Source: a virus | IMG/VR virus record: IMGVR_UViG_3300046787_000129 | Location: 1 to 64,000 of that record | DNA: 64,000 bases | Reading direction: 5' to 3' (one strand) | Shown: positions 1-64,000 of the stretch, one piece after another | Layout of the letters: every line of letters starts with the position of its first letter | How positions within the stretch are numbered: position 1 is the stretch's first letter | Translations under genes and position numbers: made by a program | Notes under the pieces: model-generated | Databases searched by the model: none | Told to the model about the DNA's origin: nothing | What the model saw: only the letters and a program-made list of their open reading frames with translations

Positions 1-1146
1 CTATTTAACTGGGCATCTATTCTAGATGAGAAAACACTTGAGCAGGCTAAGACTACTTCGTCAATGCCGTTCATTTTCCCACACCTAGCACTGATGCCAG
101 ATGCACATCTTGGTAAGGGGTCTACTGTTGGGTCAGTAATTCCTACACAGGGAGCCATTATGCCTGCTGCGATTGGTGTAGACATTGGCTGTGGAATGAT
201 GGCTATTAAGACTAACAAGAATGTACACGACATAGAGGGTGTAAATCTTAAGGAACTGCGTGAGTCAATTGAGTCTGCGATTCCACTATCAGCCTTTAAA
301 CATAATCAGACAGTTAAGCCAGACGCACTTGATGCAGCAGAAGAACTACTTGACGCTGCCCTGGATGCTGGGTTTAATCCATCAGACTATGCGAGCAACT
401 GGACACACCAACTAGGTTCCCTTGGTTCTGGTAATCACTTTATTGAGATTACAGTGGATGAGGAAAACTCTATCTGGCTATTCTTGCACTCAGGTTCTCG
501 TGGAATTGGTAATAAGATTGCTACACATCACATTGCCGTTGCACAGGGGTATGCAAAGAAGAACTTTATTACCCTGGTAGATCCAGACCTAGCGTACCTT
601 GTAGAAGGCACTGTAGAGTTCGATCGCTACATCGCCGAGATGACTTGGGCACAGAAGTTTGCATTTAAGAATCGTGAAGTAATGATGAGTCGTGTCAAGA
701 AGGCATTTAAGCATCACGTTGGTGATTTCGAAATCATTGAAGAGATTAACTGTCACCACAACTTTACTCAGCCTGAGAATCATCGGGGCAAGAATCTGTG
801 GATAACTCGTAAGGGTGCTATCTCTGCTAATGAAGGACAGATGGGTCTTATTCCAGGTTCAATGGGCACTGCATCGTATGTGGTTGAAGGGCTTGGCAAT
901 AAACTTTCGTTCTGCACTGCACCACATGGTGCTGGGCGTGAATACTCTCGTAATGAAGCACGAAAGGTCTTTACAAAAGAGTCCTTAGATGATATGATGA
1001 GAGGTATTGAATGGTCACACTCTGAAGCATTCATCGATGAACATCCAAATGCATACAAGGATATTGATGTTGTCATGGAAGACGCTAAAGATTTAGTAAA
1101 GATTAGACACGTACTACATCAGATTATTAACGTAAAGGGAGACTAA
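1..1146 (+). CDS. rtcB: RtcB-family 3'-phosphate/5'-OH RNA ligase (5' end lies before the window)
   Basis: Motifs MPDAH, GVDIGCG, GSGNHFIE, HSGSRG, HHN, RKGA, PGSMG, HGAGR, AYKDI. Frame is open from base 1 (LFNWASILDE...). Confidence 0.95.
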   Translation, partial: LFNWASILDEKTLEQAKTTSSMPFIFPHLALMPDAHLGKGSTVGSVIPTQGAIMPAAIGVDIGCGMMAIKTNKNVHDIEGVNLKELRESIESAIPLSAFKHNQTVKPDALDAAEELLDAALDAGFNPSDYASNWTHQLGSLGSGNHFIEITVDEENSIWLFLHSGSRGIGNKIATHHIAVAQGYAKKNFITLVDPDLAYLVEGTVEFDRYIAEMTWAQKFAFKNREVMMSRVKKAFKHHVGDFEIIEEINCHHNFTQPENHRGKNLWITRKGAISANEGQMGLIPGSMGTASYVVEGLGNKLSFCTAPHGAGREYSRNEARKVFTKESLDDMMRGIEWSHSEAFIDEHPNAYKDIDVVMEDAKDLVKIRHVLHQIINVKGD

Positions 1147-1147
1147 G

Positions 1148-1405
1148 TTGAATATACCAACAGATAAAGAAATCCGTGACTGGTACATGGGTTACGGTGT
1201 TGAAGGTCGTGCTGTGCTTGCCGATGTCGAAGGTGAAGCCTTTGATCGCTACATGGCAGAACGTGATGCTAAGGTTGGAGATGAAGCCTATCGTGAGGGT
1301 ATTGCTTGGGAGCGTAAGCGTGTAGAAATGGCATGGCATGAAGAGATGGCCTGTCAGTGTTCAAACTTTGAATACCACCTACTAGAACGTATTGAAGAGA
1401 AATAA
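1148..1405 (+). CDS. hypothetical protein
   Basis: 85 aa ORF abutting rtcB. Confidence 0.65.
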   Translation: MNIPTDKEIRDWYMGYGVEGRAVLADVEGEAFDRYMAERDAKVGDEAYREGIAWERKRVEMAWHEEMACQCSNFEYHLLERIEEK

Positions 1406-1510
1406 ATGCCTGAGATTTTGCATGGTATCTGTATTGGCATTGTCTTGTCACCAATCATTACCAAAGTAGGCGTTAGCGTTATCGCTTTTATTAAAGGAGA
1501 AAACAAGTGA
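1406..1510 (+). CDS. small membrane protein (34 aa)
   Basis: MPEILHGICIGIVLSPIITKVGVSVIAFIKGENK; translationally coupled; read by hand. Confidence 0.55.
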   Translation: MPEILHGICIGIVLSPIITKVGVSVIAFIKGENK

Positions 1511-1617
1511 GTCACACTCACGTCACTTATTCATCGGGAGTAAATGCTGAGCAGTATTGGTGGTGTTGGTGTGGCAAGCGTTTCACTAATCCGCTATTTA
1601 TTAAAGGAGAGAAATAA
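1507..1617 (+). CDS. small Cys/His protein (36 aa)
   Basis: GTG start after AAGGAG; ...WWCWCGKRF...IKGEK. Confidence 0.55.
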   Translation: MSHTHVTYSSGVNAEQYWWCWCGKRFTNPLFIKGEK

Positions 1618-1913
1618 TGAGTAATCTAACTCAAGAAGCAATACTGGCTGAACTTGCAAAACTCTCAGACAGTAAAGGTAGGGCGATGTCCTTCTATGAT
1701 GGACAGACTATTGTTCCTAACTCTTTGCTTGAGCAGGTTTGGCATGAGGCAGAGCGCAATACCGAACAGCGCATTATTAAGTTGCTAGAGGAAATGCCTT
1801 GGGATATGTTGATGAAAGCAGGACCTAATCAAACCGTCATTTTAGATTCAGCAACTTATGAGAAGATTCTGAATCGCGATGATGCAATCGCTCTTATCAA
1901 AGGAGAGAAGTAA
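1617..1913 (+). CDS. hypothetical protein
   Basis: 98 aa, AAGGAG RBS, TAATG coupling. Confidence 0.75.
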   Translation: MSNLTQEAILAELAKLSDSKGRAMSFYDGQTIVPNSLLEQVWHEAERNTEQRIIKLLEEMPWDMLMKAGPNQTVILDSATYEKILNRDDAIALIKGEK

Positions 1914-2006
1914 ATGAGTGGACAAAACATTGTCGACATCATTCAGTCTGCACTTATCTTTTTGCTGGCGTTTAATATTTATTGGCTTATCAAGAGGGAG
2001 AAGTAA
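1914..2006 (+). CDS. small membrane protein (30 aa)
   Basis: MSGQNIVDIIQSALIFLLAFNIYWLIKREK, RBS AAGGAG. Confidence 0.55.
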   Translation: MSGQNIVDIIQSALIFLLAFNIYWLIKREK

Positions 2007-2297
2007 ATGACACTATACTATGTAAAACAAGATAACACCGTTTGGGGTTGTGGAGACCCTGGTTGCTGTGGAGAATACTACGAAGAGATTGATGAAGAAT
2101 TTGTTGATTGCACTTGTGAAGTAGAAGTAGATGCAGACCACCTACATTCTTGTAATGGTGGTGGACCAGTGCTTGACTGGCGTAAGGCTACTCCACTTGA
2201 GGCTATAGCCTATGAGTCTGGAGTTACCAATGGCTATTGGGTTGCCTTTGAGGCAGGAATTGAATTTCAAAAGAAAGAAGCTAAAGATGAAAAATAA
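2007..2297 (+). CDS. Cys-rich hypothetical protein
   Basis: CGDPGCCG, CTC and HLHSC motifs. Confidence 0.7.
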   Translation: MTLYYVKQDNTVWGCGDPGCCGEYYEEIDEEFVDCTCEVEVDADHLHSCNGGGPVLDWRKATPLEAIAYESGVTNGYWVAFEAGIEFQKKEAKDEK

Positions 2298-2559
2298 TAT
2301 TAGCATTAAGACAATTAATTCATCAGCATACAAACTTGACTATCCGTATACTGATCATGGCCTTGGCTTCCAGCCACCAGAATTAGAATATATCCTGGTT
2401 GTAAATGATGAAGAAGTGGCTATCTCGAAGGATATGGCTTTTGGTATAGCTACGGCACTTGATGAGTACAAGCAAGAAGTTCGTAATGAGTTTGAAGACA
2501 AGAGGTTCCCATACACTTTTCACAAAACTTTTGGGGAACATGAAGGAACAGACAAATGA
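2287..2559 (+). CDS. hypothetical protein
   Basis: Likely start MKNNISIK at 2287 within ORF 2212..2559. Confidence 0.65.
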   Translation: MKNNISIKTINSSAYKLDYPYTDHGLGFQPPELEYILVVNDEEVAISKDMAFGIATALDEYKQEVRNEFEDKRFPYTFHKTFGEHEGTDK

Positions 2560-2723
2560 AACTAGATAACTATACAATTAGCAAGATGCAGGATCAGATT
2601 GCACAATTCCTATTCATCAAGTGGCTAGAGGGTGGACTATGGGATAGTAACCATCCAGAGATTAAAGAGCTATATGAGAACTACCATAACATTATGATAA
2701 AGCAGGTAGAAGTAATTGATTAA
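2556..2723 (+). CDS. hypothetical protein (55 aa)
   Basis: ATGA overlap; MKLDNYTISK...; read by hand. Confidence 0.55.
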   Translation: MKLDNYTISKMQDQIAQFLFIKWLEGGLWDSNHPEIKELYENYHNIMIKQVEVID

Positions 2724-2928
2724 TCCAGATGACTATTGGGTAAATAACCCTCTCGTTAAGCCAATGAATAAGGCAATGTTCTATGATAGGGATATTTGGA
2801 ACGCTCAGCAAGATGGACAAGACAGGGCTATTGATATTTTCAATGAGGCTACTGGGCATAGAGGCAAGACACATTCTTATGGTATGGAATGCTGGTTTTG
2901 TAAGGCAGTAGCTGAAATACGAGACTAA
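2716..2928 (+). CDS. hypothetical protein, H/C metal-binding C-terminus
   Basis: H..H...CWFC. Confidence 0.6.
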   Translation: MINPDDYWVNNPLVKPMNKAMFYDRDIWNAQQDGQDRAIDIFNEATGHRGKTHSYGMECWFCKAVAEIRD

Positions 2929-2958
2929 AGCTCGGCGGTAAATAAGAGAAACATAGCC

Positions 2959-2987
2959 TTGACACAAGGCCTACTCTCTACTATACT
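2959..2987 (+). promoter_or_regulatory. sigma-A type promoter
   Basis: TTGACA-N17-TATACT. Confidence 0.8.
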
Positions 2988-3020
2988 AGATATACAAGGT
3001 CCATTAAACATAAGGAATGT

Positions 3021-3500
3021 ATGCAAACCTTTCTCCCATATAAAGACTTCGATAAATCTGCCAATGTATTAGACTCTAAGCGATTGAATAAGCAAATTCT
3101 AGAGGGCTACCAGATTATGAATGTTCTTATGAACGATGATCCTAAAGCAGGTTGGAGAAATCACCCAGCAGTAAAGATGTGGAGAGGGTATGAGAACGCA
3201 TTGTTCGACTACATCCTTGCCATGGTACGTGAAGCAGATCGTCGTGGCATTAAGACTGATAAGAACAAGGATAATCTATTTAACCTTCGTGTACGTACAA
3301 TTAGTCGCTGGGGCCACGGTATACCAAAGTGGTACCAAGACAAGGCTATTATGGCTAAGGTAACTACAACACATAAAGCCAACCTATATCGTAAAGACGA
3401 TGTATTCTACTATGACTTTGCTAAGGCAGTCATTGATGACAATAATGAACCATGCTGTGCAACCTGCCAGTATTTCTGGGTAACTCACAAGGAGAAGTAA
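3021..3500 (+). CDS. pyrimidine-dimer DNA glycosylase / MSMEG_6728-like (DenV superfamily)
   Basis: MQTFLPY...LDSKRLNKQILEG.QI...GWRNHPAVKMW.G...H..NL.RKD signature. Confidence 0.85.
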   Translation: MQTFLPYKDFDKSANVLDSKRLNKQILEGYQIMNVLMNDDPKAGWRNHPAVKMWRGYENALFDYILAMVREADRRGIKTDKNKDNLFNLRVRTISRWGHGIPKWYQDKAIMAKVTTTHKANLYRKDDVFYYDFAKAVIDDNNEPCCATCQYFWVTHKEK

Positions 3501-3904
3501 TGAAAAAAGACACTACTAAACAGATTTTTAGCTTTCTTACTAATGATATTATAATGCTAACAGGCAAAATTAATGAGCTTGTCGATAAGGTTGCTGAGCT
3601 TGAGGATCATCTAGCTTTCTATGGCAGTAGCATCAATATTCTTGAGACTAATGTAAAGAAGCTATCTCATGACTTTTATGAGGAACAGAAGATCGAGCCC
3701 TATATTGTTAATGTTAATCAACCTAATTGGCTTGATAGAACTATCGAAGATATCGATGAGATGGTTCTTGAAAAGAAAATTCGTGAATCCATCATTGCAA
3801 AGCTAGAAGAAGAAGCAGAGGATAATTCTTGTAGTTGTGGAGACATCTGTAATGCATTTGATAATGGGTTTAGCACCGCTATTAGCTTTATTAGGAATAT
3901 GTAA
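3500..3904 (+). CDS. hypothetical coiled-coil protein
   Basis: Likely start at 3500 (TAATG coupling). Confidence 0.65.
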   Translation: MKKDTTKQIFSFLTNDIIMLTGKINELVDKVAELEDHLAFYGSSINILETNVKKLSHDFYEEQKIEPYIVNVNQPNWLDRTIEDIDEMVLEKKIRESIIAKLEEEAEDNSCSCGDICNAFDNGFSTAISFIRNM

Positions 3905-4188
3905 TGGAAGTAATTGATATGACAGAGTATGTTGCTGAACGCAGACAGGCCACCAGATCTCACTTCATATATAAAGATGGTGCACGTGAAGCCACCAAGG
4001 ATATCATGGAGTATCTCCAGGAGCAAGGATTCCTATGCAAGATTCCAGGACCAGTGAAGGCTAAGCAGAGGCATCTACTCTGCGAACAAGACCAAGAAGT
4101 ATCTACTGGTAGAGTTGCCTGTGGAGAACTACATACCTATCTTAATAATCTTTACTATACTGCTAAGACACGATACTTTGTCGAATAA
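3904..4188 (+). CDS. hypothetical protein
   Basis: 94 aa ORF, coupled. Confidence 0.65.
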   Translation: MEVIDMTEYVAERRQATRSHFIYKDGAREATKDIMEYLQEQGFLCKIPGPVKAKQRHLLCEQDQEVSTGRVACGELHTYLNNLYYTAKTRYFVE

Positions 4189-4224
4189 GCGAAGCTAAAG
4201 TTCGGCGGTAAAGAGAAACTATGC

Positions 4225-4253
4225 TTGACAAGCAAGCGAATTAGACCTACAAT
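4225..4253 (+). promoter_or_regulatory. sigma-A type promoter
   Basis: TTGACA-N17-TACAAT. Confidence 0.75.
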
Positions 4254-4265
4254 AGAGAGTATAGT

Positions 4266-4439
4266 ATGAATTGCTGGTATTGTAATAAACAGTTGGCAGA
4301 GCCAACAATAACATATAGAAGATCACACCGTAAAAAGAAGTATCGCACAGATATAACTGTACACAAAGATTGTTATAAAGCTTTTAATAAAACACGTAAA
4401 GTGTATGGCTTAATAGCTCCAGGATCAATTACACAATAA
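4266..4439 (+). CDS. small basic Zn-finger protein (57 aa)
   Basis: MNCWYC...HKDC; read by hand downstream of promoter. Confidence 0.6.
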   Translation: MNCWYCNKQLAEPTITYRRSHRKKKYRTDITVHKDCYKAFNKTRKVYGLIAPGSITQ

Positions 4440-4447
4440 GGAAAGAA

Positions 4448-4690
4448 ATGGCTACAGAAGCACAGCTAAAAGCAATTAACACAGATTATGAAGCAGAGTT
4501 CCAACACACACTAAATAAGGTTCAAGAGAAGATTGACTTCCTACTTGATCTATATAGTAAAGACAACGTATCACCTTTTGATATGTATCGTAACCTATCA
4601 GCAGCCAGATGGCTTGATGATGCACTAGAGGGTAATGTTGAGGTTATCCAGCTAACTCTAGAACGAAAGAAGAAAAGGGCTGAAGTATAA
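4448..4690 (+). CDS. hypothetical protein
   Basis: 80 aa, AAGGA RBS; last gene of + block. Confidence 0.7.
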   Translation: MATEAQLKAINTDYEAEFQHTLNKVQEKIDFLLDLYSKDNVSPFDMYRNLSAARWLDDALEGNVEVIQLTLERKKKRAEV

Positions 4691-4755
4691 ATTTTCGGGG
4701 AATCAAGAATGATCTTCGTAATCCCTAGTATAAACTAAACCTAGTAAAAGAAATA

Positions 4756-4790
4756 ACCCTAGTCTAAATACATAATGGCTAGGGTTTTTT
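4756..4790 (+). terminator. intrinsic terminator
   Basis: AACCCTAGTC...GGCTAGGGTT then T-run. Confidence 0.65.
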
Positions 4791-5592
4791 GCTATCCAGG
4801 ATATGTCTGATATAACACCATATAAGGCTACAGGAGACCTCAGAGATATACACCATACCCAATGAACAGGTTAATGTTATACCCCCTCAGATTGGCACAC
4901 AGGGCTATTTAGACTATGTTTTATAGATAGTTATCCACAGATATGTCTTACTGTTGTTGATAACTTATCTCATTAAGAGATGTTGGGAAATGAAGTATGG
5001 GTAATTATGCACACTATATCGTAAATGTCAAGCTTTTTGCATAATATTCTGTCTAGCCCCATGTTTTCCGCATGATCTTCTGTTGATATATATGCCCATA
5101 TATTATTGATAATAATTCTCATTAACATATATCTTTTGGGGAAATATATGCCCATTCGTAATCCTTTTTAATATAAACATATATAAAATATGGGCAAATA
5201 AAAACCCCTATCGTAATGTATTATTACTAGGGGTATATTTACTACTAGGGAGTGTTCTTATATCAAGAGATGATCTATCTACCCTGGCCTTTGGCCACAA
5301 GCAAAGCTTGTATATATCTTTATATTAACAGTGTTATAGATCTGGGGGATTTAAAGATAGGATCGTAATCCCTATAGGTAGTATATACAATACATCTTTG
5401 ATCTCTTACGATCGTTTAGCTCAATAAACAATCGTATGGAAACATGTAAAGAAAAAGCCATATATTTTACATATCAAGCTGACGTGTAAAGTATATAGCG
5501 TTTATTTGTTATATCTTATACTAGGGATTATAGAGCTTGATCGTAAATACCCCCAACTTCTGGGATTTTTTAGAGTCCTTCGTAATGTCCTA

Positions 5593-5621
5593 TTGACAAA
5601 TGGGTTATTCTTTGTTATAAT
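5593..5621 (+). promoter_or_regulatory. consensus sigma-A promoter facing the early genes (antisense)
   Basis: TTGACA-N17-TATAAT with extended TG. Confidence 0.7.
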
Positions 5622-5677
5622 ACGATTGGGTCGGCCATGCCCTGCCCCCTCCGAAGAGGGGACAGAGACTGTTTATC

Positions 5678-5950
5678 TTATTGCTCTGATGACTCTAGCA
5701 AATCGTCTAGCGTTTCAAAGCCTGTATCCTCATCAACCTCTAGACCCTCTAGCAAAAGGGCAAAGGTTTCTTCGATAAAGGCAGTAGCAACAGGCGTAGT
5801 AACAACAATGTCATTTGCGATAGCATAGGCAAGTGGCAAGCCAATGTCGTTGTATTCAATGAAGTCAGCAAACTCTACATCTTGACGATAGTTTAGCCAT
5901 AGGTCAGCAAGAATACTTGCCTTATCTTGAAAAGTGGTTGGTTCGCTCAT
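5678..5950 (-). CDS. acidic hypothetical protein
   Basis: 90 aa; followed by GC hairpin 5643-5667. Confidence 0.75.
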   Translation of the reverse strand: MSEPTTFQDKASILADLWLNYRQDVEFADFIEYNDIGLPLAYAIANDIVVTTPVATAFIEETFALLLEGLEVDEDTGFETLDDLLESSEQ

Positions 5951-6128
5951 TTATTCTTTCCTGTTCTGCTATGGCACTTTCGGTGACAATCAGCAATCTG
6001 TTGTAGTGGATAGGGGGTTTCATTTGTGCTAGGTAAAAACCTACATCATCTAAGTTTACATCAACTGGGCTAATGATTTCGGCAATCTTACTCGCAATCT
6101 TTTCTTCTCTAACGGTTGTTCGTTTCAT
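5922..6128 (-). CDS. hypothetical protein
   Basis: 68 aa; AAGGA RBS; TTGACT-N17-TACAAT promoter upstream. Confidence 0.7.
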   Translation of the reverse strand: MKRTTVREEKIASKIAEIISPVDVNLDDVGFYLAQMKPPIHYNRLLIVTESAIAEQERINERTNHFSR

Positions 6129-6171
6129 AGTGTTCCTTATTTAGTTGTATGCTTATTGTATCAAGTTTAGA

Positions 6172-6270
6172 GGGGGAAGTCAAGACCCAATTTCTCAACT
6201 TCCCCCAGTGGTACCACCAGAAACCCAAAACCAGTGGTACCGTTGGCAAGGAGTAATCTCAACCCACCAA
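6172..6270 (-). ncRNA. candidate three-hairpin antisense RNA with UUGGGU loops
   Basis: Three consecutive stems; G-U pairs extend the stems only on the - strand; loops AAUUGGG(U) and UUUUGGGUUU. Confidence 0.5.
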
Positions 6271-6280
6271 GTATATTAAA

Positions 6281-6670
6281 TTAAATAATTATCTCTTCAG
6301 CCATGGATACCCACCAGTTTGGTTCTGGTAGGACGTCGTCAACATTAATAGTTTTAATAAGGCTAGCGATACGTGGTGGAGCAAAAGCTAGGAAGTTCTC
6401 TGCAAAGTCCCACCAGTCTGAACCATACTCATCCTGTGGATAGTGCTCTGCAATGAGCGCTGTCTCTTCAGGGGTGCATTCGATAAGCAATGGCGTCTCA
6501 TACTTCCTTGTGCCCCTTGCGTCCTCTACGTATACATAAGGGTCAATGGTAAGGGTAGTGGCCCAAGTGGTCCCATTCTCTGCATACCAGTCTGACTCTT
6601 CAGTCCAGTCCGCTTCTTCAGTATAGATTTCACGGTAGAAGATGTTAAGATCGATAGTCTTACTAGACAT
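6281..6670 (-). CDS. acidic hypothetical protein
   Basis: ORF 6281..6712; probable start MSSKTID. Confidence 0.7.
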   Translation of the reverse strand: MSSKTIDLNIFYREIYTEEADWTEESDWYAENGTTWATTLTIDPYVYVEDARGTRKYETPLLIECTPEETALIAEHYPQDEYGSDWWDFAENFLAFAPPRIASLIKTINVDDVLPEPNWWVSMAEEIII

Positions 6671-6932
6671 ACCATAGCCCTTCCTTATCAGTGTCGTGGC
6701 CATCGCAACCACAGCAGTTCAAACAAAACTCTTGCTGGTCTGGACATTTGAATACGTCCATGATTACTTCACTGTCTGAAGTTAGATAAACCTGACAGTC
6801 ATCACATACTTCCACTTCAGTCTCGTCCAGTAGTTGGAAGACCTCATTAGATTCTACGTGACGATACATCTTCTCGATAATCTCAGACTGCCAGTCATCG
6901 TCAACTAGCAGGGTGTACTTGGTTACCTTCAT
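6663..6932 (-). CDS. Cys-rich hypothetical protein
   Basis: CDDC...C...CLNCCGC..H. Confidence 0.7.
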   Translation of the reverse strand: MKVTKYTLLVDDDWQSEIIEKMYRHVESNEVFQLLDETEVEVCDDCQVYLTSDSEVIMDVFKCPDQQEFCLNCCGCDGHDTDKEGLWYV

Positions 6933-7318
6933 TTACATCCCTCGTGTCCACAGCAGTTGTTACAGGTGTATTCCATGTCGTCTTCTTGGCAAGCATAAGC
7001 GTCATCATTGAAAGGATTATCACATACCTCGCAAGTTTCGATGTAGAGGTCAACCTCGTAGTCAGTATCTGGCTCGAAAGGAATCTCAGTTACATAGTAG
7101 CCTAGGCGATTTACAAAGTGATAGCCTTCGCTGATTACAAAGCCGTAATCAATCTGTGAATAAGTCCAGATGGTGTTTTCTGGGGCAGAGCGAACAAAGT
7201 CCAACTCTTCACCATAAGTCTCATACATAAAGTTATCTGGTTGCTTACTAATACTATTCTTGATTGGTTTGAACTGTTCCTCAAACTCTGACCAAGTTAG
7301 TGATACTCTTTTAGACAT
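6929..7318 (-). CDS. hypothetical protein with C-terminal Zn finger
   Basis: Start MSKRVSL after AAGGA-ACCCA; GYHFVNRLGY; CEVC...CNNCCGH. Confidence 0.75.
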   Translation of the reverse strand: MSKRVSLTWSEFEEQFKPIKNSISKQPDNFMYETYGEELDFVRSAPENTIWTYSQIDYGFVISEGYHFVNRLGYYVTEIPFEPDTDYEVDLYIETCEVCDNPFNDDAYACQEDDMEYTCNNCCGHEGCK

Positions 7319-7332
7319 TGGGTTATCCTTTT

Positions 7333-7842
7333 TTAGAAGTGGAAGTCTACAGGTATAAGATACCATGAATCATTGAGATTGTCAAGGGTATATTTAGGAT
7401 TAGTTGTAGCATTATGCATATCGTAGAAGTAGGCATTATAATTCCATGCCCCTTGGAACATCTCAATCATCATATTCAGTTCATACAACTCAAACGAGTA
7501 ATCTGTGTTACCGTCATACTTATCTAGATAGTTATTGATATCAATATTCTTCTCTTGGAAACGTGAGCGGTATCCAGCAAACTCAACCTTACGATTACTA
7601 ATCATTCTATCAATCATAGCCACATACTCATCAGGCTTCTTTGCATAACTAATAATATGATTAGGGCTAGACTGATAAGGGTCACCGTCTACAAATCTAC
7701 CGCCACCGATAACAAACCAGTCATACCAAGCATTGGTTGCGTATTCGTTTCCGCCTAGTTCACTGTTCAAAGTATCTTCAACAGTTCGCATAGCCATATC
7801 TTCGTCGTCTGCTTGAACTGCGATGTATTGCAAAACGTGCAT
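7333..7842 (-). CDS. phage hypothetical protein
   Basis: WYDWFVIGGGR...VDFHF. Confidence 0.75.
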   Translation of the reverse strand: MHVLQYIAVQADDEDMAMRTVEDTLNSELGGNEYATNAWYDWFVIGGGRFVDGDPYQSSPNHIISYAKKPDEYVAMIDRMISNRKVEFAGYRSRFQEKNIDINNYLDKYDGNTDYSFELYELNMMIEMFQGAWNYNAYFYDMHNATTNPKYTLDNLNDSWYLIPVDFHF

Positions 7843-7884
7843 TGGGTTTCCGTTCTTTGGGTATGTATCTATTATGACAGGTGG

Positions 7885-8220
7885 TTACTCATTTGTCAAG
7901 TCTTTTAGCAAAAAACCTGGGAAAGAATAATCTGTATCCTGATAGGTAACAATGCCACCAGGGAAATCTACAACGATAGGGTCATAGGATTCTTCGCCAC
8001 ATTCGTAACTAGATAGACCATAGCCAGTTTCACTATTCCAATCGTTGCCAATCAGCTGCGAGACAACGATACGCATAGCATAAGATGTGTCACCCCAGCG
8101 TGGTTCAGCTTTTGCGAGGGCAGATTGAAGGTCCGTAATCTTGCTATCTCCACCCCAGTGTGAATACAACCATACACTGCCTTTAGAGTCTCGTAATTCA
8201 AAGTTAGTACGTGCTCCCAT
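7885..8220 (-). CDS. phage hypothetical protein (LYSHWGG motif)
   Basis: 111 aa, AAGGAG RBS. Confidence 0.75.
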   Translation of the reverse strand: MGARTNFELRDSKGSVWLYSHWGGDSKITDLQSALAKAEPRWGDTSYAMRIVVSQLIGNDWNSETGYGLSSYECGEESYDPIVVDFPGGIVTYQDTDYSFPGFLLKDLTNE

Positions 8221-8387
8221 GGGGAACTCCTTATTGGGTTAGGGTTTATTTGATTACTACTACGTTACCACGGATTCGGGGAAAAGTCAAGCCTATCTTA
8301 ATAAGTATTTTATAGTTAATAGTATTAGTTAGAAAGAGGCCGACCACAGATCCCCTCCGCTGTCAAGCGGAGAGGTCTGCGTGTCTG

Positions 8388-9395
8388 CTATGCCATAGCG
8401 ACTTGCTGAACAATCTTTAGCAAGCGGTTCTTCTCGGCGTTCACCATTGGGTCAAAGCCTGAAGCACTAGCAAGGATAGACTCGTTAGAGCCACCTCGTC
8501 CGTTACGATACCAGTCAAGACGCTCAGTTAGTCCGTTCAAAGCACCCCAAGCAGTTCCAGCAATCATGCCGTTTTGGTTGCCACGATAGATAGACTGGAT
8601 TAGGTCAATCTTGCCATCATACTTCTTCTGTGAACCCTTAGCGTCCTTGTCTGGGGCAGGGTAGGCAAGAGCAACAATCTCGTCAAACTGACGCTCAGTG
8701 ATAGTCTTTTCAATCATAGCCTGTGCCATCTTGTCAAACTCGTCCATGTATTTGTTAGCCAAGCCAAGAGCCTCACGAGCAACCGCAATCTTACCCTCTG
8801 CGGTCTGGGTGTGGCGAATCTTGAAAGACTGCTTAGGACCTTTTCGGTTAGCACCAAGAGCAAGGTTTAGAGTGTTAGCACATACAACACGAACAGGGGT
8901 AATGCTTGCCTGAATAGCAACAGAGCCATCATGGCTAGTGTTGATTAGCAGATAGGTGTTGATTTTGTCACTAACGCCAGTAGGGTCTAGGACAGTCTCA
9001 CGCTCAAGAGCAAGCGAACCGAATACCTGACGCCCTCCCTTGATAGAGCCAGCAGTCTCCCAGCGTCCTCCGCCATCTAGAATGTTGTCACCAAAGGCGA
9101 ACAAGTCCTCGTTCTGAAGAACCTTGTAACGCTCACCAACAACGCCAAGAATGTCGTTCTCGTCCTTGTTGAATGGGTTAGTTCGGGTAACGAATGAGTA
9201 GGTCTTGTCTGAGTTGAAACCATCAGGGGTAGCAACATCTTCTAGACGAACATTCCAGTTATCTAGGTGTGCCAATGATAGCATTTTCTGAGTAGTGACT
9301 TCTTCGGTAAAGACTGTTCCAAGTCCATGCCATGCTGGCTCTCGCAATGAAGCGAAAGCGGTCTGTCCATCTACTGATTCTAGTTCGTGAGCCAT
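8388..9395 (-). CDS. DUF932 (TIGR03299-like phage/plasmid) protein
   Basis: MAHELE...PAWHGLG...ETAGS..GG...SHDGS.....TPVRVVCANTL...RHT signature. Confidence 0.9.
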   Translation of the reverse strand: MAHELESVDGQTAFASLREPAWHGLGTVFTEEVTTQKMLSLAHLDNWNVRLEDVATPDGFNSDKTYSFVTRTNPFNKDENDILGVVGERYKVLQNEDLFAFGDNILDGGGRWETAGSIKGGRQVFGSLALERETVLDPTGVSDKINTYLLINTSHDGSVAIQASITPVRVVCANTLNLALGANRKGPKQSFKIRHTQTAEGKIAVAREALGLANKYMDEFDKMAQAMIEKTITERQFDEIVALAYPAPDKDAKGSQKKYDGKIDLIQSIYRGNQNGMIAGTAWGALNGLTERLDWYRNGRGGSNESILASASGFDPMVNAEKNRLLKIVQQVAMA

Positions 9396-9550
9396 AAGAG
9401 ACTTCTTTCTTTAGTGGGTTATCTTGATGTATAACTAGATTACCAAAGAAACTAGTGTTTGTCAAGACTATTTAGCAAAATATTTTGGCGTGTCTTAAAG
9501 CTTATCGTAACTTGATCAGGAATAAAGGGGGCAGGGGCCGACCCCAAAAG

Positions 9551-9578
9551 GGAGCAGTTTATCAACTTGCTCAGGTTG
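9551..9578 (-). ncRNA. H-type pseudoknot motif, copy 1
   Basis: CAAC-CUGAGCAA-GUUG-AU-AAAC-UGCUC directly after a stop codon. Confidence 0.55.
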
Positions 9579-9585
9579 TTTGTTA

Positions 9586-10029
9586 CTAGGCTTCGTTACA
9601 GTAGATTGGGTCTGTCGTGTAGTCCAGAATCGTGTGGCTGTAAGAATCAATGCTCACATCAATGTCGCTCTCAATGTCAGCGGTATCAGGACCATCTTCA
9701 CCAAAAGGAACTTCAATGTCAATGTTGATAGTAACATTCAACTCATACGACTTGGTAGTTGTAAGGTCAATCTCTGCCTGCTCTGCGATGTTCTTGATAG
9801 TGTCAATGTCACCGTCAAGTTCATCTGCTACATACTGAAGAACCTTGCGAATCTTTAGTTCATAGTTAGCCTTAGCAGAACGCAACTCAAAGTGCTGTGA
9901 ACGTGCTTCTTCAAGTTGCTTAGTTAGTTTATCAATGTTCTCTTGCTTGGCAATAGCCTCTGACTCTAGTAGAGCGATACGACCTGCGATTGATGGGTGG
10001 TCTAGAACTGACATTTCTTCTTCTTTCAT
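9586..10029 (-). CDS. coiled-coil hypothetical protein
   Basis: 147 aa ORF. Confidence 0.75.
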   Translation of the reverse strand: MKEEEMSVLDHPSIAGRIALLESEAIAKQENIDKLTKQLEEARSQHFELRSAKANYELKIRKVLQYVADELDGDIDTIKNIAEQAEIDLTTTKSYELNVTINIDIEVPFGEDGPDTADIESDIDVSIDSYSHTILDYTTDPIYCNEA

Positions 10030-10187
10030 TAGAGGGCTTTTCTTAGTGCTTCTAGTCTATCAATGACCTCAGACAATAACTCTCGGTAGTCACTTGCTCT
10101 TAGGTCTTTGTTGTATGTTTCGTGGTAGTCCTTATCGAACTCGTCTGACCATTCCCGAAGGATAGCCCTTGCCTTACTCTTCCTCAT
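10029..10187 (-). CDS. small hypothetical protein (52 aa)
   Basis: MRKSKARAILREW...; read by hand. Confidence 0.5.
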   Translation of the reverse strand: MRKSKARAILREWSDEFDKDYHETYNKDLRASDYRELLSEVIDRLEALRKAL

Positions 10188-10353
10188 CTTCATCTTCCTC
10201 AGCGTCTTCCAATTCTGCTACCTCAATAGAATCGACAGCAAAATAGTTTAGATTCTCTTCCCAATCCCAACCCATAGACTCTGCTTCTTCCCTAGAGTCT
10301 GCTTCTACTTCTCCAACATACTCAATGGTAGTTGTTACTTCATACTTTGGCAT
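10174..10353 (-). CDS. small very acidic protein (59 aa)
   Basis: MPKYEVTTTIEYVGEVEADSREEAE...EDEDEEE. Confidence 0.65.
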   Translation of the reverse strand: MPKYEVTTTIEYVGEVEADSREEAESMGWDWEENLNYFAVDSIEVAELEDAEEDEDEEE

Positions 10354-10357
10354 TTAC

Positions 10358-10486
10358 TTATCCTAACATCATCATTTGGTATTGTAGCCAGTCGTCAAAC
10401 TCATACTGGCAGTCTTGGCATAGGGGGTGAACCGAGTCTACAGGGTCATAGTCTAGTGGTTCTTCACATTGGTAGCATTTATTCAT
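10358..10486 (-). CDS. small Zn-finger protein (42 aa), leaderless
   Basis: CYQC...CQDC; ATG 7 nt after -10. Confidence 0.6.
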   Translation of the reverse strand: MNKCYQCEEPLDYDPVDSVHPLCQDCQYEFDDWLQYQMMMLG

Positions 10487-10516
10487 AGTGTCTACTTTAG
10501 CATTACCCTCAGACAT

Positions 10517-10612
10517 TTAGTCCTCCATGTCATAGCAACGTTTACATTCTCCGAACCAAGTATCTGGTATCTGTGTTACCCCACAGGTCTTACACGTTAT
10601 TAGGTTAGACAT
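10517..10612 (-). CDS. small Zn-finger protein (31 aa)
   Basis: CKTC...CKRC. Confidence 0.55.
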   Translation of the reverse strand: MSNLITCKTCGVTQIPDTWFGECKRCYDMED

Positions 10613-10816
10613 TTAGCCCTCTACAATCCTAAACTCATACCCATTATCGCCATCTTGCTTTGCCTCTTCAAACTCTGACTCTTTTGAAAAGTAGAAGAAG
10701 ATGTTATCATCATCCTCGTCTAGAGAGTTCCACTCACCGTCAAGTGAAACGGTAGTTGCGTATTGAACTCCAGGTTCATCGTGCCATTCAATAACGACAT
10801 CCCTATACTCAGCCAT
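10613..10816 (-). CDS. acidic hypothetical protein
   Basis: DDNIFFYF motif; probable start MAEYR. Confidence 0.65.
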   Translation of the reverse strand: MAEYRDVVIEWHDEPGVQYATTVSLDGEWNSLDEDDDNIFFYFSKESEFEEAKQDGDNGYEFRIVEG

Positions 10817-11040
10817 TAGCAATCTCCATTCGAATACAACTCACTTGGCACACCTAAGCGACCTAGGACAACTTCTCTACCTGCGATACTTCCCTCAAGA
10901 TAATCAACAAAACTATCATTGATGTCATACTGTTCCATCTCTAGGCGGTAGGCAACAATCTCAGAGATTAGCAACTCACATAACTCATCTAGGTTGCCAA
11001 TACCGTAGTCTGCGTTTCTGTCTAGAACAATCTTGCTCAT
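10816..11040 (-). CDS. hypothetical protein
   Basis: 74 aa, GAAAGGA RBS. Confidence 0.7.
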   Translation of the reverse strand: MSKIVLDRNADYGIGNLDELCELLISEIVAYRLEMEQYDINDSFVDYLEGSIAGREVVLGRLGVPSELYSNGDC

Positions 11041-11086
11041 TGGATTTCCTTTCGTTATGCTTCTATTGTAGGGGTAGGGTCAGACA

Positions 11087-11296
11087 TTATACATACTCGT
11101 CTAGATACTCTTGGATGTCCTCACCATTTAGGCAAGCAAGGGCAAAGATGATACGCTCTGAATCTGGCAGGGTAGATAGGATGTCCCACTGCTCATCAGT
11201 AAGAGCGTCAGTAGGGAAGATAACAATCTCCTCGTTCTGAGAGTATGAACCATCGTGAGCAACAAAAGCAACATCGTTCTGGTATTCGTATGACAT
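11087..11296 (-). CDS. acidic hypothetical protein
   Basis: Start MSYEYQ after AAGGAG. Confidence 0.7.
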   Translation of the reverse strand: MSYEYQNDVAFVAHDGSYSQNEEIVIFPTDALTDEQWDILSTLPDSERIIFALACLNGEDIQEYLDEYV

Positions 11297-11429
11297 GGGT
11301 TTCTCCTTTGTTTGATTACTATAACTATACAACTACCCTCAGACATTTAAGGGATTTCGTACGGCGTGTCTTAAAGCTTTTGAATAAAGGGTGGCAGGGG
11401 TCGGCCCTTTTTGATCAGCTGTCAAGGTA

Positions 11430-11585
11430 AAAGAAAACCCCCTAGCAGTATGGAGGGATTTCCTCTATTATGTCTAGGGAGTTCTATTTCGCCAAGAGTC
11501 CTTGCGGTTATTCCTGACTTGCTATTTTTATCGTGTTTGCCATCACGCCTGTAAGCCGTTGCCTAGGACACTTACAGGAGGCTTG
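11430..11585 (-). ncRNA. candidate structured RNA ending in a terminator
   Basis: CCUGUAAG/CUUACAGG, CGUG/CACG, CC-GCAA-GG and CCCUAG/CUAGGG stems then U-run; no ORF. Confidence 0.35.
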
Positions 11586-11590
11586 GTTAG

Positions 11591-11622
11591 TGAGCAGTTT
11601 ACCTAGACTTGCTCAGGTCTTA
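11591..11622 (-). ncRNA. H-type pseudoknot motif, copy 2
   Basis: AGAC-CUGAGCAA-GUCU-AGGU-AAAC-UGCUCA after a stop codon. Confidence 0.55.
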
Positions 11623-11632
11623 GTTCATCTTA

Positions 11633-12076
11633 TTAGATTAGGTCAATGACCGAAGAATAAGACGAGGCTGATACTTCCTCTTGGAGAGTCATACGAAGAA
11701 TACGCAGGTTCTTCTCAAGGATTTCCTTGCGAGTAGTGTATTCACGACCAAAGTAGGTCTTGTCGTTTGGCTTTGCTGGCTCAGTTGGTCGCTCTGGGAA
11801 ACCTAGTGCCTGAGAGTCAAAGTCTACTGAGATACCGCCACGGTAGTTAGTAGAGATACGGATAGGAGAGTTGCTATCAGTTCCAAGATTGCTTGGGTCA
11901 CTAATAGCCTCAATAACCTTTGCGGATAGGGAAGCCTCGAAAGCCTTTACCTGTTCCTTGTAAGCCTTGTATTCGTCAGCGTATGAGGCAACAGCGTTGT
12001 CAATCTTTGCGATAGACGCTTCAATGTCTGCGATTAGAGTTGATACTGGGATTTTTACTGAGATAGCACGAGCCAT
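11633..12076 (-). CDS. hypothetical protein (147 aa)
   Basis: Start MARAISV after ACCCA box. Confidence 0.75.
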   Translation of the reverse strand: MARAISVKIPVSTLIADIEASIAKIDNAVASYADEYKAYKEQVKAFEASLSAKVIEAISDPSNLGTDSNSPIRISTNYRGGISVDFDSQALGFPERPTEPAKPNDKTYFGREYTTRKEILEKNLRILRMTLQEEVSASSYSSVIDLI

Positions 12077-12213
12077 TGGGTGACTACTTTCTTTATTGGG
12101 TTTATTTGTTATTACAAGTTTAGCATAGGGGTTATACATTTGTCAAGGGGCAAACAGTTTCTAGATTTGCTTACCCCTCGACAAAGGGATTAGTTTACGC
12201 TTTCCATAGGCGG

Positions 12214-12250
12214 TGAGCAGTTATTTTCACAAAGACATACTCAGGTCTTT
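12214..12250 (-). ncRNA. H-type pseudoknot motif, copy 3
   Basis: AAAGAC-CUGAGUAU-GUCUUU...AAC-UGCUCA after a stop codon. Confidence 0.5.
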
Positions 12251-12267
12251 TCCCAACTGAATGGGTA

Positions 12268-12423
12268 TTAGTTGTCTGCCTTTACAGTAGACCAACGAGG
12301 TGAACCATTTACATCAAGACGAACTCGGAACGAGCCGTTCTGGTTCTTTACAACTTCCTGAATGACACCTGACACGCCAGACTTAGCGGTGGTGAACTGT
12401 GAGCCAACAGTTAGAGCGTTCAT
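12268..12423 (-). CDS. small beta-barrel (SH3/KOW-like) protein, 51 aa
   Basis: MNALTVGSQFTTAKSGVSGVIQEVVKNQNGSFRVRLDVNGSPRWSTVKADN; fold is inferred. Confidence 0.65.
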   Translation of the reverse strand: MNALTVGSQFTTAKSGVSGVIQEVVKNQNGSFRVRLDVNGSPRWSTVKADN

Positions 12424-12781
12424 AGTTTTGCTTCTTTCTTTAGGGGTGATTTGTTTACTTATCTATTATGACACAAGGAGTAGAGAATGTCAAGCACATT
12501 TGATAACTAAATGATAACAACATTTCTTTTTTTATTCTTGGTGTTTAGTTCTCGTTTCCTTGTATTACTATTATGGGGCATAACGGTATGTTTGTCAAGT
12601 TGAAAGTGCCTTTTTTTATTGTGGGTTTTCACAAAGTTTGGGGAAAATCTTTGTCTATCTTAAACTTGACAAAAGCTGATCTTGGGGGTCGGCCCCCTTT
12701 CGGGGGACTTGTCAAGTCACTGATTGATTAGGAAGAATGCTAGAAATAGAATCCCGATGATAGATAGTTCTAGGATAGGCA

Positions 12782-13303
12782 TTACTCTGCAGACCCCCTA
12801 ACAACAATCCAGATTAGCGCCTGCATTGCACGTGGCGTCATTCCATACTTAGTTGCAACGGTAGTTACAGCGTCTGCCATAACCTTATACTGACCTTGGG
12901 TAGGCGTCTTCTTTTCGATACCTAATGCACGTAACATCCATACGTCAATAACTACAGCGTCTTCATTACCTGCAATAGCCTTAGCGAATGCATTAGTCTT
13001 CTGACCCTTTAGCGCTTCGAATCCCTTATCGAATGCAGCGTTAGCCATACGAATGTTATTGCCTAGCGCAACTACAGTCTCACCTAGGCTAAACTTGATA
13101 GCGTTAGTAACGTTACGTGCCCAACGTTCACGTGGGCTGAATGCTGATACGATAGTTGCCCCAACTTCAAGGGTAACGTCAAGGTTACGTGCAACCTCTT
13201 CTGCAACACGCTCTGCGTCAAGATACCATTTCGACGCTTGTTCAACCTGACCGAATGTTGCACGGCTTGCAAGTTCTGAATAAATCTCTACATAGTTAGT
13301 CAT
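12782..13303 (-). CDS. DUF7178-like phage protein (HhH-glycosylase-like fold suspected)
   Basis: WY..A.........A.I.SA.SPR..W..N ... K...F ... VVIDVWM ... QA..W pattern. Confidence 0.65.
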   Translation of the reverse strand: MTNYVEIYSELASRATFGQVEQASKWYLDAERVAEEVARNLDVTLEVGATIVSAFSPRERWARNVTNAIKFSLGETVVALGNNIRMANAAFDKGFEALKGQKTNAFAKAIAGNEDAVVIDVWMLRALGIEKKTPTQGQYKVMADAVTTVATKYGMTPRAMQALIWIVVRGSAE

Positions 13304-13358
13304 TGGGTGACTCTTTCTTTTGGGTTATTGGATTATGAAAATAATACTAACAGACTTA

Positions 13359-13573
13359 TTAGATAAAGTCAAATACATCGCCATCGAATCCGCCAATATC
13401 TAAGTCTGCCATTAGTTCACTAGGCGTGATCTCACCTTCGGCCATCATTGCGAATAGCTCTCTTACGTACTCTTCATCCATTATTTCACCTTCTCAAGAA
13501 TAGCGGCTAGTTGCCTAAGTTGTTCGGGGGTAAGGTTATTGATAACCTCATTATTGATTACATCTTCAAACAT
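13359..13573 (-). CDS. two coupled microproteins (13481-13573, 30 aa; 13359-13481, 40 aa)
   Basis: Read by hand; overlapping stop/start. Confidence 0.5.
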
Positions 13574-13781
13574 TACATGCCCAATCCCCTGCGTCATGGA
13601 AATAGCGTTCAACATCTGACCACGCCGTTTCACCCTTGAAATACTTTGTCTTACCGTCTAACACGGTCTTGTAGTAACCATGAAAGTTACTAGCATACCA
13701 TACCGTTCCATAGTCACTAGAATAAACTTCATCCCATGAACTAACTTCGGATACTTTAGTCTGTCGGGTTACAAACTGCAT
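13566..13781 (-). CDS. hypothetical protein
   Basis: 71 aa, AAGGAG RBS; KYFKGETAWSD. Confidence 0.7.
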   Translation of the reverse strand: MQFVTRQTKVSEVSSWDEVYSSDYGTVWYASNFHGYYKTVLDGKTKYFKGETAWSDVERYFHDAGDWACNV

Positions 13782-13821
13782 TTTGGCTCCTTTAGGTTAT
13801 AGAATAAGGTTAGCAGATTAG

Positions 13822-13992
13822 TTACTCATTGTCAAGGGCTTCACGCAATTTTGTTTGGCGTGTCCCCTTGTATTTCTTGGGGGTAATGACTTTAGCCTTA
13901 CCTTCCTTTAGCATAGACTGAAATAACGCTTGGCTCTCTGCCTTGCGAATAGCCTCGTTTACTTTACCTAATGGCTTCATCTTCTTCTTCAT
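13822..13992 (-). CDS. small basic protein (56 aa), leaderless
   Basis: MKKKMKPLGK...KKYKGTR; ATG 6 nt after -10. Confidence 0.6.
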   Translation of the reverse strand: MKKKMKPLGKVNEAIRKAESQALFQSMLKEGKAKVITPKKYKGTRQTKLREALDNE

Positions 13993-14132
13993 AGTTATAC
14001 ATTACCATTACCCTCAGACATTTAACCAGCTTTCGGGGAAATATTTTATCTATCTTAATTGACTTGACATTTGGTAAGAAAAGGGCCGACCAGATCCAGG
14101 AGCTTTTGTCAAGTCCCCAGTCTGGCGTGTCG

Positions 14133-14297
14133 CTATTCGTTTACGGCTTCAGTGAATCTCTTAGAGTCAAAGCGTGGGTTATCCTTCTTGAATAGTTCAA
14201 TGAACGAGTCTAGCAGATAGCCAGTATCTAGGTTCTCATCATTCTCGAAAGCGTTTAGGATTCTGGCTACCTCTACATAGTCTTTACGGGTCATCAT
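14133..14297 (-). CDS. small phage protein (MTRKDY...DNPRFD..RF type)
   Basis: 54 aa read by hand. Confidence 0.65.
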   Translation of the reverse strand: MMTRKDYVEVARILNAFENDENLDTGYLLDSFIELFKKDNPRFDSKRFTEAVNE

Positions 14298-14299
14298 TA

Positions 14300-14476
14300 T
14301 TAGTTGCCTCGGTTTTCTGCTAGGCGTAGGATAAACTGGGCAGTCTTTAGGTCAACTGCGGCTGACGCATAGCCAACCATTGTGGCTAGGGCTAGGTCAT
14401 TACGGTCACCAAACTCTGCCTTTAGAATAGCAAGAGCCTTGTCCATTAGTTCTAGTGAGTTCTTTTCCATTTTCAT
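14300..14476 (-). CDS. hypothetical protein
   Basis: Probable start MKMEKNS; the upstream extension in the ORF track is promoter sequence. Confidence 0.65.
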   Translation of the reverse strand: MKMEKNSLELMDKALAILKAEFGDRNDLALATMVGYASAAVDLKTAQFILRLAENRGN

Positions 14477-14521
14477 TTCCTGTTCTTTAGATGTTTTTAG
14501 TTTAGCAGTAGGGTCAGACAT

Positions 14522-14641
14522 TTAGCGTCTGAACACCTCTGCCTCTGGGTGGTCTGTTAGAAAATCCGACATGTCTAGGGTGTGGACAGCGGTAACGGCG
14601 GTGGTGCCTAGCACGTTGGTGAAGGTCATTAGAGTGTACAT
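14522..14641 (-). CDS. microprotein (39 aa)
   Basis: GAAAGG RBS, own promoter. Confidence 0.55.
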   Translation of the reverse strand: MYTLMTFTNVLGTTAVTAVHTLDMSDFLTDHPEAEVFRR

Positions 14642-14694
14642 TTTGTACCTTTCGTTTTTGTTTATGTATTTAGATTAGCATGTGGGTCAGACAT

Positions 14695-14844
14695 TTATTC
14701 TTCGTCTAGCAGATACTCTAGGAAATCATAGGCTTCGACAGCCTCGACAATGGTCATTAGACCTTTATAGTCGTTACACTCAGGGCAGACCATAACGCTT
14801 TCTGGGTATAGATTTTCACAGTAGACACAAACGTTCTTGAACAT
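14695..14844 (-). CDS. Zn-ribbon microprotein (49 aa)
   Basis: CVYC...CPEC; GAGGT RBS. Confidence 0.65.
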   Translation of the reverse strand: MFKNVCVYCENLYPESVMVCPECNDYKGLMTIVEAVEAYDFLEYLLDEE

Positions 14845-15002
14845 TTATTACCTCTTTCTTTGTTACTATAAATCTAGCATAGGGGTCAGACATTTAACCC
14901 CCGATCTTTCTAGGAATCTTAGAACGTTATCTTAACGTTACGTAAATAGTTATTAACAGAGTTATCCACAGGGCCGACCACACCCGAAGGTGTTTGTCAA
15001 GT

Positions 15003-15263
15003 CTACTCCTGAAAGAAGCTTGGGGGATTGTCATCCCAGTCTGGCTCAGAGTAGTTAGGGTCGTTCTCGAAACGGAAGAATTCTTCGGTGGTGCAGTTGT
15101 GGTCATCCATGGTTATCTCCATTCGTTAGGGTCAAAGTCGAAAGGGCTATAGGCATCTGAGCCACAGCCACAGCAAGGGCGGTCTTCGCAATCACACATT
15201 TGGGTCTCCTTCTGATAGAAAGTCTTGGATGTCTTCATCTGTAAAATCACCGTATCTAGCCAT
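15003..15263 (-). CDS. three coupled microproteins (15192-15263, 15113-15199 with CEDRPCCGC, 15003-15110)
   Basis: Read by hand; the first is leaderless, the others follow GGAG. Confidence 0.5.
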
Positions 15264-15421
15264 GTGATAAATCTAACACACATGTCAGACATTTACAAAT
15301 CCAACACGCCGCTTTCGGGGATTCTGTGGATCGATCTTAACTAACGTAACTTGACAAAAGTGGGTCCAGGGGCCGACTTTTTTAGCTGATTTGTCAAATC
15401 GACACGCCGATAAAAAGTGGA

Positions 15422-15517
15422 TTATTTTTCTGGGGTAGCGATAGCGGTTTCTAGGGTAACAATTCCAGCAATAGCCTTATCAAACTCTTCCCAAGTGTCA
15501 AAAGTAAGTTCAATCAT
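15422..15517 (-). CDS. microprotein (31 aa)
   Basis: MIELTFDTWEEFDKAIA... Confidence 0.5.
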   Translation of the reverse strand: MIELTFDTWEEFDKAIAGIVTLETAIATPEK

Positions 15518-15520
15518 TCT

Positions 15521-15712
15521 CTAAGCCTTTCCAATGATGTTTTCGTTGTAGTAGCGAACAACCTCGCCAACAGCCTTAGTCCCGTATACTCGGATAACTC
15601 GCTGATACTCGTCAGAGGCTTCTTTTATCTCTCGGTTATCGTTGCCCATTGAAGCAACGTGGTAGTTAGAAACTACCTTGTAAATCTCATCAGTAATCTG
15701 ACCTAGGTTCAT
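15521..15712 (-). CDS. hypothetical protein
   Basis: Probable start MNLGQ. Confidence 0.6.
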   Translation of the reverse strand: MNLGQITDEIYKVVSNYHVASMGNDNREIKEASDEYQRVIRVYGTKAVGEVVRYYNENIIGKA

Positions 15713-15763
15713 TTCATTTCTCATTTCTTTTGTTACTAACAGTCTAGGGGTTGGGTCAGACAA

Positions 15764-15880
15764 TTAGGCTGTTACACCGTATTGTGCTACGCAAGACTCG
15801 CAAGCCTTTTCGTTGTTGTAGAGGTTACCCTCGCAGATTACACAGTGTCCTGTTGCTACATTTACCTTTAGTGAGTTCAT
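15764..15880 (-). CDS. Zn-finger microprotein (38 aa)
   Basis: CVIC...CESC; AAGGAG RBS. Confidence 0.6.
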   Translation of the reverse strand: MNSLKVNVATGHCVICEGNLYNNEKACESCVAQYGVTA

Positions 15881-16456
15881 CTTGAACTCCTTTCTTTTTT
15901 ATTTCTTTTTCTTTATCTATATATATTTAAACATACATTATGCGATTTGTCAAGTCTATTTGGTAACAAACTTATAACGGTTTTTTTAGAGATATCATAC
16001 AAGACTTATCCACAGAGTTATCCACAGGGCCGACCCCTTTCGGGATCGTTTGTCAAGCTGACACGCCGTGTCCTAGAGAAATAAGAAGGCCATCACGAAA
16101 CTTGAAAATGTCTTCTTCGCTTAGGTGCTTTAGAAAAAAGGTGTTGTGGTATTTGCGAATAAATAGAAGGGCACAATCAAGGCAATTGCTACTGCCAAGG
16201 CAACCGCACATTAGTTTCCCCTAGTGCGGTATAGGCTAACAAAAGCGGTAATGGCAAAAGCAACCATTACAATCTGAAGGATAGAGGTTGCTAGGCGTGT
16301 GATGTCCATTAGGGTTACTCGCTTTCTGGGGTAGTGAATAGGTCTGAAGGGTTAGATAGCATTAGGTCAATCTTGAAGATTAGTTCTTCTAGTTCTTGGG
16401 TAGTCATTTTTGTTACCTTTCTTGATTACTTAGATTCTATTACAGGGGTCAGACAA

Positions 16457-16651
16457 TTAGGCGTTCGGGCCATACCAGATACGGACAACCAAAGCGGTAG
16501 CAAAGCCAAAGAACACTAGCCCAGCGATGAACGCTACTGAAGCCATCTCATAGATACCATCTAGACATAGGTCAATAGAGAATGCCATTAGGGTGAAGAA
16601 TACGGTTGAAGCGAATAGGAGGATGAAGTTCTGGATTGAGTAACGAGACAT
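16457..16651 (-). CDS. two-TM membrane protein
   Basis: Two hydrophobic segments. Confidence 0.65.
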   Translation of the reverse strand: MSRYSIQNFILLFASTVFFTLMAFSIDLCLDGIYEMASVAFIAGLVFFGFATALVVRIWYGPNA

Positions 16652-16710
16652 TTTCTGTTCTTTCTTTTAGGTTATGTATTTATCTTAGTATGTGCCTAGG
16701 ACATTGTCAA

Positions 16711-16845
16711 CTAGGATAGGGTCTCAATCATCACGATTGTGTAACCCTGAGCCTCTAGGTTCTTGACTACTGTTTCTTCCATTGAAGCAGGGTAAGCAGC
16801 AGAGGTTAGTGGGCTTGTTGGGTGAGTCATTGTGATTCTTAGCAT
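16711..16845 (-). CDS. microprotein (44 aa), first gene of the leftward region
   Basis: MLRITMTHP...; own promoter 16877-16905. Confidence 0.55.
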   Translation of the reverse strand: MLRITMTHPTSPLTSAAYPASMEETVVKNLEAQGYTIVMIETLS

Positions 16846-17104
16846 TTGTATTTCTTCTTTCTTTCTTTATACCTAAAGCCTATACCCTACCTAGGACATT
16901 GTCAATACGACACGCCGATAAATGGGAAAGTTTTTTAACAATCTTAGATAGTTATCCACAGAGTTATCCACAGGGCCGACCCCATGGGTCGCCATTTGTC
17001 AAGCCTATTTAGATAACGATTAGATAACAAACAATGTGATCGAGATCGCCCATATTGTCGGGGGTATCTGATAGGCTATACCCATATAGAGAAAGGTACC
17101 ACAC

Positions 17105-17223
17105 ATGACCATAGAACAATCAATCGCATTCATTATATTCATTATCGCTATCACTATCGCCTAATGGAATGGGTTATCTTGGCAGTAGTAGTAGCCATCC
17201 TTGTCATGGTGAAGGATAGCTAA
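17105..17223 (+). CDS. two 19-aa hydrophobic micropeptides (17105-17164, 17164-17223)
   Basis: MTIEQSIAFIIFIIAITIA and MEWVILAVVVAILVMVKDS; GAAAGG RBS; TAATG coupling. Confidence 0.55.
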
Positions 17224-17347
17224 CGTTATGAATCTGTTACAAAAAGATTTCCGACACGCCGTGTATGGATTTGACAAATGCTTAGTTATCTGATTAACTA
17301 TAGGTAGATAAATAAATAGTAAGTTTCAAAAAAGAAAGGACATTCAC

Positions 17348-17548
17348 ATGTCACTAGTTACACTAAACAACCAGGGTATCAAGGTTCTAGCAACCAACCC
17401 ATTCTTCTACTCATACCTAGAGTCATACCAATCTCTAGTATGCTGTGGTGAATACCAAGATGTTCACTACTGCTTCGCTCACAACACCAAGGCAGGATGT
17501 GCCTTCTGTGAGACCGATGTCTCAGCCCCTTGCGAGTGTGAAGGGTAA
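17348..17548 (+). CDS. Cys-rich hypothetical protein
   Basis: CC...HYC.AH...CAFC...CEC; AAGGA RBS. Confidence 0.7.
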   Translation: MSLVTLNNQGIKVLATNPFFYSYLESYQSLVCCGEYQDVHYCFAHNTKAGCAFCETDVSAPCECEG

Positions 17549-17747
17549 CACCTAAGCATTGGGTGTGCGTATATCCTGAGTTTGGGGTGTACGTACTGCC
17601 CTAGCAGTGTGCTCACTATATAAAATGTTGATTTTTATACGGAAACGTGTATCATACATCTCTAAAAAATATTCAGATTTTTGTCATTTTGGTTTTTGCA
17701 TAATTTTTCAGAATTTGCAAGATATATTTATAACGTTTGTATAACGT

Positions 17748-17954
17748 TTATGTTAAATCTTTGTTACGTAACTTAGTTTTTGCATAATTTTCACGGTATG
17801 CACGTACGTAACCTATCTGATATGCTACAAAAGCCTCTGTGGTAGGTCTTTTGTTGGAATAATATCTCTTTGCAGCTTCAAAAGCTTCTGCACGAAGAGA
17901 TTTTCCATCTGGCTCTGCAAAATATCGAAGGTATGTAATGAATTTCTTGATCAT
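17748..17954 (-). CDS. basic hypothetical protein, leaderless
   Basis: TATAAT 6 nt before ATG. Confidence 0.65.
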   Translation of the reverse strand: MIKKFITYLRYFAEPDGKSLRAEAFEAAKRYYSNKRPTTEAFVAYQIGYVRAYRENYAKTKLRNKDLT

Positions 17955-18011
17955 GGACTCATTATACTGTAATTTGCAACGGTAAACCTATAAAAATGTT
18001 ATAATTGCGTT

Positions 18012-18065
18012 ATGAAAACAAATCCTGAATGCAAATGCGATAACTGCAAGTGCGGTAAAGCCTAA
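18012..18065 (+). CDS. 17-aa metallothionein-like micropeptide
   Basis: MKTNPECKCDNCKCGKA; TGTTATAAT 6 nt before ATG. Confidence 0.5.
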   Translation: MKTNPECKCDNCKCGKA

Positions 18066-18149
18066 GTTCTTGTACTATATCGTACAAATAGCATAAATAT
18101 AGCCATCCATATCACTGATGCTGCTATGCCTAGCAAAACATATCCAATT

Positions 18150-18356
18150 TTACGAATCAACACGGATTCCAAACTCTTTGAGCTTAAGATTTACTAATTT
18201 TGTAGAAATATTCAGATAATTGGCTACGCCAGACACAGTTTTAAGCTCGTCTACAAGATTTACAAGGTTTTCCTTGTTGTGGTGTGGCTTTGTGTTACGA
18301 AAATCGTTCAATTCTTTGTTTGCCAGATCATTCTGATCAGGGATCTTGGATTCCAT
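18150..18356 (-). CDS. small HTH (Fis-like) DNA-binding protein
   Basis: TVSGVANYLNISTKLVNLKLKEFGI. Confidence 0.6.
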   Translation of the reverse strand: MESKIPDQNDLANKELNDFRNTKPHHNKENLVNLVDELKTVSGVANYLNISTKLVNLKLKEFGIRVDS

Positions 18357-18426
18357 GTCTCTCCTTATGGTTTAGTTTAAATTTTTCGGGGAATCAATCA
18401 TCTCTGATGATCTTTTGAGCAAATGC

Positions 18427-18663
18427 TCACCATTTCTGTATAGGACAATGAGCTCTCTCAAGAGTAGTCTTGAGTCTCATAAAACATCCACACTTGGTGC
18501 ATTGCTCTAATCGATGATTAAAGAATTCACAGCTACGACAGATGGCCAACCTATCTTCTTTAAGCTGAGAATCGCTTCTAGGCTCCTTTGGATTGAATAG
18601 TGATAAGAACTGTACATCTTTCTTATTATTCGCTCCTGGGGCATCCTGTGGCTTCTCCGACAT
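18427..18663 (-). CDS. DUF6171-like Cys protein, paralog 1
   Basis: R..ICRSC...QCTKCGCFM.LKT....CP..KW. Confidence 0.75.
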   Translation of the reverse strand: MSEKPQDAPGANNKKDVQFLSLFNPKEPRSDSQLKEDRLAICRSCEFFNHRLEQCTKCGCFMRLKTTLERAHCPIQKW

Positions 18664-18905
18664 GTTTCTATATTAGCACAAAGCTTTAAACTTTGCAAAC
18701 ATATATCCGCAAATCTTAAAACCATATTTAATAAAATCTTAAAACTATATTTATATATTTCTACCTATGTGAATGCTTGCATTCAAAGTGTAGATGGTTA
18801 CTCTTATTCCGCCGAATTTTTCGCCGCTTCTTTTTGTTCCATTTTGCGAACTTATCCACATAGTTATCCACAGGTGTTTAAATATTCATTTATAATTGTA
18901 CTATT

Positions 18906-19193
18906 ATGAGTTTTACTGATTGGGCTGGATTTATTCTAACAAGTTTGTCAATACTTGCTATCCTCGGTATAGGACTCAGATGGGTAATTAGACATTACCT
19001 AAAAGATATACTTCATGAAGTCAAACCTAACAGTGGTCAATCAATAAAAGATCAGGTTACTAGACTGGAAAAGAATTTCTCTAAAATAGAACATCAGCAA
19101 ATAGAAGCAGATCTTCTTAGAAAAGAAATGAATAAAAAAATAGATCACATGTACGATGTTCTATTAGATTACATTTCAAAATCAAGTAGATAA
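18906..19193 (+). CDS. single-TM coiled-coil membrane protein (holin-like/lysis accessory?)
   Basis: N-terminal TM, KPNSGQSIKDQVTRLE. Confidence 0.55.
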   Translation: MSFTDWAGFILTSLSILAILGIGLRWVIRHYLKDILHEVKPNSGQSIKDQVTRLEKNFSKIEHQQIEADLLRKEMNKKIDHMYDVLLDYISKSSR

Positions 19194-19425
19194 TCAGGCT
19201 GCCGAGAAGGCTGCGATCTGATTATATTTATTATATATAAAAGCTATATAGCTAGTAAAACATATCTTATATATTATTTCTTTTATTTATTAATTATATA
19301 TAAGATAGCACACAAATTTACTTTGTCAACACTTTTTTAATATATTTTCATATATCTTTTTTATAACAATTTAATAGTTGTGTATTATAAACAAACAAAC
19401 TCAAAGTTTATGGTATACTTTATAC

Positions 19426-19478
19426 AACTGGTGCCCAGGTTTGTCTCTCATACCCACCGACTTGGGCATCAGTTTTTA
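19426..19478 (+). ncRNA. candidate ~50-nt hairpin sRNA
   Basis: TGGTATACT promoter at 19411; 15-bp stem with G-U pairs on + strand; loop UGUCUCUCAUACCCACC; U-run. Confidence 0.55.
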
Positions 19479-19507
19479 TTTTATTTTAGTGATATAATTG
19501 AGGTAAT

Positions 19508-19885
19508 ATGAGTACTTCAATATCTGATTCGTTTGGACTTACACCAGCACACGTTAAATGGAACGTTGTTAGGGGAGATACCTCTGAGCTCTTTGTAGAG
19601 TTCCTTGAGAATGACGAGTCAACGGTTTATGATATCTCAGATTGGGAATTCTCGTCAAGTGCCTATGATTTTAAAGGTGACGTTGTTGATGAGCTAGATG
19701 TAGTTCCTAGTGCAGAAGGCGTAACAATCATTGCACAGTCCGACATCACTCAATATTGGGGTACTGGGTATAATTCAACCGTAGCAGAGCTAGCCTTTGA
19801 TCTACAGGTGATTGTCAATAATAAAGTTTGGACTCCAATCATCGGAACCATAAAGGTTCAAGCTGATGTAACTGGAGGACTATAA
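19508..19885 (+). CDS. small Ig-like virion protein (RGDT paralog 1)
   Basis: VVRGDT...FDLQV...GTIKVQADVT. Confidence 0.7.
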   Translation: MSTSISDSFGLTPAHVKWNVVRGDTSELFVEFLENDESTVYDISDWEFSSSAYDFKGDVVDELDVVPSAEGVTIIAQSDITQYWGTGYNSTVAELAFDLQVIVNNKVWTPIIGTIKVQADVTGGL

Positions 19886-19974
19886 TGGCAGTTATTAGAA
19901 TTTCAACAGTAGACGAGAGTCTACCGCCTCTAATTAGAGTGCAAAAGAAGATTTATAAAGTTAAGGTGAAGTAG
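19885..19974 (+). CDS. 29-aa partner peptide
   Basis: MAVIRISTVDESLPPLIRVQKKIYKVKVK, coupled on both sides. Confidence 0.5.
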   Translation: MAVIRISTVDESLPPLIRVQKKIYKVKVK

Positions 19975-20361
19975 ATGGCATTTCCAGGAACATTTGATAT
20001 TCAGTATTACCGTGGAGACACGTACGAATTTAAGCTATACCCGAAAGATGCAACTGGTGCCGCATATAACCTAGATGGCTACGACCTGACTACTGGTGTA
20101 GAGTTTACATTCTCTACCGCAAGAGGCTTTGCTGGATCAGACACCAAGAGAAAGTGTCTTTCTAGAATATCATCAGACAGAACCTACATTCTTTGTGTCA
20201 TTAGACCAGAAGATTCAGCGTTTATGACAAACGGACTAGATTATGTCTATGACGTTCAGATTTCAAAGCCTGCCCTTGTAGAGGGCGACTACGACACTAT
20301 CATTACTCTACTTACTGGAAACATCGCAGTAACTGAGCAGGTTACAGGAGCTACTGCGTAA
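19975..20361 (+). CDS. small Ig-like virion protein (RGDT paralog 2)
   Basis: YRGDT...YVYDVQI...LLTGNIAVTEQVT. Confidence 0.7.
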   Translation: MAFPGTFDIQYYRGDTYEFKLYPKDATGAAYNLDGYDLTTGVEFTFSTARGFAGSDTKRKCLSRISSDRTYILCVIRPEDSAFMTNGLDYVYDVQISKPALVEGDYDTIITLLTGNIAVTEQVTGATA

Positions 20362-21188
20362 TGGATCTACTAGTATCTACAGAGGACATCTCAATATTCG
20401 GTGGACCAACAAGCATTGATGTGAATGTTGGAACTGGAGAGCAGGGTACTCGTGGAACCTATATCTTTACTGGGACAGATAGACCTGGAGACTTAACTGC
20501 CAGCGAATTTCTAGATAACGTAACTGGGTTCAGCAAGTCTGTTCAGCCAAAAGATCTATACATCAATCTGAACCCATCTGACCAAGAGTATTTATATCTC
20601 TATCAGTACGATCAGATTGCTGGGGGTACGTACCAGTGGAACAAGACTCTAAGACTGGTTCCAAATACAGCTATTGCAAATATTCAGGTTCCGTTCTATA
20701 ATGGCAAGGCAATAACATACGTTCCAGATTCTGGAAAGATGACTTTGACTGAGCTAGTTCCACTGCTAGACACCATAGTTGCATCTCCAACAGCCCCTAG
20801 CTCACCAACGCAGGATGATCTCTGGTTGGACCTAGCTACAAATCCACTTCAGCTAAAAATGTATGACTCATCGGCTTGGGTGAAGCAGGGTCTTGTTTAT
20901 CAGGAACAGAGATTTCCACTATCACTATACTTCGACCTATCTCAGCTAGGAACAGAGATTGACGAGTCAAAATTTAACATTCAGTACAACGTTCTGAGTG
21001 CCAGCGGCAACCCTGTGTCATCAAGCATAACTGTTAGCCCAACAATAGCGTCAACAACAGATGGAATACTTCTGCCAATATCAGTTAGCAGCATCGAGGC
21101 AACTATTGATGCACTAACATCAGAAGTTACATGGGCACCATTGCAGGGCCTCCAGACAGTACATTTACTAATGACAGCAGGAGTATAA
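20361..21188 (+). CDS. virion structural protein
   Basis: G.QG.RG motif; P.....DLWLD repeat. Confidence 0.65.
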   Translation: MDLLVSTEDISIFGGPTSIDVNVGTGEQGTRGTYIFTGTDRPGDLTASEFLDNVTGFSKSVQPKDLYINLNPSDQEYLYLYQYDQIAGGTYQWNKTLRLVPNTAIANIQVPFYNGKAITYVPDSGKMTLTELVPLLDTIVASPTAPSSPTQDDLWLDLATNPLQLKMYDSSAWVKQGLVYQEQRFPLSLYFDLSQLGTEIDESKFNIQYNVLSASGNPVSSSITVSPTIASTTDGILLPISVSSIEATIDALTSEVTWAPLQGLQTVHLLMTAGV

Positions 21189-21189
21189 C

Positions 21190-21621
21190 ATGACATCAGA
21201 AAGCATTGGAGCAGTATTTCCAACACAGATACCTGGAATTTCAGATAACGCAGATATTCAGCTCGCATTGAAGCTTTACCACTACGGACAATCAACATCT
21301 CCAGCTACTCAATCTCAGTCAGTTCGTAACTCTATTTCTGGACACTTAAACAATCTAGACGTTAGAACTATTGCCTTGGAGACTCAGGGTATTGGATCTA
21401 TCGTACAAAATGATGAGCCTACTGGAACCATTCCAAATGGATATATCTGGGTAGACAAAGACTCTGTAGCACCAGTAATCCCAGACTTTATTGCAAAGTA
21501 TCAAACATCTGCTCCAACTGGAACTATTGCAACTGGAGCTTTATGGGTAGACTCAGACTCAAGCCCACTAACAATGTATGTCTACAGCGGCACTGCATGG
21601 AGAGCGATTGGTAGCGTATAA
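21190..21621 (+). CDS. fibre-associated protein
   Basis: Two PTGTI..G..WVD.D repeats. Confidence 0.65.
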   Translation: MTSESIGAVFPTQIPGISDNADIQLALKLYHYGQSTSPATQSQSVRNSISGHLNNLDVRTIALETQGIGSIVQNDEPTGTIPNGYIWVDKDSVAPVIPDFIAKYQTSAPTGTIATGALWVDSDSSPLTMYVYSGTAWRAIGSV

Positions 21622-22235
21622 TGACAACGATTAGTTCAGTAGGAAAAGCAGCATATATTTACGATGCTGCAACAACAACTTGGTATCCACTAGCTGGCTC
21701 TACCAATCCAGCAGCAGACATTGACTGGACTGGAACTCAAAGCTTTGCAAACACAGCCACGTTCAAAGGTGGAGTAATCGCAAGACTTGGAACAAATAAT
21801 TTTCAGAATGCAGCAGCAAGAGATTCTGCAATACCTTCACCAGTAGCAGGAACAGTTTGCTTTATCCAAGATACAAAGCAGCTACAGTACTACGATAATG
21901 GCTGGAAGGTTTATGGGGATAATGCACTATTATCAACAAAGACTTCTGGATTCACCATAGCACTTACTGACTCGGGAAGAACCATTGAGGTAGACTCGGC
22001 AACTAACGTTGCCATCACAATTCCTAAAAATGCCACTGTAGCATTTCCAATTGGAACTCAGCTGTCATTTATACAGGTCGGAGCAGGCTCAGTAACCTTT
22101 GTCGCCGCAGATACTCTAGTGACGACAATACTTAGCAAAAATAGCAATAAGAAGATTGCGGCAAGATATTCAGCAGCAACCCTGATCAAGAAGTCAACCG
22201 ATTCCTGGTATCTAATCGGTGACTTGACGGCATAG
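21621..22235 (+). CDS. fibre protein with C-terminal socket domain (copy 1)
   Basis: VAFPIGTQ...GAG.V...K..A.YS.A.L.K..TD.W.L.GDL. Confidence 0.7.
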   Translation: MTTISSVGKAAYIYDAATTTWYPLAGSTNPAADIDWTGTQSFANTATFKGGVIARLGTNNFQNAAARDSAIPSPVAGTVCFIQDTKQLQYYDNGWKVYGDNALLSTKTSGFTIALTDSGRTIEVDSATNVAITIPKNATVAFPIGTQLSFIQVGAGSVTFVAADTLVTTILSKNSNKKIAARYSAATLIKKSTDSWYLIGDLTA

Positions 22236-22243
22236 GCTTAATC

Positions 22244-23038
22244 ATGCTAGGCTCAATAACTATATACGGTGGTAGCAAGGGTATGGTCGCCATGCCAAAT
22301 CTATCTGGGCTAACAAGAACTGCAGCAATTTCAGCTATTGAGTCAGCTGGTCTTGTATTCCTATCTAGCACAAACTCTACAACGTCAACATCTAGCGATG
22401 ATGGAAAAATATCTTCTCAGTCAATTGCAGCAGGCACTTTAGTAGATTACGAAAGTCCTATCTCGATAGGTATTTGGTCATACCAGGCACCAGCAGGGCC
22501 AGTTATCACTTTTGTTACAGATCCAACGGTATACGAAGTTAACGATGGAGACTATGAGTGTTCTCCAATAACAGCCTACATGAAAATACAGGATAGAAAA
22601 AATATTACTTATACTTACAGATACGTAGACGGAGTAAAGGATAACAGCTATACTCCAACTACCAATTTTGTTAGCCAAGCAAATACCATATACACCTATA
22701 ATTCTACTGACTGTGGATACGTTGCTCCACCAGCAGTTACATGCACAACCAGTCAGAGCCTTATATCTAATGGAACATGCAGCAATGGCTATAAGACTAA
22801 AACAGTTATGGACGTTACCAACTGTAGTGATGGAAGTTCAAGTTCTGGTAGTCCATATAATATAACTGAAGAATGCTGCGTATCATTAGGAACAACTTAT
22901 AGCAATTGTACCTCTTGCGTCTGTGCTTACAAGACTTGCGATGCTGTAACTAGCACACTTTGTGGATCTGTGACAACAACACACCCAGCAGTAAGAGTTT
23001 CAGTTTCTTGCACTGGTGGAGGTTTAGGCCCTTGCTAA
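22244..23038 (+). CDS. PASTA-domain plus Cys-rich putative adhesin
   Basis: MPNLSGLTRTAAISAIESAGL...GKISSQS.AAGT.V is a PASTA pattern; Cys-rich C-terminus. Confidence 0.7.
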   Translation: MLGSITIYGGSKGMVAMPNLSGLTRTAAISAIESAGLVFLSSTNSTTSTSSDDGKISSQSIAAGTLVDYESPISIGIWSYQAPAGPVITFVTDPTVYEVNDGDYECSPITAYMKIQDRKNITYTYRYVDGVKDNSYTPTTNFVSQANTIYTYNSTDCGYVAPPAVTCTTSQSLISNGTCSNGYKTKTVMDVTNCSDGSSSSGSPYNITEECCVSLGTTYSNCTSCVCAYKTCDAVTSTLCGSVTTTHPAVRVSVSCTGGGLGPC

Positions 23039-23066
23039 TAGATTATTTTTATAGTATACTTTTAAA

Positions 23067-23270
23067 ATGTCAATTAAAAAGTTTGCTTTTGTCGCTGAAG
23101 GCGACGTGTTTCATACCTGGGAATTAACAATAGATGAGCATGGACATGGTCCAGAAATGCTGATCGCTGGATTGCAGTCAAACCCAATAGTCGTAGAGGT
23201 CTTAGATACAAATCTGCCAGTAGGTCCAGGCTGGACTTTCGACGGTACAAAGCTCGTACCACCTAATTAA
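23067..23270 (+). CDS. small fibre-chaperone-like protein
   Basis: FAFVAEGDV...SNP...GWTFDGTKLVPP; paralogous to C-half of 31769. Confidence 0.55.
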   Translation: MSIKKFAFVAEGDVFHTWELTIDEHGHGPEMLIAGLQSNPIVVEVLDTNLPVGPGWTFDGTKLVPPN

Positions 23271-23305
23271 TAATCTATTATGGTATAATTAGTGTCAGGT
23301 GACCA

Positions 23306-24547
23306 ATGACAATTTATACTAGACTGCAGATCAGACGAGGCGATGCCGCTGAGTGGATCGAAGCAAACCCAATACTTGCTGACGGTGAGCAGGCTCTAGA
23401 AAATGATACTCTAAAAACTAAGTTCGGTGATGGAGTCACAAACTACGTAGACCTTCCATACCAAGACCAACAGGGTCCAACAGGACCAACAGGTCCAATT
23501 GGAATAACAGGTCCTACAGGACCCAAGGGCGATACTGGATCTTTCGGTGGAGCGGTATTCACATATAGCTATCTAACAGACACAGTAGACTCAAATCCTG
23601 GATCTGGAAACCTAAAACTAAACAACACAATCTCTACAGCAACAGAGCTGTACATAAGCTTCTATGATGAGAATTCCGTAGACGCTTCCCCGTACTTAGA
23701 AACCATTGATGACTCTACTTCTGCAGTCAAGGGGCACTTCAAGATTCAGGAGGTAGCCAATGACAATAATTTTGCATATTACGCAATAATTGGAGAGCAC
23801 TACTTTCACGATACATACTTTGAGATTCCAATCCAATGGCTATCTGGTTCTATAACTTCCTGGACAAATGCTACAGATGTTACTATTACTTTTGTTAGAA
23901 CTGGCGACATGGGTGACACAGGTCCAACTGGGCCAACAGGGGCATCTGGACTAGATGGTGCCACAGGCCCAACAGGTCCACAAGGAGATCCAGGAGCAAC
24001 AGGGCCTGCTGGGTCAACAATAATAAATTGGCAGGGCGACTGGAGTGCACTAAGCACATACTCATCAAACGATATCGTATATTTTAATGGTAAGTCGTAC
24101 ATCTCGGTTGGAATATCTTATCCACCAGAAGATATAAACGCCACTCCAGAAAATATATCTACCTGGGAAATATTTGCATCTAGTGGAGCTTCTGGACCGA
24201 CTGGACCAACTGGTGCAACTGGCCCATCAGCACCTACCGTAACAGCAATAAATACAACATCTGCAACAGGCTATACCCTGCAGCTAACTGACAACAATCA
24301 GCTGCTATACCTAACTGGAACTTCTGCAGTAACTGTTACCATACCAGCTAATTCTTCGGTAGCCTTCCCAGTAGGATCTACAGTAAACTTTGTTCAGGCT
24401 AGTACTGGACAGGTTTCTGTAACTGGTCCAGCAGGAGGGTATTTAAACTATACCCCTGGAACGAAGACAAGAGCCCAATGGTCAATGGGGTCAATAATAA
24501 AGACAGATACTGATACTTGGCTTTTGGGCGGAGACCTAGTTAGCTAA
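23306..24547 (+). CDS. collagen-like tail fibre with C-terminal socket domain (copy 2)
   Basis: N-terminal QIRRG.AAEW...NP.L..GE...K.GDG; GPT repeats. Confidence 0.8.
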   Translation: MTIYTRLQIRRGDAAEWIEANPILADGEQALENDTLKTKFGDGVTNYVDLPYQDQQGPTGPTGPIGITGPTGPKGDTGSFGGAVFTYSYLTDTVDSNPGSGNLKLNNTISTATELYISFYDENSVDASPYLETIDDSTSAVKGHFKIQEVANDNNFAYYAIIGEHYFHDTYFEIPIQWLSGSITSWTNATDVTITFVRTGDMGDTGPTGPTGASGLDGATGPTGPQGDPGATGPAGSTIINWQGDWSALSTYSSNDIVYFNGKSYISVGISYPPEDINATPENISTWEIFASSGASGPTGPTGATGPSAPTVTAINTTSATGYTLQLTDNNQLLYLTGTSAVTVTIPANSSVAFPVGSTVNFVQASTGQVSVTGPAGGYLNYTPGTKTRAQWSMGSIIKTDTDTWLLGGDLVS

Positions 24548-25596
24548 TGAGGCTATTTCTTGGTTCCGTAATATCCCAGGGCCGAAAGTCCTTTAGAGAT
24601 ACATTCAATAGGGCAAACTTAACTGGTGAAGTGGGCAGAGCGTCTGACGGATCAGCTTGGAATATTATTAGAGGCACCTGGAATATTCTTAGCAATAAAG
24701 CAAAAGCCGATAGTACAGACTATCCAATAATCGCTCAGAACATGAATGTTTCAGATATACAGGTTGAGTTGTACGGAACATCTCAGGGTTCTTCCGCTGC
24801 CCTATGGGTAACTGACTCTGGCAACTGGTGGGCGGTTGGCCTGGTTCAGGAACCTACAGACTGTAACTGCACATACTACTACAATACGTATTATTATTAT
24901 GCAAATTCAACCTGTGTTGCATATAATCCTGGAAACTATGTGCCACCTGGACACAACGGTAACTACAATGCTGCAAATTGCAACTCTTATTATTGTTCAA
25001 AGTATACTGGAGGTGAGTGCACAAGCTCTGTATGTGTAGCATATAATGGATCTAACTGCAACAACTATGCCTATAACTATACAAATGGAACAACAAGATG
25101 TTCTGGCTCTTGGAATACGTCTAATTGTTCAACCTATGGTTGTACATCTTACGCACCATATTCTTGTATTGAAAATAGCTGCGGAAGCTATTCTCCAGGA
25201 TATAATAATGGCAATTTTAATAATGCATACACTAATGCAGCAACTGCATACAATTACGCTTGCATCATCCAGCAATCTGGACAGGATGGTCCATACGCAT
25301 CATGTCAAACCTGCTATCCACAATACGTTAGAATAATCCAGTCAGCCGCAAACACTGTATCTACAATAACCCAGTGGTCAGTTAGTGCTATAGCCTCAGC
25401 ACTAAGGGTAAAAACATCTGGATCTCAATTAACGATATCAGCATACAGCGACTCATCGATGGTAAGTCAAATTGGTTCAGACCTAGTTTATACGCCAACT
25501 GGAGTTACCATTACCCCAACATTTGGATTAACTGTTATTCCTTCGACGTATGGCCAAGGATATACTACCGATGAGATTAAGATCAGTAGAAACTAA
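24547..25596 (+). CDS. putative adhesin: beta-sandwich with 16-Cys insert (paralog A)
   Basis: DTFNRAN start; C/N/Y-rich insert. Confidence 0.75.
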   Translation: MRLFLGSVISQGRKSFRDTFNRANLTGEVGRASDGSAWNIIRGTWNILSNKAKADSTDYPIIAQNMNVSDIQVELYGTSQGSSAALWVTDSGNWWAVGLVQEPTDCNCTYYYNTYYYYANSTCVAYNPGNYVPPGHNGNYNAANCNSYYCSKYTGGECTSSVCVAYNGSNCNNYAYNYTNGTTRCSGSWNTSNCSTYGCTSYAPYSCIENSCGSYSPGYNNGNFNNAYTNAATAYNYACIIQQSGQDGPYASCQTCYPQYVRIIQSAANTVSTITQWSVSAIASALRVKTSGSQLTISAYSDSSMVSQIGSDLVYTPTGVTITPTFGLTVIPSTYGQGYTTDEIKISRN

Positions 25597-25615
25597 TTTT
25601 TGATATACTGGTATC

Positions 25616-25852
25616 ATGACAGAAAAATCAGCTTGGCAAAAGTACAAAGAAAAGCTTGGAGATACTCGTCCTTGGGATCTAGTTAATCCAGCAACTGAGT
25701 GGGCAGAAAAAGAAGTTGCCGATGCTCGCTACGATCTGTGTAAGGAATGTCCGTTCTTCATTAAGCTAACTGGTCAGTGCAAAGAATGCGGATGCATCAT
25801 GAGTGCAAAGACAAAACTGCTAAAGGCAACTTGCCCACAACACAAATGGTAA
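25616..25852 (+). CDS. DUF6171-like Cys protein, paralog 2 (leaderless)
   Basis: RPWDL...CKEC...QCKECGCIM.AKT....CP..KW. Confidence 0.75.
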   Translation: MTEKSAWQKYKEKLGDTRPWDLVNPATEWAEKEVADARYDLCKECPFFIKLTGQCKECGCIMSAKTKLLKATCPQHKW

Positions 25853-25888
25853 AAGAAAACCCCAGGATTTCTCCTGGGGTATCTTTTT
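25852..25888. terminator. bidirectional terminator
   Basis: ACCCCAGGA/TCCTGGGGT hairpin with A-run and T-run flanks between convergent genes. Confidence 0.75.
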
Positions 25889-25892
25889 GTGT

Positions 25893-26462
25893 CTAAAGTG
25901 TTTCTAATACTCTAACGTAACTAACACTAGAATAGTTTCCAGCAAAAGTCTTTACATCCTCAAATCTTGTAACATGTCCATGCTTTGGTGCATGAATCAT
26001 TTGTCCATTACCAGTATATATTCCAACATGGTATGCATCGTGTCTTCCGATATACTTAAAAACAACAATATCCCCAAGCTTCGGGGATCTAGTTACTTGT
26101 CCATAGTCTTCTTGTTTAGAAGCCCTATGCGTTATGTTGATATTCAGTTGTTCATAAAACCACATTGTTAGACCCGAACAGTCCCATCCAGCAGGAGAAG
26201 CTCCTGAGAATACGTACCACGTTTTGCCAACATGAGATTTTAATTGAGAGAATGCTTTTTGCATTTTTTCAGTATTTGAAGTGGCGACTAGATTGGCTAG
26301 CATTTGCTTTTGCCTTGCAGCCATTATTCTTGGGTTTAAATCGCCCTCTATATTTACTTGATTTACTACTGTAGTTACTTTCAAAGCTTCCGAACTTTCA
26401 GGGGTAACGCAGCCTGTTAGTGTTAGTACCAAGGTACCGATTGCAGCAATTTTAAACTTCAT
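25893..26462 (-). CDS. NlpC/P60 (C40) peptidoglycan endopeptidase, lipoprotein
   Basis: Lipobox LTGC; YVFSG...WDCSGL...GDIVVF...HVGIY.GNGQMIHA. Confidence 0.9.
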   Translation of the reverse strand: MKFKIAAIGTLVLTLTGCVTPESSEALKVTTVVNQVNIEGDLNPRIMAARQKQMLANLVATSNTEKMQKAFSQLKSHVGKTWYVFSGASPAGWDCSGLTMWFYEQLNINITHRASKQEDYGQVTRSPKLGDIVVFKYIGRHDAYHVGIYTGNGQMIHAPKHGHVTRFEDVKTFAGNYSSVSYVRVLETL

Positions 26463-26714
26463 TTTGCTACCTCCTTATTTTTTATGTTGTTACGACCTCT
26501 CTCACAGGTCCTGGCAGACAATATTCTTTCAGGTGGATAGAATATTTCCTTGAGTATGCCAGTGATTTCACGTTGTTGTCACTCTGTTTGTCACTATGTT
26601 CCTCTTAGAACAAAAACTTCCTTTAGAAGGAAGTTATCTATAAATTATACCATTATTTCGGGTACAGTCAATCAAAGATTGGCTAATTCTTTAATTATGG
26701 TATAATTAAGTATT

Positions 26715-27116
26715 ATGGCTAGAGGTACTGGAAGAATAGATGTTGGCAATAAGCCACCGCAAATACTATGGACAATTGTTCGTGGAGATACCGCTGCATT
26801 TACGGTGTACGTAACTGACGATGTAAAGGCTCCACTAACCCTGGCTGACTGGACTATTGCTATGGAGATTAAGCGTCCAACCGATGCTGCAAACTCTGGG
26901 GTAATAACCGATGCAGCAACAACTGTTCTAACCCTAACACCAGTTCACAATGTTTCAGACCCAGCTGGAGAGTTCACAGTATCTTTAACTGCAGCAGAGT
27001 CAACACAACTTGAGACTGGAGATATCTTTGACATCGAGCTTTCAACACAAGACAACGCTCTAGTTTGGACAGTAGCCCAGGGTAGCGTAAGTGTAATTGA
27101 GGATGTTACCAATTAA
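26715..27116 (+). CDS. small Ig-like virion protein (RGDT paralog 3)
   Basis: IVRGDT...FDIEL...WTVAQGSVSVIEDVT. Confidence 0.7.
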   Translation: MARGTGRIDVGNKPPQILWTIVRGDTAAFTVYVTDDVKAPLTLADWTIAMEIKRPTDAANSGVITDAATTVLTLTPVHNVSDPAGEFTVSLTAAESTQLETGDIFDIELSTQDNALVWTVAQGSVSVIEDVTN

Positions 27117-27340
27117 TGGCAACCTCGGTCATCAAGTTAAAAAATAATGGTGCCGTTAAAAAGGCAAAGTCAATTGCCTATGGAATTATAAAACTAACTT
27201 CTAAAACTAGAACTGTAAAGGTAAAACAAACTCTTCCATTTCGTGTAAAGTTTACGAGTGTGCAAGTTCCAGGGTATAGTGTAAATAGCCCAGCCCCAAT
27301 CGGCATAGCAGTTATCGGATATAGCAACTATATATTATAG
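27116..27340 (+). CDS. small basic partner protein
   Basis: 74 aa, coupled. Confidence 0.6.
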   Translation: MATSVIKLKNNGAVKKAKSIAYGIIKLTSKTRTVKVKQTLPFRVKFTSVQVPGYSVNSPAPIGIAVIGYSNYIL

Positions 27341-27371
27341 TGTATAATTGTATAATTAGGAGAGTTTAATA

Positions 27372-28241
27372 GTGACCACCACCAACAAAGACTTTAAGGT
27401 AAAACATGGGCTAGTCGTAGCCAATGGTGGAACCTTTGGTGGACCAGTAACTGTAGGAACTCCAACTGGTCCAGACCATGCAGCTACAAAAGACTATGTA
27501 GACGGAATATCACTGATAACAGGACCGACAGGAGCAGATGGCTCAATTGGTCCAACAGGAGCCGTAGGTCCAACAGGAGCAACTGGCCCAGCCGCAGAAT
27601 TCCTAGTGACCTCAACTCCTCCCTCATCACCACAAGAAGGTCAAATATGGTTTGATCCTGCAGCCGCTGCAGAGTATGTCTACTATGATGGATATTGGGT
27701 AGAGATATCAGGACCACAAGGAATTCAAGGTCCAACTGGTCCAACTGGACCAACTGGTCCAACTGGTCCCCTAGGGCCTACAGGTCCAGTGGCAGAGTTT
27801 TCAGTTACGCCTACTGCACCAGCTTCTCCACAAGAGGGGCAAATCTGGTTTGACCCATCAACCGCAGCAGAATACATTTATTATGACGGTGTCTGGATAG
27901 AGGTTTCTGGACCACAAGGCATCCAGGGTCCAACTGGACCAACTGGTCCCTCTGGAGTGTTGCCTAGCTTGTCCGTATCATCAGATATTACCTTATCATC
28001 TGGTAATAAATATTTTGTAGACACTTCTGCGGCAAGATCTCTAACTCTTCCAGCAGCCCCTAGCCTCGGGGATGAAATAAAGATCTTTGATGCCTCTAAC
28101 AGTTCTGCATCAAACAGTATCACGATACTAAATAATGGCATAAAAATAAACGGAGTCTTGGGCTCAGCTTCAATAAGCACAAACGGTGCAGATGCATTAT
28201 TTGTATATACTGGGACTACTTATGGATGGAAAATGAGCTAA
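27372..28241 (+). CDS. collagen-like fibre protein
   Basis: KDFKVKHGL N-terminus; GPT repeats; duplicated PQEGQIWFDP...YYDG.W module. Confidence 0.8.
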   Translation: MTTTNKDFKVKHGLVVANGGTFGGPVTVGTPTGPDHAATKDYVDGISLITGPTGADGSIGPTGAVGPTGATGPAAEFLVTSTPPSSPQEGQIWFDPAAAAEYVYYDGYWVEISGPQGIQGPTGPTGPTGPTGPLGPTGPVAEFSVTPTAPASPQEGQIWFDPSTAAEYIYYDGVWIEVSGPQGIQGPTGPTGPSGVLPSLSVSSDITLSSGNKYFVDTSAARSLTLPAAPSLGDEIKIFDASNSSASNSITILNNGIKINGVLGSASISTNGADALFVYTGTTYGWKMS

Positions 28242-28293
28242 CGCTCAGTCTTTAACTGACTCTTAGTCTAAATAGTGATATAATTGTCTTATC

Positions 28294-29997
28294 ATGACTT
28301 CCATTAATTTTCCAGATACCCCACAAGTAGATGACGAGTTCTCTGCTGGCACCAGAACATGGAAATGGGATGGAATAGCCTGGAGAATAGTCTCCGTATC
28401 AGTGGGGCCAACAGGACCACAAGGAAACACTGGAAACCTTGGACCGCAGGGGCCTACAGGCCCACAAGGTGATACTGGCCCACAGGGACCACAAGGAACC
28501 TCTATAAACTTTATAGGCACTGTAGCAGATGTTGCCAGCCTGCCATCTACTGGAAACTCAGCAAACGATGCGTACATCGTTCAAGCTGACGGTGACCTTT
28601 ACGTATGGGATGGCTCAGCCTGGGACAATGTAGGCCAGATTGTTGGACCACAAGGACCAACAGGTCCACAGGGCGACGAAGGTCCAGTAGGACCAACAGG
28701 ACCACAGGGACAAATTGGTCTAACTGGTGCAGACTCTACAGTAACAGGCCCGACAGGACCACAAGGTGTAGTAGGTCCAACAGGTGCGACAGGACCACAG
28801 GGCCCACAGGGAGACGTTGGGCCAACAGGACCAGTTGGAGATCAGGGAACTCCTGGTCTAAATGGAGATGAAGGACCACAGGGTCCAACTGGACCGCAGG
28901 GACCTACAGGCCCTACAGGCCCGACAGGACCACAAGGTGCAGACTCTAGCATAACTGGTCCAACAGGTGCCACGGGTGCATCAGGAGTTGTTTCAGTTAC
29001 TGGGCCAGTTACAAATACTGGAACATCTACTTCTGCAGTAATTGGACTTGACCAATCGTTAATATCTCTTGCACAGTCACAGGTGACTGACCTAATGTCA
29101 GACCTAGCAGACAAGGCACCAATCGCATCGCCAACATTCACTGGAACGGTAAATGTTACTGGCGACCTTTACGTATCTGGAACAACAACTACTGTAAATA
29201 CTCAAGACATTGTTGTTAGCGACCCAATGGTATACATCGGAGAAAACAACTCTTCAAACATAGTTGACCTAGGATTTGTTGCCTCATTTAATGACGGAAC
29301 TTACCAGCATACTGGATTGATTAGAGATGCTTCAGCAAGTAAGTGGAAGCTTTTCAAGGGGGTAACCGATGAGCCAACGACTACTGTAAACTTTGCTCAA
29401 GGCTCATTAGATACTCTAGCTACTGCAGCATTGGAGACATCAAGTATCACAGCAACCACGTCAGTTGATTTCACTGGTGCAACTATTACAGGAATTGACC
29501 TACTGCCTTCTCAGACTGGAAATACTGGAAAGTACCTTACAACCGACGGTACAGATGCTTCATGGGCAACTCTAAATGCTAGCCCAGCACTAGACGACCT
29601 ATCCGACGTAGCAATTACTTCAGTAGCCACTAACGATGTGGTTTACTACAACGGAACTTCCTGGGTAAATAAGAACGTCTCTGCAATTCCAGTGTCTACT
29701 AACGCACAAGCTGGAACAACTTATACCCTAGTACTTTCCGATGCTGGAAAGATAGTTGAGGCATCTAATGCTTCTGCAATTACTGTAACTATCCCAGCTA
29801 ACTCATCTGTTGCATATCCAGTTGGAACTCAGATAACTATTCTGCAGACTGGTGCTGGGCAGGTAACTGTAGCAGACCCATCGGGCGGTACACTAAATGC
29901 TACACCTGGAAAGAAGCTTCGTGCTCAATGGTCATCGGCAGTTCTTACAAAGAGAGCTACAGACACCTGGGTCCTAACTGGAGACTTGACAGCATAA
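28294..29997 (+). CDS. collagen-like tail fibre with C-terminal socket domain (copy 3)
   Basis: Long GPQ/GPT repeats; ...[25 protein letters not shown]. Confidence 0.8.
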
Positions 29998-31043
29998 TGG
30001 CAAACAAGCTAAGCGGCGTTGGCTCTTCGATACGAAAGAGACTACTAGATACCTTTGACAGATCAAACCAGTCTGGAATTGGAACGGCCTCGGATGGAAG
30101 CCTGTGGAATACTATCCGTGGAAGCTTCAGCATTTCTACAAATAAGGCTGTAGGCGTAGATGCTAACTATCCTATGGCAACACAGTCCCTGCCATTCTCA
30201 AATGTTGAGATTAACCTAAATGGAGCAGCTACAGGCTCAGCTGCAGCCCTTTGGGTAACTGACTCTGGCAACTGGTGGGCGGTAGGTCTAACTCAAGAGC
30301 CTACAGATTGTAACTGCACCTACTATTACAATACTTTTTATTACTACACAGCATCTACATGTGTTGGATACACACCTGGAAACTATGTTGGCTCATACAA
30401 TAATGGAAACTATAACGGTTCAAACTGTAACTATTACTACTGCTCATCGTATAGTGGAGGTCAGTGTGTAAGCTCTACATGCGTATCGTATAATGGCTCT
30501 AACTGTAATAATTATGCTTATAACACTACAAACAAGTCAACTAGATGTTCTGGATCTTGGAATGCATCTAACTGTGCATCTTATGGATGTACTGGATATG
30601 CCCCATATAGCTGTAACGCATATAGCTGTGGAAGCTGGAATGCCTCAACCATGAATGGTAGCTTTAATGCTCCTTATACAAACGCTCCAACAGCATATAA
30701 TTATGCCTGCAACATTCAGCAGTCTGGCCAGGCTGGACCATATGCATCATGCTCTACCTGTTACCCACAGTACATAAGAGTGCTACAGTCTGTAGGAAAT
30801 ACAGTGTCTACAATAACTCAGTGGTCAATTGCCAGCCTAGCCTCAGCACTAAAGGTCAAGACCTCTGGGTCTCAAATAACTATCTCAGCATACAGTGATC
30901 CTGACATGGTAACCCAGATTGGTTCAGATCTTGTCTATACTCCGACTAGCGTCACGATTACGCCAACATTTGGAATAACTGTTATTCCATCTGGTTATGG
31001 CCAAGGGTATACGACTGACAAGGTAGAAATAAAGAAGAATTAA
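29997..31043 (+). CDS. putative adhesin: beta-sandwich with 16-Cys insert (paralog B)
   Basis: Start MANKLSG by TAATG coupling; colinear with 24547. Confidence 0.75.
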   Translation: MANKLSGVGSSIRKRLLDTFDRSNQSGIGTASDGSLWNTIRGSFSISTNKAVGVDANYPMATQSLPFSNVEINLNGAATGSAAALWVTDSGNWWAVGLTQEPTDCNCTYYYNTFYYYTASTCVGYTPGNYVGSYNNGNYNGSNCNYYYCSSYSGGQCVSSTCVSYNGSNCNNYAYNTTNKSTRCSGSWNASNCASYGCTGYAPYSCNAYSCGSWNASTMNGSFNAPYTNAPTAYNYACNIQQSGQAGPYASCSTCYPQYIRVLQSVGNTVSTITQWSIASLASALKVKTSGSQITISAYSDPDMVTQIGSDLVYTPTSVTITPTFGITVIPSGYGQGYTTDKVEIKKN

Positions 31044-31079
31044 TGCTATACTAGACTTCTAAACATTTAGAGGTATGGT

Positions 31080-31769
31080 ATGAAAATAATTAGATTTTTC
31101 TCAGACAAGGCTATTGACAATATCGGTCAGCCATCAGCAATTAAAAACTTTTTGCCAAGCTGGTACAAAGAGGCGGAGACTACCTATCTAGGCTCGGATG
31201 GTTCAGAGGCCCCAGGACTTAAAAAGTGTGCTCCATACATGGATGCCCTACTCTCTGGATACACACTGGTAACCCCAGTAGATATCTTTGTTTCTAAGAA
31301 CGAAGACGGCAGCCTCAAGATAGGCTGGAATGGTCCAGGAGAAATGTCAGATTTTGTATCTGAGCGTCCAAAGGAATCTGGGGCAACCATGCCAAGACCA
31401 GCTGGACACTTTCCAAATCACATGGTCTGGCGAGGGTTTTGGGGAATTAATACTCCACGTGGATGGAGTGTTCTTATGACTCATCCATTAAATAGGTTTG
31501 ACCTTCCATTCACGACTACGTCTGGCATTATCGACAGCGATGCTTTTAGTGCATCAGGCAACATTCCATTCTTTATTCGGGAAGACTTTTCTGGAGTTAT
31601 CCCTGCAGGAACTCCGATTGCCCAGCTAATACCTATAAAGAGAGCTTCCTGGAGAATGGTAAAAAATGATAAAGGCCAGTGGAACAAGGAACACGAACAG
31701 GGTACTCAGGTAAGAAATCCAGAAACAAATTATAAAAAGAGCATGTGGAAAAGAAAAGAGTATAACTAA
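31080..31769 (+). CDS. DUF6065-like (dUTPase-fold suspected) protein, paralog 1
   Basis: KKC.P..DA...GY...HPLNR.DLPF...GI.D.D...PAGTP..Q.IP.KR..W. Confidence 0.65.
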   Translation: MKIIRFFSDKAIDNIGQPSAIKNFLPSWYKEAETTYLGSDGSEAPGLKKCAPYMDALLSGYTLVTPVDIFVSKNEDGSLKIGWNGPGEMSDFVSERPKESGATMPRPAGHFPNHMVWRGFWGINTPRGWSVLMTHPLNRFDLPFTTTSGIIDSDAFSASGNIPFFIREDFSGVIPAGTPIAQLIPIKRASWRMVKNDKGQWNKEHEQGTQVRNPETNYKKSMWKRKEYN

Positions 31770-32110
31770 TGGCACATACACACGAAAACGGCCAGGTACA
31801 TGGCAAGGTAACAACTCTAGACCTACTAAAGAGATACCTAGCACTAAAGGTTGAGAAGATGTCAGGAGTCAAGAAGTCTGTCATTAATCCTAACGTCTCT
31901 CCGCTAGACCAGATGTCGGGAATTGAGATTAACCACATCGCAATAGTCATTGATGGAGAAGTTCAGGATGTAATTAGAGCACAGAATAGAATGGCTGCAA
32001 TGATTCTAAGCAATCCAGAGTTCGTATTCTTTGAGCCATCTGAGACTACGGTAAAACTTGGATTTAAGTATCAAGATGGAAAGTTTATCAATCCAGAAGA
32101 GGAAAAGTAA
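31769..32110 (+). CDS. fibre-chaperone-like protein
   Basis: IAIVIDGEV...SNP.F...G.KYQDGKF..P. Confidence 0.55.
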   Translation: MAHTHENGQVHGKVTTLDLLKRYLALKVEKMSGVKKSVINPNVSPLDQMSGIEINHIAIVIDGEVQDVIRAQNRMAAMILSNPEFVFFEPSETTVKLGFKYQDGKFINPEEEK

Positions 32111-32773
32111 TTGGGTAAGAAGAAGATAACCTTTCACTCAGAAAGGACAGACCTAGACCTACTGAAGCCTATTCCGACTTCAAGGGCTATGCCAGACTGG
32201 TTTAGATCAATGCCAGGATCAATTCAGGGCGTAGAGACAGTTAAGAAGTGCGTACCAGTACTTGACGCACTAACAGCTGGATACGTTATTCCAATCCCAG
32301 CAGACGCATACTGGGACAAAGAGTCTAAGAGATTTGTTTCAGCTTTCGTAGACAAGCTAGACTCTGACCACATGAAAGAGCAAACATCATTTGTAGAAAT
32401 TCCAGACAACTTCGATCCACAGCCACACAAGTGGATTAATCGCTGGTTTATAAAGACACCAAAGGGATACAGCACACTATTCATTCACCCACTTAACAGA
32501 CAGGATCTACCGTTTAGATCATTCTCTGGAATTGTGGATACTGACAAGCATCCTATGCCAGTAAACTTTCCTTTTATTCTAGAGAAGGATTTCGATGGAG
32601 TAATCCCTGCAGGTACACCAATGATTCAGGCAATTCCATTCAAGAGGGACGACTGGGAGTCAACAATCATTGACACTGGAGACTCGTACTTCTATCCATA
32701 CTCGTCTGACAACATGAACCCACCATTTGCCTGGTATAAGCGTAAGTGGTGGAGTAGAAAGCTTTATAGCTAA
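32111..32773 (+). CDS. DUF6065-like protein, paralog 2
   Basis: Same motifs as 31080. Confidence 0.65.
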   Translation: MGKKKITFHSERTDLDLLKPIPTSRAMPDWFRSMPGSIQGVETVKKCVPVLDALTAGYVIPIPADAYWDKESKRFVSAFVDKLDSDHMKEQTSFVEIPDNFDPQPHKWINRWFIKTPKGYSTLFIHPLNRQDLPFRSFSGIVDTDKHPMPVNFPFILEKDFDGVIPAGTPMIQAIPFKRDDWESTIIDTGDSYFYPYSSDNMNPPFAWYKRKWWSRKLYS

Positions 32774-33511
32774 ATGATAAAACTTTTAATTGGAGACGCT
32801 TGTAAGCTAGATGTACAGTCTAATAGCGTAGACTTAATCATAACTCACCCACCATATCTAGGGATAGATACCGTTAGGTATGGTGGCGATAGCTCTAAGC
32901 AAATAAATTATTCTCAGGATAAGACAAAGATGCTGAAGCTTCTCAAAAAGGCTACAGACGAGATGGTCAGGGTTTTAAAGCCAGGAGGACACCTCGTAAT
33001 TGCCAACGGCAGAGACCAAGGAATAGACCTAGAGTACATTGTAAATGCTAGAAAGAATAAGCAGTTAAAGTATCTAGACTTTATTTGTCAGAACTCATAT
33101 AGCTCTAAAGACAACTCTAGTCAAAGTAGAATTATGAGCGAGTCTATAACAGTATGGCATCACTTTGTAAAAGACGGGGATGCATATTATAACCCCTTTA
33201 TCACAAAGAGATACAGTGACCCAGTGTGGAACTTGCCAGAAAACAATATAGATGCTACAGTAGATACTCTAATCCACAGAGAAATAAACATCATTGATAC
33301 AATGAATGTAGAAATACCAAAAAGATTTATAGAGATGTTTACAAAAAAGAATGCTATAGTTCTAGACCCATTTGGGGGATCTGGACTGGTAGCGGTAACA
33401 GCAGCAGAACTGGGTAGACGAGGAATATCTAACGATATCTCTGAGGACCAGAACAAGGCAGCAGAACAAAGAGTCTTGCTTACATTAGGAGAGAAATATG
33501 TCGGAAGCTAA
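32774..33511 (+). CDS. SAM-dependent amino-methyltransferase, N4/N6 beta-class fold
   Basis: DLIITHPPY (motif IV) ... VLDPFGGSG (motif I). Confidence 0.8.
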   Translation: MIKLLIGDACKLDVQSNSVDLIITHPPYLGIDTVRYGGDSSKQINYSQDKTKMLKLLKKATDEMVRVLKPGGHLVIANGRDQGIDLEYIVNARKNKQLKYLDFICQNSYSSKDNSSQSRIMSESITVWHHFVKDGDAYYNPFITKRYSDPVWNLPENNIDATVDTLIHREINIIDTMNVEIPKRFIEMFTKKNAIVLDPFGGSGLVAVTAAELGRRGISNDISEDQNKAAEQRVLLTLGEKYVGS

Positions 33512-33743
33512 ACCAGTAAGGCCATGGGACCTCTTCAATAAAAATAAGGAGAGAGCCTCAGCAGAGCTAAAAGAGAAGCGTATGGAGATTTGCAGAAGTT
33601 GTGAGTTCTTTGTATCTCTGACGCAGCAGTGCAAGAAGTGTGGATGCATTATGCCAGCAAAGACAATGCTAACAGAGGCATACTGTCCAGTACACAAATG
33701 GGAAGCAGAGCTTCCAAACGATAACTTACCATTCAAGGAATAG
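33498..33743 (+). CDS. DUF6171-like Cys protein, paralog 3
   Basis: RPWDL...CRSC...QCKKCGCIMPAKT....CP..KW. Confidence 0.75.
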   Translation: MSEAKPVRPWDLFNKNKERASAELKEKRMEICRSCEFFVSLTQQCKKCGCIMPAKTMLTEAYCPVHKWEAELPNDNLPFKE

Positions 33744-33745
33744 CA

Positions 33746-34789
33746 GTGAAAATAGCCGTATACACCATAGCATTAAACGAAGAGCAGTTTGTAGAGCGTT
33801 GGGCAGAGTCAGCAAAGGACGCTGACTACCTATACATTCTAGATACTGGCTCTACGGATGCCACCGTGTCTAAGGCTAAAGATCTTGGGGTAGTTGTTAA
33901 CGTTGCTTCGATTAAGCCATGGAGATTCGATGATGCTAGGAATACATCTCTATCTCTGCTACCAGATGACGTAGATATTTGCATCGCACTTGACATGGAC
34001 GAAGTCCTAGTTCCAGGCTGGAGAGAAGAGCTAGAGAAGATAAAACCAGAAACAACAAGACCTAGATACCAGTACACATGGTCCTGGTCAGAAGATGGTA
34101 AGCCAGGTTTGCAGTATGGTGGAGACAAGATCCACGCACGTCATGGATACCGCTGGAAGCACCCAGTGCACGAAGTAATAACTGCAGATCGAATTGAAGA
34201 GGTGCAGGAATGGATTGGTCTAGAGATTCACCACTATCCAGACAACACTAAATCACGTGGACAGTACTTCCCACTACTTGAGCTTTCTACAAAAGAAGAT
34301 CCGCTAGATGATCGCAATGCTTTTTATCTAGGAAGAGAGTACTTCTTCTATCAGCGTTATGCCGAGGCATCCAAAGAACTTAGAAGACACCTATCACTTC
34401 CTAAAGCAGTCTGGGCACCAGAGCGAGCAGCGTCCATGAGATACCTTGCTAAGGCCGAACCAGAGAATACCAGGGAATGGCTAGAGAAAGCTATCAAAGA
34501 GTCTCCAGGACGCCGTGAGGCCCTTGTAGAGCTATCTCAGTATTTCTACATCCGCAACGATTGGCAGAACTGTTACTGGAGAGCTCTAGATGCAATAGCA
34601 ATCGTAGAAAAGCCGCTAGACTATCTATGCGAAGAGTTCGCCTGGGGAGCCCTACCATTTGATCTTGCTGCAATAAGTGCCTGGAACTTGGGGTTCAAAG
34701 AAGAGGCGGTAAGGTATGGAGAAAAAGCCCTAGAACTTGACCCAGAAAACCAAAGACTCAGAGATAACGTCAAATATTACGGTCTATAA
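33746..34789 (+). CDS. GT2 glycosyltransferase with TPR repeats
   Basis: IALNEE...DTGSTD...F..ARN...LDMDE...VHE; C-terminal TPRs. Confidence 0.88.
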   Translation: MKIAVYTIALNEEQFVERWAESAKDADYLYILDTGSTDATVSKAKDLGVVVNVASIKPWRFDDARNTSLSLLPDDVDICIALDMDEVLVPGWREELEKIKPETTRPRYQYTWSWSEDGKPGLQYGGDKIHARHGYRWKHPVHEVITADRIEEVQEWIGLEIHHYPDNTKSRGQYFPLLELSTKEDPLDDRNAFYLGREYFFYQRYAEASKELRRHLSLPKAVWAPERAASMRYLAKAEPENTREWLEKAIKESPGRREALVELSQYFYIRNDWQNCYWRALDAIAIVEKPLDYLCEEFAWGALPFDLAAISAWNLGFKEEAVRYGEKALELDPENQRLRDNVKYYGL

Positions 34790-34810
34790 TCAATGGTATA
34801 ATTAAATATC

Positions 34811-35257
34811 ATGGCAAGACTAGATATCTCTACCGTAAAATCCTACTTTGAATCAGGTGACCGTCCTACTGGACAGAACTACGCTGACCTGATTGACACG
34901 CTCATTCAGCAGTCTACAGATCTTGGATCTGCTGGAAACAATGAGCAAACTATCAACGGTATTGAGAATGTTACAGTCGTAGATTCTTTTACAGCATCTA
35001 CATGGAGAATGGTTAAGTACCTAGTGTCCATTTCAAAGACATCTAGCGGAGATAATAAATTCTATGCCACAGAGCTTACCGTACTAATTGACCAAACAAA
35101 TATCAGTGTTAGTCAGTATGGCATTATAGACAACGATGGGGATATTGGAACCATTAGTGTCTCAAAGGATGGAAGCTTAGTAAAACTAATACTAACACCC
35201 AATCCTGCAGTTACGCCTGTTACCGTGCGATTCAGTCGCATGGGACTCAAGGCCTAA
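34811..35257 (+). CDS. virion structural protein
   Basis: FESGDRPT...YADLID N-terminus; beta-rich C-domain shared with 35275. Confidence 0.65.
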   Translation: MARLDISTVKSYFESGDRPTGQNYADLIDTLIQQSTDLGSAGNNEQTINGIENVTVVDSFTASTWRMVKYLVSISKTSSGDNKFYATELTVLIDQTNISVSQYGIIDNDGDIGTISVSKDGSLVKLILTPNPAVTPVTVRFSRMGLKA

Positions 35258-35274
35258 AATAAGGAGATAAAAAA

Positions 35275-36663
35275 ATGGCAACAGTTGACAAAAACTTTAA
35301 AGTCAAACACGGACTGATTGTAGAAGGCACAACAGCAACCGTAAACGGTGAGGACATCCTTACCACAGCAAGCACCACTAGCGATCTAGGCGAAGGTACT
35401 AATCTTTACTTTACCGATCAAAGAGCTATCGATGCAGTATCATCTAGCGTTTCTTCAGCAGTTTCAACAGCTATCAATGCACTTACCACAGACGACATTG
35501 AAGAAGGTTCTAGCAACCTATACTTCACAAACCAGCGAGCACTTGATGCAACATCATCGGCATACGATGCTGCAGGAGCAGCCTCTTCTGCACAAACTGC
35601 AGCACAGTCTTATGCAGATGGTCTTGCTATTAATTACGATGCAGCAGGGGCAGCAGCAACGGCAGAGTCAAATGCTAACTCTTACACAGACACTGCAGTT
35701 TCAAACCTTGTTAATGGTGCACCAGCACTACTAGATACCCTTAACGAGCTAGCCGCAGCAATCAATGATGACGCATCATTCGCAACTACGGTTGCTACTC
35801 AGATTGGCGAGAAGCAAGACACCTTGACCGCTGGAACAGCAATCGATATAGATGCTTCTACTGACACCATCTCTGTAAAGGTTAAGCCTAATGCCGCAAT
35901 TCAGGTAAACGCTAGCAATGAGATATTCCTTCAGGCTGGAGATGGTCTTTTTGAAAGTCCAATGACTGGAACCCTTCATGTCGGCCGAGGAACTGGTGTT
36001 ACTCTAGAAAATGAGGGTACTGCCATAGCAGTAGACACAACTGTAATCGCCTCTGTGTCTTACGTGGATACTAACTTTGTTAATGTTGCAGACCTACCAG
36101 GACAGCTAGATGACTATGTTCCAGTAACTGAAAAGGGTGCCGCTCTTGGAGTTGCAACCCTGGATGCAAGCGGATATGTTCCAGCCTCACAGCTAAACAT
36201 CGACGTGTCTGGAGACATCACTACAGCAATTAATGCCCTAACAACATCTGACATTGAAGAGGGAACAAATCTATACTTCACTAACACTCGTGCAGTAGAT
36301 GCTCTAGAGGCAGTTGTTCCAAACTTCACAGCAGTAGAGCTTAACTCTATTTCTAAGCAGATTGCTGCAACTGCTACAGTTACAGCTGCTACGTCAGCTA
36401 GCGTATACAGCTTCCGAGTAAGTGATTACAAAGTTGCAAAGTTCTTGGTTAAGGTTTCAGATGGATCAAACGTCGAGGTATCTGAGGTGCTATTGGCTGT
36501 AGACTCATCTGACAACATATCAATTACCGAGTATGGAAACGTTGCATCTAACGCATCGCTATCATCAATCTCGGCATCATATGTTGGAGGATCTTTTATC
36601 TCTCTAGATGTGACTCCAGTATCAAACGGAACCGTAAAGGTCTTCGGAACACTTATCGTCTAG
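35275..36663 (+). CDS. fibre/virion structural protein
   Basis: KNFKVKHGL N-terminus; three EG.NLYFT..RA repeats; APALLDTLNELAAAINDD fibre motif. Confidence 0.75.
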   Translation: MATVDKNFKVKHGLIVEGTTATVNGEDILTTASTTSDLGEGTNLYFTDQRAIDAVSSSVSSAVSTAINALTTDDIEEGSSNLYFTNQRALDATSSAYDAAGAASSAQTAAQSYADGLAINYDAAGAAATAESNANSYTDTAVSNLVNGAPALLDTLNELAAAINDDASFATTVATQIGEKQDTLTAGTAIDIDASTDTISVKVKPNAAIQVNASNEIFLQAGDGLFESPMTGTLHVGRGTGVTLENEGTAIAVDTTVIASVSYVDTNFVNVADLPGQLDDYVPVTEKGAALGVATLDASGYVPASQLNIDVSGDITTAINALTTSDIEEGTNLYFTNTRAVDALEAVVPNFTAVELNSISKQIAATATVTAATSASVYSFRVSDYKVAKFLVKVSDGSNVEVSEVLLAVDSSDNISITEYGNVASNASLSSISASYVGGSFISLDVTPVSNGTVKVFGTLIV

Positions 36664-36675
36664 TTAGTTAAGTTA

Positions 36676-36712
36676 TAGAATACCCCATCATTAGTTTGGT
36701 GGGGTATTTCTA
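36676..36712 (+). terminator. intrinsic terminator
   Basis: AATACCCCATCA/TGGTGGGGTATT hairpin. Confidence 0.65.
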
Positions 36713-36746
36713 TTTATCTAAGTTAAGTATGGTAAAATAGACTATC

Positions 36747-39700
36747 ATGGCAAATCCTTCCAATCTGTATGCTGAAAAAGTATTTAGCGAACATCCAATA
36801 TCTCTATGGGCTCTAGACGACCAGGTAGACTATATTTCGCTAATTACTGACACACAAAGACATATCGAAAATTGGACGGTAACAGGGGCAACCGCCACCA
36901 ACAACTCCTCAGCAGTAGACGATCCATTTCCAACAAGCCCAACTACAAAGTTTGTAGCTACACTACCATCTACGCAGTATGGCCAGATAAAAGTAGTCAG
37001 CCCTAACCTGATTAAGTTTGAAGACCTTTCTTCAGCACTAGAAACATTTTCTATCGGTACATACATCTACTCTTTGAATAATCCAATCAGCTATGAGATA
37101 GGCTACGAGTTTACAGATGCAGTCTCTAGCAATACCGTAGAGGTCACCAAAAGATACGAGAGCGAAATTACTGGCAAGTGGCTGTTCGTATCTGAGACAT
37201 TTAAGAGTGATAAGATCGGTAATGATCCAGAGTACGTTAGGCTAGTAATAAAGATAAACTACATAGTCTCTGGAAGTCCAGTAGGAGGATATGTCTTCTA
37301 TGTAAATGGAACTTCTTTTGGACAGTGGTCAGAAGAGTTTGCTACCACGTCACTTGGGCAATCAGCTACAGACCTTCCATCAGCTCTATCAAGCCTTAAC
37401 ACAGAAATATCTACTGGAGTACCTGCAAACCAAAAGAAAATAACTGCAGCAGCATACGGACTAAGCGATTCAAACGGATACTACCTAACTGACGGTCACT
37501 CAATGTTTGCTAAAAACTTCGGGGTACCACTAGTCTATGGAGCATCTAGCTCAACAGCCATATTCCCAAATCATAATGGACTTAGACCATCGTTAGTCCT
37601 ACCAAGCCAAGGATTTCTAAATAACTCTGGACGATATAACGACTATACAGCAGAGTTCTGGGTTAGACTAGACAATAGATCATCCGCACCAAGAAGAATC
37701 TTCGGTCCAATCGTAGAGTCAGCTTACCTAGCAGACTCCGAAGCATTGTCAACAATATATCCAGACGGAATATACGTAGACGGTCCTTTTGTAAAGATAA
37801 AGGTCGGAGACTCCATAGGATCCCACTTTGTCGGGGAATGGTCAAGACCAATGCTATTCGACTTCAAGGTAGCAGACGGAGTAGCAGGCTTGATGATAAA
37901 TGGAGAGCAAGTAATCTCTATGACCATAGACCTGAAAACACTATCTCTTCCAGCAGAGTCAGTATACGTATCTGGCATATCAGATCTACAGGATCAAAAC
38001 TGGGTAGGCTTCTACGCCTACGACGATATCCCTAAGATAGAAATCGATTGTGTTGCAATCTATAGCTATCAGGTTTCAGCAGTTTTAGCTAAACGTAGAT
38101 TTGCATATGGGCAGGCGGTAGAGTTTCCAGAAGGAGCTAACACAGCCTACGGAGGAACCTCAGCATTTATTGACTACCCATTTGCTAGCTATACCAATAA
38201 CTACTCTTATCCAGATGTAGGCAAGTTCGGTAGCGGTATTGTAGACAACGCTACAATATCAACAAAGTCAATATCTTCGCCACAGTTCAGCTTGCCAGAA
38301 ATAGTTTTCCTAGATAACCAAACTACTTTAGATTCTTGGAACGAGCACAACCAAGCATTGTCAGCAACCGCAGGTATTCCAGCCGCATCCTTCGGTTCCG
38401 AATATGAGGGGTATCTATTCTTTAGCAAGCTAAACGTATTAAAGGAAGATGTAAAGGCAGTATACGGAATCTTCACAGCTTATGAGCATCCTTCAGAGAA
38501 GCAGCTTCTGATAAAGATACAGAATAGAACAACTGGAGATTACTTTCAGTCCTACATTCTAGGAAACCAGGTGTTCTATGAGCTAAAGTTCAATGGGGCA
38601 TCACCAGAAACACTTTATAGTGAGGGTGAATTTGTAATAGGAGACCAGATCTTCTGTAACATAGATATAGAGGCTTTAACATCATTCTATGGATCAGACA
38701 TAACCGCTTTCTTTGGAAACAAGTCTCAGCTTATGATGTATGTTGGATCAACTCCAGACTTTGATATCACCTTTAATGGTCAGATAAATAAAATAGGTTT
38801 CTGTACTGCCAAGAATCTAAAGGCTATCAAGAAGTACTTTAACAATACATTCTCTGGGGTTCCAGGCTACGATGCAGGAGAGTCTTACTATGGATCTTTG
38901 GCATCATTCTGGAGCGAAATCGTAGATGGAGGATCGCCATCTGGATCTTTTATTAACTCAGGTTTATACTCACACACAGCAAGCTATACCCTGGTGCCAA
39001 AGAATAACTATGGAAACTTCGGGCTTTCTATTGCAACCAGCTCGTACTGGGAAGACTATGTGCCACTCTCATTCCTATCTCAATACGTAGACGGTATTTC
39101 TGGCGACAGTACATACGACCTAGACTTTATTCAGTTCAATATTGGCTATCCAGCACTCCCAGTTTACAGCGGTAGTGCTTATGATACTTCATCATCACTA
39201 GTAAAGACATACGTAACTTTTAGATATGCATCAGAGGCACCATCAAACTTCGAAGACAAGTATGTAAATACGATACCTGCTCAAAAAAATGGTGTGGTAT
39301 CTCCTGGAACATATGTCATTGGCTATACAGACCAGAACGCACCAATATATGATAACTTCTACAACACTAGATATGAGGTTGTAGATGGGCTAATCATCTA
39401 TCCACCAGCTGGGGTAAACGTAAACAAGCTTGTAATGGCTACACATATACAGATAGTTACAGATGGAGCACAGGAGTCTCAGGTAAAGATAAAGTCTTTG
39501 CAGTACGCATCAGAGTCTTTCAATAGCTACATCCCAAATCCAATCGGTACCAGATTTGGAAACAAGATTTACCCGTATAGGAAGTATGGTCTATACTACG
39601 ACTACAACGGTAGAAACCCTTATAGAATCTACAAGGGCAGCACGCCATACCTTTACCTGACGAGAGACAGCGGAATTCAGAAGGTTGGAGACTCTAACTC

Positions 39701-40403
39701 ACTGATAAGTAGCGGTCTAGAGATGCCTATCAATGAGAACGTAGCAGATGAATACAAGATAATTGCTATGCAGATGGCAATAAGGTTTAATGCGGAAAGC
39801 TTCCCTACAGTTGCAACTCAGATATTTGAAATACAGGGTAAGGATTCTTACACTAGGTTCTTCGTTGTAGCTAATGATACCTCTGGTAAGCGAGGTAGAA
39901 TCTATGCTATAAACTCTAAGACTGGACAAGTTGAGAATGGCATCGCCTTCTACCTGAATGGAAACTTGGTAAGAGAGCCAGTAATATCTCTAGAGTCCTG
40001 GGCGTTCCTAGGAATAAACTTCCAGAAGAGCATAGACCTAAACGGCTATGTCGGGGCATTTAGAATAACTGGACAAATGCTAACTAACATTGTCTCTATC
40101 TATAAGTCAACAAACCTACAAGAGGTACAGAAGAGCGACTTCAGACCTTGGTCAATGATTAAAACATCAGCACTTGTAGGAGACCTAGCTTGGTCGTACT
40201 GGAAGAGCAACTTTACCTGGAATGGTCTACTAGTGGCGGCATCTCTGGATTACTATGGAATTGACCCGTCTACAATATATAAGATTTATACTGGAACTAA
40301 CAAACTAATCGTTGATGACTCTAGAAAGATTAAGGTCGCTGACTACGAGTATGGCATTTATAGCTATGGGGCTACAAATGCAAAAATTATCAATGCCGTT
40401 TAA
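36747..40403 (+). CDS. large virion protein with LamG/concanavalin-like domains
   Basis: 1218 aa; HPISLWALDD, YTAEFWVR. Confidence 0.65.
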   Translation: MANPSNLYAEKVFSEHPISLWALDDQVDYISLITDTQRHIENWTVTGATATNNSSAVDDPFPTSPTTKFVATLPSTQYGQIKVVSPNLIKFEDLSSALETFSIGTYIYSLNNPISYEIGYEFTDAVSSNTVEVTKRYESEITGKWLFVSETFKSDKIGNDPEYVRLVIKINYIVSGSPVGGYVFYVNGTSFGQWSEEFATTSLGQSATDLPSALSSLNTEISTGVPANQKKITAAAYGLSDSNGYYLTDGHSMFAKNFGVPLVYGASSSTAIFPNHNGLRPSLVLPSQGFLNNSGRYNDYTAEFWVRLDNRSSAPRRIFGPIVESAYLADSEALSTIYPDGIYVDGPFVKIKVGDSIGSHFVGEWSRPMLFDFKVADGVAGLMINGEQVISMTIDLKTLSLPAESVYVSGISDLQDQNWVGFYAYDDIPKIEIDCVAIYSYQVSAVLAKRRFAYGQAVEFPEGANTAYGGTSAFIDYPFASYTNNYSYPDVGKFGSGIVDNATISTKSISSPQFSLPEIVFLDNQTTLDSWNEHNQALSATAGIPAASFGSEYEGYLFFSKLNVLKEDVKAVYGIFTAYEHPSEKQLLIKIQNRTTGDYFQSYILGNQVFYELKFNGASPETLYSEGEFVIGDQIFCNIDIEALTSFYGSDITAFFGNKSQLMMYVGSTPDFDITFNGQINKIGFCTAKNLKAIKKYFNNTFSGVPGYDAGESYYGSLASFWSEIVDGGSPSGSFINSGLYSHTASYTLVPKNNYGNFGLSIATSSYWEDYVPLSFLSQYVDGISGDSTYDLDFIQFNIGYPALPVYSGSAYDTSSSLVKTYVTFRYASEAPSNFEDKYVNTIPAQKNGVVSPGTYVIGYTDQNAPIYDNFYNTRYEVVDGLIIYPPAGVNVNKLVMATHIQIVTDGAQESQVKIKSLQYASESFNSYIPNPIGTRFGNKIYPYRKYGLYYDYNGRNPYRIYKGSTPYLYLTRDSGIQKVGDSNSLISSGLEMPINENVADEYKIIAMQMAIRFNAESFPTVATQIFEIQGKDSYTRFFVVANDTSGKRGRIYAINSKTGQVENGIAFYLNGNLVREPVISLESWAFLGINFQKSIDLNGYVGAFRITGQMLTNIVSIYKSTNLQEVQKSDFRPWSMIKTSALVGDLAWSYWKSNFTWNGLLVAASLDYYGIDPSTIYKIYTGTNKLIVDDSRKIKVADYEYGIYSYGATNAKIINAV

Positions 40404-40421
40404 TATGGTATAATGGTGGTT

Positions 40422-40790
40422 ATGAATGATAAGTTTCCTGGACAAATTGGTGAATCAAAGATAACAGTACTAGACAAACAGTACGAATGGGGTATCTATT
40501 TCTGGAAAAAGGCTAACGGAAAGCCTTTTACCGACGGTAATGGAAGTGTTTTAAACATTCCATCTCACCGTGGAGATGCTCTACAGATCCGCAAACTAGA
40601 GCAAGAAGCACGTGCACTTGGACAGGGTGATGGCTCATACGAGTTCATGCCAGGTGTAGAAAGAGTCTCAGAAGATGAGTATGCAGAGCAAGTTGAGCGT
40701 ATGAAGAGCGGACTTATTCCAAACCTTAACGACCTTGGTGCTGTTCAAGCTGCCAAGGATACAATTGCTATGTACGGAAGTGACGATTAA
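40422..40790 (+). CDS. hypothetical protein preceding portal (leaderless)
   Basis: ATG 7 nt after TGGTATAAT. Confidence 0.65.
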   Translation: MNDKFPGQIGESKITVLDKQYEWGIYFWKKANGKPFTDGNGSVLNIPSHRGDALQIRKLEQEARALGQGDGSYEFMPGVERVSEDEYAEQVERMKSGLIPNLNDLGAVQAAKDTIAMYGSDD

Positions 40791-42451
40791 TGTCAGAATA
40801 TGAACACTACATCAGAGATATCGGCTTGCCTGAGTTTGAGCAAGAAGCAGATATCTTCAAGGCTCAGGACCCATTCAATAAGACTTGGGATGACCTCAAG
40901 GGACTGACTGGCCTAGACAAGAACTTTAAGCGTCGCAACGATCGTATTGCTAAGGCAAGCGTTTCAGACCAGACCTACGCCACTGACGTATCGTCTACTG
41001 GATACCAGAACGTAGACACCACACGTCCACAGTACCAGGACTCAGCACTTGCAGTTCGCCAGGGTATCAATGGAGCACACTCTAAAGAGATTAATCCAGG
41101 ACTAGTTTATCGTAATGGATATGGCATGTTTGATGTCATTACTCCACCATGGAACCTGTATGAGCTTGCAAACTTCTATGACACCTCATTCGCTAACCAC
41201 GCAGCTATTGATGCAAAGGTAGAGAACATTGTTGGTCTAGGATATGACTTCGAGATCTCTAAGCGTACACAGATGTCGCTAGAGTCTCAGGAGAACGCCT
41301 CTGCAGCAGAAAAGGCTCGTAAGAGAATTGAACGTGCAAAGGTAGAGCTTCGTGACTGGGTAGAAAACCTAAACCAGGACGACTCATTCACTAACACCCT
41401 GATGAAGTTCTTTACTGACGTACAGGCAACTGGAAACGGATACCTAGAAATCGGTAGAACTACCACTGGTGCAATTGGTTATGTAGGACACATTCCTGCA
41501 ACCACAATGCGTGTACGCAGACTACGTGATGGCTACGTTCAGATTATTGGCCAGAAGGTTGTCTACTTCAGAAACTTCGGGGCAAAGAACCAGAATCCAG
41601 TGACAGCAGATCCACGTCCAAATGAGATTATTCACTATAAGGAATACTCTCCGCTAAACACTTTCTACGGTGTGCCAGATATTATGGCAGCCATTTCATC
41701 GCTTCATGGGGATCAACTAGCATCGCAGTACAACATTGACTACTTTGGTAATAAGGCTGTACCACGATATGTAGTCACTCTAAAGGGTGCAAAGCTGTCT
41801 GAGGAAGCGGAAGATAAAATGTTCCGATTCTTACAAACTAACTTAAAGGGTTCGAATCACAGAACACTATACATTCCGCTTCCTCCAGATAGTGATAACA
41901 ACAAGGTTGAATTCAAGATGGAGCCAATCGAGAATGGTGTCCAGGAGGCATCGTTCAACGAATACCGCAAGCGTAACCGTGACGACATTCTTGTTGCACA
42001 CCAAGTTCCACTGTCAAAGATTGGTGGAGGAGACTCTTCTGCTATTGCGGCGGCACTTGCACAAGACCGTACATTCAAGGAGCAGGTTGCAAGACCAGCA
42101 CAGACTAATCTAGCAAAGATGATTAACAAGATCATCCACGAGAAGACAGACATCCTTGATCTAAAGTTCAACGAGCTTACTCTTACAGATGAGATCTCTC
42201 AGTCACAGATTCTTACAGAGTATGTAAAGAACAAGATTATGGTTCCTAACGAAGCTCGTACAGTTCTAGGTCTACCACACATCGACGGTGGAGATGTTCC
42301 TATGGAAATGACTCCACGTCAGGCTACCGATGCACGTGCAAACAACGCAGGTAACCGTGAAAGAGACTCGCAGAGAGCAGCAAATTCTTCAGATGGAGTA
42401 ACAACTACCACAGGAAGAAATGCCAAAGGTGAAGGAAGAAGCTCCGAATAA
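40790..42451 (+). CDS. portal protein
   Basis: GNGYLEI...EIIHYK...YGVP...YF.N.AVP...ILVAHQVP...NEAR..LGLP.I.GGD. Confidence 0.92.
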   Translation: MSEYEHYIRDIGLPEFEQEADIFKAQDPFNKTWDDLKGLTGLDKNFKRRNDRIAKASVSDQTYATDVSSTGYQNVDTTRPQYQDSALAVRQGINGAHSKEINPGLVYRNGYGMFDVITPPWNLYELANFYDTSFANHAAIDAKVENIVGLGYDFEISKRTQMSLESQENASAAEKARKRIERAKVELRDWVENLNQDDSFTNTLMKFFTDVQATGNGYLEIGRTTTGAIGYVGHIPATTMRVRRLRDGYVQIIGQKVVYFRNFGAKNQNPVTADPRPNEIIHYKEYSPLNTFYGVPDIMAAISSLHGDQLASQYNIDYFGNKAVPRYVVTLKGAKLSEEAEDKMFRFLQTNLKGSNHRTLYIPLPPDSDNNKVEFKMEPIENGVQEASFNEYRKRNRDDILVAHQVPLSKIGGGDSSAIAAALAQDRTFKEQVARPAQTNLAKMINKIIHEKTDILDLKFNELTLTDEISQSQILTEYVKNKIMVPNEARTVLGLPHIDGGDVPMEMTPRQATDARANNAGNRERDSQRAANSSDGVTTTTGRNAKGEGRSSE

Positions 42452-42509
42452 TTTAAAGTGTGATAAACTATTATTGTTACATTATAAAAAGGGCTTATAA
42501 TTAATTACC

Positions 42510-43874
42510 ATGACTATTGCTAAAGCACATTGGGATACCGAAGGCGAGAACGTTCGTCTATCGATGCCATTCAGTAAAGTAGATCAGGAACGTCGTATCG
42601 TTTCTGGATTTGCCACACTTGACAACGTTGACCGCCAGGCAGACATCGTAACTACAGAAGCCAGCCTACAAGCCTTCGCTAAATTCCGAGGGAACATCCG
42701 TGAGATGCACCAGCCTATTGCTATTGGCAAGATGATCTCTTTCAAAGAAGACAAGTACTTCGACCCAGAGACCAAGAAGTTCTACTCAGGCGTATATGTA
42801 TCTACATATATCTCAAAGGGTGCTCAGGACGCTTGGGAAAAGGTTCTTGATGGAACCTACACAGGCTTTTCTATCGGCGGTAGAATGAACAAGTGGGATG
42901 ACGCACTAGACACAGTATCAGACAAGGCAGTTCGTATCATTAAGGACTATACCCTTACAGAGCTATCTCTAGTTGACAGTCCAGCAAACCAGTTTGCAAA
43001 TATCCTTTCAGTACAGAAGAATGCTGCTGGAGAATCTGTTGTCAAGGGTGACAATGTTGATGTTGCAATTGAAAATGTATTCTGGGACAAAGAGTCTGGA
43101 CTAGTACTCTTGTCAGAGAACGAAGTGGCGAACAGCCCTACTTCTGGTGCACCCATGCAAAATATAGGTTTCGTTGAAAAATCAGATAACGAAAAAACAG
43201 ATATGATAAAGTTCTTAGTTGATAGTGCTAAAGGCATTAGTACAATTGAGATTAACAAGGAGGTAAGTCCTATGACTGACACAACAAATGAAGTAGTTGT
43301 CGATGCCCCAGCCGAAGAGGTTGTAGCAGAAGACGTTGCTGTTGAAGAATCACAGGTCGCTCCAGAGGCAGAAGTAACAACTGATGTATCAGACGTAGCA
43401 GTAGAGAAGTCAGCAGATGCTGACGAGGATGACAAGCCTGGTTCAACCGTTCCTGAAGAGGCAGACGACATGTCTGGCGAAGAGGATGACAAGGAAGAGA
43501 CCAAGAAGTCAGACGCTACCGATGCTGAGAATCTAGAAGTTACAGTCAAGTCTGATGACACCTTCGATGCTGCAATTGCAGAAGTCAAAGATGTTGTCAC
43601 AAAGGCCTTTAGCGATCTAACTGCAGTTGTTCAAGCACAAGCTGAGCAGATTGCAGAACTAAGCAAGTCTATTGGAGCAGTAAAGAATGAGGTAACTGCA
43701 ACCAAGGGTGAGTTTAACGAGTTTGGTAAGCGTTTTGAAGCCGTAGAGGCTGACACCGCTTTCCGTAAGTCTGGCGATCTCGGTGAGATCGTACAGGAAA
43801 ATCCTCAGATGAACAAGTCTGATGATTCCCCATGGGGCGGACGTTTCCTCAAAACAGCCGATCTATTTAAGTAA
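42510..43874 (+). CDS. HK97-type prohead protease fused to acidic scaffold
   Basis: VSGFA...DRQAD...EMH...GFSIGG...ELSLVDSPANQ. Confidence 0.9.
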   Translation: MTIAKAHWDTEGENVRLSMPFSKVDQERRIVSGFATLDNVDRQADIVTTEASLQAFAKFRGNIREMHQPIAIGKMISFKEDKYFDPETKKFYSGVYVSTYISKGAQDAWEKVLDGTYTGFSIGGRMNKWDDALDTVSDKAVRIIKDYTLTELSLVDSPANQFANILSVQKNAAGESVVKGDNVDVAIENVFWDKESGLVLLSENEVANSPTSGAPMQNIGFVEKSDNEKTDMIKFLVDSAKGISTIEINKEVSPMTDTTNEVVVDAPAEEVVAEDVAVEESQVAPEAEVTTDVSDVAVEKSADADEDDKPGSTVPEEADDMSGEEDDKEETKKSDATDAENLEVTVKSDDTFDAAIAEVKDVVTKAFSDLTAVVQAQAEQIAELSKSIGAVKNEVTATKGEFNEFGKRFEAVEADTAFRKSGDLGEIVQENPQMNKSDDSPWGGRFLKTADLFK

Positions 43875-43899
43875 ACACAAAATCACAGGAGGTGACGAT

Positions 43900-45042
43900 A
43901 TGTCGGAAGAAATTATTAAGAACCAGCCAGGAGAGTCTGGCGAGCTAGGTGGAACCGCACCAGGTCTATATCAAGGCCAGGGTGCATTTGCATCTGGATC
44001 AACCGCTGGCGATAACGTTCCAGGAAACTACGCTACTGGCGGAGCTATTGGAAATATCCCAAACGCAACACTTGGTGCCACCGATGGCCCAAACGCAATT
44101 AATCCATCTGGAGCCGCAGGATCAGGTATCCTACGTCCAGAGCAGGCTCGTCGTTTCATCGATTACGTCTGGGACGCAACCGTCCTAGCTAAGGATGGAC
44201 GCAGAGTTACCATGAGAGCTAACACCATGGAGCTTGAGAAGGTTAACGTTGGAGAGCGTGTTATTCGTGCCGCAGCCCAGGCTGACGGTGCTTACACCAA
44301 CACTGGAGCAACCTTCACCAAGGTTGAGCTTACCACCAAGAAGATTCGTCTTGACTGGGAAGTTTCTGCTGAAGGTCTAGAGGATGGCATCGAGGGCGGA
44401 GCTCTTGAGGACCACCTAGTACGTCTAATGACAAATGCATTCGCAAATGACATCGAAGACCTAGCCATCAACGGAACTGGAACTGGTTCAAACGCTTTCA
44501 CATCAATCATGCAGGGCTTTGTTAACAAGGCAACCACTGGTGATGCACACGAAGCAGTTGCAACTGTTGCAGACAACGCTTGGACCACCGATGTAATGCA
44601 GAGCATTATCTTGGCTATGCCTCGTAAGTACCGTGCACTTAAGAACAACCTTAAGTTCTACGCTGGTACCGATGCATTCCAGGGCATCATCAAGCACAAC
44701 GGTACCCTAGCTGACGCAATTGCTGAGGCATTCGCTGGTACTCCAGCAGGTACCCCTGCTAACCGTCAGGCTTACCTTGACGGCAACGGCCAGACCTTCG
44801 GTGGAGCACGTACTACTCGTGTTCTAGGTATCGATGTTCAGGAAGTTCCTTACTACCCTGCAGGCTATGTAGACCTTACATTCCCTCAGAACCGTGTATG
44901 GGGTTTCCAGCGTGACATCACCGTAAACCGTGAGTACAAGCCAAAGAAGGACACCATTGAGTACACCGTATTCGTACGTTTCGGTGTTCAGTGGGAAGAA
45001 GAGGACGCCATTGCGTTCGCAGATGCTGGTGCAGACTCATAG
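43900..45042 (+). CDS. major capsid protein
   Basis: Start after AGGAGG; GIL.PEQARRFID...LEDGIEG...DIEDLAING. Confidence 0.92.
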   Translation: MSEEIIKNQPGESGELGGTAPGLYQGQGAFASGSTAGDNVPGNYATGGAIGNIPNATLGATDGPNAINPSGAAGSGILRPEQARRFIDYVWDATVLAKDGRRVTMRANTMELEKVNVGERVIRAAAQADGAYTNTGATFTKVELTTKKIRLDWEVSAEGLEDGIEGGALEDHLVRLMTNAFANDIEDLAINGTGTGSNAFTSIMQGFVNKATTGDAHEAVATVADNAWTTDVMQSIILAMPRKYRALKNNLKFYAGTDAFQGIIKHNGTLADAIAEAFAGTPAGTPANRQAYLDGNGQTFGGARTTRVLGIDVQEVPYYPAGYVDLTFPQNRVWGFQRDITVNREYKPKKDTIEYTVFVRFGVQWEEEDAIAFADAGADS

Positions 45043-45062
45043 TCTGTAACGGTTCCTTTTGA

Positions 45063-45098
45063 GAGAGGGTAGGAGTTTCGGCTCCTGCCCTCTTTTCA
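45063..45098 (+). terminator. intrinsic terminator
   Basis: GAGGGTAGGAG-TTTCGG-CTCCTGCCCTC-TTTT. Confidence 0.85.
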
Positions 45099-45134
45099 TG
45101 TTTAATATCTGGTATAATTTATTAGGAGGCCGCT

Positions 45135-45353
45135 ATGTCAAAAAAGATAAACAATGACCAAGCCATTGTAGCAAAATCAAAGTCAGAACAAACAGTTGCG
45201 GTTCACTCATCTAGAAACGTTAGTTGGCAAGGAGTGGGCAGCGTAAGCAAAGGGTACAATATTGTATCCGAATCAGCTGCTGAAAAATGGCTAACCCGTA
45301 GTCACATAAGAATGGCTACCCCAGAAGAAGTTGCAGGAGCATACAGAACCTAA
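45135..45353 (+). CDS. small head-associated protein
   Basis: Position after MCP; R.ATPEEV. Confidence 0.6.
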   Translation: MSKKINNDQAIVAKSKSEQTVAVHSSRNVSWQGVGSVSKGYNIVSESAAEKWLTRSHIRMATPEEVAGAYRT

Positions 45354-46276
45354 TGGAAATCTTAAGAGTCCCACCATACCCAATTGTGACAACCTGGAAT
45401 TTGCCAGATGCAGATTACGATTACATCGTGTACGTAGAAGACCTAATCGATCACTCTATCGAAGAGACCACTATCACGTCAGACGAGAACGGTATTGTGA
45501 CTTATGAGATACCAATCTCAAAGGTAGAGTTTGACCGTGAGTTCTTGATTAGATTCTATGATGCAGAGCACCAGCACATAATCTACGAAGAGGGTCTAAG
45601 CATTATTAGACCATACGTAAACCCATCGTCTCTAGGAGAGACAAAGTCTGAGATTGCTGAATACAAGATGTACGAAGTAATTGCTAGATCGATCATAGAT
45701 ACTTTTATTAATGATGGATTCTACAACCACAAGTCAATCCTACAGGCCCAGGGTAATGGTGCAGACTACATGCCAGTATGGAGAATGGCAAACCGTGTAC
45801 TAAAGGTATACGAGAACAACGTTCTTATCTACGACATTGATGCTGACCCAGCAGACAACCTATACAACTTTTCTATTACCCTAGATAACTCTGCTATCCA
45901 AAAGACGACCAACCTTGAGTACAATAGAATCTCTCAGACACTGCCAGGTCTAAGCCTTCCTATATCTAGAGGCGACACTATGTACTCATTCGAGAGACCA
46001 GATGGCGGAGCCTTTAGAACTGGCTACGACTATCTATTTGTTTTGGACGAGGGCTTCCGAGCACTCCCACCAGACGTTGTACGTGCTACAACAATTCTTA
46101 TAAACGACATCAAGTGTGGCAAGCTAGACTACTTCCAGCGTGGAGTTTCTTCATACGACACAGACCAGTTTAAGCTACAGTTCGACAAGGTAATTTTGAG
46201 CGGTACAGGAAACCTACTTGTAGACAAGATGCTAGAGAAGTACACTAGAGGAATCCTTAAACTAGGAGTCCTATAA
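45353..46276 (+). CDS. head-tail adaptor
   Basis: Synteny; G...LPPDV..A...TGN..VD..L..Y. Confidence 0.65.
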   Translation: MEILRVPPYPIVTTWNLPDADYDYIVYVEDLIDHSIEETTITSDENGIVTYEIPISKVEFDREFLIRFYDAEHQHIIYEEGLSIIRPYVNPSSLGETKSEIAEYKMYEVIARSIIDTFINDGFYNHKSILQAQGNGADYMPVWRMANRVLKVYENNVLIYDIDADPADNLYNFSITLDNSAIQKTTNLEYNRISQTLPGLSLPISRGDTMYSFERPDGGAFRTGYDYLFVLDEGFRALPPDVVRATTILINDIKCGKLDYFQRGVSSYDTDQFKLQFDKVILSGTGNLLVDKMLEKYTRGILKLGVL

Positions 46277-46725
46277 TGGCTTATTGCGAAACTACAGACT
46301 TCATGTATCCGCTACTAGCTGACGTATACTACCCATTAGTAGAGCAGTCAGCATATGGTAGTGTCAAGAAGCAGTGGATTCTAGATAGAACAATTGCTGT
46401 AGCTCTAAATCCAGCAGGCACTAGATCAAAAGCTCAGGTTCAGACCAATGCAAATATAACCCTAGATAACATGCTGATCGGCAGAACCAGAAAAGACATT
46501 CTTGTTTCAACTGAAGAGTCTCCTATTGCTCTAACAAACATAATCTTAACAAACATTAGAGACATTAATGGAGTGCCAATCTACACAGAGTCTTCTGGAA
46601 TAAGAACTGGCAAGTCAACAATATTCGAGATCTCTACCTTTATGCCTATTGTAGGACCCTTTGGATCTACGGAGTATTACAAGATGATCGTTGCTAGATC
46701 AGATAACCAGGCGGCTGACCTTTGA
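46276..46725 (+). CDS. head closure/stopper protein
   Basis: Synteny and size. Confidence 0.55.
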   Translation: MAYCETTDFMYPLLADVYYPLVEQSAYGSVKKQWILDRTIAVALNPAGTRSKAQVQTNANITLDNMLIGRTRKDILVSTEESPIALTNIILTNIRDINGVPIYTESSGIRTGKSTIFEISTFMPIVGPFGSTEYYKMIVARSDNQAADL

Positions 46726-47399
46726 TACTAGAGCTTGATTCAAAACAGTTTATGCGTGACATGAATAATCTCATGCAGTATTCTGTTGGGTTTCTTAATG
46801 GCGTAGAAAAGGGCAAACCTGCTTTTTTGGACAACCTGGGTAGAACAGCTATCGAAGCACTCAAGGAGTTTGTGGACTCAAACGCCAGGGTAGATCCAGA
46901 GATGCTGGCTCACGTGTATGAGTGGTATCAGGTTGGAAGCCCAGAGGCAAGACTATACGATGTAGCCTATACGGTAAATAATACTTTTGGTTTAAGTCTG
47001 CAGTCTACCTTTAGACAGTCTACTACAGTCAAGAATGGATCTAATGAGCCGTTCTACGACAAGGCAAGAATAATGGAAGATGGTATTCCAGTAACTATTC
47101 GTCCAAAGAAGTCTGGAGTCCTAGCTTTTGAGGATAACGGAGAAATGGTTTTTACAAAGTCTCCAGTCAGGATAGAGAATCCTGGAGGGGCTATGGCACA
47201 GGGTGGATACGAAAAGGTATTCAGAATATTCTTTGAGAGATACTTCACCCAGTCATTTATGGTGTCTTCTGGAATCTTTTCTCATCTACAGAATCCTGTA
47301 GACTATAAGAGCAACCTTCAGGCTGGCAAGACTGGCGGCAAATCAACAGGTTTCAGAACGGGATATCAATGGATATCTAGAGGAGGACTATTACAATAA
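46722..47399 (+). CDS. neck/tail completion protein
   Basis: Synteny; E.G...IRPK...LAF. Confidence 0.55.
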   Translation: MILELDSKQFMRDMNNLMQYSVGFLNGVEKGKPAFLDNLGRTAIEALKEFVDSNARVDPEMLAHVYEWYQVGSPEARLYDVAYTVNNTFGLSLQSTFRQSTTVKNGSNEPFYDKARIMEDGIPVTIRPKKSGVLAFEDNGEMVFTKSPVRIENPGGAMAQGGYEKVFRIFFERYFTQSFMVSSGIFSHLQNPVDYKSNLQAGKTGGKSTGFRTGYQWISRGGLLQ

Positions 47400-48007
47400 T
47401 GGCCATATATCACCCACCAAGCTTTATCAATGCATACCTACAGGATAAGGTAGCATATTTTCACGGATTCGGAATGCCGTTTTTCCCTACAATGCCAACA
47501 GACCTACAGGCAGCCACTGATGGATTCTCCTACAGCAAGCTAACTGGTAGCGACGTAGAACAGAAGTATTACTTCAACGGTGCAGCAGCAATCTATGACA
47601 GAATGTTTAAGATGAGAAGAACTGCCTTCCCATACATCAAGTGCGAGCAAGTTCTATACTACATGTACTCTATAAACGAGACTGCAGTATCAACCCTGAT
47701 TGAGGCAACGCAAAGCATTCACGATCTTCTAGACAGAGGGGATGACTCTGCAAAGGACATCAATGCATGGATTCAGTCTCTCTATATTTCTCAGGGCAGA
47801 CGTAAGATAGATGTTCCAGACATTGTTACTGGAGTTACAGAGAATAAGAAGGTTGTAACCCTTAATGGACAAGACATGCTTCTTCCATACTTCCATGACA
47901 TCAAGGTCTATCAGCTACAGGAAACAAGAGACATTATTGACTTTGCTACAGCAAGAACTTATGCTGGGAATAAAATAATTGTCGATTACGACTGGCACAA
48001 ATCATAA
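47399..48007 (+). CDS. tail terminator (putative)
   Basis: Synteny before tail tube. Confidence 0.5.
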   Translation: MAIYHPPSFINAYLQDKVAYFHGFGMPFFPTMPTDLQAATDGFSYSKLTGSDVEQKYYFNGAAAIYDRMFKMRRTAFPYIKCEQVLYYMYSINETAVSTLIEATQSIHDLLDRGDDSAKDINAWIQSLYISQGRRKIDVPDIVTGVTENKKVVTLNGQDMLLPYFHDIKVYQLQETRDIIDFATARTYAGNKIIVDYDWHKS

Positions 48008-48082
48008 ATTCAAAAAGACTGCTATACTTATAACGAGGAAACACCCCCATTTTTTATTATCCTAAGAAAGAGGTGAAAAAAT

Positions 48083-48736
48083 ATGGCATATACACGTGGT
48101 AATGATAAGCAGATTATCGTTGGTGCAGCAGCACTATTCACATATGAGCCAGCAACTGGAGACAGCTTCCTAACCGATGCAGACCTACCAGATCTAGTTG
48201 AAGACGTATCTATCAAGGAGACTCTATCATCAGACGCTGACTTCCGTAACGTTGGTTACACATCAAATGGTCTTGAGATTCAGTTCCAGCCTGACTTCGG
48301 TGAAGTTAAGGTTGACCAGTTGCTTGACGTTGCAAAGCTTTACAAGCAGGGCATGAAGGTTAACCTAAAGACAACCTTCGCAGAGGCAACTCTAGAGAAC
48401 CTATTGTTCTCGCTTGCAGGTAAGAGTGCAGACCTAGATACTCCAGGAACTGGTAAGTATGCAGGCAACGATGTTCTAAACCTATCAGCTGGTGACATTG
48501 GAGAATGTCCAGTTGAGCGTGGTCTCGTAGCAGTTGGTCCAGGTACAGGTGACTGTGCAGCTGGTAACTCTATCGAGCGTATCTACGTTGCATACCGTGC
48601 ACTCTCAATTGAGAGCGTTAACGTATCAGCTAAGCGTGACGCAGCAACCGAGTTCGAAGTTTCGTTCCGCTTGCTTCCAAACGGTAACGCTTCATACGGT
48701 AAGATTGTAGACCGTACAATCTCACTAGTTAGCTAA
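48083..48736 (+). CDS. major tail tube protein
   Basis: IIVGAA...VGYTSNG...VDQLLD...AEATLENL. Confidence 0.85.
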   Translation: MAYTRGNDKQIIVGAAALFTYEPATGDSFLTDADLPDLVEDVSIKETLSSDADFRNVGYTSNGLEIQFQPDFGEVKVDQLLDVAKLYKQGMKVNLKTTFAEATLENLLFSLAGKSADLDTPGTGKYAGNDVLNLSAGDIGECPVERGLVAVGPGTGDCAAGNSIERIYVAYRALSIESVNVSAKRDAATEFEVSFRLLPNGNASYGKIVDRTISLVS

Positions 48737-48758
48737 TAACTAAATAATAACTGAATAG

Positions 48759-48799
48759 AAGCCGCTCACCTAGTTTTTCTAGGTGGGCGGTTTTGTTTT
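48759..48799 (+). terminator. intrinsic terminator
   Basis: GCCGCTCACCTAG/CTAGGTGGGCGGT then T-run. Confidence 0.8.
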
Positions 48800-48815
48800 A
48801 CTGTACAATAGAGTG

Positions 48816-49526
48816 ATGGCTACTCAAATATACAAAAGCGGAACCGTGACCACACTAGATGGTCAGAGGCTATATCTAACGCCATTAAAGATAAAGTACC
48901 TTAGACAGTTCATGACCGCATATGCAGAAGTTGGCAAAGCCGAGGGGCAGATAGAAGTTCTTTCAGCACTAGCAGAATGTGCACTGATATCAATGCAACA
49001 ATATTGCCCAGATATAAGAACCCTAGAAGACCTAGAGGACAGAATTAATCTCCCAACCATATACAAGATCATAAACATAGCAGGAGGAGTAAGTGCTGAT
49101 CCAAATGAGCCAGTAGATACTTCTGAGGCAAATGATGGAAAATCAGACGAAGCAAAGGGTTCATCTTGGGATGAGTTAGATTTAGCAAAGCTAGAAGCCG
49201 AGGTATTTTTGCTGGGCATATGGAAAGACTATGAAGAGCTAGAAACCTCGCTATCTATGCCAGAACTAGTAGCAACACTGGAGTCAAAGAGAGAGATAGA
49301 CTATCAGGAAAAGAAGTTCCTGGCAGCTATTCAGGGTGTAGACTTGGATGAGAGCACTGGCCAGAAAGATGCTAACCCTCAAAGCAAGTGGGAAGAGATG
49401 AAGGCTAGAGTGTTTAGTGGTGGAGCTGCCACTAACTCAAATGACATAGTTTCCCTGCAGGGGCCTAGTGCTCAAAAGGCAGGGTTTGGAATAGGCATGG
49501 GCCTAGACTACGTAAAACTGGGATAA
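48816..49526 (+). CDS. tail assembly chaperone, long (GT-like) form
   Basis: Leaderless start MATQIY; N-half paralogous to next gene. Confidence 0.65.
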   Translation: MATQIYKSGTVTTLDGQRLYLTPLKIKYLRQFMTAYAEVGKAEGQIEVLSALAECALISMQQYCPDIRTLEDLEDRINLPTIYKIINIAGGVSADPNEPVDTSEANDGKSDEAKGSSWDELDLAKLEAEVFLLGIWKDYEELETSLSMPELVATLESKREIDYQEKKFLAAIQGVDLDESTGQKDANPQSKWEEMKARVFSGGAATNSNDIVSLQGPSAQKAGFGIGMGLDYVKLG

Positions 49527-49582
49527 AATAATTAAGACCTGTGTTATAATTGTATAAACCCGTCGAAAAGAAAGAGAACAAA

Positions 49583-49900
49583 ATGACAACAACAATCAAT
49601 GAAGAGAAGCAGATAGAGCTTTCAAACGGAGCCATTCTAACTGTTCGTCCACTAAAACTATCACTACTTAGACTATTTATGAAGAAGTTCGAATCTCTTT
49701 CAGCAGTAGCCGAAGATAATGACAAGTCACTTGATGTACTCCTAGAGTGCGTAAAGATTGCACTAAAGCAGTACAACCCTGAGCTCGCAGAAGCAAAGGA
49801 CTTGGAAGACATTCTAGACCTTCCTACAGTTTACAAGATTGTTGAAGAGGCTTCAGGCATTAAGCTTGGAGATACAGACCTCCTCAACAGTATTGCATAA
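49583..49900 (+). CDS. tail assembly chaperone, short (G-like) form
   Basis: Between tail tube and TMP; PLK...LR.FM...LED..DLPT.YKI. Confidence 0.65.
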   Translation: MTTTINEEKQIELSNGAILTVRPLKLSLLRLFMKKFESLSAVAEDNDKSLDVLLECVKIALKQYNPELAEAKDLEDILDLPTVYKIVEEASGIKLGDTDLLNSIA

Positions 49901-49924
49901 TAATTAAAAAAGAGGTGTTCCTGG

Positions 49925-52900
49925 ATGGCTGATATTCAGTCCAATATTAATGTAAACATTGATACTACAAATGCATTAGCAAGTATCAAGGCTTTACAGT
50001 CACAGATATCAGCCTTCCATACATCTATGGCAAGGGGCGGAGCCCAAGCAACATCTTCGCTTGCCCAGCAACAGCAGAAGCTTCTAGATGGCATTAATGC
50101 AACTGGAAAGTTTTCGGCACAAGTACAAAACATTAAGACTACTACCGAGTCTTTTACCACAGCACTAGAGAAGAACAAGCTCTCTCTAGGACAATACTTT
50201 AAATACTCCGTAGCATCTACCAAGTCATTTGGTAGCATGTTCAAGACAGAGATGAACGTCGTCGAGAAGGTAGCTCGTGAAAGAGTAAAGAGCCTTCAGA
50301 CTCAATACATCAATCTAGGCCGTGATGCAAATGGTGCATTAAAGGCTATATCAATTAGACCGCTTCTTCTTGATCTAGATAACATGCAGACTAAGACTGC
50401 ATTGGCTGCTCAAAAGCAGCAGATCCTCAACCAGTTGCTACACCAGGGATCTACAAATCTTCTAAACTTCGGTAAGAACACTCAGTGGGCTGGTCGTCAG
50501 CTCATGGTTGGTTTTACTATTCCTCTATCTATGGCAGGTACAGCAGCAGCTAAAGCCTACATGGACATGGAAAAGGCTGCTATCAAGATCAAGCGTGTCT
50601 ACGGAGACCTAAATACTAGTGTTAAAGAGACCAACCAGGCTGTAGATGCTATCAAGAGCCTAGCTGCAGAGTATACAAAGTATGGCATTGCAGTAGCTGA
50701 CACCATGGAGATGGCTGCATCTGCAGCTGCTATGGGTAAGACTGGTGCAGACCTTCTTGCACAGGTAAACCAGGCAACTCGCCTAGCCGCTTTGGGTGGG
50801 GTGGAACAAGCTCAGGCCCTAGAGACAACAATCTCTCTAACAAGTGCATTTGGACTATCTACAGAGATGCTTGCATCTAAGATTAACTATCTTAACGCTG
50901 TTGAAAACCAGACCGTAACATCTATCGAAGACCTTACCATTGCCATTCCAAAGGCTGGTCCAGTTGTCAAGCAACTTGGTGGAGACGTAGAGGACCTAGC
51001 ATTCTTCCTAACCGCTATGCGTGAAGGTGGCATTAATGCATCTGAAGGTGCTAACGCACTAAAGTCTGGTCTTGCAGCACTTATCAATCCAACTGGCAAG
51101 GCATCAGAAATGCTTGCTGGATTTGGCATTAATATCAAGGCAATCGTTGAGGGTAACAAGGGTGACCTAAAGAAGACTGTTATTGACTTCGCTACAGCCC
51201 TAAACACCATTGACCCACTAAACCGTGCACGTGCCATTGAGCAAATGTTTGGCAAGTTCCAGTTTGCACGTATCTCTACATTGCTTCAGAACGTAACTGC
51301 CAGCGGTAGCCAAGCATCTAAGGCTCTAGCCCTAGCAAACATGTCTTCAATTCAACTTGCTGCAATGTCACGTAAAGAGTTGGACAGAATTTCTGCATCA
51401 CCAATGTACAAGTTCCAGAAGGCTATTGCAGACCTTCAGGTAAAGATTGCTCCAGTTGGAGAAGCCTTCCTAAAGGCAGTAACTCCAATTATTGGATTTG
51501 TATCTAAGATGCTGGATGGTTTCAATGGAATGAGCGACCAGTTCAAGAACTTCACAGTTATTGGTGTTGCGGTTCTTGGTGGACTTGCTCCAGTACTTCT
51601 AATGGTTGTTGGTCTTGTTGCTAATGGTGCTGCAAACATCCTCAAGTTCCTGACCCAAATAAAGTCATTCTTTAACAAAACTTCTGCAGGACAGAAGGAC
51701 CTAGGTTCAAGCACAAGCTACCTAACTACTGAGCAGATTAAGGCCGAAGCTGTAGCAGCTTCTCTAGACCAGATTCACGGAAAGCTAAAGCAGACATTCA
51801 CTTCTGAAGCAGGAGCAGTTGACTCGCTTACTGGTGCATACCAGAGATACCTAGCCGCTACTGGAAAGTATTCGGCACCAGCAGCAAAGGCTGCCCCAGG
51901 ACTATTTACGCCAGTTGTCAGCAAGGCAAAGGGCTTTGCTACTGGAGGAATGGTTCGAGGCCCAGGCAGCGGTACGTCAGACTCAATCCCTGCAAACCTA
52001 TCTAATGGCGAAGCAGTAATTGATGCAGAAACAGTAGAAAAGAATCCAGCCATCATCGCAGCACTATTTGCTGGTAAGACAATCAGTATTCCTGGATACT
52101 CTAGAAACAACTCTAGAGACATTGCAAGCTCTAGAGATTATGCAAAATTTAGAACATACACCGATGCAACATCTGGATTATCTAGTGGAGCTAACTCGGC
52201 ACTAAACACTGGAACGGCATCACCATCAGATATAGCAAGAGAGTATACTACATCACCTACTAGAATTCAGGGTCCACTAATTGCCGCAGTTGCATCCGAG
52301 CTAACTGGTGCAAACACACAGTCTCAGATAGATCAGGCTATTAAGAATAACCCAGAAATACTTTCATATGCAAAAAGCCTAAGCCTCGGTATCGCTAGTG
52401 AAGTAAGCAAGATAACTGCAAAGACTATGGGGGACCCAGAGTATACTGGTGCAGTAGCTAAGGCAAGGGCAGACATAAAGGCATCTCCAGAGATCGCAGC
52501 CGCATCTGAAAAGTTCTTTACGGAACCAAGCACATATGAAGATGACACAATCGAAAGAAAGCGTTCGAGCGGCAGATATGTCGCCGCTGGCCGTGAAAAG
52601 CTTCGTGCCATGGGGGCAAGATATACCGCACTTTTTAAGAGGGGTATGAGAGTTGCAAAAAACTTAAACGTGGATGAGCCACAGCTAGTAGATCCATCAG
52701 CAGCACACATGACATCTCCAAGAGATATGTCCGTATCTGAAATGGATGAATCTGGAATGATGCTTGGAGAAAATGCCCAAGCAGCCCGTGACCGCAAAGC
52801 AAAGAATGAAAAGCTTGTCTACAAGCAGGGTCAGTCAAAGACAAAGGTAACTGTTCCAGCATCAGCTAGTCAGGCTCAAAAGGATGATGCTCTATCTGCT

Positions 52901-55900
52901 GCTGGAGTAGTCATGGCAGACAAGTCTCTAGAGACTATTGGCTCAGCAGCAAAGTCACGTGCCGCTATCCAGTCTCCATCAAAAGAGATGGCAAAAATTG
53001 GTGAGGATCTTGCTGAAGGTGCTATAGAGGGCATGAAGTCTAAGGCCAAGGAGTCTAAGACCGCTGGGAAAACCATATATGACGCATCAGGCTTAACATC
53101 AGTTAAGGCAGCACTTGCTTCAGGACCAAAGATGCTTGGCCCAGCAGGTGCAGCTCAGGTGGATAGCTATCCGTCTCCAAAGACTCAGTCTGAAAGAGTT
53201 GCCGCCGTCAAGTCTCCTAGAGCTGCTTCACCATTTATGCAAGACGTACGAGCATCAGCTCAAAATGCAATGCCAAGACTACGTGTTGCTAAGCAAGAGT
53301 TCGTAGACGACATGAAGGGTGCCTTTGCCCAACTAAAGAACTTGTTCCGCAATGGCGGAAAGGATATGGTAGATGCTACTAAGTCTGGACTTATCCAGGA
53401 AACTCCTAGACTACGAGTCGCTGGTAAAGAGGCTGGCTTTGACTATGTAACTGCTCTAAAGGGCGGTAACGGTTCAATCGCTGCTGTAGTAACTGCAGGA
53501 AATCAAAAGATCGTATCTGCAGCACTAAAGGAATACTCTGAGGGTGGATTTAGAATTGCAGGAGCAGTTAGCCTTGGACTAGATAAGGGCATTGCTGGCT
53601 CTGTCGCAAAGGGTATTATTGCAGGAGAAAAGCTAGCAGACTCAGTTACCGACGGAGTAATAAAGAGAAGCAGAAAGCAAAAGAACCTTCCTATGGGCTC
53701 ACAAGGCCCACTAGAGGAAGGTGGAACTAGAGGCAATGTATTCCAGCGAGCAAAGGCATCAGCCGCTGAGAAGGCTTCTGCAGCCAAAGCAGGGTATAAC
53801 AAGCTTAATAGCAAGATCAACATATCATCCGATGGCTCTGGAACTTTTGCAAAGGTAGGAGCCGCAGCAACGACTGCTGCATTTGCTCTATCTGGAATGC
53901 CAGGACCTATTGGTGAAACTGTTAGCAAACTTCTTCCTTTTATGGGAATCATGACAGCTGTCTCTGGAATAATGTCAATGTTTAATTTGCAGGTGGTTAA
54001 TGGAGCAATTGCTCTAGGAGCCTTCTCACTTCCAATCATACCTCTGACTGCAGCCATTGCAGGCCTAGCTATAGTCATTGCTGGAGTTATCTGGTGGATG
54101 AATGCTGTTAATGATGCAAAGAAGGAAGAGCTTGCTCAGATAAACAATACTACCACTGCTCAGAAGAACGCTGCTAAGTCAATTGCAGAGCTTGGAAAGC
54201 TTGCTGGAATAACTCCAGGACAAAGTCGTGGGGAAATAGCAAAGACCGCACTTGCCGCAGGTATTGGTACAAAGCAAGCCAGCGATGTAAATATACTTCT
54301 AGAGAGCGAAGAGTTCAAAGATCCAGAGTCAGCCATCAACAAGATGATTAGTGGAATCAAGGGAATGTCTAATGTAGCAGCAAAGGACTTCCTTGCTACA
54401 TATGCAAACCAGTTAAAGGGATTCGGATTTGACGATAAGACTATTGAATCAATTCTAAATGCTATTAAAATTAAGGCTAACAAGACAGACTTGAAGCTCG
54501 ACTTTGCAAGCGTCGATATTAACACAAAGAAGGGGCAGGCCCAGGTATCAGAGGGAATCAAGAATGCCCTTGCTGGTGTTTCAGACCAAGACGCAAAAGA
54601 TGTTGCAGCAAAAAAGTCAGTCGCAGCTAATCCAGTAATTGGTCAGGATGGAAATGGCAATGACATATATCTATCAGACATTAAAAAGAATAGGGCTAAA
54701 AATGCTGCAATAGTTGAGGACCCAACCAAAAAGGGTACAGCTGAATACGATGCAGCCAAAAAGCAACTTGCTGAGCAAGACAAAACAATAGCGGCTCAAA
54801 AAGTCATTGCCGATAACAGCATGAAGGTAATAAACAAAGACACGAAAGTTGCTAAAACTAATGCTGCACTAAAAGAAGGTGCTACAGCAGTTACAACAAC
54901 TATCGATAGTGCACTGTCTCAGTTTAGTGCCAAGACAATGACAAAGGCAAACTTTGATAAAACTATCAAAGCAACTATTGCTGGACTTAAGTCTGGCAAG
55001 GCAGCAGCAGCAACTATGGGTGCAGCACTCAAGGGCCTTGGCCCTGCCGCAACCGCAGGTGGTAGCAAGATCGCTGGACTTACGGCTAAAACTCTTGCAA
55101 ATGGAACAGCCTTTGATACTACTAAGGCACAGGTAGAGCTTTACGCCATTGTAGCTGGAAACCCAGAAATTGGTGACAAGCTATTACAGGATATTGCAAA
55201 GATTGACACCACAGCTGCAGGTGCAGCACAGCAGATACAAAATCTTATAAACGTTGCCAAGGGTGGAAGCATTAGCACATCTGCAGGGGTCACAAATCCA
55301 GAGATCGTCACCGACACTACAGGCGGAGGAGACGGAGGCTCTGATCCAGCACAACTCCTAAAGGATACCAAGGCTGCTGTCCAGTCAAACATCATGAGCA
55401 TCAACCTTATGAAGAAGGGTTACAATGCAGAGTTCATAGCCTCTATTGCTGGTGCCGATGCTGCAACTCAAAAATACTACACAACTATGAAGAATGGCAT
55501 TCCAGTTCTAAATGCCCAGGGTCGTGCACTTCTAGCTGCATATAACACCAAGGCTATCAGCGACTTCCTAATTGCTCAAAAGCAATTGGTTGCTGGAGCA
55601 GCTATGGAGCTTTCTGCGAGAAAGACCCTGTCTGCAGCAGGACTAGATGAAGAAACTGTTAAGGAGATGGCTGCCCGTGCAGACGTCCAGGCAGCTCTAG
55701 CAGCCGCAAAGGCAGCGGTAGGCAAGAATGCACAGGCGAAGGCTATCAAGAGCGTAGTTGACGGTCTAAAGGCAGAGAAGGCAGCAGCAGATAGTCTATC
55801 AACAACAGTAGCACAAGACAAGTTCCAGAAGACGTACGATACTGGAACTAAGTATCTAGACATTCAGTCATCAATCATCAACAACGATTTTGAGAGAAAC

Positions 55901-57088
55901 GAAGCAAACAAGAAGAACGCAGACGCTATACTAAAGGCTAACCAGGAAATTCAGGACCTACAGACTGGTGCTGGAAAGACTACTGGTTTGAACCAGTACA
56001 CAAGCGGCCTAAGCAAGCTTCAGTTTGCAGAAGATGCCATTAACAAGAGATACGACGAACGTGCCAAGGCTCTTGACAAGGTTGCTACAATTAATCAAAG
56101 AATTAATGAGCAGCAAAAGGGTCAGTTATCTCTTGCCCAGGCTTTGGCTTCTGGGGATATAGCTGCAGCTGCCCAAGCAGCAGAAAACATGAATGCTCAA
56201 AATGCAACAGCTGCCATGGCAGATCAGAAGACAAACCTTGATGCAGCTAAGCAAAAAGAGCTTGATAAGCAGGTAGTCAATGTAAACGGCAAGCTTATGA
56301 CTAGAAAAGAAATTGATGAAGCCTCTAAGGTAATTCAGGAAAGAATTCTAGACATACAGATTAAGCAGCTAGATCCTGCACAGACTGCTCTAGACCTTGC
56401 TACACGTGCAAGAGACAAGAGCCTAAAGGCACTAACTGACCAGAAGGCAGATTGGGATGCTTGGAAGCTAAGTGTCGAGGCAGCAACTACAAGCTTGGCC
56501 AAGTACAACAAGGCTCTCGCAGATGCTGGGCCACAGGCCAAGAATGCGGAAGCAGAAGCCAAGGGGCTTACGGCTACAAAGGCACCAACAACTGCTCCTG
56601 GTCCAGGATCTCCAGCACTGTACAAGAGCTGGAAGGCCGCAGGATCTCCAGATCCAAAGAGATCACCAGACTCATTCTCTAAGTGGGCAGACTCAACCAT
56701 AATCTACAAGTCTATGGGTGGAATGATTCCTAACTACTATGCTGCTGGAGGTTTTGCAAAGGGGACAGACACTGTTCCAGCCATGCTTACTCCAGGCGAG
56801 TTTGTTGTTCGCAAGTTTGCGGTAGACAACTTCGGTGTAGATAAGCTAAATGCCATTAACTCTGGACAGTCTATCGGCACCGATACAGGTAACATACTGA
56901 CTGCTGTAACCTCTAACACTGGGGTATCAACAAGTTCTTCTGCATACACCGACGCTTCAGTGTATAATTATAATGTCAATGTAAATGTTAAGACAGACTC
57001 TAACCCAGACCAGATTGCAAGTGCTGTGGTTACAAGGATTAACCAGGCATCTGGACAGAATATAAGAGGAAACAGATTCTATGGCTAG
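49925..57088 (+). CDS. tape measure protein
   Basis: 2387 aa Ala-rich; TP901-type core; two A.GG...GT.D..PA.L..GE.V motifs. Confidence 0.93.
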   Translation: MADIQSNINVNIDTTNALASIKALQSQISAFHTSMARGGAQATSSLAQQQQKLLDGINATGKFSAQVQNIKTTTESFTTALEKNKLSLGQYFKYSVASTKSFGSMFKTEMNVVEKVARERVKSLQTQYINLGRDANGALKAISIRPLLLDLDNMQTKTALAAQKQQILNQLLHQGSTNLLNFGKNTQWAGRQLMVGFTIPLSMAGTAAAKAYMDMEKAAIKIKRVYGDLNTSVKETNQAVDAIKSLAAEYTKYGIAVADTMEMAASAAAMGKTGADLLAQVNQATRLAALGGVEQAQALETTISLTSAFGLSTEMLASKINYLNAVENQTVTSIEDLTIAIPKAGPVVKQLGGDVEDLAFFLTAMREGGINASEGANALKSGLAALINPTGKASEMLAGFGINIKAIVEGNKGDLKKTVIDFATALNTIDPLNRARAIEQMFGKFQFARISTLLQNVTASGSQASKALALANMSSIQLAAMSRKELDRISASPMYKFQKAIADLQVKIAPVGEAFLKAVTPIIGFVSKMLDGFNGMSDQFKNFTVIGVAVLGGLAPVLLMVVGLVANGAANILKFLTQIKSFFNKTSAGQKDLGSSTSYLTTEQIKAEAVAASLDQIHGKLKQTFTSEAGAVDSLTGAYQRYLAATGKYSAPAAKAAPGLFTPVVSKAKGFATGGMVRGPGSGTSDSIPANLSNGEAVIDAETVEKNPAIIAALFAGKTISIPGYSRNNSRDIASSRDYAKFRTYTDATSGLSSGANSALNTGTASPSDIAREYTTSPTRIQGPLIAAVASELTGANTQSQIDQAIKNNPEILSYAKSLSLGIASEVSKITAKTMGDPEYTGAVAKARADIKASPEIAAASEKFFTEPSTYEDDTIERKRSSGRYVAAGREKLRAMGARYTALFKRGMRVAKNLNVDEPQLVDPSAAHMTSPRDMSVSEMDESGMMLGENAQAARDRKAKNEKLVYKQGQSKTKVTVPASASQAQKDDALSAAGVVMADKSLETIGSAAKSRAAIQSPSKEMAKIGEDLAEGAIEGMKSKAKESKTAGKTIYDASGLTSVKAALASGPKMLGPAGAAQVDSYPSPKTQSERVAAVKSPRAASPFMQDVRASAQNAMPRLRVAKQEFVDDMKGAFAQLKNLFRNGGKDMVDATKSGLIQETPRLRVAGKEAGFDYVTALKGGNGSIAAVVTAGNQKIVSAALKEYSEGGFRIAGAVSLGLDKGIAGSVAKGIIAGEKLADSVTDGVIKRSRKQKNLPMGSQGPLEEGGTRGNVFQRAKASAAEKASAAKAGYNKLNSKINISSDGSGTFAKVGAAATTAAFALSGMPGPIGETVSKLLPFMGIMTAVSGIMSMFNLQVVNGAIALGAFSLPIIPLTAAIAGLAIVIAGVIWWMNAVNDAKKEELAQINNTTTAQKNAAKSIAELGKLAGITPGQSRGEIAKTALAAGIGTKQASDVNILLESEEFKDPESAINKMISGIKGMSNVAAKDFLATYANQLKGFGFDDKTIESILNAIKIKANKTDLKLDFASVDINTKKGQAQVSEGIKNALAGVSDQDAKDVAAKKSVAANPVIGQDGNGNDIYLSDIKKNRAKNAAIVEDPTKKGTAEYDAAKKQLAEQDKTIAAQKVIADNSMKVINKDTKVAKTNAALKEGATAVTTTIDSALSQFSAKTMTKANFDKTIKATIAGLKSGKAAAATMGAALKGLGPAATAGGSKIAGLTAKTLANGTAFDTTKAQVELYAIVAGNPEIGDKLLQDIAKIDTTAAGAAQQIQNLINVAKGGSISTSAGVTNPEIVTDTTGGGDGGSDPAQLLKDTKAAVQSNIMSINLMKKGYNAEFIASIAGADAATQKYYTTMKNGIPVLNAQGRALLAAYNTKAISDFLIAQKQLVAGAAMELSARKTLSAAGLDEETVKEMAARADVQAALAAAKAAVGKNAQAKAIKSVVDGLKAEKAAADSLSTTVAQDKFQKTYDTGTKYLDIQSSIINNDFERNEANKKNADAILKANQEIQDLQTGAGKTTGLNQYTSGLSKLQFAEDAINKRYDERAKALDKVATINQRINEQQKGQLSLAQALASGDIAAAAQAAENMNAQNATAAMADQKTNLDAAKQKELDKQVVNVNGKLMTRKEIDEASKVIQERILDIQIKQLDPAQTALDLATRARDKSLKALTDQKADWDAWKLSVEAATTSLAKYNKALADAGPQAKNAEAEAKGLTATKAPTTAPGPGSPALYKSWKAAGSPDPKRSPDSFSKWADSTIIYKSMGGMIPNYYAAGGFAKGTDTVPAMLTPGEFVVRKFAVDNFGVDKLNAINSGQSIGTDTGNILTAVTSNTGVSTSSSAYTDASVYNYNVNVNVKTDSNPDQIASAVVTRINQASGQNIRGNRFYG

Positions 57089-57740
57089 TAACCAGTATAT
57101 ATCTAATAAGAAGAGATTTCAAAGACCACAGGCTATTCTTTGGGCAAACAACCCTGGAACCCTTGTAAATGGAACATACTCTCCAGACGGATATGAGGTT
57201 GGAACTAACCTTTCACAATCTGGAGGTAGCTCACTTGAAAATAGCTTCCTGATTTTATCTGACCATAATAGAGGACCTTTAGAGTTTAAACCAACAAGGA
57301 TAGATAAGAAAGAGCGTATGATCAATGGCCGTATGCGTTCATATCACATTGCAGACAAGCTAACCCTGTCAACCTCTTGGACAATGCTTCCTTCAAGGTC
57401 ATACGCTGAATTCCCAGACTTTGACTCTACCACTGGATTATCCCTGCTAGCAGGAAAGTCTGGAAGTTTCACATCTGCTGACTCAGAGTACACTGCAGAT
57501 GGTGGGGCAGGTGGAGTTGACATTCTTAACTGGTATGAAAATCACCAAGGTCCATTCTGGGTATACCTAGCCTACGATAGACTAGATAACTTTGAAGACG
57601 CTACAAACCAGTACAACCGACTTAATCAATACAATCAGATTGTAGAAATGTACATCTCTGACATCAGCTATAGCGTAGAGAGTCGTTCTAATAATCGTGG
57701 AGATCTCTGGAATATTTCGGTTACCCTGGAAGAGGCATAA
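57081..57740 (+). CDS. distal tail (Dit-like) protein
   Basis: Follows TMP; RMINGRMR...W...WNISVTLEE. Confidence 0.7.
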   Translation: MASNQYISNKKRFQRPQAILWANNPGTLVNGTYSPDGYEVGTNLSQSGGSSLENSFLILSDHNRGPLEFKPTRIDKKERMINGRMRSYHIADKLTLSTSWTMLPSRSYAEFPDFDSTTGLSLLAGKSGSFTSADSEYTADGGAGGVDILNWYENHQGPFWVYLAYDRLDNFEDATNQYNRLNQYNQIVEMYISDISYSVESRSNNRGDLWNISVTLEEA

Positions 57741-60700
57741 TGTTTTCCAACCTAGAATTAAGACAACACCTATCTTCTTCTTCAACGGTAAAGTCCCAGT
57801 CAGTAATCATCTCTGAATGGAACATGAACCTACTAGACAACATAGTAGCCATTGGAAATTATAGATACAGGAAGAACACTGCTGGCAAGTATTCATCAAT
57901 TCCAAACGTATTCGATGCCAACGATTCTGGAAACTACTATACAGACGCTACATACTCAGACATAACTGTAGATGGCGGACTAGATGATACCGATGATACG
58001 CCAGTTTTCTTTGTTAGCAAGAAGCAAAAAGAAGGCTTGCTATATTCTCTAGAGGATTGCTTTGGTAGAGTAAGGCCAAGATCTGGAATCAATAAGGCCA
58101 GGGTAGGAATAACAAAGTACCTGCACCACTCTAACATAGACATGTTTAATCGTCCTAGATACTACATGGCTGACAAGACAGATAAGTTTAAGTACTGGAC
58201 ATCGTTCAGAACAGAGTCTGGCAAGGAGTATGGAATTGCCAATAAGACCATAAATGGCAAACACTACATTGACGACGCAGCTCCTTTCGTAGTTTATAAA
58301 GAGCAAGTTCCAGTAAACAGGGTTGTAGTGAAGATGCAGACAAGTGTGGGAAACGTAAATCTTGGGCCATTCTCTACTCCTAGCGGTCAGATGGATGACC
58401 CATTCTTTGGATATCAAAATCAGACAACCCCTACCAGATGGAAGATTCAATCTCTAGACAACAAAAATAATTGGGTAGATCTAATTAAGTTTGACGAGAC
58501 ATCTAAGAGAAGAGACGGATCAGAAGTAATTGGACCAGATGGATACGTTGAGATCTCTTATGGACTAGTAGTTCCAAACCAGTTTAAAGATACCTTTGTG
58601 TTTAATGGAGAGGTAACCTCTGAACTCATATTGCCAACCGATAGCCACGACGGACACGCATACTTGGTCAAGACCAATTCTTCAGAGATCGGGACCATGT
58701 ACATTTGGTCTTCAGATAGATACCTAAAGTTTAAGCCAGTTTATAACTGGCAGCTAGAAGACTATGCAACAAGTCCAGCAACTCCATTTGTAACATCTAC
58801 AACGGTACACGACTCATTCTCCGAGCCAACTACAGGAAAGTCTAAGTTTAGAGAGTTTACCTTTATCTCTGGGCTAAGAGTTGTTGTAGATACAATGAAC
58901 AAGTCAGAGTCAACCTTTGACTTAATCGAGCTATCTCCAAGACTAGCGGTAGACATGTCTGGAAAGACTCAGAACTTTTCTGTAAAGAAGCCAGCTTCAG
59001 ATTTGGGTATTACTGGATTGCCAGTTGGACAACTTCTCGCAGGTACTGGATCGCTAACTTTGTTTGACTATGACCAATCATTCAATGTTAACAATGCGTA
59101 CGATGCCACAAGTAATCCAAATGGAAGCATCGTAGCCAAGTATACGGCTAGAAACATTCAGACAAAAATCTACGAAGTTATTTGTGACGTGTTTGGCAAA
59201 GATGTATTCGTGCCAATTAAGACCATGTATTCAGACGGATTCCCAACTATCAATAATACCGATAGAACGGTATCAATTAATCTAAGAGACCTATACTACT
59301 ACCTAGAGTCTACTACTGCCCCAGAACTTCTAATCCAGGATGTATCTTTATCTTATGCAGTATCTATTCTTCTAGACTCTATTGGATTTTCAAACTACGT
59401 ATTTAAGCGAGTAGAAGGAGAGAGCGATCCAATAATCCCATTCTTCTTTGTAAGTCCTAAGCAGTCTGTTGCCCAGGTTCTGCAGAGCTTGGCGGTATCC
59501 ACACAGACAGCAATGTTCCTAAATGAAGAGAACACCTTTGTACTCATGAGCAAGCAGTACCTGATGCCATCAGAAACCGACAGAGACGTTGACATGACTC
59601 TATTTGGATCTCAGGATACAGAAACCTATGACTACGATGGCGATGATAGATATTCTGTAATAAAGAATAAGAGAGCTGTAGGAAAGACAATAGCCAACAT
59701 TATAGATATTGCCTCACAGGATAACAATATTTACAACGATGGAAAGATTTCTTATACTACCAGATCTATTCAGAAGAGCTACGGGTCTCTAAAGCAGGCG
59801 TACCTTCTCGATGAGAACAAGACCTGGATATACAAGCCTGCAGTTCTCTGGGAAGTCTCTGGAAGCGGAAACACCAAGTCTATAAATGAAGAGGTAGGAA
59901 ACCAGGGTAAGTATAACCTTGCAGCAATACCACTAAATACAACACTATCCGATAGCCTACCAGAGGTAGTTAACGGAGTAGTCGTAAACAACATTATTGA
60001 TCTTGGTGAGGCAGTATACTGGATGCCAAGATACAATGGATACTTCTATGCAAATGGCGAAATCATCAAGTATGACGCTGTAGAGTATAACGTGGCATCT
60101 ATTGGAAATGTTTGGATTACAAGCATTCAGGACTACCAGAAGTACTTCTCAAAAATCTCTTTCAATGGAAAGATCTATCCAACTGGTAGAGTTAGAATCT
60201 ACTCAGAGCCAAACTACGAGACTTTAAATGGCGTAACCACTCTGAAGCTTGGAGCTGTTGCAAAGCACGGAAGAGCTCAATTTGGAACTACTATCACTAC
60301 TCACAACGCTGGAATAGCTAACAACTGGACAAGCTCTGACTATGTAGGTGGAGTTGATATGGAGTCAAAGTATCTAGTTAATCCAGCACTAACAGTCCCA
60401 TCAACTACACCTGGTGCTGCAGGAGTAAGCAAGTCCAAGGCTACAGAGGCTGCTCGCTCTGGAATCATCAAGAACTTCTTAAGTGAGTCATATTCTCAGG
60501 AGTCAGACATCCTTGAGGATGCAGAAAAAGATGGTAGAACGGTTCAGTCTTCTGCTCTAGTTATAACTGGACCACAGTTTAAGACAGACGAGTCTCCACA
60601 AGACTTTGTCTCATACGTCTACAAGCCACTTGCTCCAACCATAGTCATTTCTGCTGTATCTAAGACTGAGACTACGGTTACATACACAACATCCACAATA

Positions 60701-62335
60701 CACGGTATCCGTGTAGGGGAAAAGGTATCGATTACTGGAGTAAACCCAACAGCCTACAACCTATCTAATCAGGCTGTAACAGCTGTCACAGCAACAACCT
60801 TTACTGTTTCTAAGACCATCACTCCAGCATATGTATCTGGTGGTATGGCAAAGGTAACTAGTGCTGGCATATCATACAAGCACTTTGGAACCAGAATGAG
60901 AGTTGTCGGTAAGATTGAGAACGACAAGAATAAGGTTCAGACAGCTGCTGGTGCCACACCAATGTACACTATTGTTCCAGCAACTGCAGATGCTCCAATC
61001 ACCATCTCTGGTGGTGGAGGTGGTGTAGCGGTATTGCTAAACCCATCTACAAACGAGGGGTACTACTTTGAGATCACTGCACTATCAGAAGCCAATATGG
61101 AGCAGTACGATAAGGCAGAGAATGTAAAGAACATCATGTTCTACAAGATTCAGAAGAACGCATCATCTAACAAGGCTGTTCCTCTATTCCTCAACCAGGC
61201 TGGAACAAAAGATCCTTGGGTAGGTGGGCTAACCCAGATACTTGTTGACGACGGTAGATTTACTGGACAGTCAAGAGTTGTATCCACTGAGAAGAATACT
61301 GTATATGATATCTCTGTAGAGTATCAGGATATTGGATCTATCAGAAGGTTCTTTCTTTATATAAATAACAATCAGGTTGCAACCCTAGACGACCTAAGTC
61401 CTCTACCAGTTTATAATAACATGGCACTATTCGTTCGTGGTGGGTCTAAGTGTATGTTCGAGAACATCTACGCTTTGGCTGGTAACTATTCTAACAATAG
61501 CAACTACGCACTAGAGCCAGTAACCAGCTCTGCATTCGGTGATCCAAGCCTAAGTGCGAATGAGTCATTCAGAAAGTATGCCGTGAGTGGAATGATTCAG
61601 TCAACCTATCTTTCGGGGGTAAGTGCTACTGAGCCACCAAAGCATAACCTATACTATGAAGAGTTCGGAACTATCATGAGAGAGGCATCATACTTTAATG
61701 TTAAGTACGACAAAGCCTATCCAGCACTTTATGCAAAGATTGCTCCAACATTCAACAGCATTAGAGGCTATACTGTATCAGGTTTCCACGGTGGATCATA
61801 CGGGGCAGAGTTCCTAGTGTTCAATGCTACAGACTCATCTCTAAACCTAGATGAGACATCTGGAAACTACCTACGCATTTTGGGAATCACCTTTACACAG
61901 GCTTCTCAGAATGACTACACTGTTGACGACTACTTCTCTAAGAAGAGCGACTTCTCTAATCCAGAAATATCTACTGGGGTAGTTGCTGAGTCACCTCTCA
62001 AGGTAAAGAAAGACTTCTATGATGTAAAGAACTCTAGGTCTATGTATGGTAGAAACGAGTTCTCACTAGATGCAACCTATATTCAGAGCAGAGACTCCGC
62101 AACCGAAATGATGTCTTGGATTATTTCTAAGGTTATGAAGCCACGTAAGTCTATTGGTGTAAAGATATTTGCTAATCCAACCATTCAGCTTGGTGACCTT
62201 GTAAAGATCGACTATGTTAAAGATGGCGTATCGCAGCTATCAAATCCAGACACTAGGTTTGTAGTGTACAATATTGAGTACAGCAAGTCTAGCAACGGAC
62301 CAGAGATGACTGTTTATTTGAGTGAGGTAGTGTAG
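57740..62335 (+). CDS. baseplate hub / central tail-tip protein
   Basis: 1531 aa after Dit; C-terminal ANPTIQLGDLV. Confidence 0.7.
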   Translation: MFSNLELRQHLSSSSTVKSQSVIISEWNMNLLDNIVAIGNYRYRKNTAGKYSSIPNVFDANDSGNYYTDATYSDITVDGGLDDTDDTPVFFVSKKQKEGLLYSLEDCFGRVRPRSGINKARVGITKYLHHSNIDMFNRPRYYMADKTDKFKYWTSFRTESGKEYGIANKTINGKHYIDDAAPFVVYKEQVPVNRVVVKMQTSVGNVNLGPFSTPSGQMDDPFFGYQNQTTPTRWKIQSLDNKNNWVDLIKFDETSKRRDGSEVIGPDGYVEISYGLVVPNQFKDTFVFNGEVTSELILPTDSHDGHAYLVKTNSSEIGTMYIWSSDRYLKFKPVYNWQLEDYATSPATPFVTSTTVHDSFSEPTTGKSKFREFTFISGLRVVVDTMNKSESTFDLIELSPRLAVDMSGKTQNFSVKKPASDLGITGLPVGQLLAGTGSLTLFDYDQSFNVNNAYDATSNPNGSIVAKYTARNIQTKIYEVICDVFGKDVFVPIKTMYSDGFPTINNTDRTVSINLRDLYYYLESTTAPELLIQDVSLSYAVSILLDSIGFSNYVFKRVEGESDPIIPFFFVSPKQSVAQVLQSLAVSTQTAMFLNEENTFVLMSKQYLMPSETDRDVDMTLFGSQDTETYDYDGDDRYSVIKNKRAVGKTIANIIDIASQDNNIYNDGKISYTTRSIQKSYGSLKQAYLLDENKTWIYKPAVLWEVSGSGNTKSINEEVGNQGKYNLAAIPLNTTLSDSLPEVVNGVVVNNIIDLGEAVYWMPRYNGYFYANGEIIKYDAVEYNVASIGNVWITSIQDYQKYFSKISFNGKIYPTGRVRIYSEPNYETLNGVTTLKLGAVAKHGRAQFGTTITTHNAGIANNWTSSDYVGGVDMESKYLVNPALTVPSTTPGAAGVSKSKATEAARSGIIKNFLSESYSQESDILEDAEKDGRTVQSSALVITGPQFKTDESPQDFVSYVYKPLAPTIVISAVSKTETTVTYTTSTIHGIRVGEKVSITGVNPTAYNLSNQAVTAVTATTFTVSKTITPAYVSGGMAKVTSAGISYKHFGTRMRVVGKIENDKNKVQTAAGATPMYTIVPATADAPITISGGGGGVAVLLNPSTNEGYYFEITALSEANMEQYDKAENVKNIMFYKIQKNASSNKAVPLFLNQAGTKDPWVGGLTQILVDDGRFTGQSRVVSTEKNTVYDISVEYQDIGSIRRFFLYINNNQVATLDDLSPLPVYNNMALFVRGGSKCMFENIYALAGNYSNNSNYALEPVTSSAFGDPSLSANESFRKYAVSGMIQSTYLSGVSATEPPKHNLYYEEFGTIMREASYFNVKYDKAYPALYAKIAPTFNSIRGYTVSGFHGGSYGAEFLVFNATDSSLNLDETSGNYLRILGITFTQASQNDYTVDDYFSKKSDFSNPEISTGVVAESPLKVKKDFYDVKNSRSMYGRNEFSLDATYIQSRDSATEMMSWIISKVMKPRKSIGVKIFANPTIQLGDLVKIDYVKDGVSQLSNPDTRFVVYNIEYSKSSNGPEMTVYLSEVV

Positions 62336-62336
62336 C

Positions 62337-63203
62337 ATGGCTAGCAAGGGTATCCCTAATTTTGAAACAGTTGTGTCTGCAGCCTCAAAAGCCCAAGGAG
62401 CAGTCAGAGAAGCTGGAATGGCCACCGCTGGTGCTAAGGCAGCAGCCGCAGCAACTGCAACAGGTGCAACACGTGAAGCAGGTATGGCTGCTGCAGACAA
62501 AGCCGCAGCGGCAAGAGCAAAAGCCGCAGCAGACAAGGCTAGGGCAGATGCTGCAGCAAAAGCAAAAGCGGATCAACTTAAAAAGAACTTGGCTGCAAGA
62601 GCAAACGCAGCACCAGTGTTAATGAATGATGAGATTCTTTCTAGAAGCAAATTCCTACGGGCTGACACAGAAGCAACTCCGCCAAGCGGCAATCAGGCTG
62701 CTAGCGGCGTATCAAACGGTGGAAATGCAGGAGGCTCAGTATCTGCTGCAAACGTTGGAACGCCAACAAATTCTCCAGCAATCAAGGTAGCAACACCAGA
62801 CATCATAACCATTGATCAGGAAACGCTCCCTGCAGAGCTAATGACAAGTATGATCTTTGAGAACATTGGTGGGCAAGAACTCTTAAGCATATCAAGACAT
62901 GACCTGATTTCGGGTAGTAACATGGACTATCAAGCAATTAAAAACTTGAGAGATGTCTATCTAAATAACAATCCGCTAAACATAATCCCAATGCCAGACC
63001 TTTCTAATAACTATGCAAAGAACTTCCCAATAGTTTGGGAAAGCCACATTATAGAAGAGTTCTCCAGCTTAGACTCAACTCATATTTATCTGGACAATGC
63101 TAAGAAGGAACTGAACCTATTGGTTACAAACATGAAGCCAGGAGAGCAAGTTGAAGTCGAGATTCTGTCATCTGTTACGGGATATAACGCTACCAAGTTT
63201 TAA
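62337..63203 (+). CDS. tail-associated protein with Ala/Lys-rich N-terminus
   Basis: 288 aa. Confidence 0.6.
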   Translation: MASKGIPNFETVVSAASKAQGAVREAGMATAGAKAAAAATATGATREAGMAAADKAAAARAKAAADKARADAAAKAKADQLKKNLAARANAAPVLMNDEILSRSKFLRADTEATPPSGNQAASGVSNGGNAGGSVSAANVGTPTNSPAIKVATPDIITIDQETLPAELMTSMIFENIGGQELLSISRHDLISGSNMDYQAIKNLRDVYLNNNPLNIIPMPDLSNNYAKNFPIVWESHIIEEFSSLDSTHIYLDNAKKELNLLVTNMKPGEQVEVEILSSVTGYNATKF

Positions 63204-63227
63204 TGGTACAATAGACTAGGAGATAAG

Positions 63228-64000
63228 ATGATTACTAATACTGGCAAGAACATTCTTGCAAAATACTTAATTGGGCAGGCCCCATCATATGCCTCACACA
63301 TTGCTATTGGGTGTGGAGCAAAGCCTTTAGCATCCGACTATGTCTTTTCTAGTCCAGAGCTTACAGCATACTCAAACAAAAAGACCCTAGACTTTGAGAT
63401 GTTTAGAGCACCAATTGTATCTCGTGGATACGTTAACGAAAACGGTACCCCTAAGATTGTTCTCACAGCAGAACTACCAACAACAGAGAGATATGAGATA
63501 ACCGAGGTAGGGGTTTACTCATCTGGATCTAATCCATCTGCAGGAACAGCAGACAGCAAGGCAATCTACGTATTCTCTGAGAACGAGAACTGGGAGTACC
63601 ACGCAAGCTCATCACCAACAGCTATTCCAGTTATTGCAGAGCCCCTAGCAACAGTTGATGCACCTAGAATTATTGACCAGACTTCCCCAGTTTTTATTAC
63701 AAACTCTGATAACAAGACCCTGATGGACGAGACTAGAATACTTAGATATGAATCTCCTAGATACTTTAACAGAGGAATCTTTATTTCGGGGGACAATTCA
63801 TCTCTTCAGAACGCAACAGCCACAATTACTGGAGTTGTTGGAAACGGAACCACTGTCACATACACTACATCTACAAACCATGGAATTAGAGTTGGAGAAG
63901 CGGTAACCATATCTGGAGTAGACCCGTCAGCATATAACTATTCAGGTGCGACCCAAACAGTTACTGCCGTAACTCCAAAGACCTTCTCTCTAGCTAAGAC
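63228..64000 (+). CDS. tail/baseplate fibre-anchor protein (runs off window)
   Basis: MITNTGKNILAKYLIGQAPSYASHIAIGCG...ITEVGVYS; not in ORF track because there is no stop. Confidence 0.75.
   Translation, partial: MITNTGKNILAKYLIGQAPSYASHIAIGCGAKPLASDYVFSSPELTAYSNKKTLDFEMFRAPIVSRGYVNENGTPKIVLTAELPTTERYEITEVGVYSSGSNPSAGTADSKAIYVFSENENWEYHASSSPTAIPVIAEPLATVDAPRIIDQTSPVFITNSDNKTLMDETRILRYESPRYFNRGIFISGDNSSLQNATATITGVVGNGTTVTYTTSTNHGIRVGEAVTISGVDPSAYNYSGATQTVTAVTPKTFSLAK

Follow-up and report, generated by a model that had tools for sequence, protein, structure and literature searches.

The window analysed here is a stretch of 64,000 nucleotides from the genome (109,629 bp, 43% GC) of a phage, an uncultured lake virus. 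Its leftward arm (5678 to 17154, minus strand) holds about 40 small genes, mostly of unassigned function, with DUF932 and DUF7178 as the only firm families. An earlier note on this DNA had described fourteen TGTC-N12-TANNNT promoters of invariant spacing in the arm, and this count is confirmed: the minus strand has 13 sites (10054 to 16898) and the plus strand a single one (17056), divided among TGTCTGA (11), TGTCCTA (2) and TGTCGG (1) as claimed. On the minus strand between 10000 and 17300 the N12 spacing occurs 13 times and any other spacing from N8 to N17 zero to two times, with about 0.5 sites expected by chance (first-order Markov simulations, mean 0.54, maximum 4). The entire window holds 24 matches to TGTC-N12-TANNNT, against 11.6 ± 3.3 in shuffles, and all 11 copies of TGTCTGA-N9-TANNNT in the whole 109.6-kb genome fall inside the 10000 to 17300 stretch. 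A small gene lies 3′ of every one of the 14 sites, in the same orientation as the site.

The aligned consensus, T-A-A-(A/T)-TGTCTGA-SSS-n3-(TGc)-TAnAnT, is longer than the one first proposed. The GTC triplet (-27 to -25) stands exactly 12 nt 5′ of the -10 hexamer in 14 of 14 sites, and this sigma-A hexamer, TAnnnT with the consensus TAnAnT, is invariant at A2 and T6. Among the 13 leftward sites, element position +4 is T and +5 is G in 11 each, and positions +7 to +9 read CCC in seven. The promoters were said to be mostly without a -35, which holds as well: TTGACA is found only at 16703 and 16898, the other 11 leftward sites match it at one to four of six positions, and a sigma-70 consensus scan detected none of these 11. 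The extended -10 (TGn, with TG at -15/-14) is present at seven of the 13, and four have neither a -35 nor TGn. The layout equals that of the published PafBC motif, tGTCgg(N10)tA(N3)T (PMC8635444), as the earlier note had proposed from its geometry.

All leftward sites are on the minus strand, and the gene assignments that follow are predictions. Two are hybrid promoters in which TTGACA precedes the TGTCCTAGG -26 element. The one at 16877..16905 (-35 6/6, -10 TAGGCT) would drive a 44-aa ORF (16845-16711), with its ATG 32 nt past the -10, and the one at 16682..16710 (-10 TAAGAT) a 64-aa membrane-like ORF (16651-16457). The four putative PafBC-type promoters with neither -35 nor TGn are three TGTCTGACCC sites, at 16434..16455 (TAGAAT, 30-aa ORF), 15741..15762 (TAGACT, 67-aa ORF 15724-15521) and 11065..11086 (TACAAT, 74-aa ORF 11040-10816), and a TGTCTGAGGG site at 11324..11345 (TATAGT, 69-aa ORF 11296-11087). 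Seven more combine the element with TGn. TGTCTGACCC recurs at 14871..14892 (TAGATT, 49-aa zinc-ribbon-like ORF 14844-14695), 14672..14693 (TAATCT, 39-aa ORF) and 14499..14520 (TAAACT, 56-aa ORF 14470-14300), while TGTCTGAGGT at 10054..10075 (TAGACT) lies within the 3′ end of the preceding ORF and would drive a 142-aa ORF (10014-9586). The other three probably serve leaderless ORFs: TGTCTGACAT at 15270..15291 (TAGATT, ATG 6 nt past the -10, a short ORF), TGTCTGAGGG at 13999..14020 (TAATGT, ATG 6 nt past the -10, a 56-aa basic protein, 13992-13822, kept in 29 relatives' loci) and TGTCTGAGGG at 10494..10515 (TAAAGT, ATG 7 nt past the -10, a zinc-ribbon ORF from 10486). The single rightward promoter, in the divergent region at 17056..17077 (plus strand), has the canonical form ATTGTCGGGGG-N-TAGGCT, and an RBS and ATG 27 nt 3′ of it open an 18-aa hydrophobic ORF.

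Three further leftward promoters lack the TGTC element. TTGACA had been noted at 16682, 16877 and 12117, and all three carry it, but at 12117 the -26 position reads TGTA and the GTC is lost. This site (12117..12146) is thus a sigma-A-type promoter, TTGACA-N18-TAAACT, ahead of a conserved 147-aa ORF (12076-11633, found in 29+16 loci). At the two hybrid promoters, the co-presence of TTGACA and TGTC would be consistent with the dual input that had been suggested. Two canonical TTGACA-N17-CATAAT promoters (12598-12570 and 12493-12465, spanning 12465..12598) stand ahead of a 51-aa ORF (12423-12268) conserved in 31+33 loci, and are candidate PafBC-independent, or immediate, promoters.

The ATG within the motif itself (TAAATGTC) was considered as a start codon and mostly ruled out, as its frames stop early. 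True gene starts mostly lie 17 to 41 nt downstream and have an RBS ahead of them. At 1,089 non-ascertained sites in related phages, the distance from the -10 to the first ATG shows a sharp peak at 6-7 nt (104 sites) and a broad one at 23-33 nt. Taken with the three leaderless starts in the window, these distances support the predicted placement of the transcription start.

The actinobacterial setting assumed in the earlier note is borne out. On the evidence of its genes the host of this phage is an actinobacterium, because the phage encodes a WhiB (E 7e-14) and its portal is closest to that of Streptomyces BE-cluster phages (47% identity); the promoter-to-ATG distances are compatible with leaderless starts. 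In actinobacteria, the DNA-damage response has PafBC as its master activator, which serves as an alarm for ssDNA. PafBC-dependent promoters of Actinobacteria are read through sigma adaptation (PMC8635444; PMC11804915), and in the published motif GTC is the part read by PafB, with G, T and C each contacted and positions +4/+5 marked as at most 50% conserved (PMC8635444).

The suggested comparison with host recA promoters favors the same assignment. Among the 35 actinobacterial genomes examined, 33 have the RecA-NDp/PafBC consensus 5′ of recA. Freshwater-type actinobacteria carry the same extended element: (a/g)ATGTC(G/A)G(T/A)GG-N-TAnnnT precedes recA in 29 of the 30 genomes from a family with freshwater members and in four of five small low-GC genomes. 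Tandem WYL genes occur in all five of the latter. Of 61 genomes sampled from the class, 57 encode a PafC-type HTH; the sample includes seven unpublished genomes, all matched (G047, G011, G019, G028, G040, G036, G034). Column by column, the phage family correlates with host recA promoters at 0.69-0.99 over positions -2, -1 and +5 to +9, and at 0.43 at +4. The T found at +4 in the window occurs in one of 34 host recA promoters (G/A in 97%), and where the window sites often read CCC at +7 to +9, hosts have GG. In a sample of 301 actinobacterial genomes, none shows enrichment of TGTCTGA-N9-TAnnnT, and no genome holds more than three copies.

Related lake phages, IMG/VR contigs that have early proteins in common with this one, carry AAATGTC-N12-TAnnnT arrays. 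They add about 1,100 sites, all sharing AATGTC-N12-TAnnnT as an invariant core. The majority form, also found in arrays, is TGTC(G/A)GTGG, the RecA-NDp/PafBC consensus. The extended element tGTC(G/A)G(T)G(G) is present both in these phages and at 17056. In one set of relatives, positions +4 to +6 read TGA 207 times, AGA 91 and GGT 35; in the other set the counts are GGT 265, AGT 164 and AGA 93. In one relative, AAATGTCGGTGGT-N6-TATAAT occurs at least 12 times. The window form and the canonical form occur within single phages, as 29 of 176 loci are mixed, each with two or more sites of the T variant and two or more of the G/A variant; therefore, one reader presumably serves both. In the reading favored here, TGTCTGA(CCC/GGG), with T at +4, would be a subtype derived from the canonical TGTC(G/A)GTGG of the related phages.

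The promoters might instead be plain sigma-A promoters recognised through the -10 or extended -10, with TGTC a spacer feature or the site of another host factor. TG at -15/-14 in half of the family sites (50%) fits this proposal, as does the finding that about half (0.40-0.62, depending on the +4 base) are within one mismatch of TATAAT; many mycobacterial promoters also lack a recognisable -35 (PMC8635444). The extended -10 may even confer some PafBC-independent activity where it is present. However, a -35 is present in 17% of family sites and at two of 13 in the window, and the four window sites with neither -35 nor TGn appear to need an activator. Nor would a neutral spacer be likely to hold AATGTC at a fixed distance over about 1,100 sites, or to parallel the recA element of hosts in eight columns of its flanks. 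We therefore consider plain sigma-A promoters distinctly unlikely.

A second proposal is that a phage-encoded adaptor reads AATGTC and recruits or remodels sigma A, in the manner of T4 MotA/AsiA at middle promoters. Such an adaptor would be expressed from the small number of sigma-A-only promoters or enter the cell by injection along with the DNA. The likeness to PafBC promoters would then have arisen by convergence, both using the same free face of the DNA, or the adaptor system would descend from one that was captured. The phage motif is tighter than PafB's known base contacts explain, both upstream (TAAATGTC) and at +4 (T) and +7 to +9 (SSS), its GACCC subtype is rare in host promoters, and the layout has two tiers, with canonical TTGACA promoters ahead of the widely conserved ORFs 12423-12268 and 12076-11633. 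A WYL factor encoded by the phage had been raised as an alternative and is not supported: the genome yielded no WYL, HTH_PafC, HTH_11, Sigma70_r2/r4 or T7-type RNA polymerase. More broadly, no DNA-binding or sigma-related domain was found in 149 ORFs or in six-frame searches at Pfam sensitivity (MotA/AsiA models lay outside the search), and no transcription-factor domain in the 40 early ORFs. An adaptor could hide among the small early proteins of unknown fold. Against this, relatives carry the exact host consensus with its flanks, mixed with the variant in one genome, a pattern most simply explained by a host factor as the reader. A phage adaptor is thus unlikely, if somewhat plausible.

The sites could also be operators: at each early promoter, AATGTCnGA(CCC) would be bound by a repressor of phage or host origin for joint early shut-off. 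Cluster A mycobacteriophages have many asymmetric stoperator sites, and the logic would be comparable. The many oriented copies in a fixed register over the promoter would suit an operator, and the palindrome GTCnGAC, present in 21% of family sites, would suit a dimer. Most sites lack the palindrome, though, the canonical GGTGG form is asymmetric, no repressor-like gene was found in the phage, and promoters without a -35 would still require positive input. This is very improbable as the main explanation, and can coexist with reading by PafBC.

Our data are best explained if the 13 leftward sites and 17056 are promoters of the RecA-NDp/PafBC class, read by host sigma-A RNA polymerase together with host PafBC, and we think this is probably the case. 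The phage probably borrows the DNA-damage switch of its host, because its 14 promoters are laid out like PafBC-activated host promoters; in the parts that can be checked computationally, the interpretation in the earlier note is supported. In this model, host polymerase with the housekeeping sigma A would recognise the -10 TAnnnT, extended by TGn at half of the sites, and an ssDNA-loaded PafB-PafC heterodimer would wedge between sigma region 4 and the DNA, reading GTC and replacing the -35 contact. Most of the small, probably early, phage genes would thereby be coupled to the host ssDNA alarm, and the sigma-A-only or hybrid promoters at 16898, 16703, 12598, 12493 and 12146 could fire without it. 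The ssDNA might come from host nuclease attack on incoming DNA or from phage replication. PafBC binding, ssDNA dependence, early timing and the ssDNA source are what we infer in this model.

It is tempting to speculate further, and here we are more tentative. A whole group of abundant lake phages may have wired its takeover genes to the host ssDNA alarm, such that early transcription rises whenever the entering genome is attacked, be it by nuclease resection, restriction or stalled replication, and defence-induced damage feeds the phage. TGTCnGACCC might then be a tuned version, with another PafBC threshold or affinity or with help from a small phage protein, and the sigma-A-only, hybrid and PafBC-only promoters might form a graded timing cascade without a phage transcription factor. 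We found no published link between PafBC and phage promoters in the literature searched. If the PafBC model is true, bacteria that are among the most abundant in fresh water are infected by lytic phages whose first genes are controlled by a stress sensor of the host rather than by factors of the phage. Hosts would then be taken over by a new route, and DNA damage, UV and nuclease-based defences would be predicted to modulate infection. The roughly 1,100 natural variants would also amount to a ready-made map of the mutations in the -26 element that are tolerated by PafBC and sigma A, and the model would supply portable damage-inducible promoters for actinobacteria.

Compared with PafBC (RecA-NDp, recA P1-type) promoters of Mycobacterium, Streptomyces and other Actinobacteria, the phage sites are alike in GTC 12 nt 5′ of a sigma-A TAnnnT, the lack of a -35, G at +5, the A-rich -2/-1 flank and a transcription start that permits leaderless ORFs, and the full TGTC(G/A)GTGG consensus is present in the relatives. 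They differ in belonging to a lytic-type phage, in being arrayed 13-14 at a time before small genes rather than repair genes, and in the window subtype (T at +4, A at +6, then CCC or GGG). Relative to host recA promoters, an extended -10 TGn and a near-consensus TATAAT are frequent in the phage, where PafBC dependence is presumed.

Streptomyces phage Coruscant (BE cluster, Stanwilliamsviridae) belongs to the nearest cultured relatives by portal. The architecture of its left arm matches the window, with leftward small genes that each have their own promoter, and GTC stands at the N12 distance in six of 12 cTTGnnn-N-cTGTAAGCT promoters. Unlike the window sites, Coruscant promoters retain a TTG block resembling a -35, their extended -10 is invariant, only half have GTC, and the AAATGTC flank is missing.

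Finally, T4 middle promoters combine a MotA box at -30 with a sigma-70 -10 and are used through MotA/AsiA sigma appropriation. Here too the host -10 is kept, the -35 is replaced by an element about 12 nt 5′ of the -10, and the reader would be a protein that connects the DNA to sigma region 4. The parallel between PafBC and T4 middle promoters has been drawn before (PMC8635444). T4, however, encodes both an activator and a co-activator; neither is detectable in the lake phage, whose element appears to be the PafBC box of its host.

On the minus strand, thirteen TGTC-N12-TANNNT sites span 10054-16898, and a single divergent site sits at 17056 on the plus strand. The composition is as the earlier note had claimed, with eleven TGTCTGA, two TGTCCTA and one TGTCGG. 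Spacing is strict: from 10000 to 17300 the minus strand holds 13 sites with N12 and 0-2 at any one of the other spacings between N8 and N17, and first-order Markov simulations of this region gave a mean of 0.54 N12 sites and a maximum of 4. The whole window holds 24 TGTC-N12-TANNNT sites, against 11.6 +/- 3.3 in shuffles. The phage record is 109,629 bp long and rated complete in IMG/VR, the window being its first 64 kb, and all 11 genome-wide copies of TGTCTGA-N9-TANNNT fall inside one 7-kb stretch. The aligned consensus, T-A-A-(A/T)-TGTCTGA-(CCC or GGG)-n3-(TGc)-TAnAnT, is longer than the motif described earlier. A further rightward candidate at 5026-5047 (plus strand), TAAATGTCAAG-N-TGCATAATAT, lies outside the range reported before; it shares their flank, its -10 is extended, and it may be of the same class.

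All 13 minus-strand sites are co-oriented with the small genes, about 40 in number, that make up a leftward arm. A start codon lies 17-41 nt downstream of 10 of them, with a recognisable ribosome-binding site before most. At 14020, 10515 and 15291 (minus-strand sites are named by their highest coordinate), an ATG lies 6-7 nt past the -10 hexamer, the position expected of a leaderless transcript. Use of the motif-internal ATG as a start codon, or of TAAATG for translational coupling, is rejected for the majority of sites, as most of these frames end within a few codons.

The description of these promoters as mostly lacking a -35 is borne out: 11 of the 13 leftward sites have no TTGACA, sharing 1-4 of its 6 bases. 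TTGACA had been assigned to three promoters. It is present at 16703 and 16898, the only two among the leftward sites, and the third, 12146, is a separate canonical TTGACA promoter. A sigma-70 consensus scan recovered only the TTGACA promoters. A TG at -15/-14 occurs at 7 of the 13 leftward sites, and the array could consist of extended -10 promoters that work independently of PafBC, with another factor or none at TGTC. We consider this quite unlikely; four sites (11086, 11345, 15762, 16455) have neither a -35 nor a TG at -15/-14.

What the earlier note took as established about the PafBC motif, sigma adaptation and sensing by WYL domains holds. The in vivo motif is tGTCgg(N10)tA(N3)T, where lower case marks positions at most 50% conserved, and its 5' part spans -23 to -28. 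PafB helix 3 reads the GTC triplet through the G, the methyl group of the T and the G opposite the C, while the PafC HTH contacts sigma A region 4 at a promoter without a -35 (PMC8635444). The activating ligand is ssDNA, not ssRNA, bound across both WYL domains (PMC11804915). The window sites match the strict part of the motif, GTC at N12 from TAnnnT. The simplest account, and judging from sequence a probable one, makes these sites PafBC-type sigma-adaptation promoters, which host sigma-A polymerase would read together with host PafBC. The two would read TGTC-N12-TAnnnT by sigma adaptation, extended -10 elements would be added for strength, and a small number of promoters, sigma-A-only or hybrid, could be active with or without PafBC. 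From the architecture we infer that the arm is early and that infection itself would be the source of ssDNA.

The phage has a GC content of 43%, which at first sight argues against an actinobacterial host, but three observations point the opposite way. First, a WhiB-family protein is encoded at about 92.8 kb, outside the window; its score (E 7e-14) clears the curated cut-off, and both the Cys pattern and the GVWGG turn are present. Among 14 control genomes, only Corynebacterium passed this cut-off. Second, the portal is most similar to those of Streptomyces BE-cluster phages (Stanwilliamsviridae), at 47% identity and E about 1e-145; the GC of these phages is about 48%. Third, the BE-cluster Streptomyces phage Coruscant likewise has a leftward small-gene arm and then rightward structural genes. 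A blastn search against cultured phages gave no match for the early arm or the structural region. MAG bins were ruled out as a guide to the host: close relatives of the phage WhiB sit on contigs binned in freshwater MAGs of unrelated phyla. These are phage contigs placed in the wrong bins, and they indicate no more than a freshwater habitat. They place the phage group in lakes. The phage also has a DNA-damage and stress toolkit of its own (positions 64-1146 and the rest of the genome), comprising RtcB, a pyrimidine-dimer DNA glycosylase, a RecA-like ATPase, Dps/ferritin, GroES, Hsp20, NrdF/NrdI and ThyX. Pfam families listed for the 149 ORFs also include DnaB and methylases.

Host recA promoters, with which the earlier note had suggested a comparison, carry the extended element seen in related phages. 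The host set was the family, then the class, of an 'Aquiluna' MAG. Upstream of recA, 29 of 30 genomes of the family have exactly one GTC-N12-TAnnnT, reading (a/g)ATGTC(G/A)G(T/A/C)GG, and the lower-GC members have AAATGTCAGAGG, GATGTCAGTGG and GATGTCTGTGG. Five low-GC genomes of the class (1.3-1.5 Mb) have tandem WYL genes, and in four of the five TTGTC(A/G)GTGG-N-TAnnnT adjoins a LexA box upstream of recA. Counting the base right after TGTC as +4 and those before it as -1 and -2, column correlations between 34 host recA promoters and the phage family, related lake contigs sharing early proteins, were 0.69 at -2, 0.97 at -1, 0.43 at +4, 0.99 at +5, 0.89 at +6, 0.73 at +7, 0.81 at +8 and 0.99 at +9. 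Downstream columns differ: the phage family has TGn and TATAAT-like hexamers, and host recA promoters do not match there. In five small host genomes TGTCNG-N10-TANNNT occurs at 98 sites, against 44 at one base longer, the spacing control. Of 61 genomes sampled from the class, 57 encode a PafC-type HTH, a tally that rests partly on seven unpublished genomes (G047, G011, G019, G028, G040, G036, G034); among controls, only Corynebacterium has one.

Two actinobacterial genomes of small size and low GC have their PafBC-type sites bunched within 25-50 kb: 9 of 15 sites at G122:C1:462-510 kb and 6 of 19 at G099:C1:450-475 kb (loci L282-L286). ORFs there begin 6-7 nt past the -10, among them one that resembles a C5 DNA methyltransferase gene. 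The cluster could be a variable or defence island under PafBC control.

The promoters recur in related phages. An IMG/VR scan with AAATGTCTGACCC-N6-TANNNT returned 91 stretches, with about 25 contigs carrying 2-6 copies each. These loci are homologous early arms; the DUF932 protein and the 51-aa, 147-aa and 56-aa ORFs of the window are each found in about 30 of them. Across all their TGTC-N12-TANNNT sites (733 kb), +4 to +6 read TGA 207 times, AGA 91, GGT 35, TGT 32, ATA 27, CTA 26, AGT 21 and GTA 21, and nearly all have the flank AAATGTC. A 90-kb relative, its DUF932 protein 86% identical, has at least 12 copies of AAATGTCGGTGGT-N6-TATAAT, the textbook consensus. Among the matches listed for a scan with AAATGTCGGTGG-N7-TANNNT were many multi-copy contigs; in these matches +4 to +6 read GGT at least 265 times, AGT at least 164, AGA at least 93 and TGA at least 10, and 51 of 79 loci have an early protein in common with the window. 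Pooling the matches listed, with discovery sites left out, gave 1,089 unique sites, spread over 198 loci, and the consensus aAA(A/t)TGTC(A/G/t)G(T/A)(G/C)(G/C), with a -35 in 17% and TGn in 50%. Distances from the -10 to the next ATG peak sharply at 6-7 nt (104 sites) and broadly at 23-33 nt, the bimodal pattern expected of genuine promoters that serve both leaderless and leadered genes.

The window sites form a deviating subtype. T stands at +4 in 11 of 13, against 1 of 34 host recA promoters; A is always at +6, and 7 of 13 have CCC at +7 to +9. Across the phage family, A at +6 pairs with CC (67%) and T at +6 with GG (62%), and 21% of sites contain the palindrome GTCnGAC. The TGTC block could be an operator for coordinated shut-off, a role that can coexist with reading by PafBC and that we hold to be very improbable. 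TGTCTGA-N9-TAnnnT was not enriched in any of 301 sampled actinobacterial genomes of the class, one of them unpublished (G019): no genome held more than 3 copies, counts did not exceed those of the reversed control, and no lineage with T at +4 as its norm was found. Thus no host lineage was found with the TGTCTGA form in its own regulon; the recurrent matches inspected lay upstream of tmRNA or unrelated genes. Because 29 of 176 loci combine at least two T-variant sites with at least two that have G or A at +4, a single reader presumably serves both. Published leeway at +4/+5 and the mixed phages do not account for the strong preference for T at +4.

A phage-encoded adaptor, possibly small and with a novel fold, might read the element, which we think rather unlikely. 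The phage-encoded WYL factor proposed as an alternative in the earlier note did not turn up: six-frame searches of the whole phage genome found no WYL, HTH_PafC, HTH_11, Sigma70_r2, Sigma70_r4 or T7-type polymerase, which leaves readers of these kinds unsupported. No transcription factor is among the 25 of 70 Pfam families listed for the 149 ORFs. The 40 early-arm ORFs gave only DUF932 and DUF7178 above noise in Pfam, and the conserved early proteins matched unnamed PHROGs only. The most widely conserved ORFs are those behind the canonical TTGACA promoters 12598, 12493 and 12146, which would be the likeliest place for such an adaptor.

Other repeats share the arm. GGCGTGTY has 10 copies, all at 9.4-17.3 kb (9487-17260), against 1.3 expected; examples are 16909-16916, 16060-16067, 15401-15408 and 17253-17260 on the minus strand and 11363, 13857 and 14124 on the plus strand. 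Several lie directly upstream of a TTGACA or TGTC promoter. The core, GTGTC/GACAC, resembles the Streptomyces WhiA box, and the repeat may be a second, WhiA/WhiB-type promoter input in a phage that encodes WhiB. Another element consists of TTGACAA, a short hairpin and GGTCGGCCC, after which come two DnaA-box-like TGTGGATAA copies in tandem, 12 bp apart. It recurs on the minus strand at about 16990-16940, 16050-16000 and 14990-14950 and at 18852-18872. The -10 position after its TTGACA reads TCGGCC, so it is no ordinary promoter.

The promoter class itself is already known, and we found no published description of lytic-type phages using PafBC-type promoters in arrays. What the window appears to add is a derived TGTCTGA/GACCC subtype, canonical sites beside it in single relatives, and putative leaderless starts. 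PhiC31, which has its own sigma-like gene, was dropped as a cultured test case since, unlike this phage, it has no such promoters. Coruscant has twelve left-arm promoters (2.8-10.4 kb, minus strand) of the form cTTGnnn-N-cTGTAAGCT, with GTC exactly 12 nt before the -10 in 6 of the 12. They differ from those of the window in keeping a -35-like TTG, and this cultured relative may permit a bench test of hybrid promoters. In its logic the nearest parallel is T4 MotA/AsiA, which differs in being phage-encoded.

Follow-up and report, generated by a model that had tools for sequence, protein, structure and literature searches.

Phages are known to borrow single regulators of their hosts, among them Spo0A (phi29), LexA (several prophages) and DnaA (lambda pR). 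In Bacillus phage phi29, Spo0A boxes and host parS-type sites lie in early promoters and origin regions, and development follows the state of the host. We propose a similar use of host master-regulator sites in the control regions of a lytic actinophage. However, phi29 involves one regulator in a Firmicute, whereas the phage described here carries candidate sites for up to four actinobacterial regulators, stacked and reiterated. To our knowledge, consensus sites for several regulators of the cell cycle and of the DNA-damage response have not been described in one reiterated stack, and none was found in the literature searched, which covered phages in connection with PafBC, with DnaA boxes and with cluster BE promoters.

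The PafBC motif, tGTCgg(N10)tA(N3)T, occurs at promoters without a -35 element (PMC8635444). The WhiA/WhiB2 motif is GACACGCC / CGACACGCCGn, and WhiA is bound at recA and dnaB (PMC13473873); the WhiA motif sits upstream of the -35, and WhiB bridges to sigma region 4 (PMC10243135). DnaA prefers pairs of boxes spaced 2–3 bp and can act as a roadblock (PMC11317965). The MtrA consensus of C. glutamicum is (A/G)TAACAATttn(A/G)TAACAAT (PMC3353115), and mycobacterial oriC is bound by DnaA and MtrA according to work cited in PMC5650626. GTnACC-N5-GTnAC is another form of the MtrA site. A layout of promoter-terminator cassettes has been described for the PeSLs of T4-type phages (PMC2839356, PMC4122927).

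We analyzed a window of 64,000 nucleotides at the start of IMG/VR record IMGVR_UViG_3300046787_000129, a virus of 109.6 kb and 42.9% GC with no near-identical phage among those searched in GenBank. The actinobacterial host assumed in a preliminary description is supported by a WhiB protein that the phage encodes at 92772–93059 of its genome, a portal 47% identical to that of Streptomyces cluster BE phages, an NrdE nearest to freshwater Actinomycetota (Ca. Nanopelagicus, 79–83% identity) and leaderless starts. Replication genes encode a DnaB-type helicase, a primase and Pol III alpha, and the phage genome contains no DnaA domain IV and no recognizable initiator. Six-frame searches of the phage found no WYL, WhiA HTH or OmpR-type domain. 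Most proteins of the early region, including those of dozens of small ORFs, belong to no recognizable family, and Pfam matches among 20 small early proteins were limited to DUF932, DUF7178, DUF6171 and a weak TPR. In metagenome-assembled genomes (MAGs) of candidate hosts we found the WhiA HTH (in three), tandem WYL genes, TTATCCACA clusters and double boxes with a 3-bp spacer.

Organization of the intergenic units

Intergenic units between the early genes, from 9.4 to 19 kb, hold sites resembling those of host regulators in a recurring order (Table 1). Sequence matches, enrichment, conservation and the absence of phage-encoded counterparts are all demonstrated for these sites. The five elements that the preliminary description had placed in the unit at 16877–17031 (a PafBC-type promoter, a WhiA-like box, a DnaA pair, a GGCCGACC core and an MtrA-like repeat) are all found there. 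Units 14871–15001 and 15925–16072 repeat this set, and unit 15270–15409 is a rearranged variant. The order, which had been called fixed, is so only along the transcribed (minus) strand, where a boundary hairpin is followed by the DnaA pair, the repeats and WhiA box, and the promoter; from unit to unit, the side of the DnaA pair on which the WhiA-type box and 11-bp repeats are found changes.

Table 1. Predicted elements of the early intergenic units and the rightward control region
Position	Strand	Element	Remarks
14871..14892	-	-26-type promoter TGTCTG-N10-TAGATT	gene 14695-14844; without -35
14923..14941	-	repeat GTAACGTT-AAG-ATAACGTT, 11-bp period	MtrA-like 12/16
14950..14970	+	DnaA double box	TTATTAACA gag TTATCCACA
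14972..15001	-	boundary element CTTGACAA + ACACC-UUCG-GGUGU + GGTCGGCC	just past upstream gene stop (15003)
15270..15291	-	-26-type promoter TGTCTG-N10-TAGATT	leaderless start ~15265
15303..15409	-	rearranged unit	CGGCGTGTT, GGGCCGAC, inverted CTTGACAA arms (15350-15357 +, 15391-15398 -)
15401-15409	+	WhiA-type box GACACGCCG	within rearranged unit
15925..15954	-	sigma-A-type promoter CTTGACAA-N..-TTAAAT	putative -10; gene 15764-15880
15963..15981	+	repeat GTAACAAA-CTT-ATAACGGT, 11-bp period	MtrA-like 13/16
16006..16026	+	DnaA double box	two perfect boxes, 3-bp spacer
16028..16057	-	boundary element CTTGACAA + GAUCCC-GAAA-GGGGUC + GGTCGGCC	
16060..16072	+	palindromic WhiA-type box GACACGCCGTGTC	PMC13473873
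16877..16905	-	P_L, TTGACAA-TGTCCTAGG-N7-TAGGCT (TTGACA-17-TAGGCT)	leftward
16909..16917	+	WhiA-type box GACACGCCG (CGACACGCCG 16908-16917)	3 nt upstream of P_L -35
16952..16972	+	DnaA double box TTATCCACAGAGTTATCCACA	two perfect boxes
16974..17003	-	boundary element CTTGACAA + hairpin + GGTCGGCC	holds GGCCGACC core (16974-16981)
17013..17031	+	repeat ATAACGATTAGATAACAAA = ATAACGAT-TAG-ATAACAAA, 11-bp period	14/16, genome's best MtrA-consensus match
17056..17077	+	rightward promoter TGTCGG-N10-TAGGCT	perfect PafBC-consensus match
17222..17299	+	rightward control region	MtrA-like repeat, palindromic WhiA-type box, promoter; conserved in relatives
17222-17240	-	MtrA-like repeat	rightward control region
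17252-17264	+	palindromic WhiA-type box CGACACGCCGTGT	rightward control region
17271-17299	+	P_R promoter TTGACA-17-TTAACT	gene 17348-17548
18852..18872	+	fourth DnaA double box	without GC core, without CTTGACAA

The idea that each element matches a regulator holds to unequal degrees: the likeness is strong for DnaA and WhiA, good for PafBC and moderate for MtrA, and GGCCGACC matches none of the known regulator sites with which it was compared. Instead of a free-standing box, GGCCGACC (nine copies; expected 0.6) proved to be part of a boundary element made of CTTGACAA, an arm overlooked in the earlier reading, and a sense-strand RNA hairpin. The hairpin loops are GNRA or UUCG, and their mean energy is lower on the sense strand, a difference that is marginal overall (Wilcoxon p = 0.07). 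A scan for intrinsic terminators at the boundary elements found none, and the hairpins lack a T-run. We discarded TTGACA-N17-TCGGCC as an ECF-type promoter or one with an unusual -10, since its hexamer differs among relatives, the stretch forms a sense-strand hairpin and late genes lack the motif.

Compared with 100 second-order Markov simulations, in which motifs were counted for the whole genome and for the stretch from 10.0 to 19.5 kb, the motifs are strongly enriched; the enrichment carries a look-elsewhere effect, because the motifs were picked for likeness to known sites. Related IMG/VR contigs with 35–44% GC contain the same stack in the same order, and exact boxes are retained while flanking bases diverge. 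An IMG/VR scan with TTGACAAA-N15-TCGGCCC returned mostly chance singletons, yet led to relatives. The early arms of the relatives form mosaics, in which insertions, replacements and a single inverted cassette have their breakpoints at the elements of these units.

Similar small early ORFs flanked by a stem-loop and a promoter motif, with indels and swaps that break at the motifs, characterize T4-type PeSLs (PMC2839356, PMC4122927). However, the sequences are unrelated, the host belongs to another phylum, the hairpins lack U-tracts and there are extra protein-site motifs, so the shared layout is an analogy rather than membership. Streptomyces cluster BE phage Coruscant shares the genome architecture of our phage: its leftward arm likewise consists of small genes, each with a terminator, a conserved operator-like motif and a promoter in front of it. 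Its motifs differ from those of our phage, being a GGCGCCCGGCGCC palindrome and a TGTAAGCT -10, with neither a DnaA-box cluster nor CGACACGCCG.

Candidate sites for host regulators

The DnaA double boxes have the form TTATCCACA-3 bp-TTATCCACA, with the same orientation and spacer in all four pairs. Ten exact boxes exist genome-wide, seven of them in 10.0–19.5 kb (expected 0.07 there), all on the plus strand between 14962 and 18864; exact double boxes occur three times (expected 0 in simulations). With two consensus boxes 3 bp apart, these are strong matches and predicted DnaA sites (PMC11317965). Both boxes of the 14950..14970 pair are perfect in its L013 orthologue, and the 16952..16972 pair is near-invariant in a four-way alignment, one box being TTATACACA in L031. 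The pair at 18852..18872 overlaps the -35 region of a TATAAT promoter (18891–18896) preceding gene 18906–19193. Bacterial double boxes, such as E. coli ChIP-seq sites and the pair of the basal unwinding system, likewise consist of two same-orientation consensus 9-mers with a 3-bp spacer, followed by GG/GC-rich bases (PMC11317965, PMC8287927). In contrast, the phage pairs are found where genes meet and, in one case, across a -35, and no DnaA-trios (at least three NAN repeats at most 16 bp from a box) were seen by reading after the GC stretch, which under this loose criterion is weak evidence. A freshwater actinobacterial dnaB promoter also has a DnaA double box, together with CGGCGTGTC, and double boxes of this kind are present in more than 118 unrelated viral contigs.

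The WhiA-type boxes include CGACACGCCG, which is identical over ten positions to the M. tuberculosis WhiA/WhiB2 consensus. This full 10-mer, beyond GACAC alone, is a strong match and a predicted WhiA site (PMC13473873). The phage has ten copies of GACACGCC, nine of them in 9.4–17.3 kb and five as GACACGCCG (expected 0.05 genome-wide), compared with three and five copies in two incomplete Ca. Nanopelagicus MAGs of about 1 Mb; the exact 10-mer occurs five times in the phage versus 0–1 times in these two incomplete MAGs. Boxes lie 3 nt upstream of the TTGACA of P_L, 8 nt ahead of that of P_R and 21 nt ahead of CTTGACAA (at 9466 and 13836), and the remaining ones adjoin boundary elements. The box at 16909..16917 is invariant in the four-way alignment. 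In four actinobacterial genomes, CGACACGCCG is located ahead of the recA LexA box.

Promoters co-activated by WhiA and WhiB(2) (Streptomyces sepX; M. tuberculosis recA, dnaB and dnaE1) share the exact consensus CGACACGCCG / GACACGCC with the phage, whose boxes, in one orientation or the other, likewise precede a consensus -35 by 3 or 21 nt, and which encodes a Wbl partner itself (PMC13473873, PMC10243135). Unlike these promoters, the phage boxes are predicted sites, are located in a phage genome with nine sites within 8 kb, and are in some cases palindromic or beside CTTGACAA boundary elements without a -10. A Sigma-28/WhiG -10 (GCCGATAA) within GACACGCCGATAA was considered and rejected, as it occurs in two of five copies with no TAAA at -35.

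Fourteen promoters of the form TGTC(T/G)G-N10-TAnnnT lie in the intergenic units, and matches to TGTC[GT]G-N10-TAnnnT number 12, all in 10.0–19.5 kb (expected 0.2). They are good matches to the PafBC consensus and predicted sites, with one deviation in most copies (PMC8635444), which read TGTCTG and thus have T for the first g. Like PafBC-dependent (RecA-NDp) promoters, the subjects of sigma adaptation, they have a GTC triplet exactly 12 nt before TAnnnT and mostly no -35 (PMC8635444): eleven of the 14 lack one (at most 3/6 matches), a twelfth has 4/6, and two hybrids carry a perfect TTGACA. These hybrids, the prevalence of TGTCTG, the phage context, which is new, and extra conserved bases set them apart from PafBC-dependent promoters; the -26 element of the phage, TAAATGTCTGAC, is longer than the PafBC motif, with conserved TAAA before and AC after it. 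The recA promoter of the candidate host Ca. Nanopelagicus, GTCAGTG-N8-TACCTT, is of the same kind as the phage promoters. P_L has TGTC 12 nt ahead of its -10 and is conserved in four relatives, and the promoter at 17056..17077 is followed by two 19-aa ORFs (17105–17223). A likeness to L5 stoperators (GGTGGMTGTCAAG) was discarded, since a single copy resembles them and the shared part is the complement of the -35.

The RTAAC repeats have the core and 11-bp period of the C. glutamicum MtrA consensus, matching it at 12–14 of 16 positions. We regard this as a moderate match and the repeats as candidate sites, less sure than those of the other three regulators. RTAAC-N6-RTAAC occurs nine times genome-wide (expected 1.1) and seven times in 10.0–19.5 kb (expected 0.1), and the full consensus at the 12–14/16 threshold gives 57 genome hits versus 49 simulated, which is no enrichment. 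The repeat at 15963..15981 is directly upstream of the -35 at 15954. Reading the repeats as weak DnaA boxes was rejected (best 4/9 matches), and the extended consensus sequences in the literature spoke against calling the WhiA and MtrA likenesses weak.

Proposed composite cassettes and alternative explanations

The best explanation, which we consider about as probable as its negation, is that each unit forms a composite regulatory cassette, serving the leftward early arm or the divergent control region at 16.88–17.30 kb, with docking sites for host factors whose identity and effect we infer. Along the transcript, a boundary element (CTTGACAA, sense RNA hairpin, GGTCGGCCC) would end the upstream gene, docking sites for host proteins would follow, and the promoter of the next gene would complete the cassette. 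The docking sites are most likely for host factors, because the phage encodes no DNA-binding domain that would match them. On the 3-bp-spaced pairs, DnaA dimers may serve as a roadblock, repressor or replication seed, and WhiA would act on CGACACGCCG upstream of a consensus -35, partnered by the host or phage Wbl. PafBC would use the -26 TGTC of about 12 promoters without a -35, which would fire only after ssDNA activates PafBC; T4 middle promoters, which depend on MotA, offer a parallel. MtrA possibly binds the RTAAC repeats. Early and middle transcription, and perhaps the start of replication, would thereby be tied to the replication, division and DNA-damage state of the host.

With sites for DnaA, WhiA, PafBC and, less surely, MtrA, the phage may read or drain host signals. 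We propose tentatively, as a possibility on the doubtful side, that a lytic phage infecting streamlined freshwater Actinobacteria has its early arm and central control region wired to DnaA, WhiA with Wbl, PafBC and MtrA at once and also drains them. Phage replication would drain the regulators because one phage genome has more consensus WhiA sites than a host chromosome. Combinatorial gating or mass sequestration, as suggested in the preliminary description, and an origin would be possible functions of the sites; the number of GACACGCC copies relative to the two incomplete MAGs bears on sequestration.

An oriC-like origin, compatible with composite cassettes, is somewhat unlikely. Host DnaA would open the DNA for the phage replication proteins at the double boxes, MtrA-like repeats and WhiA boxes between the divergent promoters at 16.88–17.30 kb, with extra pairs at 14.95, 16.0 and 18.85 kb. 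This would suit a phage with a helicase, primase and Pol III alpha yet no recognizable initiator, and the arrangement of tandem consensus boxes with a GC-rich stretch after them is like the box portion of the bacterial basal unwinding system (PMC8287927). The occurrence of such pairs in unrelated viral contigs and the binding of DnaA and MtrA to mycobacterial oriC, as cited in PMC5650626, also agree with an origin. However, after the GC stretch there are neither DnaA-trio repeats nor a clear AT-rich unwinding element, the pairs are scattered across 4 kb and located at gene boundaries instead of forming a cluster, the boxes are absent from cluster BE relatives, and a 1-kb non-coding, repeat-rich stretch at 4.7–5.6 kb is an equally good candidate or better.

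It is unlikely that small early phage proteins bind TAAATGTCTGAC, CGACACGCCG and the RTAAC repeats, for example as an early-gene shut-off repressor between -35 and -10, with the DnaA boxes alone directed at the host and the other likenesses due to mimicry or coincidence. The length of the conserved promoter element beyond the PafBC motif, the reiterated operator-like motifs of unrelated sequence at the same position in Coruscant, and the palindromic copies of CGACACGCCG (GACACGCCGTGTC), which fit a dimeric repressor, speak for such proteins, and a novel fold is conceivable among the dozens of small ORFs without a family. Against them, the CGACACGCCG 10-mer, present at the recA and dnaB promoters of hosts, is identical to a WhiA consensus that was derived independently, the promoters keep an exact GTC-N12-TAnnnT spacing and include one perfect TGTCGG copy, and the six-frame searches revealed no HTH, WYL, OmpR or WhiA domain.

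Titration as the main role, in which the replicating genome is a sink of hundreds of high-affinity DnaA, WhiA and MtrA sites and host replication and division stall, appears quite improbable. The four DnaA double boxes and the excess of GACACGCC and of the exact 10-mer over the two incomplete MAGs would favor a sink, for which the precise placement relative to promoters (3 or 21 nt from a -35, or over one) would be needless. Least probable of all are PeSL-like promoter-terminator shuffling cassettes whose regulator-site likeness is functionless, being fortuitous or from captured host DNA: the mosaic arms and the T4-type layout (PMC2839356, PMC4122927) fit shuffling, but relatives keep exact boxes amid varying neighbor bases, recombination requires homology rather than four distinct consensus protein sites, and the DnaA pair at 18852 is outside any cassette boundary.

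Implications for actinophages and their hosts

The 10-mer before recA in Nanopelagicus-like genomes carries the mycobacterial link between WhiA and recA to distant Actinobacteria. If the sites of the composite cassettes are real, viruses exploit both PafBC "sigma adaptation" and WhiA/Wbl co-activation, and units of about 200 bp could serve as compact natural probes with which to study such regulators among uncultured freshwater Actinobacteria. The cassettes would then also provide a testable model for how a lytic actinophage may time its programme by host physiology.

Motif stacking in the early region

The preliminary description had placed a PafBC-type promoter, a WhiA-like box, a DnaA pair (a DnaA double box), a GGCCGACC core and an MtrA-like repeat in one stack within 14870-17300. 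All of these elements are present where it had put them, each far above the counts expected from 100 second-order Markov simulations of the phage genome, with 10.0-19.5 kb as the focal stretch. On the transcribed strand the order is WhiA-type box, CTTGACAA, about 24 nucleotides of GC-rich sequence, DnaA pair, 11-bp repeats, WhiA-type box and promoter. Pattern scans of IMG/VR recovered a dozen related contigs (35-44% GC) that share the motif set, and the order is found again in them. When the 16.85-17.09 kb unit is aligned four ways, its boxes show no or almost no change while the intervening sequence varies. The stacking is therefore genuine and subject to selection.

Observed and simulated motif counts
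Motif	Genome	10.0-19.5 kb	Expected
Exact TTATCCACA	10	7	0.07 in stretch
Double boxes	3	3	0
TGTC[GT]G-N10-TAnnnT	12	12	0.2 in stretch
GACACGCCG	5	5	0.05 genome-wide
GGCCGACC	9	6	0.6 genome-wide
RTAAC-N6-RTAAC	9	7	0.1 in stretch

Positions of regulatory features in the window
Feature	Position	Strand	Remark
Consensus -35 promoters	7893, 9459, 12592, 13829, 15947		
Leftward promoter P_L, TTGACA-17-TAGGCT	16877-16905	-	WhiA-type box 3 nt upstream of -35
Rightward promoter P_R, TTGACA-17-TTAACT	17271-17299	+	WhiA-type box 8 nt upstream of -35
Two other consensus -35 promoters			WhiA-type box 21 nt upstream of -35
Some boundary elements			WhiA-type box adjoining
TGTC promoters with perfect TTGACA at 17 bp	16682, 16877		
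TGTCGG-N10-TAGGCT	17056	+	perfect match to PafBC motif; one of 14 TGTC promoters
DnaA pairs, TTATCCACA	14950, 16006, 16952, 18852	+	3-bp spacer
Best MtrA-consensus match in genome	17013		
Further RTAAC 11-bp repeats	17730, 17749, 17995		
Exact DnaA box	4931		
TTGACA-17-TATAAT promoter (perfect)	5594-5622	+	followed by GGTCGGCC hairpin
Block missing from three relatives	17005-17240		
Two hydrophobic 19-aa ORFs	17105-17223		

Regulators matched by the motifs

The regulators named for these elements are strongly matched in the case of DnaA and WhiA, well matched for PafBC and moderately for MtrA; GGCCGACC is not supported as a regulator site. The 3-bp spacing of the DnaA pairs falls within the 2-3 bp preferred by E. 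coli DnaA, which when bound can block an elongating polymerase (PMC11317965). Three of the four pairs directly follow boundary hairpins, and the fourth (18852) overlaps the -35 of a rightward TATAAT promoter. The box consensus is common to the phage and the candidate-host MAGs. Such pairs (TTATCCACAnnnTTATCCACA), typically as AGTTATCCACAGnnTTATCCACAGG, also occur in over 118 viral contigs, most of them unrelated (IMG/VR, L043-L160; 28-66% GC), and this sharing favours the universal DnaA domain, not a phage protein peculiar to one clade, as their reader. TTATCCACAnnnTTATCCACA is often part of longer arrays in such contigs.

The known WhiA motif is GACAC only, and the conserved phage box, CGACACGCCG, is longer. 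It matches GACACGCC, the motif that ChIP-seq and in vitro IDAP-seq yielded for WhiA and WhiB2 of M. tuberculosis; the form from an earlier data set was CGACACGCCGn, and WhiA binds the recA, dnaB and dnaE1 promoters of that species (PMC13473873). Spacing and orientation are reported to vary among WhiA targets, where WhiB forms the bridge to sigma region 4 (PMC10243135). Four actinobacterial genomes with 43-61% GC (L255-L258: two Ca. Nanopelagicus MAGs, a river Actinomycetota MAG and Humidisolicoccus flavus) have CGACACGCCG, in either orientation, about 20 nt before the recA LexA SOS box, and each has a GTC-N12-TAnnnT promoter farther upstream. A cellular counterpart of the phage stack is the promoter of dnaB in a freshwater Actinomycetota MAG (L265:560-830), which holds a cluster of about nine DnaA boxes, among them a double box with 3-bp spacing, together with CGGCGTGTC; the same 10-mer as in the phage stands next to that double box.

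At 14 sites a TAnnnT -10 is preceded by TGTC at a distance of exactly 12 nt; 11 of these sites lack a -35 (consensus TAAATGTCTGAC-N8-TAnnnT). Several genes begin 6-7 nt past this -10 and are thus leaderless, as is common in Actinobacteria. The PafBC motif, tGTCgg(N10)tA(N3)T, is likewise without a -35 and its GTC triplet is read by PafB (PMC8635444), so the geometry is identical, and most phage copies deviate in sequence at one weakly conserved position. The recA genes of two Ca. Nanopelagicus MAGs have CCGTCAGTG-N8-TACCTT, and in these MAGs pafBC-like WYL genes occur in tandem. Consensus -35 promoters, P_L and P_R among them, are interspersed among the TGTC promoters, which suggests two temporal classes, perhaps comparable to the early and middle promoters of T4.

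The 11-bp repeats share RTAAC and the period with the C. glutamicum MtrA consensus, (A/G)TAACAATttn(A/G)TAACAAT (PMC3353115), and score 12-14/16; the match is graded moderate because the count of sites scoring at least 12/16 is not enriched genome-wide. Streptomyces MtrA recognizes the form (G/T)T(G/A)ACC-N5-GT(G/T)AC (PMC5650626). In relatives the RTAAC repeats directly adjoin the DnaA pair, in helical phase, and such a neighbourhood has cellular precedent, since oriC and dnaA are MtrA targets in M. tuberculosis according to work cited in PMC5650626.

Two other parts of the window hold related motifs. A low-GC (33-37%) block of small leftward genes, including one DUF6171, at 17560-19500 contains three of the repeats and may be a separate regulatory module. 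Between convergent gene blocks, an AT-rich non-coding stretch of about 1 kb (4700-5625) has at least eight TCGTAAT-type repeats, one exact DnaA box and two 8/9 boxes, and may serve as an origin or as another control region.

Boundary elements and the mosaic early arm

We know of no regulator that matches GGCCGACC. It belongs with CTTGACAA to a hairpin element at the end of the upstream gene, the two being held 15-17 nt apart in about 40 elements from the window and its relatives. The stems between them are wholly different among copies and among orthologues, and the sense-strand loops are GAAA, UUCG or made by CUUGACAAA itself. Most long-stem copies fold better as the sense strand (mean -16.7 versus -14.6 kcal/mol, p = 0.07), and no U-tract was found after the boundary hairpins. 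We read the element as a putative transcript-end or insulator element. Many copies carry a second, inverted TTGTCAAG arm, in place of which the DnaA pair stands in three units.

Comparison with relatives shows a mosaic early arm: blocks are inserted, replaced or inverted, and the breaks fall at boundary elements, a pattern that resembles the PeSL cassettes of T4-type phages (PMC2839356, PMC4122927). The block missing from L013, L031 and L009 contains the perfect PafBC-type promoter and, behind it, ORFs MTIEQSIAFIIFIIAITIA and MEWVILAVVVAILVMVKDS. Streptomyces phage Coruscant shares the architecture but uses different motifs: in its left arm (L161:1-11000) nearly every small gene is preceded by a reiterated cassette of terminator hairpin, palindrome GGCGCCCGGCGCC, ATAGATGCAnnCTACATCTA and CTTGCA...TGTAAGCT.

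Candidate readers of the motifs

The IMG/VR record, whose first 64 kb make up the window, is 109,629 bp long (42.9% GC, rated complete by CheckV) and siphovirus-type, with genes running leftward from about 5.7 to 16.85 kb and a switch to rightward transcription at about 17.1 kb. Copies of one coding sequence, about 95% identical, lie at the record ends (window ~130-1000; whole record ~108,750-109,629) and could reflect imperfect terminal redundancy, paralogues or an assembly effect. The gene set includes a DnaB-type helicase, primase, Pol III alpha, RecA and class Ib ribonucleotide reductase. The low GC content, a Wbl (WhiB-family) protein, of a family restricted to Actinobacteria, a portal with 47% identity to that of Streptomyces cluster BE phages (e.g. 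BoomerJR, Coruscant) and an NrdE 79-83% identical to freshwater Actinomycetota MAG proteins (Ca. Nanopelagicus, Microbacteriaceae) together lead us to infer a freshwater low-GC actinobacterial host. The closest NrdE (83%) is on a 23-kb Lake Mendota contig binned as a Beijerinckiaceae MAG (L167), probably a mis-binned relative of this phage.

Six-frame searches of the phage found no DnaA domain IV, WYL, WhiA HTH or OmpR-type domain, and the candidate hosts have WhiA and tandem WYL genes; host factors would therefore be the simplest readers. An oriC-like origin is a less probable alternative. Somewhat less probable are phage regulators, possibly small proteins of novel fold. Titration of host regulators is improbable; in its favour, GACACGCC occurs 10 times in the 110-kb phage versus 3 and 5 times in the two ~1-Mb Ca. 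Nanopelagicus MAGs, counts no higher there than a reversed-pattern control. Pure shuffling cassettes, a reading that the mosaic breakpoints favour and the conserved boxes speak against, are the least probable. Some of these alternatives could hold together, or alongside reading by host factors. In the main reading, for which the chances are about evenly balanced, host factors would control early and middle transcription of this phage, and possibly the start of its replication.

Follow-up and report, generated by a model that had tools for sequence, protein, structure and literature searches.

The hairpin that stands directly ahead of the tail-fibre module of this phage raises the question of whether it ends a transcript or is an RNA in its own right and, in the latter case, what its loop recognizes. 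It lies in a window of 64,000 nt, namely positions 1–64,000 of a 109,629-bp IMG/VR record rated complete by CheckV. The phage encodes WhiB, a PASTA-domain protein, DnaB, DnaG, Pol III alpha, RecA, RNR, and RtcB, together with 12 tRNA genes and a tape-measure protein of 2387 aa; no sigma factor was found in it. It is an actinophage with a long tail and, given that it carries WhiB and a PASTA domain, an actinobacterial host is indicated. The features of the locus, and of the sites discussed with it, are listed in Table 1.

Table 1. Coordinates of the hairpin locus, its neighbours, and candidate partner sites in the window.
Feature	Position	Strand	Evidence or remark
Proposed partner site GGUGGGU-UGAGA, candidate	6257..6268	-	12 bp, one bulge, -21.0 kcal/mol
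Second candidate partner site GGUGGGUAU, perfect 9-mer	6309-6317	-	50 nt from the 6257-6268 site; both within 60 nt
Leaderless six-Cys protein gene, orthologue in the window	18427..18663	-	N-terminal extension; no loop complementarity, -5.9 kcal/mol
95-aa gene, upstream of the hairpin	18906..19193	+	tblastn in 74/80 loci, same strand, just upstream; phrog_9869 match
Divergent leftward promoter, TTGACA-16-TATCTT with TG	19302..19329	-	Sequence
P1, extended -10 promoter TGGTATACT, no -35	19411..19419	+	Sequence; ends 6 nt ahead of the hairpin base
Spacer between P1 and stem, 6 nt	19420-19425	+	Sequence
Hairpin stem, 5' arm	19426..19441	+	MFE fold; compensatory changes
Hairpin loop, 17 nt, UGUCUCUCAUACCCACC, single G	19442..19458	+	MFE fold
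UCUCAUACCCACC within the hairpin loop	19446-19458	+	Sequence
Invariant loop core AUACCCAC	19450-19457	+	Invariant alignment columns; U19446 invariant too
Hairpin stem, 3' arm	19459..19474	+	MFE fold; compensatory changes
U-tract TTTTTATTTTATTTT, likely RNA 3' end	19475..19489	+	Sequence
P2, second extended -10 promoter TGATATAAT	19490..19498	+	9 nt ahead of the ATG at 19508
125-aa gene, opens the tail-fibre module	19508..19885	+	458 homologues

The MFE fold gives the hairpin a stem of 16 bp, 3 of them G-U, with a conserved core of 13 bp, so that the stem described in the initial annotation is real and only its length of 15 bp changes. The extended -10 promoter and the U-tail that had been ascribed to the hairpin were both borne out, the promoter (P1) having a consensus that is invariant in 59 distinct relatives. 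The fold has a predicted energy of -26.6 kcal/mol, compared with -12.9 ± 2.6 kcal/mol for 200 shuffled sequences (z = -5.3), none of which was as stable. Such a stable, GC-containing stem followed directly by a U-tract is what an intrinsic terminator would have, but a terminator loop is short (about 3–8 nt) and unconstrained, whereas this one has 17 nt and a core invariant in the 59 relatives; a terminator scan of the window did not list the site. Known families gave no counterpart. There was no tRNA or Rfam match at gathering score in the window, an Rfam 15 local search of the hairpin at E ≤ 10 returned no family (best score 30 bits versus a cut-off of 67; 6C absent), megablast and tblastn against phage records yielded no matches, and neither did a search of IMG/VR for the exact hairpin pattern.

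Relatives were plentiful nonetheless at the level of profiles: an IMG/VR profile search returned 468 matching stretches, 80 loci were fetched, and a covariance model of the hairpin was built from 59 distinct sequences. In 76 of the 80 loci, the model detected exactly one copy, syntenic and on the plus strand, with scores of 47–77 bits, compared with 30 bits or less on the minus strand. The order P1, hairpin, T-run, P2, and ATG directly upstream of the 125-aa gene was visible in 75 of the 80. Two of the four loci without a match are truncated upstream (L043 and L063), and the other two lack the element (L068 and L069). The hairpin is likewise single-copy in the complete genomes G000–G005 and G008 and is found nowhere in G006, the complete genome behind L069. 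In this 109-kb relative, about 45 nt of unrelated sequence replace P1 and the hairpin in the region homologous to window positions 19400–19490, with P2 and the gene kept, making it a natural deletion variant; given that such a complete relative exists, the RNA is dispensable. One side match came from L095:17589–17641 on the minus strand (about 37.6 kb in G005), where a terminator-like hairpin has a stem like that of the window (GTAGTGCCCAGGG / CCTTGGGTGCTAT), a different loop, and a score of 27 bits; this could be a paralogue that has diverged, or the match could be due to chance.

A copy of a host gene was considered and rejected as the origin of the hairpin. Scanning 185,579 prokaryote genomes for 16-mers produced 45 hits, four of which were copies of the hairpin in the same layout, on AT-rich, phage-like contigs in unrelated MAG bins; the other 41 had no convincing hairpin, and no host-encoded copy was found in these genomes. 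The bin labels of the phage contigs conflict (Beijerinckiaceae, Methylococcus, and Actinomycetota), and we make no host call from them because they disagree.

The stem has evolved as a paired structure. All 15 stem pairs examined showed compensatory changes in which both sides had changed, 94.5% of stem cells were standard pairs compared with 29–50% when partners were slid by 1–3 columns, and none of 500 shuffles reached any of the observed covariation measures. About 70 cells were G-U or U-G on the plus strand, compared with about 15 non-pairs; these would be A-C mismatches on the other strand. Given the frequency of these wobble pairs and the asymmetry of the model scores, the plus strand is the folding strand.

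The P1 consensus T-N-TG-N-TAT-N-N-T is invariant in the 59 distinct relatives, a conservation equal to that of P2. P1 ends 4–13 nt before the predicted stem across relatives (6 nt by eye in the window; the automated estimates are noisy), so that the RNA would start at or just before the stem base. At the other end, at least 6 T were present in the first 8 nt after the stem in 41 of 64 copies; a minority was poor in T, and the U-tract was absent in L106, L136, L011, and L040, although some copies without it kept the loop. P2 was present in 61 of the 64 copies scanned, with 6–9 nt between its -10 and the ATG in 56 of the 61; given this distance, the P2 transcript would be a leaderless mRNA. Across the family, the stem has 13–16 bp and the loop 15–19 nt with almost no G. 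The loop core is invariant and its flanks are variable: the 5' half, (G)UCUCUC, is nearly invariant, some lineages having a shorter or changed form (GUCUUAU, UGUCCUAU, AUCUCGUAU), and the CAU of the loop is UAU in several lineages.

These observations match what is expected of a small-RNA gene. There is a conserved single-stranded seed, with AUACCCAC invariant and the 5' pyrimidine half nearly so, and at the sequence level there are an extended -10 at a fixed distance, a U-tract as 3' end, and no start codon after P1. There is no ORF after P1, and in the relatives that were read, an RNA reading through from P1 would present the AUG internally and without an SD; consequently, the hairpin is the only conserved product of P1. 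The possibility raised at the outset, that the element is only a terminator with an unconserved loop, does not agree with the invariant core, and the proposal of a stand-alone hairpin RNA with a meaningful loop is supported by the invariance of loop core and promoter in 59 relatives and by stem covariation. Judged by this conservation, the element can be regarded as a genuine phage small RNA, one that is strongly conserved and had not been catalogued before.

The promoter class gives an indication of when this RNA may be made. Thirteen genes of the phage, mostly in the rightward block, have a -35-less TGNTA(T/C)A(A/C)T with the ATG 6–9 nt further on (TGNTATAAT promoters), as seen at window positions 17997, 25601, 26698, 28276, 34794, and 40406 and at further sites up to 107437. 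Given that the ATG follows the -10 by only 6–9 nt, their mRNAs would be leaderless. The early leftward promoter at 6163 on the minus strand, which we inspected, has a TTGAC-type -35 and an SD-led leader. P1 is of the class found at the 13 leaderless genes, and the RNA is therefore probably co-expressed with virion or structural genes. We put the probability at roughly 0.5 that the locus is a dedicated stand-alone small-RNA gene, probably late, which acts through its loop. As read from sequence and conservation, host RNA polymerase would start at the -35-less P1, 0–4 nt before the stem, the transcript would be a hairpin of 13–16 bp with an apical loop of 15–19 nt and almost no G, and in most members transcription would stop at the U-tract to leave an RNA of about 50–55 nt. 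The invariant AUACCCAC, following a pyrimidine run, would then serve as the recognition surface for a partner in trans.

A different role in cis also deserves consideration. Here the hairpin would be a promoter-proximal terminator or insulator that prevents transcripts started at P1 or coming from the upstream 95-aa gene from entering the tail module, unless a factor recognizing the loop, N/boxB-like or put-like, permits read-through. Its position at the head of the tail-fibre operon and the strong U-tract agree with such a function, weak U-tracts in several copies imply read-through in some members, and an invariant loop would suit a protein-binding site. Locus L076 is instructive in this respect: after its hairpin come UUUU, an SD, and a gene for a 2OG-Fe(II) oxygenase with no P2 between, and because the inserted gene follows the hairpin without a P2, read-through must occur there. 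A second promoter-hairpin-U-tract module stands ahead of an SD-led gene at 26610–26660 on the minus strand. However, P2 lies directly after the hairpin in 61 of 64 copies and would give a leaderless mRNA, which makes read-through from P1 unneeded, and such read-through would yield a poorly translatable internal AUG. Moreover, a classical attenuator could not form, given that the RNA starts at the stem and there is no RNA upstream of it to pair with alternatively, and no second stem was found between P1 and P2. The comparison with hairpin-less G006, which differs only in lacking a subtilase and an M23 lysin, offered no RNA-binding candidate in the gene content. The antitermination leaders of lambda (PR'-6S RNA-tR', N/boxB) and HK022 (put) share with this locus a constitutive promoter and a short terminated transcript with a hairpin directly ahead of late or structural genes. 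Here, in contrast, there is a second promoter after the terminator, the loop greatly exceeds boxB in size, and neither boxA with a small boxB loop nor a two-stem put fold was found, the structure being a single long stem with a 17-nt loop. On balance, we regard this role in cis as possible, if unlikely.

Regarding the two loci just mentioned, the oxygenase gene of L076 (L076:2180–2893) has an AGGAGG SD and is inserted between hairpin and P2, the hairpin thereby being a 5' leader. The unit at 26610–26660 (-) consists of TTGACT, a spacer, TGGTATAAT, 8 nt, a hairpin (AACTTCCTT/AAGGAAGTT), and TTTTG. Next come some 120 nt of leader and a 189-aa gene with an SD (25893–26462, -); the unit may function as an attenuator or represent a further small RNA.

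Upstream of P1, the divergent leftward promoter is found in relatives (L002–L081 region) as TTGACA, about 17 nt, and then TGTATAAT, which is of consensus strength. The interval from there to P1 contains one to four (T/G)ATAAC(A/G)AT boxes, replaced in one subclade by ATGTCC-N6-TGTCC, and the transcribed region after the divergent promoter is rich in TATATA; region 19302–19400 looks like an operator region. Another alternative is a reading at the DNA level, in which a single-stranded hairpin with an invariant loop would be a nick, origin, or recognition site (rolling-circle/HUH), or the transcript would be an origin transcript beside the AT-rich region. Such sites classically combine a variable stem with an invariant loop, the AT-rich TATATA region and repeated boxes are just upstream, and pairs of DnaA boxes occur 590 nt upstream in the window. 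We nevertheless consider this very improbable. The roughly 70 plus-strand G-U cells, compared with about 15 non-pairs, would be A-C mismatches on the other strand, and an invariant promoter at a fixed distance together with a U-tract suits an RNA. For replication, the phage encodes DnaB, DnaG, Pol III alpha, and RecA, with no Rep/HUH protein detected by Pfam among the 20 largest ORFs beyond 64 kb. DnaA boxes were present only in the window and L047 (2 of 50 loci), and an origin defined by them was rejected because they are not conserved.

The initial annotation had proposed the loop as part of a possible triad, in which it would sponge the minus-strand 6172 RNA, whose UGGGU motifs would target ACCCA boxes at early start sites. 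The proposed 12-nt, one-bulge pairing with GGUGGGU-UGAGA does exist as a predicted duplex, though it is no better than chance: it ranks about seventh among some 22,000 genome windows, and the best duplexes in five shuffled genomes reached -23 to -27 kcal/mol. A perfect 9-mer (GGUGGGUAU) lies on the same strand close by, and four ACCCA copies (UGGGU on minus-strand RNA) cluster within 125 nt at 6185–6313, which speaks for the circuit; set against this, the closeness of two such sites has, by a rough estimate, a chance probability of about 0.04, and ACCCA is not enriched genome-wide (91 copies versus 95 expected). Directly before AUG in early regions, ACCCA is enriched in G000, the genome of the window (8 copies), and in G001 (5 copies) but not in G004 and G005 (2 each). 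Co-conservation of the 6172 RNA with the loop across related phages was absent. The gene beside this RNA (6281–6712) was undetected in five complete relatives, all of which have the hairpin with its invariant loop, and the only DNA match to the 6257 region, a weak one in G002, retains the flanks while the site reads TCTCAACCTGCC (CCTGCC), with ACCCACC lost and the G002 loop unchanged. Given that the partner is not co-conserved and that the boxes are enriched in only two of four genomes, the circuit cannot explain the invariant loop. The sponge, or anti-antisense triad, is accordingly unsupported as well as highly unlikely, and it would be at most a lineage-specific extra. Finally, that the hairpin does nothing more than end transcription of the upstream gene as an ordinary intrinsic terminator is scarcely credible, since its GC-rich stem and U-tract, some 230 nt beyond the 95-aa gene, come with a loop of 15–19 nt containing nine invariant positions, a conserved dedicated promoter that adjoins the hairpin and starts the RNA at the stem base, and copies that keep the loop without a U-tract, a conservation pattern that already contradicts it.

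If the locus is indeed a small-RNA gene acting through its loop, a partner should exist, and we searched the phages for it. When up to 3 mismatches were allowed, 14-mers complementary to the loop occurred in five complete genomes only at control frequency. With 8-nt seeds and wobble allowed, no orthologous gene was matched in sense orientation across seven complete genomes, and no loop complement was positionally conserved within 3 kb on either side of the hairpin. Several individual candidates were rejected. A mimic of the tRNA-fMet anticodon loop (CUCAUA..CCC) does not fit, the CAU being UAU in several lineages, nor does a mimic of the anti-SD or 16S 3' end, which the loop presumably resembles, since it cannot pair with GGAGG. 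The translation initiation region of the gene at 40413 (GGUGGUUAUG) is not conserved in orthologues, and a second CAUACCCACC at about 97.19 kb is coding sequence (TYPPYN) in a gene that we take, by its motif, to encode a small heat-shock protein. Nor could a protein partner be obtained from presence and absence, as gene content differs from that of hairpin-less G006 only in the subtilase and the M23/PG-binding lysin missing from the latter, both lysis-type enzymes. In G000, the subtilase-like peptidase is encoded at 87757–88635, the M23/PG-binding lysin at 90064–90939, a WhiB gene at 92787–92963, and the apparent small heat-shock gene at about 97.09–97.5 kb; this last gene has an SD-led mRNA and a TTGACA/TGCTATAAT promoter.

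A more specific signal came from the 5' ends of leaderless mRNAs. We scored 364 predicted leaderless 5' ends against the loop of their own locus, and 10 of the 13 sites at or below -13 kcal/mol fell in one gene, a leftward gene for a small six-Cys protein 0.6–2.2 kb from the hairpin. Six-Cys candidates differed from other leaderless candidates with a Mann-Whitney p of 1e-5, a naive value that is inflated by the relatedness of the lineages. Several lineages show complementarity between the loop (CGUCUCUCAU / UACCCAC) and the first 10–17 nt of the six-Cys mRNA, among them lineages in which the gene starts with AUGGGAGACG or GUGGGUAAUGAAGA. Three pairing registers were seen, namely AUGGGAGACG (L005, L017, L021, L025, L033, L035, L036, and L039), AUGAGUGACG (L020), and GUGGGUAAUGAAGA (L031). 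Codons 2–3 are GGA GAC in all eight MGDV/MGDD members, while codons 4–5 vary at third positions. Assuming three independent events in about 12 independent lineages (both estimated) and a background of about 0.9%, the probability of coincidence is roughly 1e-4. The pairing is limited to about 10 of the 59 distinct loci and to none of the complete genomes: loop complementarity is absent in the orthologue and the two six-Cys paralogues of the window and in the orthologues of all complete genomes. In the window's own genome, neither the leaderless 5' ends nor the genome duplex scan, which was at chance level, gave a loop target. The alternative that the loop pairs with a complementary start site thus holds for leaderless six-Cys 5' ends in several relative lineages and not for the genome in which it was put forward. 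From these complementarities, the six-Cys mRNA is plausibly one target among several and not a universal one.

Given that no conserved complement was found in the searched phage genomes, the partner of the small RNA would most likely be a host RNA or an RNA-binding protein, and candidate counterpart sites in host RNA would read GUGGGUAU. The most concrete mechanism would be antisense occlusion of the 5'-terminal start codons of leaderless mRNAs. As a tentative and rather doubtful generalization, the RNA may act family-wide, either silencing leaderless mRNAs at their 5'-terminal start codon or titrating a conserved host RNA-binding factor or nuclease via AUACCCAC. If true, this would be an RNA-level means of control or counter-defence peculiar to actinophages, whose hosts depend on leaderless translation. 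Through the partial match to leaderless 5' ends, RNA control of leaderless translation becomes accessible to testing. An invariant 8-nt core for which no conserved phage complement was found points to a conserved host partner, the finding of which would reveal a host process that all these phages need to touch.

Loop-presenting antisense RNAs such as P22 sar, lambda oop, P1 c4, P4 CI, and those of the CopA/RNA I type are similarly short, have their own promoter and terminator, act by loop recognition, and can occupy control regions between divergent blocks. They differ in being cis-antisense or in having known co-evolving targets in the same element, whereas no conserved phage target was found for the core of the hairpin. 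To our knowledge, phage-encoded regulatory RNAs are few, and almost none have been described for actinophages. The present RNA is short and single-copy, shows unusually clean covariation, and belongs to a lineage with hundreds of environmental relatives (the 468 IMG/VR matches), for which MAG sample names suggest lake and groundwater sources. Chaperone-independent small RNAs with C-rich loops are known from Actinobacteria (PMC6486639). Among them, 6C is comparable in that it comes from the actinobacterial clade and uses C-rich, G-poor loops to pair with G-rich mRNA sites without Hfq or ProQ (PMC6486639), but it is encoded on the chromosome and displays at least two C-rich loops, whereas the RNA described here is a single, phage-encoded hairpin; the 6C covariance model did not match it at E ≤ 10.

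Lastly, the genes flanking the hairpin were characterized. Near its N-terminus, the 95-aa protein encoded upstream is hydrophobic over a stretch that, judged by sequence, resembles a membrane helix. Many of the homologues of the 125-aa protein encoded downstream are on contigs of 105–121 kb. Its AlphaFold model (pLDDT 85.7) gave the tail-tip structures of DT57C and T5 as best Foldseek matches (E = 1e-6), and by this model it is a tail-tip collar protein of Ig-like fold, similar to T5 p132; the idea that it binds RNA was rejected on these grounds. Taken with the tRNA clusters, the long tape-measure protein, and a terminal repeat of about 1 kb, its structural closeness to T5/DT57C tail-tip/baseplate proteins indicates that this actinophage has a T5-like architecture.

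Follow-up and report, generated by a model that had tools for sequence, protein, structure and literature searches.

A putative disulfide-stapled, mirror-symmetric hairpin on the probable lectin-like tail adhesins of an uncultured lake phage

Phage receptor-binding proteins determine host range. Adhesins of the gp38 type, such as those of T2/T6 and S16, carry conserved structural motifs around hypervariable binding segments and are built on a polyglycine-II sandwich. The T4 gp37 needle is a thin trimer whose chains run up and down and are braced at regular heights by HxH-Fe sites. Nested cross-strand disulfides are found in the antiparallel hairpins of theta-defensins, tachyplesin and protegrin, which are stand-alone peptides of 17-18 residues with 2-3 rungs. 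In granulin modules and the Tenebrio antifreeze beta-helix, a stack of disulfides between periodic Cys residues gives stiffness to a thin rod of repetitive beta structure, and the bonds join sequence-adjacent hairpins or coils, following a direct-repeat logic. The bovine ultralong CDR H3 places a disulfide-rich hypervariable tip on a beta-ribbon stalk that is carried by a beta-sandwich (PMC8602281, PMC10523490).

The locus described here lies in a window of 64,000 nucleotides (positions 1 to 64,000 of IMG/VR record IMGVR_UViG_3300046787_000129) from an uncultured lake phage whose complete record is 109,629 bp. It contains two collagen-like tail-fibre genes, each followed by the gene of a 16-Cys protein, named here ladder proteins A and B.

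23306..24547, + strand: collagen-like tail-fibre gene 1, 413 aa, with an Mtd_N N-terminus and GXY repeats (Pfam Mtd_N and Collagen, PHROG tail-fibre families)
24547..25596, + strand: ladder protein A, 349 aa, with a sandwich scaffold (about residues 11-103 and 257-349) and a 16-Cys hairpin insert
24862..25314, + strand: insert of A, Cys106 to Cys256, from the Cys positions and the AlphaFold2 model
25616..25852, + strand: DUF6171-like six-Cys protein 1 (CxxC-x9-CxxCxC-x12-CP..KW), 20 nt past A
28294..29997, + strand: collagen-like tail-fibre gene 2, 567 aa
29997..31043, + strand: ladder protein B, paralog of A, 348 aa from the ATG at 29997
30309..30761, + strand: insert of B, bounded by its first and last Cys, with the same Cys spacing as A
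31080..32773, + strand: three genes of 229, 113 and 220 aa after B, a phrog_7084-like pair and a small protein
33498..33743, + strand: DUF6171-like six-Cys protein 2, 2.4 kb past B, between DNA-methylase-like and GT2-TPR genes

Both ladder genes are translationally coupled to their fibre genes. In the TAATG at 24547 the stop codon of fibre gene 1 overlaps the start codon of A, with a GGAG 14 nt upstream, and the TAATG at 29997 joins fibre gene 2 to B in the same manner; the frame of B is open from 29928 (371 aa) and yields 348 aa if counted from the ATG. Among related IMG/VR loci, a fibre homolog lies directly 5' of the ladder gene in 47-49 of 70, and the trio of genes behind the ladder gene is present in 63-64 of 70 Cys-bearing loci and in all four Cys-free ones. 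The DUF6171-like protein at 25616-25852 is a possible partner of A. It was rejected as a recognisable oxidoreductase, its AlphaFold2 model (pLDDT 84) having no fold match (Z<=3.1), and a literature search for DUF6171 matched no paper. A DGR, an idea raised by the Asn/Tyr richness of the insert and the Mtd_N domain of the fibre, was likewise rejected, as the complete 109,629-bp record contains no RVT_1 match.

Exactly 16 Cys residues are encoded in A and 16 in B. Those of A are residues 106, 108, 123, 145, 150, 158, 163, 171, 185, 194, 199, 207, 212, 239, 253 and 256, and in both proteins the gaps between them are 1, 14, 21, 4, 7, 4, 7, 13, 8, 4, 7, 4, 26, 13 and 2. The Cys-bounded insert is 151 residues long; that of A holds 26 Asn, 26 Tyr (17%) and a single His, and is 11% Cys. 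The preliminary description had called this spacing nearly palindromic in both adhesins, and the same gap list indeed occurs twice. The mirror asymmetry score of A's list is 8, compared with a shuffled mean of 54.7 and with 64 for a direct-repeat reading, and none of 2000 shuffles scored as low. The same description had stressed that the spacing of the two paralogs is identical while the intervening residues vary. The first part stands, the spacing being equal because the paralogs align at 68% identity with no gap in the insert region; the second does not, since the non-Cys residues of the insert are about 69% identical and no more variable than the rest of the protein. The insert is in fact better kept between A and B (70-75% identity) than the N-scaffold (52-54%). 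The informative variation sits between orthologs rather than between these paralogs: relative to ortholog P0005, the scaffold of A is 92-94% identical and the insert only 12-47%, so that the insert behaves as a hypervariable cassette on a near-constant scaffold. N-x-S/T sequons are not enriched in the insert (7 observed vs 5.1 shuffled, p = 0.22). No tandem or dispersed repeats were found in its DNA, and the only repeat of the insert elsewhere is the paralog's copy.

The AlphaFold2 model of A (pLDDT 88.5) is a beta-sandwich with the insert placed between two sandwich strands. The insert comprises a stalk, which is a two-stranded ribbon of 24 residues with strands 104-127 and 233-256 paired, an elbow (128-147/213-232, pLDDT 60-72) and a strand-rich tip (residues 145-212) that holds 10 of the 16 Cys. 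The ribbon was built confidently as a monomer. Protrusion of a hairpin from a beta-sandwich had been predicted beforehand, and the model agrees, with a paired-strand ribbon and a tip. Mirror spacing and modelled strands together give an antiparallel hairpin with Cys at matching strand positions, as in a cystine ladder. With VIA-align, the sandwich of A matches CBM66 (4b1m; Z 16.0, rmsd 2.8, 148 aligned), the C-terminal receptor-binding domain of mycobacteriophage TM4 gp23 (9n6a; Z 15.4), the Douge baseplate protein (8zdo; Z 15.4) and G7C gp63.1 (Z 10.9), and many lectins and GH-associated CBMs also match at Z 10-15. The scaffold has the two-sheet jelly-roll sandwich of CBMs with the ConA-like lectin/glucanase fold, and its structural neighbours in BFVD come from actinophages, where they are minor tail or tail-fibre proteins. 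A Foldseek search of the PDB with the model of A returned nothing at E<=0.001; there were weak Foldseek matches to long-hairpin pore toxins. On the basis of the model, the scaffold is predicted to be a ConA-like/CBM fold, as in actinophage receptor-binding domains.

A and B might not be receptor-binding adhesins. They might instead serve in fibre assembly, as decoration or as spacers, with the hairpin acting as a rigid ruler or docking arm, and the three conserved genes that follow the ladder gene, together with the better preservation of the insert than of the N-scaffold between A and B, would suit such a role. This is rather unlikely, however, as the sandwich has a fold seen in known receptor-binding domains of phages and in carbohydrate-binding ones, the insert varies between orthologs as a cassette, and the coupling to a distal fibre gene recalls adhesins of the gp38 type.

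The mirror rule extends across the family, which comprises 279 clusters at 50% identity and 144 IMG/VR loci and was analysed in more than 200 metagenomic sequences (217 Cys-counted), 120 close homologs and 114 aligned sequences. The number of Cys per homolog ranges from 8 to about 50 and is even in 213 and odd in 4 of the 217; among the close homologs it is even in 118/120. Mirror symmetry outscores the direct-repeat reading in all 120 close homologs, and on this ground, together with the lack of DNA repeats in the insert, a direct-repeat origin of the Cys pattern was rejected. Among the regular members are P0254, with seven putative rungs spaced 12 residues apart, P0172, with 16 at a spacing of 5 residues, and L109, with about 25, whereas P0150 has no Cys. 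The two halves of the insert, split at the midpoint between the invariant W94 and P258, contain equal numbers of Cys in 106/114 sequences. Family-wide, the arms are 16-177 residues long and their lengths are strongly correlated (r = 0.958), with a unique central loop and the symmetry axis maintained throughout this range, so that the symmetric indels expected in homologs are present; unmatched arms occur in 2/120 sequences, P0052 and P0103. The flanking scaffold of the 114 aligned sequences contains no Cys in 21,433 residues, where about 87 would be expected at the phage-wide 0.4%. Where two Cys are lost at constant length they are exact mirror partners in four independent lineages (chance about 7% per event), for example by C->V plus C->P in P0118, and in CC-doublet subfamilies (P0036, P0045) the two Cys that disappear together miss the mirror position by one index.

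Cys counts are 2 mod 4 in 122/213 sequences (57%), in which the number of Cys on each arm must be odd. Complete pairing within an arm is thus impossible in these members, cross-arm bonds are forced, and sites composed entirely of Cys4 are excluded. A Cys4 zinc or metallothionein-like cluster was rejected on the same counts and on the composition of the insert, which is Tyr-rich with only 11% Cys. The paired losses, these counts and the Cys-free scaffold are the sequence evidence from which we infer disulfide bonds in the rungs.

Cys thiolates at matching heights could also coordinate a metal ion, either within a chain (CC...CxxC) or, in a trimer, along the axis of a needle of six strands. Mirror spacing and even Cys counts would fit such a metal ladder equally well, members with 42-50 Cys set CC doublets on one arm against CxxC/Cx4C on the other, and the partner fibre, being collagen-like, is a trimer; a tip needle with His-Fe sites in T4 gp37, reportedly described by Bartual et al. 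in 2010, offers a precedent. We nevertheless regard coordination as improbable. Counts of 2 mod 4 leave some Cys outside any Cys4 site, the insert of A has one His, and AlphaFold2 is confident of a monomeric ribbon. The loss of Cys by twos as mirror partners with nothing else changed is also more easily reconciled with a disulfide than with a site of several ligands.

Some features argue against nested rungs in particular. The base motif CxC...CxxC is one residue out of register, the arms of P0052 and P0103 are unmatched, and a flat ribbon could not carry every disulfide on the same face at rung periods of 5, 7 and 11 residues; it would have to bulge or kink. The elbow is of low confidence, the CC doublets opposite CxxC in some members resemble a four-Cys cluster, and virion assembly takes place in the reducing cytoplasm. 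The hairpin could accordingly be real with Cys that are reduced, that cross-link hairpins, subunits or the fibre, or that form a staggered ladder of the granulin kind; besides register and odd periods, the one-index shift in P0036 and P0045 would favour this, and phage tails do contain networks of interchain disulfides (PMC10811340). Such arrangements appear quite unlikely given the exact mirror partners cleanly lost in four lineages, the cross-arm bonds forced in over half of the members and a single central loop whose symmetry axis holds from the shortest arms to the longest.

Taken as a whole, A and B are probably distal receptor-binding adhesins with an evolvable disulfide-stapled hairpin. 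Each would dock, probably, on the C-terminal domain of the collagen-like fibre to which it is coupled and would consist of a body of the lectin/CBM type. A chain of about 150 residues, rich in Asn, Tyr and Ser, is predicted to leave between two sandwich strands and to return as an antiparallel ribbon with stalk, elbow and tip. Where Cys face each other at the same height on the two arms, they would form nested intrachain disulfides, with C1-C16 outermost and C8-C9 innermost, and these would brace the spike once the virion reaches oxic lake water. Disulfides in virions are documented for phage tails (PMC10811340; PMC13576161). The rungs may stiffen a hairpin that, thin and long as it is, would be unstable without them, leaving its length and surface free to change, and the gain or loss of rungs as mirror pairs, with the swapping of whole inserts, might retarget the phage to other host-surface receptors. 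The exact pairing of the Cys, the binding of a receptor and the oligomeric state are presumed in this scheme.

No family match for the ladder protein was obtained in Pfam, PHROG or NCBIfam, no match to the family sequence profile in the PDB at E<=1, and no relative by tblastn or megablast in 50,697 deposited phage genomes. In bacterial genomes the only matches are two short MAG contigs from lake-metagenome bins, possibly mis-binned phage DNA, which give no clue to the host. The architecture was found nowhere in the literature searched on Cys or disulfide ladders in phage tail proteins. An evolvable cystine-ladder antenna may tentatively be proposed as a new architecture, with 4 to about 25 nested-disulfide rungs gained and lost as mirror pairs, which lake phages would plug into a lectin-like tail adhesin as a host-range cassette; a DUF6171-like six-Cys protein might aid its folding or oxidation.

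An unnamed family appears to use an undescribed design for host recognition, a thin, very long and resizable spike on a lectin-type body. Hundreds of related phages share the design, which is probably stapled by Cys and is resized by single pairs of rungs. If the ladder is real, it would be a natural case of compensated evolution, legible straight from the sequence because both partners of each rung come and go together, and would provide protein design with a scaffold for rigid, length-tunable display hairpins. For ecology, the family offers a handle on host recognition by abundant uncultured freshwater phages. It also raises the question of how a protein assembled in the reducing cytoplasm comes to have its 16-50 Cys correctly oxidised.

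Among known systems, the actinophage ConA-like/CBM receptor-binding domains (9n6a, 8zdo) and CBM66 (4b1m) have the sandwich fold in common with A (Z 15.4-16.0, 148-171 residues aligned), and the actinophage domains also its tail-protein context. There is, however, no detectable sequence kinship, as identity in the structural alignments is 8-14% and only the sandwich is covered. As with the gp38-type adhesins of T2/T6 and S16, A and B are encoded by a separate small gene directly after the distal fibre gene, coupled here by TAATG. In contrast to gp38 and gp37, to which no homology exists, a lectin-type sandwich forms the body here and Cys pairs would be the braces: the model of A has a beta-strand sandwich and ribbon in place of a polyglycine-II sandwich, with no family match, and its insert, having one His, lacks HxH motifs on up and down strands as in T4 gp37. 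A stalk-and-tip layout on a beta-sandwich, even Cys numbers and variable patterns are shared with the bovine ultralong CDR H3, in which, however, all Cys lie in a compact knob on a rungless stalk, whereas the rungs of the ladder, up to about 25, run along the whole hairpin. Compared with the cystine-ladder peptides, the ladder is far larger (90-238 residues, 4-25 rungs, 4-11 residues between rungs) and lies inside a domain. Finally, the family differs from granulin and the Tenebrio antifreeze protein in that its Cys follow a mirror rather than a direct-repeat logic in 120/120 sequences.

The ladder genes A and B are paralogs linked to tail fibres, and each encodes a Cys-rich insert within a beta-sandwich scaffold:

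24547-25596, (+) strand: ladder gene A, 349 aa
29928 (frame open), ATG at 29997, (+) strand: ladder gene B, 348 aa from the ATG

The ATG at 29997 is almost certainly the start of B. No further copies are found in the complete record of 109,629 bp. The two proteins are 68% identical, and their Cys regions align without a gap; each possesses exactly 16 Cys, all within a stretch of 151 residues of which Asn and Tyr make up 34%. The inter-Cys spacing reported in the preliminary description for both adhesins (1,14,21,4,7,4,7,13,8,4,7,4,26,13,2) is matched exactly by the translations. In A, the summed differences between gaps and their mirror-partner gaps amount to 8, against a shuffled mean of 54.7 (0 of 2000 as low), and the same list scored as two direct-repeat halves gives 64. 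The inserts of A and B are of one type (70-75% identity), and the greatest divergence lies in the N-scaffold (52-54%), presumably fitting each protein to its own fibre.

Homologs numbered 237 in a word-indexed search and 279 clusters at 50% identity in an exhaustive HMMER scan, all of them metagenomic and unnamed. Among 238 full-length sequences, the insert contains no Cys in 21, an even number in 213 and an odd number in 4; counts span 8 to 46, and reach about 50 in IMG/VR loci. Both odd-count exceptions among the first 120 homologs, P0103 and P0052, have a run of Cys spaced by six residues on one arm that is absent from the opposite arm; recombination, gene decay or chimeric assembly may explain them. 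In each of the 120 sequences tested, the mirror reading is superior to the direct-repeat one. The family also varies in length by symmetric indels, a check set beforehand: arm lengths, taken between the outermost Cys and the central pair, lie between 16 and 177 residues, those of left and right correlate at r = 0.958, and when inserts are delimited by W94 and P258, both invariant in the scaffold, and cut at their midpoint, the halves contain equal numbers of Cys in 106 of 114 sequences. Cys outside the insert occurs in none of these 114; 21,433 scaffold residues include no Cys, and about 87 would be expected at the phage-wide frequency of 0.4%. Caution is called for, as a trimeric needle with axial metal sites, similar to T4 gp37, would give an identical mirror rule.

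The loss of two distant residues together is a classical sign of a bonded pair. Sequence pairs of unchanged length with two fewer Cys in one member were sought, and about six such lineages came to light. Exact mirror partners are missing in four of them (3 and 12 of 14; 4 and 9 of 12; 6 and 21 of 26; 3 and 16 of 18), with a chance of about 7% per event, and two or three further paired losses in the CC-doublet subfamilies lie one index off the mirror. The paired loss in homolog P0118 consists of C to V plus C to P, with contexts otherwise conserved. The Cys count is 2 mod 4 in 122 of 213 sequences, so that each arm carries an odd number and complete pairing within an arm is impossible in those proteins. 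An arrangement with every Cys in a Cys4 metal site is likewise impossible in these 122 members, and was rejected for them.

Nested pairs, C1-C16 through C8-C9, had been proposed to staple an Asn/Tyr-rich beta-hairpin protruding from a beta-sandwich. An AlphaFold2 model from a 114-sequence alignment (mean pLDDT 88.5) is in line with a protruding hairpin, predicting a sandwich from residues 11-103 and 257-349 of A and two long strands, 104-127 and 233-256 (24 residues each), that bear C106/C108/C123 and C239/C253/C256. Confidence is lower at residues 128-147 and 213-232 (pLDDT 60-72), and residues 145-212 form six shorter strands with ten Cys (pLDDT about 80-86). Of the five inner nested pairs, four lie in a single register (residue numbers summing to 357); of the three outer pairs, two share the sum 362. 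The innermost pair and C108/C253 are each slipped by one residue. Bulges are required by the odd rung periods and by the slip of one residue at the CxC...CxxC base, which counsels caution. A rough estimate of spike length is at least 100 Angstrom.

Foldseek gave no significant match in the PDB; its weak matches are lectins/CBMs or proteins with very long beta-hairpins (lysenin, aerolysin pores). All-against-all structural search places the scaffold among ConA-like/CBM folds. Matches include CBM66 at Z 16.0, two mycobacteriophage proteins at Z 15.4 (the baseplate protein of Douge and the receptor-binding domain of TM4 gp23) and the gp63.1 fibre of G7C at Z 10.9. The top BFVD matches are family members of uncultured phages; next come minor tail and tail-fibre proteins from phages of Arthrobacter, Rhodococcus, Gordonia, Mycobacterium and Streptomyces.

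Inserts vary widely. Homolog P0005 shares 92-94% identity with A in both scaffold halves, and its insert differs in type (14 Cys; elbows 12-15% identical, tip 47%), indicating that the insert acts as an exchangeable cassette; between A and B the pattern is reversed. Rungs, the Cys pairs across the two arms, are spaced by 4, 6, 7, 9, 10 or 11 residues according to subfamily. In P0084, P0124 and P0091, only basal Cys clamps (1,2,2,7 ... 7,7,1,2) remain, flanking a centre of 173-198 residues that lacks Cys, and stapling thus appears modular along the hairpin. One clade carries Tyr-rich repeats in place of all Cys. In L109:6819-8195 (about 50 Cys) and L113:6948-8210 (42 Cys), CC doublets every 9-12 residues on the left arm face CxxC/Cx4C pairs of the same period on the right, giving four Cys per rung; such rungs could instead be four-Cys clusters.

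A and B are each preceded by a collagen-like tail-fibre gene whose stop codon shares its final base with the ladder gene's start (TAATG); GGAG lies 14 nt upstream. Context was compared in 74 related IMG/VR loci (70 Cys-bearing, 4 Cys-free). In 47-49 of the 70 and in all 4 Cys-free loci, the ladder gene is immediately preceded by the end of a fibre homolog, and nearly all 74 have downstream homologs of three genes:

31080-32773, (+) strand: phrog_7084-like paralog pair plus 113-aa gene, after the ladder gene, Cys-bearing or not

These match no Pfam or NCBIfam family and may encode assembly factors or additional parts of the tip. The ladder family has no match in 50,697 deposited phage genomes, and among 185,579 species genomes matches only two short MAG contigs, both from lake samples. 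A third collagen-like fibre gene (27372-28241, 289 aa, motif duplicated internally) has no ladder gene behind it, and a gene for an NlpC/P60 peptidase whose N-terminus resembles that of a lipoprotein (25893-26462) lies on the (-) strand within the tail-fibre block. Directly after a fibre-like gene (21621-22235), a PASTA-domain protein (22244-23038) has 14 Cys in its C-terminal half, spaced without mirror symmetry; it is the third Cys-rich putative tail protein of a phage whose proteins otherwise average 0.4% Cys.

A DUF6171-like protein of 78-81 aa with six invariant Cys (CxxC-x9-CxxCxC-x12-CP..KW) is encoded within 4 kb downstream, on the same strand, of all 62 Cys-bearing ladder genes with enough flank, and at none of roughly 14 Cys-free loci; four of five Cys-free phage records lack any copy. 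In locus L100, the copy adjoins the Cys-bearing paralog and not the Cys-free one. The window contains three copies, equal to its number of Cys-rich tail proteins:

25616-25852, (+) strand: DUF6171-like copy
33498-33743, (+) strand: DUF6171-like copy
18430-18582, (-) strand: DUF6171-like copy

This association is unexplained and weaker than it appears. The Cys-free ladder members form one clade, so the contrast represents a single evolutionary change. In cultured Stenotrophomonas phages the gene lies among small genes without annotated function, with no annotated tail gene nearby, and the copy in cyanophage S-CBS2 comes after a tail fibre poor in Cys. About one third of copies are fused or adjacent to a GlcNAc-type glycosyltransferase; in L005:8859-10298, L013:5903-7192 and relatives, the domain is C-terminal in, or directly after, a PF11397 glycosyltransferase (GlcNAc-type, Skp1-type polypeptide). 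In the window, a DUF6171-like gene is flanked by a DNA-methylase-like gene on one side and a GT2-TPR gene on the other. Either tail proteins or DNA may be glycosylated. The protein model matched no known fold.

A and B are best read as putative distal adhesins with a binding surface on a long hairpin with proposed nested disulfides. The disulfides would stiffen the hairpin and would form once the particle is outside the reducing cytoplasm; phage tails are documented to contain disulfide networks (PMC10811340; PMC13576161). This interpretation has passed every available test and the original observation is confirmed. Family, structure and literature searches found no curated family, solved structure or paper describing the architecture. 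In structure, the protein body groups with the lectin/CBM receptor-binding domains of phages. Its gene is arranged like those of the T-even gp38 adhesins, the stalk and tip follow a logic similar to that of the cow ultralong CDR H3, and the nested rungs are reminiscent of theta-defensin cystine ladders on a tenfold larger scale.
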